Assembly (NCBI GenBank): GCA_964016885.1
Contig: OZ024740.1
Location: 221,216,001-221,280,000 of the forward strand
Direction: 5' to 3'
Source: Eledone cirrhosa
Taxonomy: Eukaryota
DNA: 64,000 bases
Positions within the stretch are counted from its first letter, which is position 1, and every line of letters begins with the position of its first letter. This document shows positions 1 to 64,000 of this stretch, piece by piece. The notes below the pieces were generated by a model. The model made no database searches, was not told the DNA's origin, and saw nothing but the letters and a program-made list of their open reading frames with translations. Made by a program: the position numbers and the translations under genes.

Positions 1-1725
1 TTCTTGGGCATATGTTTTTCCATTAAATTTGAACATATGTTCCTTAAGGGTTAATTTTATGCTGGCCCCCACCGCATGTGCAATCATTTTCTTTAGTTCA
101 TCGTGGTTTTCGGGTGTCCGTATGGCTCTGGTCTACCCTTTCCATCTATCTGTGTAGGTTTTCTTGGCCATTGAGGTAATGGTAGGTGGTCTGTCTCTTG
201 CTGGTCTTGTAGGGCACAGGTTGCTAAGGTCATATGTGTCTAGGTAATTATTACTATAGGTAAGTTTAAGTAGGAGTCCCAACTCAACATTGCTCTCACT
301 GATCATTTATACGCATTTCTCCACAGAAAAATCTACGTCAATAGATGGATACAGGGACACAACATCCATACTGCCTATTATGCAGTTTGTTAGGTCCCGA
401 GATCGGTTACTCTCGCCTATTCTGCTGAGGAGGTCCTCCGTGCTGTCACATATATCTGGGGACATTTCAATGATCGGGCGTATGATCAGGGAGAGGAAGT
501 AGGACAGTCTGTAGTTACTAGCAATGTTAGCTCCACAGACTGGCCGTGTTGGTGGTCCCGTGACAGGGTTACTGCCCGTTTTATGGTCTTTTCGAAGCCC
601 ATACAACGCTGGCACGTCATTGTTCCAGGCCTGGAAGCTGTTGGCAGTCCTTTTGTTGGGCTGCATTATATTCGTCCACATCACCATATGGGCATTGAGG
701 GCTTTTTATCTATCCTCATGCCCTTGTGGTGTTACTTCTCTTGTGTTAGTGATGTGGGGTTGCATTGCCTGGATGTAGTTTGGCAGACTGTCAACCGACA
801 TTCTGCCAGACTTGTCTGTTGGAAAGCATGCTATCTCTCCATTACGCGAGCGCTGCATGAGCTTACGCAAGCCATTTGCAGATTTTTCTCCCAGTTGCTG
901 GGCCTCCATTCTATTATGCTTCTTGCTATACTGTTCTATAATATTTCTAAGTTTAGATCTAGCTATAATGAATTGTGCTTCTGTTTGTTCATCGACCTGC
1001 GACGGCAATTGCGTGCGTTTGTTAAAAGGTAAAGTCGTGGCGTGAACTCGTCGTAGGTCGAACGACTTATCGGAGGGATTATAAAAAGTAGAGTTCCAGG
1101 CTGCTGCTTTATGTGTACTAGTGCTATTGTTATTGTTAGTTGTGTTGTTTCTATTTCTATTTCCACCAACATCCTCATGGTTGTTTCTATGTCTCTCATT
1201 ATTACTCCTGTCTCTTTCCTCTGGCTCATTGTTATTATCTACTCTATTTTGTGTATCTGTGTGTTCGTTTTGGTTATTTTCTCTGTCCATAGTCTCCCTT
1301 CTCCTTTCAATCCTAATACCTTCCCTTATTTCTGTGCTACTGTCATTACCTGTTTTCTGTGTCTGTGTGTTTGTTAAGATTGTGGTGGTGGTGAGAGGCA
1401 TTGAATGTGTGTGTGTTGTTGTTGTTGTTGTTGTTGATGTGTGCTGTTGTTGTTGTCTCCGTGTGTGTTATTATTGTTGTGTGTGTTGTTATTGTTGTTT
1501 GTGTCTGTGTGTCTGTTGTTGTTGTTTCTGAGTATGTTATTATTGTTGATGTGTGTGTTGTTGTTATTGTTGTTTGTGTCTATGTGTCTGTTGTTGTTGA
1601 GTTGTGTGTTGTATATGTCTGTGCGTATGTTGTTACTTTTGTTTATTTTTGTTTTTGAGGCTCCAACGTAATTTTGTAAATGATTTTTCTATTTCTGACA
1701 AACAATCCGTGGGATTGATACCAGT
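1..1725 (-). mobile_element. Penelope-like retroelement (Naiad-type), degenerate N-terminal region and RT N-half; runs off the left edge
   Basis: Minus ORFs 706-1401 and 307-687 give TDKSGR, LYGLRKDHK, PPTRPVCGAN, CDSTEDLL and GSMDVVSLYPSID (PLE RT motifs). EIEKSFTKLRW is read at ~1665-1700. Frameshifts and stops are present. Confidence 0.85.
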
Positions 1726-3693
1726 GAGCTGGGACTCCTACTTAAACTTACCTATAGTAATAATTACCTAGACACATATGACCTTAGCAACATGTGCCCT
1801 ACAAGACCAGCAAGAGACAGACCACCTACCATTACCTCAATGGCCAAGAAAACCCACACAGATAGATGGAACGGGTGGACCAGAGCCATACGGACACCCG
1901 AAAACCACAATGAACTAAAGAAAATGATTGCACATGCGGTGGGGGCCAGCATAAAATTAACTCTTAAGGAACATATGTTAAAATTTAATGGAAAAACATA
2001 TGCCCAAGAGGAGGGAGCAGCCATTGGTGTTAGCATTACATAGCTAACCTATTCATGGTATGGTGGGACCTTAAACTTAAACAACAATTAGAAGACCCCT
2101 TAACCCTGATAATGTACTCCCGCTACGTTGATGATATAAACATCGTAGTTAAAACACCCCCACTAGAGAACAGTCAGGAATTAGAGAAAAACACAATGGA
2201 AAGCATCCAGCAAATAGCTAACTCCATCCACCAGAGTATTAAAGTACCCAAGTAAACACCCCAACCATCGATTACCTGTACTAGACACAGAGCTCTGGTT
2301 AGATACCATTAATAACAAAAAACAAATCCTCCATTCCCATTATGCCAAACCCATGACTTCTAAATATCTGATCCACCAAAACTCAGCTGTTTCGGGCCAT
2401 ACCAAAATCAAAATACTGATTGCGGATTTGGTACGGGTGATGAGAAGCATGTCCCGCATGTGCAACCCCGAAGAACTAGAGAGATACATACAACACTTCA
2501 TCCACCATATGCAGTTCTCCGGTTACAATCAGAGTGATAAAATCAGAGTGTATAGAGGAGCCAGAACCAAATGGGAAAAAATGGTAAATAATGACACAAA
2601 TGGGACCTGCCTCTTGTATAGGAGCAAATTTTGGAATTAAATAGAAAGAACTAGGAATAAAGCTAATAGAATAAACTCATGGTATGATAGCAATAAATAC
2701 CAGAGTGTAATGTTCATCGATACAACCCCTAGAGGTGAATTAGCTTACAAATTTAGAAGGGCCCTAGATAAACATAAACTCAATATTAAGATAGTAGAAA
2801 GACCAGGTACCTCCGTAAAAACACTTATTAGCAAGACATACCCTTTTCAAAGACCACCCTGTATAGATAAGAAATGTATAACCTGTAAATTAAGCCCCCA
2901 TATTAACTGTAAAACTAGAAATGTAGTATATAGCATAAGATGTACTGAAGGACAATGTAGAGACAAAAATATAGTGTTTCATAGGTGAGACAGCTCGTAG
3001 TGTAGGGGAACGGATAAATGAACAGTGGCGAGACCTTCAAGATAGTAAAGAATCATCTGTACTCTACCAACATGCTAAAATAGAACATAAGGGTAAATTA
3101 GAGAACATAGAAATAAAAATAGAATCTACACACAGAAAAGACGCAATGTTTAGACAAATCACAGAGGCAATAAACATAAAAGAATTACAACCAAAATTAA
3201 ATAGAATACATGAGTGGAACAGCAACATCACAACTTACAATTAAGGACAAAATGAAAACACACACGCACATAGAACAAACAACCAACCTGTAACATGTAA
3301 ATAAACAAATAAATAAACGAATACAAACACACACAGATACCCGGATGTGGGGCATGCGCAGACTGAGCACACAACACACACAGAAACAAGATGGCGTAGG
3401 ACAGAACAAAGGAGAGGCACAAAAACAAAGAAAAGAATCCCCAGTCACTGAAGAGGTCACAGAATGTGTGACGAAAGAACTTTGACAATATATAAACAAC
3501 CATTTGGTTGTGGAACCAACCAACAACCGGAAATTTATAAATTCCTAAATTTATAAATTTATTATAATAAATAGAAGTGAAAGCAACTGGTGCGTGTATT
3601 GCTTATTGGCAACATGACCCTCCCAAAGTATAACAATATCGGTTTCAACACACGTTTTCAGATAAAGAATCTTGCTAAACAAATTCAGACACG

Positions 3694-3700
<7 letters not shown>
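1726..3700 (+). mobile_element. 5'-truncated Penelope-like (Naiad-type) element: RT C-half, Cys linker, GIY-YIG endonuclease, 3' pLTR
   Basis: Reads QEEGAAIG, MVWWD, RYVDD (2055-2255) and CxxC..NVVYSIRC, then after a frameshift near 2980 FIGETARSVGERINE..HAKIEH..RQITEAINI..LNRIHEW, stopping at ~3244. Broken by stops and frameshifts. Confidence 0.88.
3444..3486 (+). ncRNA. Minimal type-I hammerhead ribozyme motif in the PLE pLTR
   Basis: gtca-CTGAAGA-g-gtcac(agaatgt)gtgac-GAAA-gaac-TT-tgac: core boxes, stem I gtca/tgac, stem II gtcac/gtgac, very short stem III. Confidence 0.75.
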
Positions 3701-3738
<38 letters not shown>

Positions 3739-3974
3739 CAAAAATAAATGTAGGAGAAGGCAATACATATATAAACAAAATTTACTCCTTACACAGTGTT
3801 TCGTCTAAGCCTTAGACTCTAAGGTATGATATCAATATAACAGGTCTATATATATATGTGCGTATGCATACATATTATTATAAAGAATATGTTCTTAGAA
3901 TCTTCAGAGAAGAAGCATTATTGTCTTTAATGATGTTGCTGGGGGGCAGTCCAATCTATACAATCTTCGTTTTT

Positions 3975-4450
3975 GAATTTGTTTTGCAAGATTTCTTATC
4001 TGAAAACGTGTGTTGAAACAGATGTTGTTATACTTTGGGAGGGTCATGCTGCCAATAAAAACACACGCACCTTTTGTTTATCACTTCAACTTATTATAAA
4101 TTTCCGGTTGAGTTGGTTGGTTCGATAACCGGATGTTTGTTTATATATATTGTCAAATATTGTCAAAGCTGTTTCGTCACACATTATGTGACCTCCTCAA
4201 TGGTTGGATTTTTATTTTGTCACAACACACAAAAACAAGATGGTGTAGGATAGAACGAAGGAGTGACACAAAATAAAAACCCAGTCATTGAGGAGGTTAC
4301 CGAATGTGTGGCGAAAGAGCTTTGACAATATATAAACAACCATTCTGTTATCGGACCAATCAACCAACTGGAAATTTATAATTAATTAAAGTGAAACTAA
4401 CAAGTGCGTGTGTTTTTACTGGCAGCATGACCGTCCCTAAGTATAACAAT
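3975..4450. repeat. Inverted plus direct pair of diverged PLE pLTR copies (palindrome centred ~4225)
   Basis: 3975-4220 is the reverse complement of 3440-3685; 4225-4450 is a direct copy of 3372-3640. Both hammerhead cores are mutated to TTGAGGA. Confidence 0.8.
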
Positions 4451-4544
4451 ACACACACACACACACACACACACATACACACACACACACACACGCACAC
4501 ACATACATATATATATATACTATATATGTGTGTGTGTGTGTGTG

Positions 4545-4628
4545 TGATGGCTGCAAACTCTGCTAAGAGTATTGCAATCGCTTGTCAGATTACAGAAAAT
4601 GGTGCACTTTTAGACTACACGAACCTGT
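4545..4628 (-). mobile_element. 3' tail fragment of the RTE-derived non-autonomous element
   Basis: Reverse complement of ctgacaagcgattgcaatactcttagcagagtttgcagccatca, also seen at 15702-15746 and 63922-63964. Confidence 0.7.
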
Positions 4629-4644
4629 AACAGATCCAGAACAA

Positions 4645-5058
4645 ACAACATCTCAACTTACAATTAAGGACAAAATGAAAACACACACGCACATATAACA
4701 AACAACCAACCTGTGACATGTAAATAAACAAATAAATAAACGAATACAAACACACACAGACACCCGGATGTGGCGCATGTGCAGACTGAGCACACAACAC
4801 ACAGAAACAAGATGGCGTAGGACAGAACAAAGGAGAGGCACAAAAACAAAGAAAAGAATCCCCAGTCACTGAAGAGGTCACATAATGTGTGACGAAAGAA
4901 CTTTGACAATATATAAACCACCATCTGGTTGTGGAACCAACCAACCAACCGGAAACTTATAAATTCCTAAATTCCTAAATTTATTATAATAAATTGTAGT
5001 GAAACATCTGGTGCGTGTGTTTCTTATTGGCAACATGACCCTCCCAAAGTATAACAAT
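4645..5058 (+). repeat. Direct copy of the PLE pLTR with an intact hammerhead core at 4865-4907
   Basis: Near-identical to 3223-3638; reads gtca-CTGAAGA-ggtcacataatgtgtgac-GAAA-gaactt-tgac. Confidence 0.85.
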
Positions 5059-5235
5059 ATATATACAAGGGATAACAAAATATCGTTATAGGTAATCCAG
5101 TTAGAGGTTGTGAATACTTCTTATTATAGATAAGCGTACGGCGTTGTTTGACTCAACAAGAGGTTTACGTAGATGACGAGTTTGTGATTTAACTTGTATT
5201 CTTATGTAAGTTTATCTTGGAGTAATAAAATTGAA

Positions 5236-5507
5236 AAAGTGAAGAATAACATGGTCAACAGTACAAAAAAGGGGGAATTTATTTACAGTCTAACAATTGT
5301 TTTTCTGATTAAGTTGTCTAAAGATTGCTGAACACTAGAAGCAGTGGCACTAAATTTTAAATACGATTGAGTTAGCATCATATTTAAAATTGAGTGCCAC
5401 TGCTTCTAGTGTTCAGCAATTTTTAGACAACTGAGTCAGAGAAACAATTGTTAGACTGTAAATAAATTGGCCTTTTTGGTACTGTTGACCATGTTATTCT
5501 TCACTTT
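5236..5507. repeat. Long imperfect palindrome (MITE-like or fold-back) adjacent to (TA)n
   Basis: aaagtgaagaataacatggtcaacagtac...gtactgttgaccatgttattcttcacttt; arms ~125 bp. Confidence 0.8.
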
Positions 5508-5508
5508 A

Positions 5509-5655
<147 letters not shown>

Positions 5656-5778
5656 TTTTCCTACTACATCAAATGTTAAACTAATCTATTCTTTCATTGT
5701 ACTGTGTCGTTTGCTTTATTATTTCTTTTATTTAATTTTTCAGGGTAGTACTCTATGCTCGGGAAGAAGTAGAGTGGG

Positions 5779-5928
5779 TATAGAGAAAGGTATATCTTCG
5801 ACCGCAACAGTTAGCGGTTTCAACTTGTATTCAGCAAGCCTTTCCAAGGTTGTACTCCATTAAAAGGGGTTGCCGAATACAAGCTGAAATCGCTAGGCAT
5901 CGTGGTCAGGTTTATACCTTCCTTTATA
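5779..5928. repeat. Imperfect palindrome
   Basis: tagcggtttcaacttgtattcagcaagcc / ggttgccgaatacaagctgaaatcgcta, with outer aaggtata/tatacctt. Confidence 0.65.
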
Positions 5929-6161
5929 TATATATACAGAGATTACAAAAATCAAAGTTCAGTTTAAGTCATTTATTTGCTTACAATTGTTTCCTCCAAA
6001 CCGAGGTTTGGATTCTTCGGAGCAACTATTTACTGATCTATAACATACTTGACCTCCTTTTCAACCCAAGAGACATATAAAACATATGCGCATATTGATC
6101 AACAGTGGGGTGACATTCATAAAATGATATAGCATGGCAATTTACATATACAGGTTACAGG

Positions 6162-6450
6162 ATAAAAATAAAAATAAAAATAAAAATAAAAATAAAAATA
6201 AAAATAAAAATAAAAATAAAAATAAAAATAAAAATAAAAATAAAAATAAAAATAAAAATAAAAATAAAAATAAAAATAAAAATAAAAATAAAAATAAAAA
6301 TAAAAATAAAAATAAAAATAAAAATAAAAATAAAAATAAAAATAAAAATAAAAATAAAAATAAAAATAAAAATAAAAATAAAAATAAAAATAAAAATAAA
6401 AATAAAAATAAAAATAAAAATAAAAATAAAAACAAAAATGAAAATAAAGA
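6162..6450. repeat. (AAAAAT)n hexanucleotide microsatellite
   Basis: Direct inspection. Confidence 0.97.
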
Positions 6451-7843
6451 TAAACATGAAGCGTTGGCAGTCTATGAAGATAAAGCAAGAGGAAAGTTTA
6501 GAGTAGTCTGTGTATGAAACAATCTCACGTGTAGCATGGACGCATGTCTTATTTATACATGATTAGAGTGCGTCAGAATGATATTTGCAGGGTCAGGCAG
6601 TTGAAGCAGGCAATCGATCTTATTATGTGGGCTGAATTATTAAGTCATTTATACGCATACATCTGTATGATATACAGTCCCGGATGCAGGGAAACACCAA
6701 AATATCAGAAACTTTCAACATACTATAAACCTTATTGTATCGTAGGCAAAGCCGTACCACTGTCTTCGCTCACCACTCACATAATCCATGAGACGCAATA
6801 TATAGAACACGTGTCTATCGTATAACTCACGATGGTTCGGCATATAATCAAGTTATATACCGTATCTAGTCGATTCTTAATTAATAGATCATGCTGTCTA
6901 GATTCCGGAAGTGTCTGAATGACTAAGGGGAGTTAAAGCGTAAGGGGAGGTAACTAGCTAGTTATCTTAGTTAAATTATTATCCTAAACTACATTAATGG
7001 TGATTCAAATACGTGCCTATCATATGAAGTTATAACTAATTTCTAGAGTATGTTTCCCATTTATAGGTTAGAGAGTTGTCCAATATGAAGTACAAGGGTG
7101 TATATATTAGGGTGATTACCATCCATTAAGGGGTGTCATATCTGAACATTCTATAAGAGGAGTCAGACTCTCAAATCACTGCTCCATGCAAATGTAATAT
7201 AATACAACAATAGGACCTGGTATGGTCCCACTATTATATATGCCCCCCCGGTAGGCTCGGGTCATTGCATGTCTGAATCTCCGGTAAATCTGAATACCTT
7301 CGGGGTGGTCCGGAGATCTAATTTCTCACACAAGGGCACTAGTCTGGTCATCAAGCAATAGACAACCCCCATCTCATATATAATCAATTAGGTATCGCAT
7401 CTACAAGTTAGAGTGGAGTCTATTAATAGGTACTAAAGGAGTTCATATGATGATTACAATCTGGAGATTAAATCTCTCATACCAGGACACCTGACTGGCC
7501 ACCAAGCAATACATAAACTCGCATCCCACATATAGATCAGGTATCCCATCCACAAGTTAGAGTGGAGTCCAGTAACAAGAACTAATGGAGTTCATATCAT
7601 GAAGACTACAATCCGACATGGGGTGCCACACCTGGCCAATCCATAAGAAGAGTCAGACTACTCTTAGTACGGCTGTTACTTAAATATAAGTATGTACACG
7701 TACATACATATATGTATACAGACACACCGAGCATTATAATAAATGTTCGGTGAATCCATACGTACATATATATATGTGTGCATGTATGTATATATATATA
7801 TACATACTACTGTACGTCTGTATACATATATGTATGTACGTGT

Positions 7844-7909
<66 letters not shown>

Positions 7910-7916
7910 TATTTGA

Positions 7917-8084
7917 TAATTGTTTCTACTTTAGGCACAAGGCCAGCAATTACCCAGTTCATTACTGGTACTTTATTTTATCGACCCCGTAAGGATGAAA
8001 GGCAAAGTCAACCTTGGCGGGATTTGAACTCAGATCGTAAAGGGACGTAACTATGCTGGAAAGCATGGCGTCCGACCCTCTACC
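7917..8084 (-). mobile_element. tRNA-derived SINE (dominant family in the window)
   Basis: Reverse complement of the head with B-box gttcaaatccc, core actttgcctttcatccttacggggtcgataaaataaagtaccag and tail gctggccttgtgcctaaagtagaaacaatt. Confidence 0.88.
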
Positions 8085-8211
8085 TTTGATAATACTGTAT
8101 GTTTATTTAAAAACATTTTGAAGACCATTCGCTATGAGTTTTAAAGTAGTGACTATGTCACTAACTTGGTCTCGGCAAAAGCAAAGGGAAGCAACCGATG
8201 GCCGTTTCTCG

Positions 8212-8366
8212 CTCCTTAGCGGTTATCAAGATTGCATATCCCTTCGCTTCTGTCGTGAATTATAGAAGCTAGATTCTTTAAACATCACTGGAATTCTATA
8301 AGAATCCAGCTTCTATAAATCTCGGCAGAAGCGAAGGGATTTGCAATCTTGATAACCTCTAAGGAG
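8212..8366. repeat. Imperfect palindrome next to (TA)n
   Basis: ctccttagcggttatcaagattgcatatcccttcgcttctg / cagaagcgaagggatttgcaatcttgataacctctaaggag. Confidence 0.8.
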
Positions 8367-8460
8367 TGGGTATCAAGATTGTATGTGTATATGTATACAT
8401 ATATTATGTATATATATATATATATATATATTTATACCCCCCACCCACCCACCCCAACCC

Positions 8461-8546
<86 letters not shown>

Positions 8547-9151
8547 TGTATATATAATATTCGGGATATGGTTGCGTGTGTATTTTCTTACTTACTGAAA
8601 TTCGTATTAGCCCAAACACAATCCTAAATGTTAAATTTCAGATTTAGAAGAATGTAAAGTTCTGTGCTTCTGCTGTCTCCATAATGGCGAGCTTCTGTAA
8701 CATACGAAGCTGTTCTCGTGGAATTTTGCTGATTTCATTTGATGCTTTCATGTTCAGTATCTATTCACGCAATCGCCCTATTATTTTCAGGAAGTTTTCT
8801 TTTGTGGCTGGTTATTACGCGTTTATCAGGACACAAAAGCGGTTACAAGAATTCTCCATTCATTCGTAAACACAGAAAAACTAACTTAAGAATGAAAATA
8901 AAGATGATTAGGAATTGTGAATGGTAGACACTGTCAATATCAATAGAAAATTATTTTGATCGTATTAATAGAATGTAAAGAGGGTGGTGGAAGGTAAATA
9001 ATAGTGAGGTGGACAGTAGTGGGGTAGACAATAGTGAAGCAGGCAGGGTGGAATGCTGGATTAATGTTTTACGATGTTTATTTTATGTCGCTCCACATAT
9101 GAGTTCAAATTTCGCCGAAGTTGAATTTCTCTTTCTTACAACATTCTAGAT

Positions 9152-10171
9152 TAGCGATTTTCAACCTTTTTATCCTGTGGAACCCTTGAAATAGTTTTTA
9201 TGTCTCTGGGAACCCCTGCATAATAATTATTATATACCATTGGTGAATTGGCAGTATCGGTAGAGGGTCGGACGCTATGCTTTCCAGCATAGTTACGTCC
9301 CTTTACGGTCTGAGTTCAAATCCCGTCGAGGTTAACTTTGCCTTTCATCCTTACCGGGTCGATAAAATAAAGTACCAGTAATGAACTGGGTAATTGCTGG
9401 CCTTGTGCCAAAAGTAGAAGCAATTATTAAAATCTACCAAGGGCGGATGATTGGCAGTAAGGGCGGGTGATTGGCAGTATTAGTAGAGCGCCGGACAACA
9501 TGCTTCTCGGCATAGAGTTACGGCCCTTTACGTTCTGAGTTCGAATCCCGCCGAGGTTAACTTTGTGCGTATGTTTATGTATGTGAAAACACGGAAACAA
9601 AGATCTCATGCATACACGTCTCGTACGGCGAAAGATTGACTGTATCGGAAGAGGGTCGGACGCCATGCTTTGCAGCATAGAGTTACGGCCCTTTATGATC
9701 TGAGTTCAAATCCCGCCGAGGTTAACTTTGCCTTTCATCCTTACGGGGTCGATAAAATAAAGCACCAGTAACGTACTGGGGTCGATTTAATCTATATTCC
9801 CCTCCTCGAAAATTGCTGGCCTTGTGCCTATATAAGAAACCATTATTAAAATCTATCTCTTTTATATCTTTATTGTTGTTCACGTGGTAAACATATTTTT
9901 CGGATAATCGGCTTTGACCCTTTTCTTGTCAAATTTATGGACAATGCAAAAAAGGAAAATGATACTGCTCCTTTATGAGACCTGACACTGAGGTTTTCAC
10001 TCACCCAAAAATCTGCAAACACTCACATACATACAAATAAAATTACGAATATAAAATAAAACAAATATTACTCAAAAATGCACTTGCTTATTTATCACGG
10101 TTTCTCGCGGAAACCCTAGTGACTCCTTGAAGAACCCTAGGGTTCCGGGAAACACCGGTTGAGAAGCGCTG
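9152..10171. mobile_element. Non-autonomous hAT (Charlie-type) element containing three SINE insertions (~9240-9428, 9436-9566, 9635-9850)
   Basis: TIRs tagcgattttcaacc / ggttgagaagcgctg; 8-bp TSD ttctagat at 9144-9151 and 10172-10179, matching the NTCTAGAN Charlie target preference. Confidence 0.85.
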
Positions 10172-11381
10172 TTCTAGATCAATTAACTAAATAGCAGTAA
10201 TATAATGGTTTGGAGAGACCATTGCGGTTTACGTTCTTGATTTTTACATTATGAGTTCAAATCCCGTCGAGGTTACGTTTGCCTTTCATCCTTCTTGGTA
10301 GATGATATTAATACCAGTGACGTACTGGGGCGATTTAATCAACTTTACTCTCCCTCAAATGTGCTGGCCTTGTGCATAAATAAGAAATCAATTATATCAT
10401 ATGATTCAGTGCACTCAATTATAACTCTTTCCTATAAATAAATGACTTTGAGACGATGTGAGGGAATTACATTAACGCGAAGTGGTGTAAATGCTAAAGT
10501 ATCTTGTAGTGTTTAGTTTGGTTCCTCACTAAATTCGGAATTCTAGCCCCATCCGGCCTTTATTCTACCAATAGCCCTTTCTATCTAAATGGATCTTCCA
10601 TTGACTCCCTGCTACAATTACTCCCCTCATATTTAGATTGTTATACGGTGATAATAATGGAAAGTGAGAATTATTTATATCATGAAGAAGTGTGAATGCC
10701 TATTAGCATGTACACATGTTTTTAACAATTAGTTGAAATTTTAAACTTAGCACAAAGTAAATACCCCACCAAATACATTTGGAGACATCCAGGAGTACGC
10801 AGGCCCCAAAGGGAGAACCGCTGGTTTTACAGCCTTAAATTTGAAAGGAAGAGGCGGGTATTGGTCAGGAGAGTTAAAATCTCATGATACTTTTTCACTC
10901 GTTAGCTTTATAAAATTTATATTTAGTAATAATCTCACCCCAATCAACACTATTAACACTAATTAACAAATTGGACCTAATTATTATTAAAAAGTATCAT
11001 TATTTTCACAATTTTGTAGGACTTCTTTATTTTATAATAAATTTTGAATATTAATTATAAGATTTAATTATAGTTGTTTCTATTACATCGGAGGGCATTT
11101 TATTGCCTATTATGTCGCTTATCGTATTTGCAATTATTTAAAAACTTTATTAATCTTCATATCATTTTGATACACACATACACGCATGCATACACTGATA
11201 TCACACAAATGATAGCACACGCACATGTATATATATATATATGCAAATAAGATTGTTAATTGTCCTATCCCGTAAACAAAAAAACCAAAAAAAAAACAAA
11301 AAAAAAAAAAAAATACCGTTAACCAATCGCTGACCTCAGCTAAAAAATACTGCTCAACCATCCACAAACCTGCATCAGCCA

Positions 11382-11453
<72 letters not shown>

Positions 11454-12096
11454 ATAGTAATAATAATAAATTTGAAGACTAAAATCCAAAGAGGGCTTGA
11501 TAAGGATAAATATATATCATGTATATAAGAAACGTAGAGCAAATATTTATTAAAATACCAGATTAAAGTTTAAGTAAAGAATCGCTGCTTTCACCCTTAA
11601 CGGGATCTTCTGAAACTAAAAATATCAATCTGTGAACGCAGAAGTAAATATTTCGGAAAACGTTGCAACCGAAGGAAGACAGGAAGACGATACTTCGGTT
11701 CGTGGAAACGATAAATACGTATTTAACGCCCGCACACACATACCTACATGTAAATACACATCAGTTCGCTAAACGTACGTCAACCAAAACACAAAGTACA
11801 CATATACATACACCCTACATACGTACGAACCCGCATACTCACACAGGTGCAAAACTCGCGTATACACATAACCATATGCACATGTACTGTATATATAATA
11901 TAATATATACGCCAATAACATATACAAGCAAATATACGTACCTTCACAAAACATACAGGTAATATATACTAACCTATACAAATAAGTAATGGTATAAACA
12001 TAACATATACTTAGCTACCACATCAAGACGTAACATATCCGCGTATAGTTTGTACTATCCGTTAGGGTATAATGTGGATATGTATATATATGTATG

Positions 12097-12189
<93 letters not shown>

Positions 12190-13782
12190 GGTTAAACAAG
12201 GTTCAATGAATAAATCAAAGAATGAGTTTTACAATAGATTGGAAGCACTCAACAGTAGTGGTTTTCCGGAGTTATTAATATTAATTCAATATTTTCCGGA
12301 GTTATTAATATTAATATTAATATTCCGGAGTTATTAATATTAATATTAAGTCTGGATAGCAATCTGGTCTATAAATGCACCGTAAAAGCAAATAACATCA
12401 TATACAACTATATTGGTGCAACTTCATCGACATTTAAATCAAGATTTTCGAATCACAAATGCTCTTTTTCGAATCCTAATAGGAAATCTTCGACTTCTTT
12501 ATCACAACTTATATGGTCGTTAAAAGACAAAAAATTTAAAATACTCGATTTCTTGGTCGAAGCTGTGTAATAGTCGAATCTACTTGAATTCTTCAATATC
12601 ACCTAACTGCAATCTCTGTACCATGGAGACCCTATTAATAATTACTAATTATGAAAATTTAATTAACAAAAAAAGTGAATTATTCTCAAATTGCCTTCAT
12701 AAAGCTTCCTCTACATTCCAAGCCTCGCAAAAAGTCAGGAAAAAACACTAAATAAATAGGTTCTAATTTTTGACGACTCTTATCAACTGAGTGCGTAAAA
12801 CGTTATAACAGATTATAAAACCTTATAATAATTTTTTATTCATTTATGATATGATTAATGTTAGATTAACGGGTTTTATATAGGTATATAAACATATAGA
12901 TTGTTAACATGATCTCTTGATGAATATACATATCATTTGATTGTGTAGATACATTTAATTTGATTGGGATTCTTGTATATTTTTAAAAAATATATAGCTT
13001 ATATGGTTAACAGTTGTAATGAACCGTAAATCATTCATGCATTTATGTATTTGTGTATTTATTCTTTTGGAGTATGTTAGTTTTATGATTCAAGATGTTT
13101 GCTTTATATATTTATATTTATTTATATATATGTATGGTACATGCGTCGCACACGATCCTAGTCGACAAACTTTTTCCACTTAACTTGATGTAAAACTTCA
13201 ATTGTAACTTTACTAACAATGATTGTATTTATTATTTATTATATGTATATGGATCACTAATATCGTCTTGAGTTCCGAACAGAATACTCTATATATATTT
13301 GGACAAATGTGTATATCTAGTATAACATGCTTCTAGCTACATTTATAAGTACTTTAGATACTTAAGAACATTCTAATGTTATAATTGTTAAATATTTTCT
13401 AAATTATATAACGATTATTATTTTTTAATTTAATTAAATTCGGGTTACCTTCGGGTCGATGAAAATCTTAAGTTTTCTCTTTCTCATGTTTGCAGACACT
13501 TTAAATATGATATTATACTACAATATAGATCCTTAAAAAAATTTTCTTGTATTTTAAAATTATATAGCTTAGATATTTGGCACTTTTATGATCGCAAACA
13601 ATTTACTTTTTTACTTTGAATCTGGTTCTTATCCTTATGATTCATGAAGTTTGATTTGTATATTTATAGTGTATATGTATTACATGATCCTAATATAATA
13701 ATTGATCTAAAACCTTAATTTTTAACAATATTAACAGTAACTTATTTATATTATATTATGTTATGTATTTATTATTTATTAT

Positions 13783-13974
13783 AAGAGGCGGTGGATTGGC
13801 AGTATCGGTAGAGGGTCGGACGCCATGCTTTCCAGCATAGTTATGTCCCTTTACGATCTGAGTTCAAATCCCGCCGAGGTTGACTTTGCCTTTCATCCTT
13901 ACGGGGTCGATAAAATAAAGTACCAGTAATACACTGGGTAATTGCTGGCCTTGTGCCTAAAGTAGAAACAATTA
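13783..13974 (+). mobile_element. Full-length tRNA-derived SINE
   Basis: A-box tggcagtatcgg, B-box gttcaaatccc, core and tail; flanked by the repeated attatattatgttatgta. Confidence 0.9.
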
Positions 13975-15052
13975 TATTATGTTATGTATAACTGACTAAT
14001 ATCGTCTTGAACTTTAGACAATATGCTCTTTGTATATATTTAGACAAATGCATATATCTAATTTAATAATACCCTTTTTTAAGTTTAATTATAAGGCTTT
14101 AGATACTTTAAGGCATTCTAATTGTTAATTTAAAATTTTTAAAGTTATAACCAATTATTTTCTAAATTATATAATGTGAATTATTTCAATATAAAACATT
14201 TAAAAAAAATATAATATAAAATAATATAATTTAATATGGATTACCTTCGTGAGGATGAAAATATTAAGTCTTCTTTCTTATGTTTGCAAATACTTTGATT
14301 TTATAAATTAAATATGATAGTATACTTTAATATTAATATAGATATTTATAAACTTTTATAGCCTGAAATATTATACATTTTGATTAATTCATTATTCTGA
14401 ACTAACATAAATGATTTGAAATTTAACGGTCAGCCGGATACGTTTGGATATATATAGTGTATATAATTAATTGTTAGTATATTTCTAATTAACTAAGGAC
14501 TCGAAATTAAACCCTCATATAATTATACCCAGATATATTTAATATTTAGATTGATGGATACTTCTAGATAATTCAATAATTCAAAGATTCGAGTTTACTC
14601 TTTCACAAAGCTATGCCCAAATGTATATTCATGTGTTTGTATAGATATATATAATTTTTGCATTATCTAATCACACCCTATTCATCCACGACAATACAAA
14701 CCTCCCTCCCTATGCGTTATACTATAAAAATTATTCCTCCTTGTCTCTCTATCCTTGATCAATTCTCTTTTGCTTTCTATACTTCTAGTAACTGTATTTT
14801 CTCCCCATCTGTTTCTCTCTGTCTTTCTTCTTTCTTTCTTCTTTCTTCAATAATTTAAATTATTTGAATCTCTAACAGTGATGTAAATTGCTATTATGTA
14901 TTTTTAAGCTTTCTCACACGCACCCTCTGTATTATATGTAAATTTTCATGTCTCAATCTTAAGGTATATAAATATTTAGTTTTGTCATATCTTATTCACT
15001 ACCATGCTGAATCTTAACCATCTACTATGTCGGGGTATGTCATGCATCATCT

Positions 15053-15119
15053 TATTTTATCTGATGAGGACGTACTGTTGAAGTTAGCTCAGTACCTCTG
15101 AAATATGTATAATAAAATA
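15053..15119 (+). ncRNA. Type-I hammerhead ribozyme motif
   Basis: tattttat-CTGATGA-ggacgtactg..cagtacctct-GAAA-tatgta-TA-ataaaata: 8-bp stem I, stem II gtactg/cagtac, short stem III. Confidence 0.78.
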
Positions 15120-15242
15120 TACTTGATCACACGAATGTCTATTTTTGTTAATATTTTGAATTAATATATATATATACATATATGTGTGTGTTTATATATG
15201 TATATATATGCTGTAAGTATATATGTATGTATGTAATGTAAA

Positions 15243-15848
15243 ATCGCTCTCGAGTGCTACTGGTAATATGTAACCCAGTAAACCTGTCTCATGGTCATCG
15301 GCGACTAAACCGGCAACCCATCCCAGCTTGCTTGGTGAGGAAGGTGATATTTGGACACCCTACGCGATGAAATACAAGACCCGACAAAGGCGGAGGAACT
15401 CATCAGAGTCAACGGCCATCCAAATAGTACTTTTTTATTTTTTTTTTACATGGGAGTAAAAGGCCCTCCTTTCTAGGAGAGGGAAACTCTGACAAAAAAA
15501 AACCTGCGGCTTTGGAAGCATCCGATGATGTTGACCAGTTCTCCTTTTCGGGTAGTGTTTTCGATGCTCAGAGAGTGGGATTGGTCGAGTACAAGGCCTT
15601 TCCCCACTTAACAAACCATCAAAGCACAGGCATTGCTTGTTCAGGATAAGTTACAGGTTTGTGTGACAGGCCGTAGCCTAAAAGTGCACCAAACTCTATA
15701 ATCTGACAAGCGATTGCAGTACTCTTAGCAGAGTTTGCCGCCATCATGTATGTATGTATGTATGTATGTATGTATGTATGTATGTATGTATGTATGTATG
15801 TATGTATGTATGAATGTATGTATGTATGTATGTATGTGTGTATGTATG
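15243..15848 (+). mobile_element. Bipartite non-autonomous RTE-derived element (family A) with (TATG)n tail
   Basis: The 3' end is nearly identical to the end of the RTE zinc-finger fragment at 27450-27507. The head is homologous to 28008-28400, and another copy lies at 63616-63964. Tail 15747-15848. Confidence 0.75.
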
Positions 15849-18800
15849 TCTCTTTCTCTTAATTTCGAGTATATTTTTTTTGACTGGCCACCTTCCTGGT
15901 GGCAAGGTTGTAAAAGAAAAGAAATTGTCATCCCTTGAATCGCAAGAATGTTTTGCAAATTTTGAAGGTGCCAGCTATCGCAGCCATTTGTAGACTATGA
16001 ATTAGGGAGCTGCGCTTTTTGTCCGCAAATCCAAGTTTAGTCATACTTTGGTCCAAGCGGCTGGGTATATAACCCGTAGCTCCAATAATGATGGGTATGA
16101 AGCTAAAGGTGTATCTTCGGATACTGGATTTGTAAACTCCTCATCAATGGTCCGTAGATGTCCTCCTTCTCCTGTATTTTTCTGACAACGTTTACATCAA
16201 GTGGGCAGCTGATCTCCACAACAGAACACGTTTTCAATGTGTGGTCCCAAACAACAATATCAGGCCGGTTGTGCTTTAATTTGGTGGCAGTTTTTATTCC
16301 TTAGTGCCATCTGTCTCAATATATTCTTCCTCGTTTGTTGTTAATTTTGTTTTCCGAAGTGCGTTCCAGATGGTTCTAGCTATTCCATCGTGTCTCATGG
16401 GAGGTAGTAGCGAGATGACATTCTTTCGCAGCTAGCAACAATGTGGCTTACATTTATTGTCAGCTGCTGGCCCTCCTCTTTTGTGCAGCAGATATTTGGT
16501 AGGGAGTTCTTGTTCCTGTATTGCATAGAGATATCCCTCAAGGTGTGATGTCATAAACCTGTCGGAACTCCATGCCAGGCTTTTTGAGTGGTTTATCCCC
16601 TCTATGGTCTGTGTTTTACGCCTCAAGTATCCATGCACAACTTTTTCTGTAAATTGGTCAATTTTTTTAATCTTGTTTGAACATTGAATAGGATCTTCCG
16701 ATTTCTCTGGGTGAGAGATTTATATCAGGCTTTATTCCATATCTCTCCTCCAGATCAGTCGCTATTCTAATGATATTATTTTTTTCACGCTCATAAACCT
16801 GGGCAAGATGGTTGCCAACCTTTTTCTTCTGTTGAAGGTGTTGCTTCAGTGTTACTATCCGGGTCTCATATGTTGTTAATATTGATTTTAGACCCCGGCC
16901 ACCTTCCTTGCGTGAGAAGTATAGCCTATCCACATCACCATTGATGTTAAAGTTCCCAGTAACACTGAGAGGTTTTCGAGTTCTAACATCAATCTCACTT
17001 AGTTCTTGCAATGACCAGTTCAGCAGGCCAAATGTTGGCGTTAGAATTGGCACAGCATAAGTATTGTAGGCAATGTATTTGTTATATGCTGACAGTTCTG
17101 ATGATCATATTTTCTTTACTCTTCTGAGGTATTCAGTTCTGGTTCTCTCCTTATTTATGGGTCCATCATATCTGACATTCTCATCCTGTCCAAGATATCT
17201 GTAGTTGTCACCTGACTGCAGAAGTTGTATTGTCAGGCCGTTCATCTCTAGATTTCTAGAGGAGGGCACAGCTCTTCCACGCTTTACTGCCAAATATGCA
17301 CACTTGGACTCACCAATCATTTTGATGTCGGTTGAAAATTGTGTAATGAGGTCCAATTGTTTCTTGATGTCATTGATATTTGGCCCATACAACTTCAGGT
17401 CATCAACAAAGAAAAGATGGGAGATACTTCTGGGCCCACTTCTTTGTCCACCTTGTTTCCTGAGTAGGTAAGATAGTGGATTCAGTGAGAGAACGAAGAG
17501 TAGCACTGACAAGCTATCACCCTGAAAGATGCCCTTCTGGTAATGTATCTTATCAGTCTTAACTTGCTCCCTCTCACCTCTAAGGATCAAATTGGTGTAC
17601 CAGTTCTTGGTCAGGCGTTCAACAGCAGCTACCAATGGTTGTGGGACTTTAGCTAACTGTAAAGCCTTAATAATCCACCCATGAGGTACACTATCAAATG
17701 CTTTTTGATAGTCCAGCCACACCACAGTCATGTTTCTGCGATTCTTTGTTATTTTTTCCTGAATCATTTTGTTAGTTAGTAGGTGATCTATGCAACCCCA
17801 CACCTCCCACTTTCCACCAGCTTGCTCAGGTGTTATGATGTTGTTGGTAGCACAGTGATCCTTTAAGAACAGGTTAAGGCACCCAGTATATAATTTATAC
17901 ATGATGTTTTGGCAGGCTATTGGGCGGTAATTTTTAGCAAGGGTGGTTTGGCTATTTTGGGGAATGAGGAGAGTAGTGGCAGTTGATAACCATCTGGGCA
18001 GTTCTTGTGTGCCTTTAATGGTTTCTGTAAACAGCCGTATGAGATATTGCCGATAGAAAGTGAAATTCTTCAACCAGTATCCTGTAATGAGGTCTGGGCC
18101 TGGTGATTTCCTATTCGACATTTTCTGTAGAGCTGTTTCCAGTATTGACCCATCTATGTCATATTGTTTTATCTGGACATGTTGGCAGTAGTCCTGTTCC
18201 AGTTCTTTTAGCCAATTAGCCTGTCTGTTGAATCCGTCATCCGTTTCCCATACAGATCTCCAGTAGCTCTCAACCTGTTCTTTTGAAGGGGTGTCGTTTA
18301 CAGGGATTGAGCTTTTGCCACCGAAGCTGCGATAAACTGATTTAGGATCTCTGGCAAACAATCTATTTAGCACTTGTCGTTTATGTGCTGTTGACTTATA
18401 TTTTAGTCTTTCCGTTGTAGCTGTGAGTTGTTGTTTCAACTGGTGTAATTTGGAGTTCAAAGTTTTAAATTTTGTATCTCCAAATCGTCTCTCTAACTTT
18501 TTCTTTAGGTCTTCCCGGTGTCGTGTGAAGTTGCTCTCTATGTTGCATTTCAGAACGACTGCGATGTGTGAGATACTTCGTCTCAGGGACAAAATTTTGG
18601 TTTTTAAATTTCGCATCCACGCTGGTTCAGGCTTTCTGTTTGTATCTTGATTGCATGGTTTTAGATGTGTGTTATATGATAGCAATGTGACAGCTGAAAC
18701 ATGTAACAAAACATTAAGCGTTTCAAATGTCGTTTCTACACCTTTCGATCGTATAGCCTTCAGATAATTGCCAGCTATTTCGTTCACCGCTTCCAATTCA

Positions 18801-19755
18801 AATTTAGTGGGTTCTTTACTGATTCTGGTGTTGTATGGTCAGTCACTCACATTAAGGCTGTGTATCTCTTGAAACATATCGTTCCATGTCACTTGTAGGG
18901 TGTCCACAAGTTTTTGGTGCTCTGTTTGTTTAGTAGAGTTCAGTAGAGTCATGAATTTCAGCCTCATTGTTGATGTGGTGACAATTACTACTAGAGTTAG
19001 CTGACCTTTCTCGCTGTTCTTCAGTGGAAGTGGGATGGATTTCAGCAAAATTGTTGGTGAGCTGTTCACTGTTAGATTTAGCTGGCCATTCTCTTTGTCT
19101 GTCAGTGGAGGTGGGGTGGTTGTCTACAAGGGCTGTATTTGTAGTATCACTCAATTCAGTTAGATGTATCAATTTACATTCAAAGTTTCGACAAAGTTCT
19201 GTCAGAATCAACTTTAAAGTTATTCACAGCTTGGGTAATATTTCTTTTCGGTTAGTTTTTAATTCTACAACTGTGTTTTAAACGTTTTTCTTGAATCGTT
19301 TGAATCGAGAACAAAAAGAACCGTTACTTAGTATATTTCTTTATGAATGTAATATAATATAACAACGCTGTATTTATATGTTAAAGTTTATGTATCATTC
19401 ATATTCATATAAATAGGTGTTCTACAACTTATTCACAACATATTCACAGTTCAAACACTTATGTTTTTGTTTCTGAATCGAAAACGTTACTTTTATATTT
19501 CTTTATAAATGTAATATAACAACGTTGCATTTATATGTTAAAGAGTATGTATCGTTCATATATCATAAGTGTATGTATCGTTCATATAAATAGGTGTTTT
19601 ACAACACACTTACGGTTCAAACAGTTATGTAGAATTATTGTATGTAATCTTACCGCGTAATGTAGCTCAACTTTTTCCAATATATGGTATGTTGCCTTCA
19701 TGTAAGCCGTAATTACACACGTCCGATTATCGGACACTGACCACAACGGTCACCA
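15849..19755 (-). mobile_element. R4/Dong-like non-LTR retrotransposon A (RT + REL endonuclease), near full length but disrupted
   Basis: ORF 17105-18796 has KSPGPD, NYRPIAC, WLDYQKAFDSVPH, GIFQGDSLS and HLFFVDDLKLY. It continues to RKEGGRGL, AIQEQE, RHD, HNRPDIVVWD and VEISCP...KE (REL). Bounded by (CATA)n on both sides. Confidence 0.92.
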
Positions 19756-19818
19756 TGTATGTATGTATGTATGTATGTATGTATGTATGTATGTATGTAT
19801 GTATGTATGTATGTATGT

Positions 19819-21428
19819 TCTTCTGGTTTTATAATTTCACAAATATTTCCCAATAGAGAGAGAGAGTCGGTTTCTAACATAGGCACAAGACTCTCTCATT
19901 GGAATTTACACAACTTCAACTAGGTATATTATGTATGTATGTCTGTGTAGATATGGATGTTATTGTATGTGTGGATGTGTATGTTTTGAGTTGTATGTGT
20001 GCATGTGTATATACTTTACATTTGTACATGTGTATATGCAGTTATTAGATGCAAAATTTTTGGAATGTTTTACATATTTTTACTGTTCCATTAATGGATT
20101 GTACTTGTAGTTTCCTAACTAGTTGTGTTCTTTCTGTTCCTGTGAAGCCCAGCTTCTCAGGATTTGTATTGAGGCAGTTACTAACATATCCCAGTGCCCC
20201 AATAATCACAGGCATAAATCTGAAGGTGTAATCAGGGTGGTGTATCTGCAGATTTCTCATCAGTTCTGCATACATATTCTCCTTTTCACTAATCTTTGAT
20301 ATTATATTGGCATCTGCTGGGTAGCTAATTTCCACTACTGTGCATGCTTTCTTCTCCCTGTCCCATATCATAATATCTGGTCTGTTATGCCTGCATTTTA
20401 TTGGGGTTTTTACTGGAACATTCCACCTGTACTCTTTCATATTATGTACATGTATGTCTTCCACATTGCTGTAGCTTTTAATGTGTTTATTATCGGGGCT
20501 ATCTTTTTCACGAACTGCATTGTACAGTGTTTTGGTCACTACATAATGCCTCATAGGTAGATAGTACCGCGATGACATCTTTGGACAGCTGCTGATGACA
20601 TGGGTGATATCCTCGATGTTAGTTCTGCAGAGTTTGCACTTGTTATCACATCTAGGTGTTTTGCCTGCATCCCTATCTCTCTTGTGAATCAGGTATTTCG
20701 TGTTAATCTCCTGTTCTTGGATTGCAAAAGCGTATCCTTCAAAGTGGGAGCCAATATAGCGGTTGTTGGTCCAAGATAGACTACTTTCCTTATCTATATT
20801 ACTGTCACTCTGGAGCTTCCTGGCAACATATCCATGCATGATTTTTTCATCTATGGATTCACTGCGATACTGCTGAGCGACATACATGGGTGTGAGTTTT
20901 TGATTATCACACAGAGAATATCTCTCGAGGAGTTCCTTCCCAACTCTCATGATCTTATCTGTTTCATGCAGATAGACTTGCTCGAGAAACGGGCTCCTAC
21001 TCTTCGAGGTTCGTAGATGTTGTCGGAGAGATATGATGCGACATTCAAATGTTGTCTGGACTGATGTTAGGCCTCTGCCTCCCTGCTTACGTTTCAAGTA
21101 AAGGTGGTCTATGTCACTGTTGATGTGGAAGTTTCCGGTGTTGTTTAGTATTTTTCGAGTTCCAGCATCAACTGCTCGGGTCGGTAGTTTTTTGCCAAGT
21201 GGGTGTCTTTGTTCTTGGGGACCAGTAATGTTTATGCTAATGTCAACCATTCTACTATAAGTGTATCTCCCTTAAGAACTTGTTAGTAGAGGTCAGTAAG
21301 ATACCTCCGATAGAATATCAGTTTTTTGTACCAGTAGCCGACAATCATGTCTCTTCCTGGTGTTTTCTTATCTTGGAGTTTTCCTATCAGTCTCAAGGGT
21401 GCCTTCACTTTTTTCTTATGTATTTGCT
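19819..21428 (-). mobile_element. R4/Dong-like element B, 5'-truncated, RT core internally deleted, zinc knuckle and REL intact
   Basis: ORF 20045-21250 has KQGGRGL, CKLC..HVISSC, NRPDIMIWD and VVEIS..KE. Upstream KTPGRD..LVPKNKDTHLAKNYRP joins directly to post-RT sequence at ~21175. Confidence 0.9.
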
Positions 21429-21526
21429 GTATGTATGTATGTATGTATGTATGTATGTATGTATGTATGTATGTATGTATGTATGTATGTATGTATGTAT
21501 GAATGTATGTATGTATGTATGTATGT

Positions 21527-21990
21527 AGGAAACGCCTTTCCAGAAATAGTTCTGGAAAGAAGAGGAAATGTGTGACGTACGAACGAGTATCCTCTACTTC
21601 CAACTAACTTACCCTCTATTTCAGGGTTCCGGCCGACAGGATGGAAAATATATTGGCCTGGAGGACGGTGAGGGAGACGCACTGAAACAGCCAATCCACC
21701 CCGCGGCTCTCGCATCTGCGGGCAGCCAACTCCGCTCCGATAGCAGTAAATAGGGATGTGGTCCGGGGGCCCAAGAACGCCGGAAGTCACCAATGCAACA
21801 GGCTCTACCACAAACCTATCAGAGAACGGCCGAGACTTGGACAGTTTGTCCTCTTTGGCCTGTCGGGTAGCAGAGCCTTGGCTGGTAGCCGAACACACCA
21901 GGTTGCCTCAAGCTGTCGACTTCTCCATCATGTCGGTCGAAACCACGGGTGGGACAACCTATTAGGGTAGGTATAGGGTGGTAATCTTCA
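21527..21990 (-). mobile_element. 3' fragment of a CRE-like REL retrotransposon
   Basis: GSATRQAKEDKLSK..FVVEPVALVTSGVLGP, then (frameshift) IGAELAARR..DWLFQCVSLTVLQANIFSIL, resembles the CRE-clade C-terminus (PIAVETxGxxGP..QRISxAIQRGN). The 3' end abuts (CATA)n. Confidence 0.65.
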
Positions 21991-22008
21991 GAAGAAAGGG
22001 TTAATAAT

Positions 22009-22126
<118 letters not shown>

Positions 22127-22264
22127 TGGTGTAATGGCAGAATCGTGAGAGCGTCGGGATTTATTTCGGCTATTTACGTTCTAAATTCAGTTCCAGTCAG
22201 TTTCTCTTTTCATCCTTTCGGAAATCGATCGATATAATGTTCCATTAAAGTAGTGATATATATA

Positions 22265-22329
<65 letters not shown>

Positions 22330-22331
<2 letters not shown>

Positions 22332-22528
22332 TCGAAAATTGGCTGAAAATTTCATGCGCTGACCAAGATACTCCCATGGAATGACCCACTGAGGTTTATT
22401 TTTCGACATTATGTCGGAAAAGAAACCATACAGTTATTAATAAGATTTGAAATAATGCATGCAAGATTTCACAGCTCTAGTATCACTCCTTCCTAATCAG
22501 CCTATGAACGTTTCAGCCGAGCTTCGTG
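22330..22528. mobile_element. Mariner-type MITE (related copies ~41720-41925, 46100-46245, 50085-50480)
   Basis: Degenerate TIR ggctgaaaagttcat / atgaacttttcagccgacc(c)tcgta; shared internal aagatttcacagctctagcatcactccttc. Confidence 0.6.
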
Positions 22529-23219
22529 TGCCAATAGGAATATAATTCTTTCTAATATATGTAGAAAACCATAAATTTGGGACAGGGGGAAAATCAATAT
22601 ATCTGACTGGTTCTTTACTCTATCGATCTCGGAAGGATGAAAGGCAAAGTTGACCTCAGTGGGATTTGAACTAAGAACGTAGAGATCCATAACGAAATAC
22701 AGCAAAACATTTCGTCCGACGACGCCCTACAATTCTACCAATCCACAATCCACCACACTCATCAACAGAAAAATATTACTGACAATTGTGAACTAAATCT
22801 CTGAAGGTGTCTAATTCTTAGGAGTAGAATACTTTTAAAAATAGGTCAGTGGTTATAACACTGGAGAGGAATGAGCTTAGCCAGCTGTAAATCGCCCAAG
22901 AAACACCGTATGACACCACGGTGCCCCTAAGAGTCTATTAACAGTTAAGATGCCAGGGAAGGAATTATTATACATATTTTTTGCCGATCCCAGAAAGATA
23001 AAACGTAAAGTCTTATTTGTCTACCTAATTCACATTCACATCCAGACTGTTTATATGGATATTAAATCGAACCCCGTTCATGACTGGTACTTTATTTCCT
23101 GGAACCTGAAGGGATGAAAGAGAAAAGTGACCTCGATGGGAGTTGAACTCAGAACGTAAAGGGAAGTTGATAAATACTAGAAAATATTTATCACATGACT
23201 TTCTGAGTCTGCCATGCCA

Positions 23220-23770
23220 TCTACCATCAACACCACCACCACTACCATCACTACCATCACAACCACCACCACATCTAACACCACCATCACCACCACCACC
23301 ATCACCATCACCACCATCACCACCGCCATCATCATCACCACCATCACCACCACCACAATCACCATCACTACAACCACCACCACCACCATCTACGACCACC
23401 TTCAAAACAACCCCCTCCTACCACCACCAACACCATCACTACCATCACCACCACCACCCACAATCACCACCACCACCACCAGCATCTACTACCACCACTA
23501 TCCCTATTACCACCAACGCCACCACCACAATCACCACCACCACCATTACCACCACCACCACCACCACCAACATTACTACCACCACCACCATCATCACCAC
23601 CACCACCACCACCATCTACCACCACCACCATCACCACCACCACCAGCAAGAAAAGTAGCAACAATAACATAATAGAAATAACAAAAAACAAAAAACAAAA
23701 CAAAAAACAACAACAACAACAACTAACAATCAACATCAGTATCACCAACAACAGCAGCGGGAACAACAAC
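23220..23770. repeat. (CAC/CAT)n followed by (AAC)n low-complexity tract
   Basis: Direct inspection. Confidence 0.9.
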
Positions 23771-24975
23771 AAATATATAACATTATCAAGAACTGCAACA
23801 AACTAACAACAGTAGCAGCAACCACAATAATAACAATAACAATAACATCAACATCCACGACGACGACGACGACGATAAAGAAAACAACAATACGTACATT
23901 ATATTCACACGCACGTTCCTTTTCACGATCGAAGCAAAGAATGGGTTTCCTCCATGAATATTAGAAAGACATTTTAAATCCGACTCTGTCAGTTCGCCGT
24001 CTGCCTCTATGAATACATTGAGTGAGGAAAAACCATGACACTCTACTCGACAACCCATGGTGTTTTTATCACATTTTATGCTATTAATATACATGCTATT
24101 GTTCGTATCGATTCAAAAGTAGCCAAAATCTTGCTTAGACATCTTAAAAGAAGTTATCGATATATAGTTTATTACAAAAGAACGGAAAACTCTGGGGACT
24201 TGTATTTTTACTGAATGTTGTAATTTTTATTGAGAATGAACTGCGAACTGTATATATTTTACTTCAGGGCTTGGGTATATAGAACATAGCTTCAGGCATA
24301 AATAACTTCAGATATGAGAATTAGTCTTGGTTCTTAATTAAATTGGAGATAACATTACTCTTTGTCTTGATGGTTGAAATACATAGGGTGATAGTACTCC
24401 CTCGTAAACGCGAGGTCGATTTAGGACAATATTGTTTACTATGACATCACTGGCATCTCTTAGCGTCCATTGAAATTCTGGTGGTGCATTGAGTTCTTAA
24501 GCTGGGCAAAAATGAGTAATTTTTGTTCCTGTAATTCGAAGGACTAACCTTATACGCTGTATCACGTTGGATCTACTTAAGAACTACGCCAAGAGTACAA
24601 GTCCCTGTGAAAACCTCAGTCACTTGCATATTGAATTCACGAGCAGGCTATTTTGTTGATCAAGCAATTGGCACACTCGTCGCTGAAACCGGTGGCGGTC
24701 CAGCACACATAACAATAAGGTGGCTGTTTTAACATATTTTTAAACAGTTAGAACGCTGGCAACGGGGACATGGTAATTGTAGCGCAGATGGTTCTCCACG
24801 TCAGTCTACTGCTTTCCAACGATGTCTCCTCCTGTTAGCTTACTCTCCACGGCTATTTTTAAAGACGTCACGTCCAGCGTGACATTTTCTCTTTTAGAGC
24901 TGAGGGTCAGACGCATTAACCGCTCTTAAGAAACCCTCTATGATATTAATATACATATACGCGGATGAAGGAAGG

Positions 24976-25058
<83 letters not shown>

Positions 25059-25107
25059 GAGTTTGATGGGAAAAGAAATAAGAAAGAGGAAAGTGTTGAT
25101 GGGAGAA

Positions 25108-25142
<35 letters not shown>

Positions 25143-25896
25143 GGTAGGGGAGTGAGAGAGGACGGTGTCGATACCAGAGGAAAGTAGTAACGTAGTGTGG
25201 CAAAAGGCGGCTTTAGATGTTAGTAAATGAGAAATAAACATAGAAATATGTCGACCACACTTGATTTATTAAAGGGAAGTAATTAAACTCTTATTCTCTT
25301 CACCCATAAACAATGCGGACCACCAGTAAAGAAAATGAGAACAGAAGGGTTATATTCACTGAAAATGTACTTTGCTCTATAGGTGGAATATAAAAACATA
25401 AGAGTGCATGTACATTAACATTTTAAGCTTTTTTTTATAATTCACTGAATTCTTCCTCCCAAGAAAGAAAACTGCAGTGTTAGACAACTGTAAAGAGTTA
25501 CTCGTTAAATTTTAGAGAGGTGGTGCATATTTCTATCGTCCTCTTCGTAGGAGTTTGTAGCGTCCGTGTTAGCTGGTCACTTTCTTTGCCTCTGATACGC
25601 AGCGTTTCGTGTTTACTATTTACAAACTTAGTAACATAAACAAGTGCACCAACGATAGTAGGTACATAAATATTTTCTTTGTTACTGATTTTGAAAGCAA
25701 TGTTTACATCCACAAGGCACCTGATTTTTGTAATATATATATATATATATATATACAATTTTATATCAATAAGTGCCACTTATTGATATAAAATATAAAT
25801 TATCTCTCAACTTTAAGTAAATAGGTTTGTTATCAGCTAATGTTTGCAGCCTATGAAATATATACTAGTATATGTCTTACAACTTCATTATATATA

Positions 25897-26092
25897 TAAG
25901 GGCAGTGGGTTGGCAGTATCGGTAGAGAGTCAGATAACATACGTTGCTACAAAGAGTTACGGCCCTTTACGTTCTGAGTTCAAATCCCGCCGAGGTTAAC
26001 TTTGCCTTTCATCCTTACGGGGGTCGATAAAATAAAGTACCAGTAATGTACTGGGTAATTGCTGGCCTTGTGCCTAAAGTAGAAACAATTAT
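25897..26092 (+). mobile_element. Full-length tRNA-derived SINE
   Basis: Same head, core and tail as 13783-13974. Confidence 0.9.
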
Positions 26093-26135
26093 ATATATAT
26101 ATATATATATATGTAGAGAGAGAGAGAGAGAGAGT

Positions 26136-26181
<46 letters not shown>

Positions 26182-26289
26182 GGTTGCTAAAGACGAGTTA
26201 GTGGTGAATTAATCACCTCTAAAATTCGTAGCGAGTATATAAAAATGTTTATTTGCATGAACACTTCGTATATGATTCTATATACAATA

Positions 26290-26358
<69 letters not shown>

Positions 26359-27179
26359 ATAAAGTGGATTAAAATAAAATTTATTTCAATCATATTAAGC
26401 CGTAAATCAGCTCAAATATGCTTTATACAGGTTGCAATCCGTATTTTGCTGACCATTACCTATTCGAAATATCATTCAGGTACAGTACTAAGTATATTGC
26501 AATTAAGATTAAAAAATAGCAAGCAAAAAATGCGTTTAAGGAAAAAATATAATTTTCATGCATAATTGTCCATACCGGGGTTTCCCCACGATTACCAATA
26601 CTAGCAAATTAACATAATTAATTAACCAGTCAAGACTACAAGGATCGTTAGTAAACTAGTCTTAAGATAAACTGATTAATAGCCATTTCAAGAAAACCTC
26701 TAATGAATTTTTCTGTATTGTCAATAACGTCTAGACTGGTCAACTATTAAAGCTAAAAGGAAAACGTAATGTTATGAACACCACGTGGTTTAGAAAGGTG
26801 CATGTATGGAGATCCAAAGAAACATTTATAGGACATTCGTAAATTATTGCCTCAATGTATACAAGTAGAAACCATCGGTGAATGACCGTCACAATTAGAG
26901 ACTAATTATTCATAATGGAGGCCAACGCTTCGTTACAACACAAACCGTATATCTAAACGATGAAAAATAGCTTAGAATGCAACGAAAATTGATGAACACA
27001 GCGTCTCTCTTCCACATGATTAGAAACACATGACATACGACTAACCATGGGGATCTCGATTGTATTACACTGTGAAAAAGAATTAAATGATGTTCACATA
27101 AATACATTTTCGCCGCATTTTCTTATATACATGTGTGTGTGCGTGCACATGCGTGCGCGCACGCGTATATGTATTATGC

Positions 27180-27507
27180 ATGTGTATCTCTCGAAACGTT
27201 CGGTGTCTCCATTGAATTGGTGTGCCCTGAGTGTGGAAAGATTTGCTTAAGCAAATCTGGTCTCAGGAGCCATAGTCGCAGTCATGTTCAAAGAGAACCA
27301 GTGAACTATGATCTCCACGGTATTGTGAAGGTTCACAGGCAACCTGAATGCAAGACCTGAGGTCAGGGAGATCCATGGTTGTCGTCGGTGTGCGAAGAAC
27401 TGCAAGTCTCTAACAGGCTTGAAAAGCCATATCCGAGCGTCACACATCTGAACCTGACAAGCGATTGCAATACTCTTAGCAGAGTTTACAGCCATCATGT
27501 ATGTATG
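27180..27507 (+). mobile_element. 3' end of an RTE-clade LINE with C2H2 zinc fingers and TATG tail
   Basis: CPECGKICLSKSGLRSHSRSH and CRRCAKNCKSLTGLKSHIRASH, then gcgattgcaatactcttagcagagtttacagccatc-atgtatgtatg. Confidence 0.75.
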
Positions 27508-27870
27508 CAGTTACTAACATATCCCAGTGTCCCAATATTCACAGGCATAAATCTGAAGGTATAGTCAGGGTGGAATATCTGCAGATTTCTCATTAGTTCT
27601 GCATAGATATTCTCTTTTTCGCTAATCTTTGATATTATATTGGCATCTGCTGGGCAGCTAACTTCCACTACTGTGCATGCCTTCTTTCCCCTATCCCATA
27701 TCATTATATCTGGTCTGTTATCCATGCATTTTATTGGGGTTTTTACTGGAACATTCCACCAGTACTCTTTAATATTATGTATATTTATGTCTTCCACGTA
27801 GCTTTTAATGTGTTTATTATCGGGGTTATTTTTTCTACGGATTGCATCGTACAGTGTTTTGGCCACTATA
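27508..27870 (-). mobile_element. REL-domain fragment of R4/Dong-like family B
   Basis: ORF 27495-27890 (YWWNVPVKTPIKC..NRPDIMIWD..VVEVSCPAD) is highly similar to 20175-20540. Confidence 0.85.
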
Positions 27871-28007
27871 GATAGATATCCGAGCGTCACACCTGAATCT
27901 GAAAAGCGATTGCAATACTCTTGTCAGAGTTTGAGCCATCATGTATGTATGTATGTATGTATGTATGTATGTATGTATGTATGTATGTATGTATGTATGT
28001 ATGTATG

Positions 28008-28710
28008 TCAGGTCACCACTTGGTGCTACTGGTAACATGTATTCCAGTACAACCTGTCTCATGGTCGGGTCGTTGGCGACTAAACTGGCAACCCCACTAA
28101 GGTTTCTTGGTGAGGAGGGTGACTTTGGACATCCTGCAGGACTAAAAACAAAACTTGTCAAAGGGCAAAGGAGCTCTTAAGAGTCAATGGCCATCCAAAA
28201 TCACCGGGAGAGATGACCCCTTAGCCTTTGTCAAGGCAGAATTCTAGGAGAAGGAAAACTCTGATATAACACCTGCAACTCTGATGGTATCCAATGATGT
28301 TGACTTGTTCTTCTTTTTGGTAAATATCATCTTGGTTAAGAGAGTGGGACTGGCTTTGTGCAGTGCCTTTGCTCACTATAAAAGCTTCACGGCACAGGCA
28401 TTGCTTTATATCTGGAGATTTCTCTGCACTTGTCGTCACATGGTACGAAGGGCCTAGCACTATGTGTCAATAATTGTCACAAGTGTAGTGTTTGTACCAG
28501 AGTTTTCAAGTCGCTGGCTGGACTAAAGTCACATTCGTTCAGCGCATCGGTAGGAGTTCTCCTACATGGATATAAAGTAGTGGCCGTACTTGAAAACGAG
28601 TTGGCAGCCACCATGTATGTATGTATGTATGTATGTATGTATGTATGTATGTATGTATGTATGTATGTATGTATGTATGTATGTATGTATGTATGTGTGT
28701 ATGTATGTAT
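28008..28710 (+). mobile_element. Bipartite RTE-derived element (family B) with C2H2 remnant and (TATG)n tail
   Basis: Head homologous to family A; tail reads HKCSVCTRVFKSLAGLKSH..gagttggcagccacc-(atgt)n. Near-identical inverted copy at 36809-37404. Confidence 0.78.
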
Positions 28711-30321
28711 CTAAGACAGTCAATTTAACAGAACCGTCAGCGAGTTGAATATTTGTTCTAGATCTCTGCATTCTGAGTTCAAATCCCGCAAAGGCCCACT
28801 ATGCCTGTCATCATTTCAAGATCGACAAAAACAGTTCTGGTTCAGCCCTCTTTCCTTCAAGCTGTCATATCCTGGATATTCCGCTTGATGATGAAGGTGT
28901 CCATCTGCTCGCGACTGTATAGGCACATAACACTCTTAGCGAAAACATGGTACCACACTAGCAAGTCACACGCGATTGTGAGTGAGTAGTTTGTTGATAG
29001 AAGTACACACACCCACCCCCACACACACACACATATATATATATATCCTTTCTTTCTTAGAAATGTAGATTGATCGGACAACTGGAAACTCATCCGGCGT
29101 TCTCGACGAGTGAGTCGATCAGGCATTTATGTGTGTGTGTATGAGTGTGTGTGTGTGTTACTGTGTGTGTGTTCATGTATCTGCGTGCTTCTGTATGTGT
29201 GTGTGCGTGCGTGCTTCTCTATGTGAGTATGTGTGTGCCTGTGTGTGTGAAAACAACCAAATATTGATTCAACCCTTAATACAAAACCCAAAGTAAATAA
29301 GAAGAAAGCTGGTTTGTTAAAAACTCGCCGCCATCGCAAGCCCCCTCCCCCACCTACTATAGCAATCTTAGTTGTATCATTGGAATAAAACAGAAACCAT
29401 TTGAGGGTTTGGCGACAGATGTCTTCGATCTGATCTGGCAAAAAATAATAATTTATTTATACATTGTGTCCCAGAATTTCTTTCAATATGTAAATGTTAT
29501 CTTCTTTCGGCATCAACGCAAAAAAAAAAAAGCCACCATAAAAAAAAAAAAAAAAGCTAGTACAATGCAAAATTATTTTATCTATTGTAGGAAAAAAATG
29601 TATGAATATACCTTAATAACAAATAAAAAAACACGAAGAAATCGATAATCAAAATGAAACAAATGTTTACAAGAAAGAAAACAGAGGACAAGAATTATGT
29701 GGTGGATAAGGAAGAACTTTGTTACATTTTGGTATTTTTCATTGAATGTAAAATGGAAAGGAAATATAGAAAATATGGGTGGTAGATTTAATCTATTGCC
29801 TGGTTAAAACAAAATATCCTCTTGATTCTTCGGTGCCATTTTGTGGAGTTCATTCTGTCGCAAACATTCAGGCCAGGACTTCAGTTTAAGGATATCTTCC
29901 TCACCGAAAAGAGGCATGGATACTGTATTTCCATTGCTCTCTGCAGGTCCGGATTTTAACCTAGTGTGTCCCTAAGCTATATGAAATTTGAGGACATTCT
30001 CTAAAAGAATACGGGTAAAAAATGTTAAAGATAATTATGCATGATTATTATTTATATTAATGTTAATGATAAAGAATAAATAATATATATATGTCTTCAA
30101 TTTGCAAAGCTGTCTAAACGTAATGTTATAACTCTAAGGTAAAATACCTTATTGAGTGCTTAGCTGCACATTCCGATTGCATTCGTTAGCTTAGCTGCAG
30201 CCAGAGCTTCGATTATGGTGAACTTCCATTTGTATATATACAGTATATATTCATTTTATTAAACTCTACTTTGGCATTGAGTACTCCTTTCTCTCAGCTG
30301 TAAACCACATACGGATATATA

Positions 30322-30430
<109 letters not shown>

Positions 30431-30447
30431 GTATTTATATATATATG

Positions 30448-30496
<49 letters not shown>

Positions 30497-30803
30497 GGAA
30501 AAAATGAAACGAAATTTCATTTCCCACTCTTAGTACGGCTGTTACTTAAATATAAGTATGTATACGTACATACATATATTTATACGGACGTACAGTAGTA
30601 TGTATATATATATATATACATACATGCACACATATATATATATGTACGTATGGATTCACCGAACATTTATTATAATGCTCGGTGTGTTTGTAAACAAACA
30701 TCCCGTATTAAGCCGTAGTGTCTAGCAACCATCGTTGCTCATTTGTTCAACACTGACAAAGGAACGCTGTACTAGTTTCAAGCTTATTAGCTATCGTCAC
30801 CTT

Positions 30804-30863
<60 letters not shown>

Positions 30864-30941
30864 CGAAGGAATTGTGGTAAGGAACCGGATGGACCATAAC
30901 GCACTAGAGTACTCAATACTTAGGGTAGTCGAGTGGGTAAT

Positions 30942-31009
30942 AGCTCAAGCCGTTTCGACGGCTATATCTGGACTTGAGTCCAGAAATAACCGTCGAAACG
31001 GCTTGAGCT
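30942..31009. repeat. Near-perfect 68-bp hairpin between (TA)n tracts
   Basis: agctcaagccgtttcgacggctatatctggac-ttga-gtccagaaataaccgtcgaaacggcttgagct. Confidence 0.8.
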
Positions 31010-31270
31010 CTGCCATCGGGGTCATAATTTTTCCTATATATATATATATATATAAAACTTTTGATGGTTTAGTGTTAAACAATAATATTTGTAAAAGTGA
31101 GGCCCCCGAGGGTGTGTGGCCCTAAGCTATAGCTTATTTACCTTATAGGTAAAACCACCATTGCTTCTCTGGCTAAACAGTAAAACCCGGCCAAACACCA
31201 AATCTCACAAATACACACATTCACACAAACATTCATTCAAATTTCCAAATACTCATTCACCCTCCCCCAT

Positions 31271-31325
<55 letters not shown>

Positions 31326-33351
31326 GCACACACACATTTTCCCCACATACTTATTCGCACTCACACTTACACCACATTCTTCCACATACATATATTACAC
31401 TCGCGTATATCCACACTCTTCTATATACATAAACGCACATTCATTCAAATGCACAACCCCTCCCTCCCACATGCACACATACATACATACATACATACAC
31501 ACACACTGAAATTCACAAACACAAGTAATAGTAGCATGCATACATACACATATAGACTTCATAAACACCAGGCACGTGCCGTGAAGTAAATTATCAGGAA
31601 ACAATGAGAATAATAGCTACATTATTTCCGTTTATTCCAAAGCCACAAATAAATAGATATACTTACGTGGAAACATTGACAAAAATGCTTCGTCAATATA
31701 GCCCGTCTTGGTAGTTGTATAAATGAGAAAATGGAATCATTTTAGGCCGGTTGCTTTGGCGACTGCTGTCTTTGACCAAATACCATACACTGCGGCGTAC
31801 ATGTCGACCTGGTATAGAAGTCGTTCAAAAGATTCTGAGCACAAATTTCTCTCTAAGGCCTATACCTCTCGTATAGGTCACCCCCCCCCCCCCCCCCACA
31901 AAAAAATCACACGTTAGGGTTTACTAGAGGGGTTCTTATTAGCGGCTGTCCTAGAGATGATTTTTTTCATGAGTATACGCACTGTATTTTATAATAAAAC
32001 ACCTTAGTAGTATACCTTCTACAAAATGCCCAAGTAAACCGTACTTATAGGGTCATGTTTTTCCTTATTATCTTTGTTAAATGTCTCTGAACTTAAGATT
32101 TAACTAGAAATATTTGTGACAACTTGCCGTAGTTACAGTAAGAGATATATAGTGGTTGTAAAGATCTCTGTGATTGTAAAGATACGCATTTTCATTCTGC
32201 TGTACACGTCAACCTCTAGTTTTGGAGAGATTTCTTTCAAACTTAAAATGTCGACTTGAACGTCTCAATTTACGGCACTCGTTATGAAATTGTTATCAGG
32301 CGCGTTGATAGTCAAAAACTAACCAAAGAAGAAGTCTTTACGCTGTCACTTGACTTGCAAGAAAATCTCTGATACAACATACCATACTGTTTTAAAAAAT
32401 GGAAGGAGACATGTGTGTAATCAGGATAATTTTAGTCTTGGATCAGTGATGGAAATGTGTTCTAGGAACTAGGTGTATGTTAAGGTTCATGAGGCTGAGA
32501 AGGGGGCAAGGCGTTAGACACTCTAAGCTCCCTCTCCCGAGAAACTGAAAGTAGTGGAACGTCGTCTCCTTTCATATCCGCCATTTTAAATCCACAGTAC
32601 TGAAATATTAATGGTTAGTGTTTTCGGCTAGCGATCGCGATGCCGTGAGTTCGATTCATGGCAGCGCATTGTTCCAGTCCATTCATCTGGGAGATGTGTT
32701 GATGTTTCTTGTCAACAGATATTCCATCTTGTATTTAAATTTAAACATTGTGTGTGGCGGAATATTGGGAGTGATATTTAGCTGTGGCTCTTTATTTTCT
32801 GGTGGAGAACCTCGTGTTCCGGCTCTCTGTGCTCTGAGTTCAAGTTCCTCCAAGGCCAACTTTCCCATTCATCCTCTCGGGGTCCATAAACTAGTCCAGG
32901 TGGGGAATTATTACAGAGCCGAACGAGATACCTTGCAGTATCTGATCAGCCTCTGTGCATTCTTAGTTCAAATCCCGTCTACTTCGGCAGTTTCGCTATT
33001 ACGATCTGACGATCAACTCCGTTTTTACCTTTCTATTTTCTGACCTGCGACAGACAGGTATCCACTTAAGGAAGAGTTTTGCATTCAATTGATTAGCGTT
33101 TATGAGACCAAGATAAGCTACGGATTTCATCCAGCACGCGCATGTCTGGAAAAACGGATGTAAGATGTTAATAATGGTTCATATCTCTTTATTTTCTGAG
33201 CTCAAATCATACCGAAGTTGACTTTGTCTTTCATTCTTCCGGGGTCTTTAAAATAAAGACCATCCAAGTACTGTAATCGACACAATCAACTGTTCTCTCT
33301 CTCCTAATTCTTGTTCGTGTGCTTTTGTTAAAAATACTTAATACTTATCAT

Positions 33352-34140
33352 ACTAGACTGGCGAGCGTAAGATCAGTCGGCTGGTATTTGCAGACGGCAT
33401 GGTATTATTAAATTCGTCGGAAGGTGAGCACTGACATGCACTGGATAGTTTGCTGCTGACTGCTACACAGCAGGCATGAAAATCAGTGCTGTGAAGATTG
33501 ATACACTCGTCCTCGCAAGAAAACCTGCACAGTACAATCTACATGTTAGTGGAGTTCCACTGAAGCAGGTAGAGAAGTTCAAATATCTCGGGACCATCTT
33601 CACGAGTGAGGGAAAGCATGAGGTTGAATGAAAGGCAAAAATGGTAGGAGCTGGTGCAGTAGTGCGCGAGCTCCAGGACTCAGTCATTAGAAAGGGGGTA
33701 GTGTAAAAGCCAAACTCGATATCTTCAATTCGGTATTTATGCTTACCCATACCTATGATTATGAATCTTGAGAAATCGCCAAAAGAATACGATCACCAAT
33801 ACAAGCAGCCGAAATGGGATTCTTCTAAAGGGTCTTTGGTGTAACGTTTCTCGATAGAGTACATAACTCAGAGACCAAAGGGTCGCTCAAAGTGGAGCTG
33901 TTACTTCTTTGAATCGAGAGGTCACAGCTTCGATATTAATGACATAAGGAAAGAATCGCTGGACGGATTTTACGGGCAAAACCAACCGGCAGGAGATCCA
34001 GGTGTAGGCCCTGAACAAATTTGCTGTATAACATCCATGAGCTCAGTTGGTATCGGTTGGTAACAGTTGGTTCTGATAGGACTCTCTAGACGGCGTGTCT
34101 GAGGACTCTGCCCAAAGGAAGAAAAAAAGAAGCAAGAAAT

Positions 34141-34176
<36 letters not shown>

Positions 34177-34180
34177 AGAA
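33352..34180 (+). mobile_element. 3' fragment of an RTE (Expander/Rex3-like) LINE with GAAA tail
   Basis: RLVFADGMVLL, GMKISAVK, LKQVEKFKYLGTIFTSEGK and IQAAEMGFF; similar to 59700-60190. Confidence 0.75.
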
Positions 34181-34624
34181 GTGTTGTATATCTGAAAAGT
34201 GTGTTTTATATTCATTTACTCAAATTCGTCTTACAGTAACATTGGGCAATTCTACGAATATAATAGATTTTTCTAGAATATGAAGGCGTTATTGTGACTT
34301 GTATCAACCGCCTCGATCACATTTGTTAGGAATTAATCTCGGACGATGATATTGCAATTTCAGGCGGTTTAACATGAAATCTAAACGTAGCATTAGGAAT
34401 CCTATTTATTAAGAGTTACTCGCCACCTCACAAGACCAAAATAATATATTAACAGTCATATTTTAACAGCTGCTCCCGCTATTCATTTAGTCGTCTGCTT
34501 TATCACCTGTATTCATATTCGTAATGACACACACACACATACACACACACATACACACACACACACAGACACACAGACACACACACACACACACAGACAC
34601 ACAGACACACACAGACACACACAG

Positions 34625-34662
<38 letters not shown>

Positions 34663-34789
34663 ACACACACATGCGTTATCACACACACACATACGCTGCC
34701 AGACACTCACATACGCTGTCACACACTCATTCGTTCACATACGCATACACACACAAATACATATACAGCCACACACATGCACACTCAAA

Positions 34790-36112
34790 TACGTAGACCA
34801 GTACATATACAGACACACATATACACACACTCAAATACATAGACCAGTACATATACAGACACACACATATACACACTCAAATACATATACAGATACACAT
34901 ACACATCCTCAAATACATATACAGACACACATACACACACTCAAATACATATACAATACATATACAGACACACACATATACACACTCAAATACATATACC
35001 AGTACATATACAGACACACATACACACACTCAAATACATATACAGACACACACATACACACACATATACACACTCAAATACATATGCCAGTACATATACA
35101 GACACACATACACACACTTAATTACATATACAGACACACACACATATACACTCAAATACATATACCAGTACATATACAGACACACATACACACACTCAAA
35201 TACATATACAATACATATACAGACACACACATATACACACTCAAATACATATGCCAGTACATATACAGACACACATACACACACTTAATTACATATACAG
35301 ACACACACACATATACACTCAAATACATATACCAGTACATATACAGACACACACATATACACACTCAAATACATATACAGACACACATAGACATCCTCAA
35401 ATACATATACAGACACACATACACACACTCAAATACATATACAGACACACAGATACACACACATATACACACTCAAATACATGTGCCAGTACATATACAG
35501 ACACACATACACACACTCAAATACATATACAAATACATATACAGACACCCACACATATACACTCAAATACATATACCAGTACATATACAGACACACACAT
35601 ATACACACTCAAATACATATACAGACACACATACACACTCAAATACATATACAGACACACAGATACACACAGATATACACACTCAAATACATATACCAGT
35701 ACATATACAGACACACATACACACACTCAAATACATATACAAATACATATACAAACACACACACATACACGCACACAAATACATATACCAGTACATATAC
35801 AGACACACACATATACACACTCAAATACATATACCAGTACATATACAGACACACACATATACACACTCAAATACATATACAGACACACATACACATCCTC
35901 AAATACATATACAGACACACATACACACACTCAAATACATATACAAATACATATACAGACACCCACACATATACACTCAAATACATATGCCAGTACATAT
36001 ACAGACACACATACACACACAGAAATACATATACCAGTACATATACAGACACACACATATACACATACACCCACATATACACACACAAATACATATGCCA
36101 GTACATATACAG
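34790..36112. repeat. Compound CA-rich minisatellite
   Basis: Recurrent modules cacactcaaatacatat, accagtacatat and acagacacac in varying order. Confidence 0.9.
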
Positions 36113-36759
36113 ACAGCCACACGTCTATGTTCCAACATTAACTCGTTATTACCGTTGTCTCACACCGGTCAGTTCTCAAATATTCTAGTTCATTCTTTGA
36201 TTTATTCCTTCGTACTAATAAAATTACAAACGAAACAATGCATACGCTCACACCTACACACATACATACATGCATACACACACATACATACATAATACAT
36301 ACATATATCACACATACATACATACATACATACATACATACATACATACATACATACATACATAATACATACATATATCACACATACATACATACATACA
36401 TACATACATACATACATACATAATACATACATATATCACACATACACACATACATACATACATAATACATACATATATCACACATAGATACACACATACA
36501 TACATACATACATACATACACACAGATACACACATACATACATACACACACACACACAGACACCCCACATACGTATCCATAAATACACACACACACACAC
36601 ATATACATATATCATACATATATCATACATACATACGCATATTATACGTATATACATACACCCATAACCGTAAACTTATATATAGAAACACGCACACATA
36701 CATACACAAACACATACATACATACATATACACATACACACATATATATATACACATAC

Positions 36760-37404
36760 ATACATACATACATACATACATACATACATACATACATACA
36801 TACATACATGGTGGCTGCCAACTCGTTTTCGAGTACGGCCACTACTTTATATCCATGTAGGAGAACCCCTACCGATGCGCTGAACGAGTGTGACTTTTTA
36901 GTCCAGCCAGCGACTTGAACACTCTGGTACAAACACTACACTTGTGACAATTATTGACACATAGTGCTGGGCCCATGGTACTATGTGACGAGAAGTGCAG
37001 AGAGATCTCCAGATATAAAGCAATGCCTGTGCCGTGAAGCTTTTATAGTGAGCAAAGGCACTGCACAAAGCCAGTCCCACTCTCTTAACCAAGATGATAT
37101 TTACCAAAAAGAAGAACAAGTCAACATCATTGGATACCATCAGGGTTGCAGGTGTTATATCAGAGTTTTCCTTCTCCTAGAATTCTGCCTTGACAAAGGC
37201 TAAGGGGTCATCTCTCCCGGTTTTTTTTGGATGGCCATTGACTCTTAAGAGCTCCTTTGCCCTTTGACAGGTTTGTTTTTAGTCCTGCAGGATGTCCAAA
37301 GTCACCCTCCTCACCAAGGAACCTTGGTGGGGTTGCCAGTTTAGTCGCCAACGACCCGACCATGAGACAGGTTGTACTGGGATACATGTTACCAGTAGCA
37401 CCAA
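36760..37404 (-). mobile_element. Bipartite RTE-derived element (family B), flanked by (CATA)n on both sides
   Basis: Reverse complement of 28020-28612; (CATA)n at 36760-36808 and 37405-37422. Confidence 0.8.
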
Positions 37405-38721
37405 CATACATACATACATACATGTGGTCTATGAAAGAAGCTAAGCTCATGAACAGATGGGATAACTTACAGAAATATTGACACAAAAAAAAGACAAAGC
37501 AAAACAGGAAGAGACGTTGAAGTACAAGGTGTGTGAGAAACGTGGAAAAGTATGAGAAGTGAAGGAGAGAGTAAACCCTTGAATAGTGTAAAAGGTTGAG
37601 TATAGCATATTGAAATATTACGAACGATGAAGTCTATGTACACAGAACGTTAGAAAAATAATGTCAGACCAAGTCTAGTCTGAAAGGCAACACCTTTGAG
37701 CAAACCAGTTATACAAGAATAACATTTAAATGGGATATATTAACTAATAAAAGAATAATATAAAATTCTGATCTGGAGTAAATAACAAGAGCAGTAACAA
37801 TAGAGTCAATCTGAAATTTGTCGTATGTATATATATGACAGAAAGGTAGCGACTTGGCAGAGTCGTTAGAACGTTGGATAGAATGTTTTGTAGTTTTCGT
37901 TCCAGCTCTCTGCTATCTCAGTTCAAACGCCGCCGAGGTCAACTTTGCCTTTCAGCCATTCGGGGGTCGATAGAAAAGTACCAGGCTAGTGCTAGGGTAG
38001 ATTTTCCTCTATATTTCTTTATCACTTTCTTTCTCTCACTCTCTATCCTTCTCTAGAAGAAATCTGCTGTGTTCAGATTTGGAGAGAGATGGGCTGCGCC
38101 AGGGGATAAACTGCCTAAGAAATGTCGTATGTCACTATGACACCCCTTAGACTTCATCAGGCGTTACGGGACCATGCCATACCTTACCATACCATATCTT
38201 ACCATACCATACCTTACCATACCATACCATAAATGACAGATCGTTATATTTATATGCCAGAGTTGTTAGAATATCGGAATAATTACCTCAGTATATCTTC
38301 CTGCTTTCTACGCTTCGATTTCATATCCGGCCTTTCATCCTTTCAGGATCGATAAATAAAGTACCACCAGTCCAGGCAAGGTGAATTGGCGGAATTGCTA
38401 GAGTATCGACCGTGATGCTTGCGGTATCTATTTTGATCCTTTGTCTTCTGATGTCGAACGTGGCGTCACTGGTACTAAAGCGTACCGTCTCTTGACTTTC
38501 TTTTGAACAACACCACAGGCGTGGAAAGACGAGACTTGTATGCATGGGATCTTTGTTTCCATGTTTACACATACATAAACACACGCACACACATACACAC
38601 ATACACACTTACCTTCCCCACAAACATTGCCAGGCCCTTCTACCACTTGGAGAGGAACTTTACCAGTGTAGATTCATAGCCTCACCAGACATGCGGAGTT
38701 TTCAGATAGAAAAGTTTATAA

Positions 38722-39175
38722 ATAATTATTTCTACTTTTGGCACAAGGCCAGCAATTATCTCAGTGCATTACTGGTGCTTTATTTTATCGACCCCGTAAG
38801 GATGAAAGGCAAAGTTAATCTCGGCGGGATTTGAACTCAGAAAGGCAAGGGCCGAAACTCTATGCGTCAAAGCATGGCGTCCGACCTTCTTCCGATACTG
38901 CCGGTCGTCATATTAGAATAATTGTTTTTACTTTTGGCACAAGGCCAGCAATTATCTCAGTGCATTACTGGTGCTTTATTTTATCGGCCCCGTAGGGATG
39001 AAAGGCAAAGTTAACCTCGGCGGGATTTGAACTCAGACCGTAAAGAGCCGTAACTCTATACTGTAAAGCATGGAGTCCGACCCTCTTTCGATACTGTCAA
39101 TCCACCGCCGTACGAGACGTGTACGAGACGTGTACTTTGTTTCCATGTTTTCACATACATAAACACACACACATA
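38722..39175 (-). mobile_element. Tandem pair of tRNA-derived SINEs, the second with a 5' extension
   Basis: Two reverse-complement copies at 38722-38905 and 38917-39110. Confidence 0.85.
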
Positions 39176-39821
39176 AATCCACCAAAGTTTATAAATAATA
39201 CAGAAAACTTCCAATGAAAAGCAAAATGTAATTTTCAAAAAGATAAACACAGTAAATGAGAAAAAAAAACAAACTTTATTTATAAACATATTGAGGATCA
39301 ACTGAAAGCAGTACTTTTATCCAGAACCTGAAATGGACCTCCTTCGGTTTTAACGATGAGTGCTCCAGTTGCTCGATCAACGAAACGACTCACTCGTGAA
39401 ATTAACGTGCAAGCGGCTGGATGATGCAATAACATCTAAAATCTGCAAGCTAGAAATATTTTACGGAAAACTGCTAAATTTACATCGCAAACAAATCTTT
39501 ACTATACTACATTCCACTTCGTTCACTTTTCCCCCCTTATCCAGATGTACATACCAATATACATGGACACATACACATGTAGATAGATACACATACGTGT
39601 ACGTATGTCTGTGTCTGTGTAAGAACATGCATGTTCCAGTGTATTATTGGAAGCAGTTCAGTTTACAAGAATATGATGCAGCATTAACGAAATCGTCAAA
39701 TTCTGTTATGATTAACTTTATATATCTAAGTTGTCCAGATTACATCAGCGAATCTTCTATATTTGACTGTGGGATTCTTGAATAAATAAAGGTCAAAGAT
39801 AGAGCACTGAAACTGAAACTG

Positions 39822-40445
<624 letters not shown>

Positions 40446-42044
40446 GATGTGTGCCAGAAGCAAAGTTGAAAAGAATGGCTACGCTAGGTGGTAACCAAAC
40501 GAAAAAATACCTGCTTACATAAATCAACAGAGAATATACAGACTAGCATCAATAACTGTCTAATCCGAAGTTCTTTCATTTGTTTGGAACACGTCCCAGT
40601 GTTTTCGTATTTTTATACTATATTTCAGAATAAACACGAAAAACAGACAACGTTAGACATAGTTTAAACACTTGAAAGTTTAGGATATATTTGAGATAGT
40701 GCAGTAGATGGTGGCGAAATCAGTAATCTATTGCAACAAAAGTCGGTGAGTTGTTATTTTAGCCCCAAGTTAACAATGATCAAGAATCAAGCAGATATAT
40801 ATATATGATATATATGATCACAAGGACATTCTAGGCATGGCCACCTCTCTTTTATTTTCTGCAGTATTCGTTTCGGCTCTCAGTGTTCTGAGTTCAAAAC
40901 CCGCCGAGATCAACTATGCCTATCATCCTTTCAAGGTCAATACAAATGTAACAGTCCAGTACTGGGGTTGATTCTCTCACTATACCTCTTTCTTACTTCA
41001 TATTTATCACTCTCTTTACTTCTCTAGAAGAAATCGGCTTTCTTCTTACTTGAAGCGGGAATTGTCTCCGCCCAGTTTAAAATGTACAAGACACCATTTA
41101 TCACTACGGTTCCCCTCCGACTTTACCAGGAGTTACGGCTTCATACACACATTTTCCCTAGATACACTGCATAAGAAGTATTCCCACAACCCTGAAGGTT
41201 CAAGGAAAAAAGTGAAGTATCTAAGACTACATTATTCAATGCAGTTTATACAATCGGGTCATGTATAATAAACATATATTTAGTATTACTTTATTTTAAG
41301 CTGTGATCATGACACAGCAACACCAACATCGGAGTAAGAGCGGTGGATATATGTATTTCGAAGCCGCTACTGTTTAACAGCACTCACCCACGACCAAATA
41401 CGGAGGCATGGATGACAGCATTGTTTTATAGATTTTGTAAACATACGCTTCTTGATGAAGGGTTATTCATAAGCTTGAATTATTAGCGGTAGCACTAACA
41501 AGCGCGAGTCCGTATATAATATGTCTATGTATATCAAATATACATTTAGTCTCGCAGTGAGTATTTTAAGCCATCTCAATCCCACAGCTGTTTCAGTAAC
41601 AGTGTAAGAGCATCGAGTACATATATTTCAGAGTTGTTATTCATCGTCAGCATTACTTATTTATGCTAGCAACCTCAGCATCGGAATAAGAGCAGAACTA
41701 AATGAATGTTTATTATACGTACGGGGGTAGGCTGACAATGAAGGAGTGATGCTAGAGCTGTGAAATCTTGCATGCATTAATTTCAACTCTTCTTATTAAT
41801 AACTACATTGTTTTATTTTCAATGGATTATATTGAAAAATAAACCTCATTTGGTCATTCCATGAGAGTATCTTGGTCAGCCTATAAAGTTTTCAGCCAAT
41901 GAACGTTTTAGCTGACCCTCGTAATTTGAAATGTAAACTATACCTTAATAAACACAATTTTAGCAGACTGCAACAGGTTACCGCTGGAGAAAGTGTCGAG
42001 ATGGAAGGGGGAAGCCTGCAGGATCCAAGCCATGCATTATGATC

Positions 42045-42610
42045 TGGTGATGGTGGTGATTGTTGTTGTTGAGGTTTAACTCCAGGTCAGCTGGTGGTGG
42101 TGATGGTTGTGGTGGTGGTGATGGTTGTTGTTATTGTTGAGGTTTAATTCCAGGTCAGTTGGTGGTGGTGGTGGTGGTGGTGGCGGCGGTGGCGGTGTTG
42201 ATGCTGTTGATTTTTGTAGCTGTTTTTGAGGTTTAGCTCCAATCAGCTGGTGGTGGTGGTGGGGTGATGGTGGTGAGTGTTGTTGTTGTTGTTGTTGTTG
42301 TTGCGGTTTAGTTCCTGGTCAGCTTGTGGTGTTGGTATTGGTGGTGATGGTGGTGATTGTTGTTGTTGTTGTTGTTGAGGGTTAGCTCTAGGTCAGCTGG
42401 TTGTGGTGGTGGTGGTAGTGATTGTGGTGGTGATGGTGGTGATTGTTGTTGTTGTTGTTGTTGTTGAGGTTTAGCTCTAGGTCAGCTGGTTGTGGTGGTG
42501 GTGGTTGTGGTGGTGGTGGTGATTGTTGTTGTTGTTGTTGTTGTTGAGGTTTAGCTCTAGGTCAGCTGGTTGTGGTGGTGGTGGTTGTGTTGGTGGTGGT
42601 GGTGGTGGTG

Positions 42611-42649
<39 letters not shown>

Positions 42650-43799
42650 GAGGTTTAGCTCTAGGCCAGCTGGTTGTGGTGGTGGTGGTAGTGATTGTGG
42701 TGGTGTTGGTGGTGATTGTTGTTGTTGTTGTTGTTGAGGTTTAGCTCTAGGCCAGCTGGTTGTGGTGGTGGTGGTAGTGATTGTGGTGGTGTTGGTGGTG
42801 ATTGTTGTTGTTGTTGTTGTTGAGGTTTAGCTCTAGGTCAGCTGGTTGTGGTGGTGGTGGTTGTGTTGGTGGTGGTGGTGGTGATTGTTGTTGTTGTTGA
42901 GGTTTAGCTCTAGGTCAGCTGGTTGTGGTGGTGGTGGTTGTGTTGGTGGTGGTGGTGGTGGTGATTGTTGTTGTTGTTGAGGTTTAGCTCTAGGTCAGCT
43001 GGTTGTGGTGGTGGTGGTTGTGTTGGTGGTGGTGGTGGTGGTGATTGTTGTTGTTGTTGTTGTTGTTGTTGAGGTTTAGCTCTAGGTCAGCTGGTTGTGG
43101 TGGTGGTGGTTGTGTTGGTGGTGGTGGTGGTGGTGATTGTTGTTGTTGAGGTTTAGCTCTAGGTCAGCTGGTTGTGGTGGTGGTGGTTGTGTTGGTGGTG
43201 GTGGTGGTGGTGATTGTTGTTGTTGTTGAGGTTTAGCTCTAGGTCAGCTGGTTGTGGTGGTGGTGGTTGTGTTGGTGGTGGTGGTGGTGGTGATTGTTGT
43301 TGTTGTTGTTGTTGTTGTTGAGGTTTAGCTCTAGGTCAGCTGGTTGTGGTGGTGGTGGTTGTGTTGGTGGTGGTGGTGGTGGTGGTGATTGTTGTTGTTG
43401 TTGAGGTTTAGCTCTAGGTCAGCTGGTTGTGGTGGTGGTGGTTGTGTTGGTGGTGGTGGTGGTGGTGATTGTTGTTGTTGTTGAGGTTTAGCTCTAGGTC
43501 AGCTGGTTGTGGTGGTGGTGGTTGTGTTGGTGGTGGTGGTGGTGGTGATTGTTGTTGTTGTTGTTGTTGTTGTTGAGGTTTAGCTCTAGGTCAGCTGGTT
43601 GTGGTGGTGGTGGTTGTGTTGGTGGTGGTGGTGGTGGTGATTGTTGTTGTTGTTGAGGTTTAGCTCTAGGTCAGCTGGTTGTGGTGGTGGTGGTTGTGTT
43701 GGTGGTGGTGGTGGTGGTGATTGTTGTTGTTGTTGAGGTTTAGCTCTAGGTCAGCTGGTTGTGGTGGTGGTGGTTGTGTTGGTGGTGGTGGTGGTGGTG

Positions 43800-43830
<31 letters not shown>

Positions 43831-43980
43831 AGGTTTAGCTCTAGGTCAGCTGGTTGTGGTGGTGGTGGTTGTGTTGGTGGTGGTGGTGGTGGTGATTGTT
43901 GTTGTTGTTGTTGTTGAGGTTTAGCTCTAGGTCAGCTGGTTGTGGTGGTGGTGGTTGTGTTGGTGGTGGTGGTGGTGGTG

Positions 43981-44011
<31 letters not shown>

Positions 44012-44164
44012 AGGTTTAGCTCTAGGTCAGCTGGTTGTGGTGGTGGTGGTTGTGGTGGTTGTGGTGGTGGTGGTGTTGGTGGTGATTGTTGTTGTTGTTG
44101 AGGTTTAGCTCTAGGTCAGCTGGTTGTGGTGGTGGTGGTTGTGTTGGTGGTGGTGGTGGTGGTG

Positions 44165-44197
<33 letters not shown>

Positions 44198-44502
44198 GAG
44201 GTTTAGCTCTAGGTCAGCTGGTTGTGGTGGTGGTGGTGTTGGTGGTGATTGTTGTTGTTGTTGTTGTTGTTGAGGTTTAGCTCTAGGTCAGCTGGTTGTG
44301 GTGGTGGTGGTTGTGTTGGTGGTGGTGGTGGTGTTGATTGTTGTTGTTGTTGTTGTTGTTGTTGAGGTTTAGCTCTAGGTCAGCTGGTTGTGGTGGTGGT
44401 GGTGTTGGTGGTGATTGTTGTTGTTGTTGTTGTTGTTGAGGTTTAGCTCTAGGTCAGCTGGTTGTGGTGGTGGTGGTTGTGTTGGTGGTGGTGGTGGTGG
44501 TG

Positions 44503-44533
<31 letters not shown>

Positions 44534-44665
44534 AGGTTTAGCTCTAGGTCAGCTGGTTGTGGTGGTGGTGGTGTTGGTGGTGATTGTTGTTGTTGTTGTT
44601 GAGGTTTAGCTCTAGGTCAGCTGGTTGTGGTGGTGGTGGTTGTGTTGGTGGTGGTGGTGGTGGTG

Positions 44666-44696
<31 letters not shown>

Positions 44697-45000
44697 AGGT
44701 TTAGCTCTAGGTCAGCTGGTTGTGGTGGTGGTGGTTGTGTTGGTGGTGGTGGTGGTGGTGATTGTTGTTGTTGTTGAGGTTTAGCTCTAGGTCAGCTGGT
44801 TGTGGTGGTGGTGGTTGTGTTGGTGGTGGTGGTGGTGTTGATTGTTGTTGTTGTTGTTGTTGTTGCAGTTGAAGTTTAGTTCCTGGTCAGCTGGTTGTGG
44901 TGGTGTTGGTGGTGATTGTTGTTGTTGTTTTTGTTGAGGTTTAGCTCTAGGTCAGCTGGTTGTGGTGGTGGTGGTTGTGTTGGTGGTGGTGGTGGTGGTG

Positions 45001-45031
<31 letters not shown>

Positions 45032-45687
45032 AGGTTTAGCTCTAGGTCAGCTGGTTGTGGTGGTGGTGGTTGTGTTGGTGGTGGTGGTGGTGTTGATTGT
45101 TGTTGTTGTTGTTGTTGTTGCAGTTGAAGTTTAGTTCCTGGTCAGCTGGTTGTGGTGGTGTTGGTGGTGATTGTTGTTGTTGTTTTTGTTGAGGTTTAGC
45201 TCTAGGTCAGCTGGTTGTGGTGGTGGTGGTTGTGTTGGTGGTGGTGGTGGTGGTGATTGTTGTTGTTGTTGAGGTTTAGCTCTAGGTCAGCTGGTTGTGG
45301 TGGTGGTGGTTGTGTTGGTGGTGGTGGTGGTGGTGATTGTTGTTGTTGTTGAGGTTTAGCTCTAGGTCAGCTGGTTGTGGTGGTGGTGGTTGTGTTGGTG
45401 GTGGTGGTGGTGGTGATTGTTGTTGTTGTTGTTGTTGTTGTTGAGGTTTAGCTCTAGGTCAGCTGGTTGTGGTGGTGGTGGTGTTGGTGGTGATTGTTGT
45501 TGTTGTTGTTGTTGAGGTTTAGCTCTAGGTCAGCTGGTTGTGGTGGTGGTGGTAGTGATTGTGGTGGTGTTGGTGGTGATTGTTGTTGTTGTTGAGGTTT
45601 AGCTCTAGGTCAGCTGGTTGTGGTGGTGGTGGTAGTGATTGTGGTGGTGTTGGTGGTGATTGTTGTTGTTGTTGTTGTTGTTGTTGC

Positions 45688-45727
<40 letters not shown>

Positions 45728-45797
45728 GAGGTTTAGCTCTAGGCCAGCTGGTTGTGGTGGTGTTGGTGGTGATTGTTGTTGTTGTTGAGGTTTAGCT
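42045..45797. repeat. Composite satellite, roughly 50 units: fixed 23-nt core plus variable (GGT)n/(GTT)n
   Basis: Core gaggtttagctctaggtcagctg repeated about every 60-90 bp. Confidence 0.95.
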
Positions 45798-47266
45798 TCA
45801 TGTCAACACTCCGAGAGTCATTTTGCATGGCGGAACAGGAGAATTCTGGCGGAGGGGAGGGGGTTGTGGTAGTGATAATGATGATGTGGGGATGGTTGCT
45901 GTTGTTGTTGTTGTTGTTGTGGTGGTGGTGGGGATGATTATGTGGGCGATGGTGGTTATCAGATTTTCCCGGGCCCTTCTGTGGTTGTCCGGGTTCTGGA
46001 TCAATATACCTTCTGAACAACTCTGTCTATGATCAACGACATTATCTCCATGACCAGTTTGTTTTTATCCGAATTTTTATTGTTTTTATCCGAATGACTA
46101 CTAGAGTCAGCTGAAAAGTTCATAGATTCACTATGAAGGACTAGTGATATTACTGCGACATCTTGCATGCATTAATTCTTTCATGAGAATATCTTGATCA
46201 GCCTATGATCTTTTCAGCTTATGTAACTTTCAGTCGACCTTCGTACACTATTCAATGTTTTTCAGATAGTAGAATGTGATTTGAGGGAGATTTAGCTACT
46301 ATTGATTGCAGGCTGATGAACTACACTGGAACTTCTCCGCTGGCTCTTTGTTATTGCCATTGCTAATTGGTTTAAGCATAACAAATAAACCCGATTAAAA
46401 ACCAAACAATGTCGACTAGTTTAACCCATTTCTCTCTTCAAATAATTGCGAAAGAAAATATATAAGAACCGTTGTGTGATTTGGAGAAATATTTCCGAAT
46501 GACTGCTTCTGTTTATAGTTTTGATTGTTAGAGTGATAACGATGATAGTGATGACAGTGTAATTAGGAAATAATCTTCATCTCGATAGTTCTACTGTGTA
46601 ATATCTTCTTAATCCCTTACCTTACCATACCAATAACATGAACACTTCAACAAGTTTATTTAAGTAGAAAAAATATTTTGCTCGTCAGTTTCTGCTCTAA
46701 GTTTGTTGTTTCAAGTTAAATACTTTTTGGAATTCTGCCCTACCCAGAAGACTTGGAATAGTTTCAGCAGTGTTCAATCTTTCGGCAAAGGATAGGGGAC
46801 ATGAAGATACTTAACTATTTTGACAGCAACCTGCCCAAATGTATTCCTGTTCATATCTAAATTAAAACCCCACATCATAATTCTATATAAGAATATTTTG
46901 TTTTATCTGAAGATAAGCTAAATAAGGACAAAATCATTTTACTTCATTTCTCAAAGTTTTTGATTATTTTGAAAATAATTTAAATACATAAACAGTATAT
47001 TTTAATGGAAATATAGTAACTAAAGGGTCGAGTCAAATACATAGGGTTGAATTAAGGCTGTAAACATAACCCATCAATGGTGCCTCCTTAATCATTTCAT
47101 TATCTAAATAAAGCAGCATCGAATTTGAGTTATTAGCGTTATCTTCAATTCGGTATTTGTGAAAATCCTTACCTATGATTATGAATCTTGAGTAATAACC
47201 AAAATAATACGATCATGAATACAAGCAGTCGAAATAGGGTCTTCTGAAGTGTTTTTGGAGTAACGT

Positions 47267-49340
47267 TACCCGAAGAGACGGACCTTCAGATCTTTACGAA
47301 GGTCCGACTTCTCCACCTGCCTCAAACTGTGACAGGCCACCCAGGTTTTGCTCTTCCTCTCCTTTACATGCTCCTCTATGTTTCTGATCCTTGCTCCTAG
47401 ATACAGGAAGTCCCCAACAAGCTCTAGCGGCTTCCCGCCAACATTCATAATCCACTCTAGCTCCTTGATATTCTCCACTTCAAATTACTCTCATTCATTC
47501 TCAGCCTCACACACATCGAGACAGTTCTACATCTCACATCAAATCCCCTACAAAATTCACTGTGTTTGTCACCAGAGCTATGTCGCTAGCAAATGTAGCA
47601 TTTGATATCATTTTAGCCTTAACTCTCTTGCTCTGAGCCGGTGTTACAGTGAAGCCAAGTCCTGGTGTTTTTCCAGTGCAAGGTGCATACAATAGACCAC
47701 TGCGATGATGCAAGGGTAGGGAGTCAATGTATTGCCTTGGAGCACTCCAGCCAGTATCTCAAAGAATTGCGTCATCTCGTCAGGTATGATGACTTAGTCT
47801 CTGGTGTTGGTGTAGAGATCAGGGATACCAGGTCCACCATCTTCTTTGAGATTCCACAAGCCTTTATGATCTTCATCAGGCAGTCTCGGTCCACAGAATC
47901 AAAGGCCTTCCTGAAGTCAATGAAAACCATGACAGCCAGAATTCTTTGTTCTAACTCCCTCTAGAATTCTCCTCAGCATCAGAATATGACCGGTGGTTGA
48001 TCTTCCTTCTCTGTGCCGTTCTGGTTATCCCTGAGCTTCTCCATATCTGGGTGGATCCGGTTAAGAATTATTCTGTCGAGGGTCACAAGTGACGTCAGTA
48101 AGTTGTTGGTGTCAAAGAGATCTCCCTCCTTTGGTACTGGAATGGTGTTACTGATCCTCCACTGATCCGGGGAAACTCCTTTTTCCAGGGCCTGGTTACA
48201 GAACTCCAGGATGATATAATCAACATCACACATCTTCATCACTTTTTCGTTTCCATCGGCCTGGGCCTCACCCTCCTTGATCTTCTCCTCGGCTCTCTGA
48301 AGCTCCTCTCTGGTGAAGGGTTCTGTCTCAATATCCATTTCCTCGATATATATTGTCTGATATTCCCGGTGTTCTGGGCTGTGGAAAGTGGCTCTCCTAG
48401 TAGGGTCTTCAAATGGTCCGACAACTTCCTCTTCCTATTCTCGGGCCCTGTTCCCTGGATCTGAGTTGGAATCCCTCTCTTCCTCCCTCTGATCTCGTTG
48501 ATGATCGACCAGCTCTCTTTACACTCACACCTGTCCACCGCTCTCTCTACACTCCTGATCTTCTTCATCAGCACCTCCTCTTTGCCCTCAGAGTAAGCAG
48601 CACAGAGTTCTTTCTTCCACATTCATCTTTCTCTCCTCCGTATGATCAGCATGGAATGGTCCTTGGCATCTCTCGGGTGTTTCTGACTGCACTTACTTTT
48701 GGGTTTTCAGAGTTGTCGTCCTCCCCCCTTCTTCTCTCTCCTTGGCACCAGGGCCTCACTTGCTTCTGCCGCTGCAATGGTGAAGTACCCGTACTTCCCT
48801 ACCACACTCACGTCTGTCTCCACATTCTCTCTCTCCCCCGCCGCTTCTCCACAGAAATCGCTAAACCTGTTCCTCACCTCTACTGAGTATCTCTCCTGTA
48901 ATACATCATAAACTCATCATCTTCTTTGAAAGCTCCCCAATCATAGATAGCTTAGTCTTACTCTTTCTTAAACTCCCCCGGACCTCACTCATAACAAGCC
49001 GGTAGTCACTGCATAGTTTACTGAAATAACTGTAGGGTTCTTTGTTCAGAACACAATTCTGCAGCTTTCTCCTCACCAGAATGAAATCAATCTGAGACTT
49101 GGTCAGGTGTATATCAGAGATGTAGGTCCACATCTTCCCCGGCTTCTTGCTAAACCTTAGGTTGGTTGCTTTCAGTTTCGCCTCCAGCATGGTATCCCTC
49201 AGTAGTCTCTCGTTTCGGTTGGTGTTGTCATGGAAGTACCAGCAGGGATCTTCACTGCTCTCTCCTTACTCAGATGTGCATTGAAGTCATCCAGAACAAA
49301 GCCAGTTACTACAAAGGCGTCATATCAGGAACGTACGTTT
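47267..49340 (-). mobile_element. Degenerate APE-RT LINE relic (RTE-group)
   Basis: SQIDFILVRRK..SDYRLV (APE end), PDQWRISNTIPVPKEGDL, FIDFRKAFDSVDR, GVLQGNTL and DFLYLGA, read across frameshifts. Confidence 0.8.
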
Positions 49341-49828
49341 CGTTAGACTAAAGGGCCAACTTGTTCAACCTGTGTCGATGGAAATGAACAGGAAAATGTT
49401 TACTTAAAAAAAAGGTTTACTTGAATAAGGTTCGCGATAAATATCAAATCTACATTCGTTACACTAACTTTCCCCGTGATTCCGTTTATTTAAGGTTGTT
49501 AGATTATTGAGGTGTTGGGTAGTTTATCATAATATTGGCAAACGATCAATTGCAGTCTGTCACATCGTCTTACAAGTTATCGCTCGGCTATTTATTATTA
49601 TTTCCTTGATTAAACACACACACATACACATATATGCATACACACACATGCGCACGCACACACATACGTACAAACACACAGATGCACACAACAGGTACAC
49701 ACACATACACTCGTTCACATAGATACACAAACCGAAACACACACATCTATATGTACACCCATATGTATATATAATAGCAAGGAAATATTAATAACAAAAA
49801 AAAAAATATATATATATATGTTTGTATA

Positions 49829-49866
<38 letters not shown>

Positions 49867-50001
49867 ATGCATTCATATATAAATAATAGTATTTTTTATT
49901 AAGATTGATTTCTCATAATATGACCATTACTCATCATTTTTGGGCGGTCAAATGGTCTTCAGAGAGAAAGTATCTAAAAAAAAAAATATTATATCTAAAC
50001 A

Positions 50002-50039
<38 letters not shown>

Positions 50040-50084
50040 CGCGCACACAATTACATGCGTGTGCGCACACATACTCATATATAG

Positions 50085-50480
50085 ACGAAGATCGGTTGAA
50101 AAAACTCATAGGCTGACTATGAAGGAGTGATGCTAGAGTTGTGAAATCTTCAATGCATTGATGTCAACTCTTCTTATTAATAATCGCATTGCTTTTTTCC
50201 AGGGATTATGTTGAAAAAAGGACGGTGGATTGGCAGTATCGGGAGAGGGTCGGACGCCATGCTTTGCAGCATAGAGTTCAAATCCCGCCGAGGTTAACTT
50301 TGCCCTTGATCCTTACAGGGTCGATAAAATAAAGTACCAGTAATGCACTGGGATAATTGCTGGCCTTGTGCCAAAAGCAGAAACAATTATGTTGAAAAAT
50401 AAACCTCATTTGGGCATTCCATGAGAGTATCTTAGCCTATAAAGTTTTGAGCCAATGAACGTTTTATTCGACCCTGGTAA
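50085..50480. mobile_element. Mariner-type MITE interrupted by a SINE (50218-50390)
   Basis: The SINE is flanked by duplicated attatgttgaaaaa; the MITE halves match 41720-41925. Confidence 0.75.
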
Positions 50481-50507
50481 TTTGAAATGTAAACTATACC
50501 TTTATAA

Positions 50508-50972
50508 AAATTGTTTCTACCTGTGGCACAAGGCACAGTGCATTACTGGTACTTTATTACTGGTATTTTATTTTATCGACCCCGTAAGGATGAAAGGCAA
50601 AGTTAACCTCGGTGGAATTTGAACTCAGGCCGTAAAGGGCCGTAACTCTATGCTGCAAAGCATGGCGTCTGACGCTCTACCAATACTGCTTGTTTATAAT
50701 ACATACACATATCGTACATATACACCTCATATTAGGGGTATTATATGAAAGCATGTACAATATGTTTATCTACTAATATATAATTGTTTCTACTTTAGGC
50801 ACAAGGCCAGCAATTACCCAGTGCATTACTGGTACTTTATTTTATCGACCCCGTAAGGATGAAACGCAAAGTCAACCTCGGCGGCATTTGAACTCAGATC
50901 GTAAAGGGACGTAACTATGCTGGAAAGCATGGCGTCCGACACTCTACCGATACTGCCAATCCACCGCCCTTT
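50508..50972 (-). mobile_element. Two tRNA-derived SINE copies (50508-50690, 50780-50972); another at 51822-52005
   Basis: Reverse complement of the SINE consensus. Confidence 0.85.
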
Positions 50973-51334
50973 ATAATAATCACGCAGTTTTAGCCGTGCT
51001 GTGAAAAGTGGTTACACCAAAAGTTTTATTTCTCCGCGTTGAGTATAAAAAAGATCCTATGACTAGTTTCTAGTTTTCTTAGACATTCATCAGACGAAAA
51101 ATACTCTTCTCTTCCACAAATATAAGTGTTTATTCCTAACATTGGTATAGAAGGCCAGCAATTTGGTGAAGGGGTAAGTCGATTACGTCAACCCCATTAC
51201 CTATTCTTCTACTTCTTCGTTCAAATCCCGGACTGGGGTCGATTTAATAGACTCCCCCTCCCCAAATTATTGGCTTTGTGCCTAAATCAGAAACCATTTT
51301 TATTATCATTCTTGGGAATGTTGTGTGTGTGTTT

Positions 51335-51665
51335 GAGCGTGGGGGTAGTCCCCAGACACTTCTTCCAGAGGGTCCTATCAAAACGGACTGTCTCCAATTG
51401 ATCCGACTGGATCCCTAAACGAGACCAAACAAGCTCATGGATATTAACCAGCGATGTTACTTGGAGTCTACCTCTGCCTAGCGATTCTTTCCTTAGATAT
51501 TCTAACCACACGTCCTTAGTACCGGAGTTGTAATCACTTGATTTGAAGGAGTAGAGGTTCTACCTTAAGTAACTCCCTGATCTCCAAGCTACGCACCCTA
51601 TCGAGTAACGTAAGTCAAACAATCTCAAGGGGAACCTCCATTTCAGCCGTCTGTATTTGCGATCA
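51335..51665 (-). mobile_element. Old 3' fragment of the Expander-like RTE family
   Basis: SQIQTAEME..TLLDRVRSLEIRELLKVEPLLL parallels 33790-33930. Confidence 0.6.
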
Positions 51666-52312
51666 TTACTCAGTACTTAATCGGCGCTTTATTATAACGA
51701 CCCTGGAAAAATGAAAGACAAAATGGAGATCGGCGTGATTTGAACATAGAAAATCGTAATAAAATACCGCAAGGTCCAACGCTCAACCGGTACAGCCAAT
51801 CCACGGTCCCTCCACACACAAATAATTGTTTCTACTTTTTTTGCACAAGGCCAGCAAATACCCAGTGCATTACTGGTACTTTATTTTATCGACCCCGCAA
51901 GGATGAAAGGCAAAGTTAACCTCGGCAGGATATGAACTCAGACTGCAAAGGGCCGTAACTCGGTGGTGCAAAGCATAGCGTCCGACACTCTACCGATACT
52001 GCCAAATAATAAATGAATAACACTGTGTTGTGGTTGTAGGACCTCCGTCGGTTCAGACGACAATTTTCCAGTTGTTTAATGTATTTCTCAGGGAGATTCG
52101 GGTAGATAGAGTTTGTAGCAAGGTTGGCCTTTTGAATTACTTGTAGAACAACTATTTTTTTTTCAGCTGAATGAACTGGTGGAATATGAAATAAAGTGTG
52201 TTGCTCAAGTACATTACACACTGCCGGGAATCGAACTTATGATCGTGAACCTAACACCCTAACTACTAAGCCACTTTATTAATTAACATGTTCGGCTTTG
52301 TATACACTATAT

Positions 52313-52572
52313 CAGCGGCCCCAACCACCGGGCCGCACGGAAAAAATAAAAACTGTTTTTTCCATTTTATTGACTATCGTGGTCAACCATATGTAGATTT
52401 GAGTCCCATTTACAGTGTTAATGTCATAATTAAATTAACTGATAAAATTATATAACTTTATTGTTTATTTCGTTTTATTACGCGTGTGACTGACATCGAC
52501 CCTCCACTCGGTCTGTGGAGAAATTGTCTTGCATAACGCCGGTCCGTGGCACAATATGGTTGGGGACCGCTG
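52313..52572. mobile_element. hAT-Charlie-type MITE
   Basis: TIRs cagcggccccaacc / ggttggggaccgctg; 8-bp TSD cactatat at 52305-52312 and 52573-52580. Confidence 0.88.
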
Positions 52573-53403
52573 CACTATATAAATACATAATAATATCTCT
52601 GTGGACAGAAGATAGTTATTCTTTCTTTAATGATGGCTTAACTGCCTAACAGGGTTAGGAACTAGACGAGTCATATTTATATTATTTTTCTGCACATGGA
52701 AAAATAAACCCTGTAGTGTAAACATTTCGTTTAGTTTTCATAGTAGGCTAAACTAAATGGTATGGTTATTAAATCGGTATATATATAATTACAAATAAAA
52801 ACAAACTCTGTTGTATGTATATATATATATTTAAAAGAATAGAGGTGTAACACACGAGTTATGATATATTGGTAAAAGGAAAAGAAAATGCTGACAAATT
52901 GTTCCCAGTGAAAAATAGTTTAATTAGGAATAAGTAAAAATTAGTAATAAGTATTGGTTAGTATTCAGTTTTAGTTTTAAGTTTATACCGGTTGCGCATT
53001 TCTAATGCTTTTCAAAAATAATTTTGAGATAGAGCGCCCGTGATGTTTGCTCTAATCTGATCAGTTTTGGAAATTCTACCTGTTTTATGTGAAAAAAGTG
53101 GCTCCAGAGGTATTAAAATAAGTTTCGCGCCAATTCGTGTTGCAAAAATTCTTGTGGTCAAAAAAATTTTGATTGGTCGGTAGAGGTCACGTGAATCTTA
53201 AAAATTGCTTTTGCGCCAAATGTAGGTTTGTCGAAGAGTGTCCTTTTTCGCCTGATTGAGAAGTCACTGAAAAATAAGTCTTTTGTGAAGTGAAACCGTT
53301 CGGTAAAAGCAATTGGAATAGGTAAATATTTAAATTATATTTTTTAATTTATTTTAAAAAATTGTTTGAATCTTGCTTGCTCCGCTTATCTCAATATTAT
53401 ATC

Positions 53404-53483
<80 letters not shown>

Positions 53484-53487
<4 letters not shown>

Positions 53488-53826
53488 GATATTAAACAAA
53501 TGGAAACTATATTTATAAAACCATATTTATTTCATTATACATATTTAGGGGATACCATATTAAAAATACGGCATGCCTTCGTCAGATAAAATACAATATA
53601 TAAACAGTTTTATAAATACTTTTGACGTACCATAAATATGAGCGACAATTATGTAGGAAGCTGGTCGCTCATATTTATGGTACGTCAAAATTATATATAA
53701 AACTGTTTATATATTGTATTTTATCTGACGAAGGCATGCCATATTTTTAATATGATATCCCCGAAATATGTATAATGAAATAAATATGGTTTTATAAATA
53801 TAGTTTCCATTTGTTTAGTATCGTAT
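53484..53826. repeat. ~340-bp palindrome made of two head-to-head PLE termini, each with a hammerhead motif
   Basis: Plus arm 53717-53782: tattttat-CTGACGA..GAAA-tatgta-TA-atgaaata (same family as 15053). The minus arm has GAAA mutated to TAAA. Confidence 0.8.
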
Positions 53827-53910
53827 ATCTACTCCAAAAACTTGTCGAGTGCTTTATATCAGTTATAAAATATTTACTTGTTGCAACCCAACAATTTTAA
53901 ATAAAACTTT

Positions 53911-53945
<35 letters not shown>

Positions 53946-54659
53946 AAATGGGGAGAAGAATACTGCAGGTTGCACATGGATAACATGTTATAAAATGAAT
54001 CCCTCATCAGTGATTTGCCGACGATCATAGATATTTCATTGCATTAAAAATCATATACCTCACGTCGGTGCAATAATAACTAAATTAAGTTATTAGGACA
54101 ATTAAAACGCGTAAAGCGAGTGAGACAAGTAAACAACAAAGAGGAAAGCTAACCGTAGAGAGGAAGGGAACAAGCTACATAGTTATTCTGTTAGCATAAG
54201 CTAGGTGAATATATGAGCGCTTAGAAAAAAGACATTTCGAGATGAATATATATATATTTATATATATATATATGCGTGTGTGTGTGTGTAAGGTATATTT
54301 AATTTAGAGGAACCACGAAATAATTTCCCTCGTATATTTCATTGTATCACATATCGTTCTTTTACCATTTGTTTCAATCAGGTTTACGACATTTTACGTG
54401 TACATTATAATGCAGAATTTATTATGTTTAATATATGTAATTAAAACCTAGAATTTCTTGGTTTTGAACCGTTTAGATATCAGAAGCTGATTTGTTGATA
54501 TATAGAGCTTCATTTTTATTCACAGTTATTGAGAATATTTTATTTTATTTATTGGTGATTCGTCTAGACAAGCTTTGTATCGAACAGAATTAGGTCTAAA
54601 AGAGATTGATATCAGAATTTTAAATCAGAAACGTGTGTGTGATAAATGGGGGGGGGGGG

Positions 54660-54752
54660 GGTGTGAAAGAAACAGAAAAAGAGAATGCAAGACGATGATG
54701 GGAGAAAGAGACGAGAGAGAGAGAAAGAGAGAAAGAGAGAAAGAGAGGAGAG

Positions 54753-54793
<41 letters not shown>

Positions 54794-55010
54794 CGTGAAA
54801 GAGAAAAAGAGATAGAGTGAGAGGGGGTGAAAAAAACCAGAAAGAGAATGCAAGACGATGATGGGAGAAAGAGACGAGGGAGAGAGAAAGAGAGAGAGAG
54901 AGAGAGAGGAGAGAGAAAGAGAGAAAGAGAGGGGGTGAAAGAGAAATTGATAGGGGGTGAAAAAAACAGAAAGAGAATGTAAGACGATGATGGGAGAAAG
55001 AGGGGAGAAA
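54660..55010. repeat. Three-copy purine-rich tandem repeat
   Basis: aaagagaatgcaagacgatgatgggagaaagag occurs at ~54678, 54841 and 54970. Confidence 0.75.
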
Positions 55011-55639
55011 GAAAGAGAGAGAAAGAGAGAGAGATAGAGGGAGAGAGAAAAAAAGAGAAAAAGAGAACGGAAAAAGACGATAGAAGAAAGAAAGGTGAGT
55101 GCGGAAGAAAGGAGAGAAAGAGAAGATAGAGAGAAAAACATTTATTTTGCCAATGTATGAATAACTATCACTTCAGTAGAAAATCAATACTAGAAGTTCG
55201 AGGATGTTCTCAACAATAAGAGAACAAATCGATAAAATATGTGCAGTTGTCGGTATCAAAATGATAATAAAAAAAAGGAAAGTTTAAACAGGAATTATGC
55301 AAGATTCATACTTATAAATAGGAATTAAAATTTGCCAACTAACTGCCAAATACTTCTGAAAATCAGATGGAATTTATTTCAAATGAAAGACGAAAAAATG
55401 ATAATAAATAAATGAAAATAAAAATAAATGAAAAAATAACAAATAAATAAAAAGTAATTAAAAAATAAATAAATAAACATAATAAACAACAATAATGATA
55501 ATAATAACTGTAACAACAATAAAGAAAAAATAGGATAAAAATAAATGACAAAAATTAAGATAAATAAATGGAAACAATATCTTTGCAGAGTGAAAATTAA
55601 AAGGTTTATCAAAGTATCTTGTACTTAGAAGCGACATCA

Positions 55640-57470
55640 GCTGAGTTCATTTTAATGTTACCAATTATTTTTTAATCTCTATTGATTGTGTAGCAAACAA
55701 CTTGAGTGATTCCAACCTCTTCAAGGTTGTTTAGATTGTTGGCATATGGGGTACTTTTATCATGATATTGGCAAGTAATCAAGTACAAGCTGTCATACAA
55801 TAGTCCTTCATTTCCTCATTTTGTTTGCCGTAGCGTCTTCTAGTCTTACAATCAAAATATTCTATGACCTTTAAGGCTTAAAGGTCATAAAAACTTCGAA
55901 TTTGGCACAGATTTGTGAACAGACGGCTATTCAATGCGTGACTTAAGGAAATTGATAAATTTTAATTAATAGCAGCTTGTATTAATTACTGCATATATCT
56001 CTTAAGGAATTATAATCATTACATCGACAATGAATGTATGATGAATCGCCTGCTGACTGAATTTAAGCCGAAAATCCTATTTTCCTCTCAGGCACTGCTG
56101 CGGTGCTCTCGGTGCATGCACTAATACTGTTATTCTATCCCAGACCTAATTCTTTAAAATATATTGTCCCCTTTCAAGAAAACATCTTCATTTGCTCTAT
56201 GCAACAACATTAAGATAGATAAGACCAGAAGTCCCTGTGCACACTACTATTTCCATACGATTATCCAACAAATACCAACAGCTGAGGCACATTTATAATG
56301 TTGGTCATTTCGTCCAACTGAATTGCAATTCTTCCAATAAACTGGTTATCATTTTGGTTATCATTAAATTGGTTATCATTTTGGCAGTAACGGTAGAGGA
56401 TCGGACGCCATGCTTTCCAGCATAGTTACGTCCCTTTACGATCTGAGTTCAAATCCCGCCGCGGTTGACTTTGCCTTTCATCCTTACGGGGTCGATAAAA
56501 TAAAGTACCAGTAATGCACTGGGTAATTGCTGGCCTTGTGCCTAAAGTAGAAACAATTAATTTCTGAAGGGCGGTGGATTGGCAGTATCGGTAGAGGGTC
56601 GGACGCCATGCTTTGACGCATAGAGTTTCGGCCCTTGCCCTTCTGAGTTCAAATCCCGCCGAGGTTAACTTTGCCTTTCATCCTTACGGAGTCGATAAAA
56701 TAAAGTACCAGTAATGCACTGGGTATTTGCTGGCCTTGTGCCAAAAGTAGAAACAATTAATTTCTGAAATTCTTTCACACGTCGTATGAGTCAGTTTACA
56801 GTGGACTATTTCTTATTTCGTTCGTATTGGTCTCTCCGTAAACAATTTCTGTGATTCTCTACGTATTTCCCTTGAGCAGGTGTATGTTTATCAGATGCAT
56901 TTATTACTCTCGAAGACTTCAGTGTTTTTTTTTATAAAACTACCCCCCCCCCCCCCCCCCCCCCCCCCCAACCCCCAATTCTGCCAAGGAATTGTCTGAT
57001 ATCAAGATATTTTGTTAATTTAGCAGACTTCATATTCTCATTCACCAATTACTTGTAAAAATTAAACAGAGTGGAAGATGCTCTTCATGCATATGAGCAA
57101 AAGGGCGGTATTGTTCAGCTGCTACAGTTCATGTTACTCCATCCAGGCTCGTAACTATTAGTTCAGAATGGTTTTCCATCTACGACAAATTTAACCATTT
57201 ACCCATGCGGAGGTATTTTCTAATTTCTGTTGCCACCAGACCCTATTTCATTTCATTTGAAAAATAAATACAAAAAAACAAAACAATGGTCTCTAACCCC
57301 GATACATCATGAAATATAAGGTGAAAGTGTATAAACTGTTGGATTGCTTTTCTTACATTACGCTATTCTAGTTTCCACTCCTTGTACAGTATATAAAGTA
57401 GAAAGGGTTGATGGATCGCTATGAGACAATGATAGTAATGTTATAGAAGCTTTGTTATCGACTTAGCACC
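55640..57470 (-). pseudogene. Highly degenerate hAT (Buster/Charlie-like) transposase relic, interrupted by two SINEs (56380-56760)
   Basis: Scattered minus-strand peptides ASYNI, RIA*CKK, SACTESTAAV..GF (CTDGAxAM-like) and HALNSRLFTNLC occur in the expected order. Confidence 0.5.
56380..56760 (+). mobile_element. Head-to-tail SINE pair
   Basis: The second copy is flanked by duplicated aattaatttctgaa, i.e. inserted at the tail of the first. Confidence 0.88.
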
Positions 57471-57477
57471 ATTTATC

Positions 57478-59585
57478 TGAACAGAAGAAGCTATCCATCG
57501 ATCATATAATCCCGTAGAACCTTCCACAACAAGTTGCGTGGAACGTGATTATATGCCTTTTCGAGGTCTATGAAACAAACAATACTCCCACGGCTTCTCA
57601 AAGACTTGTCGCAGTGTAAATATTTGGTCGGCTGTGCTGCATCCGGGACGAAAACCACAGTTTGTCAGTTAGCTGGGACTCGGCAATATCCTACATCTCA
57701 TTGCGAGACACTTAGCATGGGGTTTATCTGGGAGGCTTAACAAGGAGATTCCTCTATGACTGGAACAATCTCACTTCCCTTTTTGAAAATTGAGATTATC
57801 ACTCCAGATTGCCATTGCTTAGGTGCCTTTCCAGATATCCAGGTCACACGTCACACATGAGTGAACCACAGAATGCCTTCTCTACTTAAGGCCTTTAAGA
57901 TGCCGGGCCGAATTTCATCACTGCTCTTGTAACCGTAGCATCTGAGAGTTTAGTCATCGCTCCCTGATGCACCACATATACATCAGAGGATGCTGCTGTG
58001 ACCGGGTTTAGAAGATCAGCAAAGTATTCCCTCTCTTTCTCTCGTGAGAATGCACTTCTCTAAAATGAGGAGAACCTCAGATGCGTTTCTGATAGCAGGT
58101 GCGGAGGAGGTCGCCTTATTACGATGTCCGCCGATGGTTTGCCAGAACACTTTATTTGCTCATCTAAAATCAGATTCCAGCTTAACCCCAAATACCTCCC
58201 ATGTCTTTGGACGCCTTTACTGTCGTTACTGCGACTTTTCTCACCTGCCTGTATCTCAAGTGCAAGAAGGAGGACTTATTTCCAAGCCAAGATTTGTAAG
58301 TCTCCTTTTTTGCTCGGATGGCACCTTTGGCTATTTCATTGAACCAAAGCGTATACCTTCCACCCGACGCAAAACCAAGCAGCTTTCTTCCGCACCATTT
58401 AACCGCTGAATCAGAAGCTACCCTGCTGAACAATCTCCACCCCGTTTCAACGTCCCCAGTTTGCCCAGAGAGTTTGTCCGAATTTAGATGCAATAGTATC
58501 CGCAAACCTGTTCCTGACTTCCTTATCTGTCAGTGCTTCTCCTTTATCCTATAGCACCAGATGAGCCTGGAAGGTTTGTGAGCTCTTTTGTCTTTAAATA
58601 GTCTCAAGCTGAAGATAACTAGATAGTGATCAATTGATATCTCAGCCACTCTCTTTAACACGAACATCCAGCACAGAACTGAAGAGATTAGATAAAATAA
58701 CAAAATCAATTATTGATCTCCGTCCCTGATTACGCTTATATTATGACTATTTATGGATGTCTTTTTTCTGGAAGATGTTTATAATAGAACCCATTACTGG
58801 AATAGAAGTCCAATAAGGCATTTCCATTCGTATTTAGATTGGGAACGCCGTTCCTGCCAATCACCCCTTTCCATGTTATATGGTCAGAACCAACATGTGC
58901 TTTGAAATCTTCATTAAGATATATGACTCAGTCTTAACTACATCTAACGCTGCAGTGACTTCAACAAGGAAGGGTTGGTATCTGAGTTCTCTGTTTAGCG
59001 CTTAAAATTTCACCACCCACAGAGACCTTTCTTTCAGACTAAGCTGCAAAATGTAAATCTTCCCTCCTAATAGGATCCATTCCATAACATATTCTGACAG
59101 TTATGGGCTTGCGAATAGCTTCATTCCCCCCTGTGCAGTCTCTACTGGCGCCACACTTGAATAGTGGAGTTTCCATCCTCCATCCAAATCTTTAGTATCA
59201 GGACCACGGAACTTTGTTGAGGAAACCCCAACTATATTTAGCCTCCCTTACTACTTCTTGCTTCTTGACTGTAAGGTTTGTGATGTTCCAGGTTCCAATT
59301 GTCAAGGTTTGCTCCCTTCCGAACCCTCTTTGGGGTCTCGGGATACGCTATCTTGGTGCATCCATCCCACGTCTCCCAGGACATCGCAGGCCCATCACCA
59401 GTTTTTACATGAAATGGAGACTGCAATATATATTTTCGAACAGGTACCTCTACCTAAAGCCCGAACGCGTCTCTTGTTATCCCGCGAGAAGGACGATGCG
59501 GCATGGATACCTTTTCTGTTTCCGACCACATAGCAGTGTTTTGGCGGTCTTATTCGCGCCATTCACCAATTCGGTACTTTTCTCA
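57478..59585 (-). mobile_element. 5' half (5' UTR, APE, RT N-part) of an Expander-like RTE LINE, inverted
   Basis: LTIGTWNITNL..IVGVSSTK (~59210-59310), KGAIRAKKETYKSWL, DEIRPGILKAL, CGFRPGCSTADQIFTL and FIDLEKAYNHVPRNLLWKVL. Confidence 0.82.
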
Positions 59586-60277
59586 TAGCCGCGAAGTCGA
59601 AACCATTCAATGTGGGTGTTGGACTTCGCCAAGGGTGCCTACTCTCACCTATTCTGTTCATAATATTCATGGACAGGATTTACAGGCGCAGCCGAGCTGG
59701 AAGTAATATCGAGACTGGTAGTGTAGGATCAGTCGGCTGGAATTTGCGGATGACATGGTACAACTTAACTCATCGGGAGGTGAGATCCGACATGAACTTG
59801 ATACATTTTTTATCAAATACTGCACGAAAGGAATAAAAATCAGTGTTGCAATGACTGAGACACAAGTCTCCCCAATGAATCCTGTGCAGTGCACTCTACA
59901 TGTGATTTTAGTTCCTTTGAAGTAGGTGTAGATGTTCAAGTATCTCGGGAATGGCTGAATTAAGTGCAAGAATTGGTGGAGCTGGTGCAGTAATGCGCCA
60001 GCTTCAACATTTGTTCATTAAAAGGGCGATAGCTGGAAAAGCCAAACTTACTATCTTCAATTCGGTATTTGTGCCAACGCTTACCTATGGTCATGAATCT
60101 TGGGTAATGACCAACAGGATACGATCATGAATACAAGCGGCTGAAATGGGGTTCCTCCGAAGGGTCTTTATCATTACTTAATAGAGTGGGTAAAGAAGAA
60201 GAAGAAGAAGAAGAAGAAGAAGAAGAAGAAGAAGAAGAAGAAGAAGAAGAAGAAGAAGAAGAAGAAGAAGAAGAAGC
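59586..60277 (+). mobile_element. 3' half of the same RTE LINE with (GAA)n tail
   Basis: KSKPFNVGVGLRQGCLLSPILFIIFMDRI, EFADDMV, FKYLG and LTYGHESWVMT, followed by (GAA)n at ~60193-60277. Confidence 0.82.
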
Positions 60278-60627
60278 AACAGCAGTTTATTATCATTGTC
60301 AAAACAATCCTATCCATGGAGTAAAATAAATCATTAAACAACAATAACTGACATAAGTTAGTCGAGACAAATTGAATAAAACATTATATATTAAACATTG
60401 AAAATCTTGTTTTGTATTTTTATTTAATTATATTTATGTGATATAAAGTTAATCTGGAAAATGAAAAAAAAAAAAAAATTAATAATAATCGCACCATGAA
60501 ATAATCTGAACAGTAATTTACATACTTTTCGCAATTATATTATCTTAAAAACTATCTATTATTGTGATACACATCACTGCCTATTGCAATATATTTCCAG
60601 ATCAAGTATTCTAAATCATGGCTTTAA

Positions 60628-61303
60628 CCCTTCCAATAACAAACCACCTAAAACAACTTAAGTTTTATGATATAGCGGTATTTGCTTTAAAGTGTTCATA
60701 TTTAAATTTAAAACTTCCATCATAATTTTATGTAAGAAATTTTGTTAAATCAAACACCAGCTTAATAATTGTTTCTACTTTTGGCACAAGGCCAGCAATT
60801 ACCCAGTACATTACTGGTACTTTATTTTATCGACCCCGTAAGGATGAAAGGCAAAGTTAACCTCGACGGGATTTGAACTCAAACCGTAAAGGGGCGTAAC
60901 TATGCTAGAAAGCATGGCGTCCAACCCTCTACCGATACTGCCAATTCACCGCCCTACCAGCTTAATAATGAAATATGTTGTTATATATTACTAAATCTCT
61001 ACAAATTCTTGGGTAATTGAAAATTCTAGGTAATTTATTTTATTAGAAACTAGGTGCCCACTTCGCGCTGGCTCCTCGCCCCGACCTGCCGTATTGCCTC
61101 TTACACATATAAATTCTTAAGCTTGCAATAAACTATAAAATGACATAAGTTATCTCCTAACTTAAGTTATCTTCTCAACTTAAAAAAAAAATGGTTGTCT
61201 TCCTATTTCACTTCTCCCCTTTTCACTCCTACATATATCATATGTGTGACAGACAACCGGAGAAACGGATTTTAAAAATGATATAGATATGGTAACGAAA
61301 GGG
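60628..61303. mobile_element. piggyBac-type MITE containing a SINE and a Helitron
   Basis: TTAA-ccctt...ggtaacgaaaggg-TTAA. The SINE at 60768-60955 (-) has TSD accagcttaataat. A related MITE end lies at ~47000-47030. Confidence 0.6.
61050..61287 (-). mobile_element. Small non-autonomous Helitron-like element
   Basis: The minus strand starts TCTATATC..gtctgtc and ends in a GC-rich stretch plus CTAG. Inserted between A and T without a TSD; removing it restores agaaa/tatggtaacgaaagggttaa. Confidence 0.65.
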
Positions 61304-62308
61304 TTAAGCTCAGACGGTATTCACACCATTTACAAAAGCACTTTTCTTACATTGTTAAAACACGACCAAATGCGAGACACAATCCGAAATACACTATAAA
61401 TCATTATAACATTAAAAAAAATTATGATACACTTACAACAATGAGTATTTTTAACAAAATATAAACGGCACGTGAACAACAACAAAAATCATGGTAGCAA
61501 GAAGCATTAAATGAATCAGTAACAACAACCACAACCACAACAACAACGGGGTCTACCCATGGTCACACTACTTGATATAAAGAGCATCCTGTCGTCTTAA
61601 CAAATTATCTCCATCCATCATTTATACTGAAGGAGAAACACAGGAAAATGAAGTGCTAGATATATAAAAGATGGGATGGTCAGAGTTTAAGTGACTTTAG
61701 TCATATGACTGCGTAATCAGTGCTGATTCTAGGCGAAACAACATCAACCTATTTACCACGAGCAAAGTTGAATTCAACTCTTCAATCTAAAGAACTACAA
61801 ACTCATCGTATTTACAGCTGTCGAGCTTCTTTGTTGATATACACTATTTGTGAAAGTTATTACCAGGTATATTGTGAGTGTTATGTCATACCGCCCTGCT
61901 TTTGAAAAAAAACAAAAAAAAAACACGAATAGCTGAGTTGTCAGCGAGTTTTCCATCACAAAGTATCGATCAGTTTCTGGTATGAAACTCTTTTTCTTCT
62001 TATGTTTCCACAATGGATATAGTCTTAGTTTTTTTAAAATCTTCAGGTATTTGTGTACAGCTTTCAATGGCAACATCTAATTAGATTTACCTTTGTTTTT
62101 CCTTTCTTTTTGTAACTCTTGAAAAATTGTGATTGCTTGAGGCCTGCAGTATTGCAAGTTACTTGTCACCTTGCTTGCAGTGGCTTTTAATACACACAAA
62201 TATACATTCTATTATATGTATGTATATATATATATATATAATTCACACACGTACGCACACACACACACACACACACGCGCGCACACACACGCAGACACGC
62301 ACACACAC

Positions 62309-62346
<38 letters not shown>

Positions 62347-62420
62347 GCACACACACACACACACACACACGCACGCACGCACACACACACACACATACAC
62401 ACGCACGCACACACGCACGC

Positions 62421-62505
<85 letters not shown>

Positions 62506-62524
62506 CACATGTATGTATGTATGT

Positions 62525-63617
62525 GTTCTGTTTGCTCTTTTATACTCCACCGAAACCTGGACGCTATTCCGCAAACACACCAAATTGCTTGAGCGTTTTT
62601 AGCAGAAATGTCTAAGGCGCATATTCAACATCAAGTGGCAAGACAGAACTCCTGACATCCATGTTCTTATCAAAGCAGAATGTCCAAGCATTTAGTCGCA
62701 AGTAACATCTCAAATTCGCTTGACAGGACATATCGTCCGCATAAAAGAAAGCAGGATCCCGAAGCAATTTATTTACGGTGAGCTCCATCTTTGAAAAAGA
62801 CCTCAACACAAACCGAAAATGAGGTTCAGGGACAGCATCAAGAACAATCTCAAAGAGCTGCCATTTGATATAGACAACTGGGAGGAGATAGCTTTAAATA
62901 GGGCTGAGTGGAGAAAGTGTATAAAGGGCAGTTTCAAAACGTTTGAGAAATATCGTCTAGAACATAAACAACTGGAACGTTAGCTCCGGAAGGGCTGTGC
63001 TCACAGTTTTGATGAAGTGATCAGTAGTTGGACATGCAATTTCTGTCAGCATGTAGTCCCCTCAAAGTCTGGTTATGTTAATTATCTGAAGTCATATGAA
63101 AGCATAACCACCTGCAACACCACTCAACAAAGACCTGGTGAAACAAGGTGCGTGCTATACAACAAAGGGTATAGACCTAGTTCCGGACTAAAAGGACATA
63201 TGGTGGTACATAAATATTGTGTCATACAGGGTGACGCCACCGGTCCCGTGGAAAGCACAACTTCCTTCTGTCACCTGTATCCTAATCTATGCAGATCTAC
63301 AGCTGCCCTACAAAGTCATCTACGAAGTCATGGAAGTAGATAGGATGATAACGAAGAATCAATATGAGACGGCAATCGTCTGGGAAGACACTGCAATCCT
63401 CATGTATGTATGTATGTATGTATGTATGTATGTATGTATGTATGTATGTATGTATGTATGTATGTATGTATGTATGTACGTATGTATGTATCTGTGTGTG
63501 TGTATGTATGTATGTATGTATGTATGTATGTATGTATGTATGTACGTACGTATGTATGTGTGTGCATGTATGTATGTATGTATGTATGTATGTATGTATG
63601 TATGTATGTATGTATGT
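62525..63617 (+). mobile_element. 3' part of an RTE (BovB-like) LINE with three degenerate C2H2 fingers and (TATG)n tail
   Basis: LLYSTETWTL..CLRRIFNIKWQD..GHIVRI..RIPKQFIYGEL..NWEEIALNRAEWRK, followed by CNFC.., GLKGHMVVH and LQSHLRSH; tail 63402-63617. Confidence 0.85.
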
Positions 63618-63964
63618 CAACGGCTATCCAAATAGTACTTTTTTTTCACCTGGGAGTGAAAGGCCTCCAATTGTTATCACAACACCTTTCTAGGAGAGGG
63701 GAAACTCTGAAAGAAAAAAACCCTGCGGCTTCCAAAACATCCGATGATGTTGACCGGTTCTCCTTTTTGGGTAGTGTTTTCGATGCTCAGAGAGGGGGAT
63801 TGGTCGAGTGCAAGGCCTTTACCCACTTAAAAAATCTTCAAAGCACTGGCATTGCTTGTTCAGGATATGTTATAGGTTCGTGTGGCCGGCCGTAGCCTAA
63901 AAGTGCACCAAACTCTATAATCTGACAAGCGATTGCAATACTCTTAGCAGAGTTTGTAGCCATC
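63616..63964 (+). mobile_element. 5'-truncated bipartite RTE-derived element (family A)
   Basis: Homologous to 15408-15746. Confidence 0.8.
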
Positions 63965-63965
63965 T

Positions 63966-64000
63966 TATATCTTCTGGTTTTATAATTCCACAAAGTTTTA
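63966..64000 (-). mobile_element. 3' terminus of another R4/Dong-like family B copy
   Basis: tcttctggttttataattccacaaa matches 19819-19843. Confidence 0.65.

Follow-up and report, generated by a model that had tools for sequence, protein, structure and literature searches.

Layout of the stack

The window is a stretch of 64,000 nucleotides from the genome of Eledone cirrhosa (contig OZ024740.1, positions 221,216,001 to 221,280,000, forward strand). It contains a stack of four retroelements, named R, A, B and C, separated by three microsatellite tracts (Table 1). This arrangement had been proposed by an earlier, sequence-only reading, and the positions of all four elements and three tracts are confirmed by the repeat tracts themselves, the RVT_1 domain and family alignments. 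Absent from that reading was the fact that the 5' end of C adjoins (GA)/(GT) repeats and not CATA. Also omitted was the imperfect TATG tract that precedes R. A scan of Rfam returned microsatellite artefacts only and no ribozyme match.

Table 1. Elements and repeat tracts of the stack, in window coordinates.
Feature	Position	Strand	Remarks
Imperfect TA/TATG tract	15181..15240	+	5' of R; likely the remainder of R's target
R, non-autonomous RTE derivative with internal deletion	15243..15745	+	first ~460 bp and last ~47 bp of the parent
(ATGT)26 tract	15746..15849	unstranded	separates R from the 3' end of A
A, R4/Dong-clade element, near full-length, broken	15850..19754	-	RVT_1 domain, E 1e-21
(ATGT)16 tract	19755..19818	unstranded	separates the 5' end of A from the 3' end of B
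B, second R4/Dong family, 5'-truncated copy	19819..21428	-	CCHC knuckle and REL kept
(TGTA)25 tract	21428..21527	unstranded	between B (5' junction) and C (3' end); may be the expanded tail of C
C, CRE-like element, old 3' remnant	21528..~21990	-	end of REL and 3' UTR

Relatives of each element were sought in the 3.0 Gb assembly. For each search, 40 hits were scored and loci were taken from the best 30, with the window copy excluded; such samples are biased toward young, similar copies.

Elements A and B and their proteins

The window copy of A matches its full-length family of 4.2 kb (~4215 bp) at 96%. It is broken by a deletion of ~280-320 bp at position 19179 that takes out the start of the ORF, with stops and frameshifts besides. 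The family has 1151 first-look candidates in the assembly, and three of the 17 loci fetched for full-length copies (L185, L186 and L199) retain an intact stop-to-stop frame of 1172-1174 aa. In L185, RT, CCHC knuckle and PD-(D/E)xK endonuclease motifs are all placed in this single frame, which matches RVT_1 at E 3e-24 and, below the cut-off, zf-RVT at E 9e-5.

The best PDB matches of a predicted model of the A-family protein are R2 proteins, at E 2e-34. Unlike R2, the N-terminal 370 aa of A hold no CCHH motif by inspection; the N-terminus of B was not recovered. Three confident helices span residues 22-74 of the model. The N-terminal domain found no match in Pfam and, as a single-sequence model with a pLDDT of 63, none in Foldseek at E <= 0.001.

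In B, ~940 bp of the RT are deleted internally at position 21178, leaving pieces of the RT, the CCHC knuckle and REL. Its family counts 399 first-look candidates, and the A and B proteins are 53% identical over 608 aa.

A and B are specific for CATA repeats

We scored a flank of A or B as positive if 25 nt hold at least two CATA units in the sense of the element. As background, 23,940 random 25-nt windows were drawn from 60 evenly spaced 10-kb stretches (600 kb); 281 of them (1.2%) reach this score, so chance has no power to explain the junctions described here.

Within the best 30 of 40 hits, window copy excluded, 25/29 3' junctions of A and 27/29 of B lie in (CATA)n. The same repeat is found at the other end. 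CATA lies upstream of all 29 full-length A copies (again from the best 30 of 40 hits), at 20/20 truncated A junctions, namely those of the 29 loci with the junction inside the locus, and at 15/19 B junctions, where 20/29 loci were extended and the reference locus was dropped. Pooled, CATA occurs at 116 of 126 junctions, the copy sets overlapping, and the opposite polarity, checked at 106 junctions, at none. After the 3' ends of A and B alike, the target picks up at ACAT, as tabulated by phase. No clear target-site duplication was seen for A in its imperfect tracts, though one copy, L194, is suggestive.

A repeat that lies upstream of a truncation point is no tail of the element itself, and therefore speaks for target specificity. 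A and B are CATA-repeat-specific, with the same repeat at both junctions and one orientation. (CATA)n is thus not confined to their 3' ends, nor is their orientation random, and the earlier claim of (CATA)n insertion with fixed strand polarity holds for both. That they have no real specificity, CATA being their own tail and the clustering a passive build-up in repeat-rich regions, is almost certainly wrong: the genome is indeed microsatellite-rich, with an RY run in 10% of random windows, but the 5' junction counts of both families largely refute it, and a third R4 family of the same genome, D, uses TAA.

A probable tetranucleotide branch of R4/Dong

In RT trees, rooted at the midpoint and built with no named R4 reference or outgroup, A and B form one clade with support of 100/100. 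It is long-stemmed and set apart from TAA-flanked relatives; the sister protein of A comes from Argonauta hians. By eye, the RT motifs of A and B follow those of R4_Hmel and R4_AL rather than HERO/CRE (supplement of PMC7650587, in excerpt). Family D is placed in the TAA clade; (TAA)n was present at every 3' end that could be located (24/24), and in 6/30 loci no end was findable.

Five metagenome contigs also fall into the A/B clade. Three have a visible junction, and all three junction-bearing contigs show (CTTA)n in sense: L414 at both ends, L415 at the 3' end and L418 at the 5' end. These flanks suggest an R4 sublineage aimed at AC(A/T)T tetranucleotides, although three contigs make a small sample and may stem from few hosts.

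In most insects, molluscs and cnidarians, R4/Dong elements are described as specific for (TAA)n (PMC7998251, in excerpt). This target of Dong proper is not that of A and B, which have CATA: theirs is a new specificity inside the known R4/Dong kind, and probably a trait of the whole sublineage. We found no CATA- or CTTA-specific R4 element in the literature, including the accessible parts of PMC3124438 and PMC5035012; Repbase reports, subscription papers and supplements beyond those consulted may hold one.

C carries CATA at its 3' end

C, of which ~460 bp remain, matches a CRE-like ORF (L342) in its C-terminal endonuclease at E 1e-9, and is 78-84% identical to its best relatives. Full-length homologs of the L342 ORF, one CRE-like homolog being from Octopus sinensis, have RT motifs that by eye resemble SLACS and CRE1; C itself keeps the REL end only. 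A CRE-like match within a frame of 3370 aa was rejected as a tandem-repeat artefact. No young or full-length copy of the C family was found.

The sequence-only reading had C share the CATA targeting of A and B. TACA units follow 15/27 3' ends of the C family, after two loci not reaching the end were dropped. In the set with both ends, from which the window copy was excluded together with a tandem pair, CATA occurs at the 3' end in 13/27 loci and at the inferred 5' junction in 2/27 (p=0.002); given the age of the copies and the use of alignment to place their 5' junctions, 5' tracts that have decayed might go unnoticed. CATA is thus largely a feature of the 3' end, and the proposal of shared targeting is not supported. 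The simpler reading is that CATA at the 3' end of C is its own tail.

We regard it as unlikely that the C family targets CATA as well, whether its copies insert at the upstream border of a short TACA motif or have lost their 5' tracts to decay. Such targeting would fit the age of the copies and the fact that most intact 3' ends run on into TACA in a fixed phase, but 3' units survive (13-15/27) where 5' units do not, which speaks against it. Nor were target duplications found around C copies when looked for, and the 3' ends of thirty loci of another CRE-like group lack, by eye, a CATA tail. At 5/27 C-family loci, two of them a tandem pair, the next element past the 3' tract is A, B or RTE.

RTE elements share the tracts

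R joins the two ends of an RTE-type APE-RT element that is present at full length in L182; the 5' end of R has 3826 first-look candidates in the assembly. The parent (L181, L182) has a single APE and RT ORF, a very short 3' UTR and a target duplication. Its match to Exo_endo_phos is weak (E 0.006, below the cut-off), and we assign it to the RTE clade by its motifs.

R lies in AT/ATGT tracts on the strand opposite A and B, with repeat on both sides. Among its copies (best 30 hits), TATG is present in 19/29 upstream flanks, and 28/29 have an RY run; the 3' flank holds TATG in 17/29 and begins with ATGTATGT in 12/29. Where both ends were located, an AT/GT-type microsatellite stands on both sides in 18/20. 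A second RTE-derived family (20/40 hits fetched, 5 of them without a 5' end in the region) has a microsatellite upstream of 15/15 full-length copies, and three copies in (AT)n carry (AT)n downstream. The 3' ends of the parent adjoin TATG in 7/29 and, by eye, (AT)n in 15/29: what adjoins the 3' end is often in keeping with the upstream tract, and an own (TATG)n tail is not a trait of the parent. Its truncation junctions are microsatellite in 8/10 by eye and in 3/10 by the TATG rule. In L182 an interrupted tract is duplicated at both ends, which suggests that the tract was present before RTE insertion. Another RTE copy, L138, has ATGT downstream and (GT)n upstream.

An RTE 3' end lies past the downstream tract in 5/29 A loci and 3-4/29 B loci, compared with 6/20 random tracts (p=0.19). 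An RTE 5' end lies past the upstream tract of A in 8/29, compared with 5/20. Among random tracts, 9/20 touch an RTE end of any kind. RTE 3' ends beside tracts are always on the TATG strand.

The sequence-only reading had RTE families manufacture (TATG)n landing sites. The microsatellites on both sides of R and upstream of the second family, the few TATG 3' ends of the parent and the lack of enrichment of RTE ends beside A and B targets all go against this, and C, not R, is the oldest element in the window. RTE is likely a fellow tenant of the tracts and not the maker of the sites of A and B. It probably adds to the number of tracts, some of which it may have founded, given the contacts of random tracts with RTE, the ATGTATGT flanks and L138.

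A broader scheme would have an undescribed, widespread R4 sublineage on AC(A/T)T repeats tracking the antisense of the host's RTE tetranucleotide, with RTE, R4 and CRE co-maintaining a self-renewing safe-harbour niche and the R4 target co-evolving with RTE ends; we hold this to be quite unlikely. The antisense pairing in it is (CATA)n with (TATG)n in octopods and (CTTA)n with (TAAG)n elsewhere.

Also quite unlikely is that RTE creates the (TATG)n tails and that R4-like and CRE-like lineages both target them. In its favour, tracts often have an RTE 3' end next to them, RTE elements have been published as microsatellite progenitors (PMC2887409, in excerpt), and the RTE element SR3 carries a (TAAG)n tail whose reverse complement is the (CTTA)n of the A/B subclade (excerpt of PMC1291365). 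Against these stand the RTE copies with microsatellite on both sides, including the three (AT)n copies, the missing enrichment beside A and B targets, the want of 5' CATA in C and the greater age of C than of R in the window. Joint targeting of RTE-made tails by R4 and CRE is thus unsupported. Our verdict is that A, B and RTE share a microsatellite niche, not a landing system built by RTE.

Order of insertion and proposed mechanism

Measured against its top hits, the window copy has a median identity of 0.83 for C, 0.93 for R, 0.96 for B and 0.99 for A, values that come from 100-nt segments and are biased upward. From this ranking and the TATG on the far side of R, the elements likely inserted in the order C, R, B, A into one repeatedly split tract. 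Among public-run contigs compared with C and the left flank, itself repetitive, no empty allele or orthologue was found. The founding tract in the window was possibly the tail of C.

R2 and R4 elements nick their target with the REL endonuclease and then carry out target-primed reverse transcription. By analogy, the REL domain of A and B would nick the TATG strand and prime reverse transcription there. The target might be recognised by their putative Myb-like N-terminal domain of three helices. Each insertion would split the tract, and slippage could regrow both halves, yielding new sites and, in time, stacks. RTE may enter when its AT 3' end base-pairs with the target, following a published model (PMC6007223, in excerpt).

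Altogether, we consider it well supported that A and B represent two families within a single R4/Dong sublineage, inserted in (CATA)n in fixed orientation, likely since their protein recognises and nicks the repeat, and that the stack likely arose from several lineages using one tract in turn.

Comparison with known systems

Dong, DongAg, DongBg and the ostracod Dong resemble A and B in encoding RT and a C-terminal REL in one ORF, in lacking zinc fingers at the N-terminus, and in inserting into microsatellites with fixed polarity (PMC3812793 and PMC7998251, both in excerpt). R4/Dong proteins begin with a divergent Myb/SANT-like domain (PMC7998251, in excerpt). In contrast to Dong, the target of A and B is a tetranucleotide, (CATA)n, and the rest of their clade, which is separate and long-stemmed, has (CTTA)n wherever a junction is visible.

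Waldo elements of the R1 clade (WaldoAg1/2, WaldoFs1) target ACAY microsatellites, a class that includes the (ACAT)n of A and B; they are, however, classed as APE-type (PMC3812793, in excerpt), whereas A and B use REL, so the match in target would be convergence. Togen, in (TG)n, and some HERO families are microsatellite-specific REL elements like A and B, but belong to other clades and have other targets (PMC4640811, in excerpt).

The accessible text of PMC6007223 correlates the 3' repeat of RTE elements with the insertion site. Compared with the RTEs of that paper and of PMC2887409, as excerpted, the copies described here are embedded in pre-existing AT/ATGT tracts that flank them on either side, and have no obligate tail beyond about AT.

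In Octopus vulgaris, Dong-R4 elements are the most recently active LINE insertions, and an octopus RTE with a 3' microsatellite has been reported (PMC13282606 and PMC9115989, both in excerpt). Compared by description, these LINEs are likely the same families as ours or sister families. No target specificity is given for the octopus Dong-R4 in the available parts of PMC13282606, its supplement included, or of PMC9115989. Insertions in long repeats may be hard to map by short reads, which could lie behind the low count of non-reference Dong insertions in PMC9115989 (in excerpt).

The targeting of A and B helps account for the multiplying stacks of transposable elements and microsatellites in octopod genomes. 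The R4 families on TAA, CATA and CTTA form a natural series for finding the residues that set REL repeat specificity, a question that bears on R2-type genome-writing tools. CATA and TAA families coexist in one genome, and the A family is young, with intact ORFs.

R4 relatives with other flanking repeats, and a CRE-like group

Alongside families A and B, the same genome holds a third R4 family, D (L353-L382), which is of the canonical Dong type. (TAA)n stands at all 24 of its 3' ends that were located, and the family has several long open frames. Among metagenome R4 relatives, (CTTA)n in the element's sense flanks L414, L415 and L418, all in the A/B clade; L414, sister to B (96/82), has it at both ends. 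No junction is visible in L413 and L434.

The large, old CRE-like group L251-L280 (77,643 first-look candidates by protein search) has copies ending in AT-rich sequence, without CATA.

Arrays and 5' joining

Head-to-tail A-A and B-A arrays, with short CATA tracts between, are common (L096, L103, L109, L187, L188, L193, L195, L199, L285). In the full-length A copies L104, L110 and L193, part of the copy's 5' end occurs a second time, set off by CATA units, a pattern that suggests repeated attempts at 5' joining.

RTE-derived elements and a second stack

The window holds another transposable element/microsatellite stack besides the main one. Its 604-bp RTE-derived element belongs to a family (1296 first-look candidates) that is young, at 97-98% identity; an AT/TATG microsatellite lies upstream of 15/15 full-length copies among loci L493-L512.

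Repeat-associated features in the window
Feature	Position	Strand	Remarks
Second stack	27182-28710		RTE 3' fragment, short TATG, B fragment, RTE 3' end, (ATGT)16, 604-bp RTE-derived element, (ATGT)24
B fragment in stack		minus	without its 3' end
604-bp element in stack	28009-28612		3' end differs
604-bp family, other copy	36807-37404		
TATG tract, then 5'-truncated copy of R (non-autonomous RTE derivative)	63405-63964
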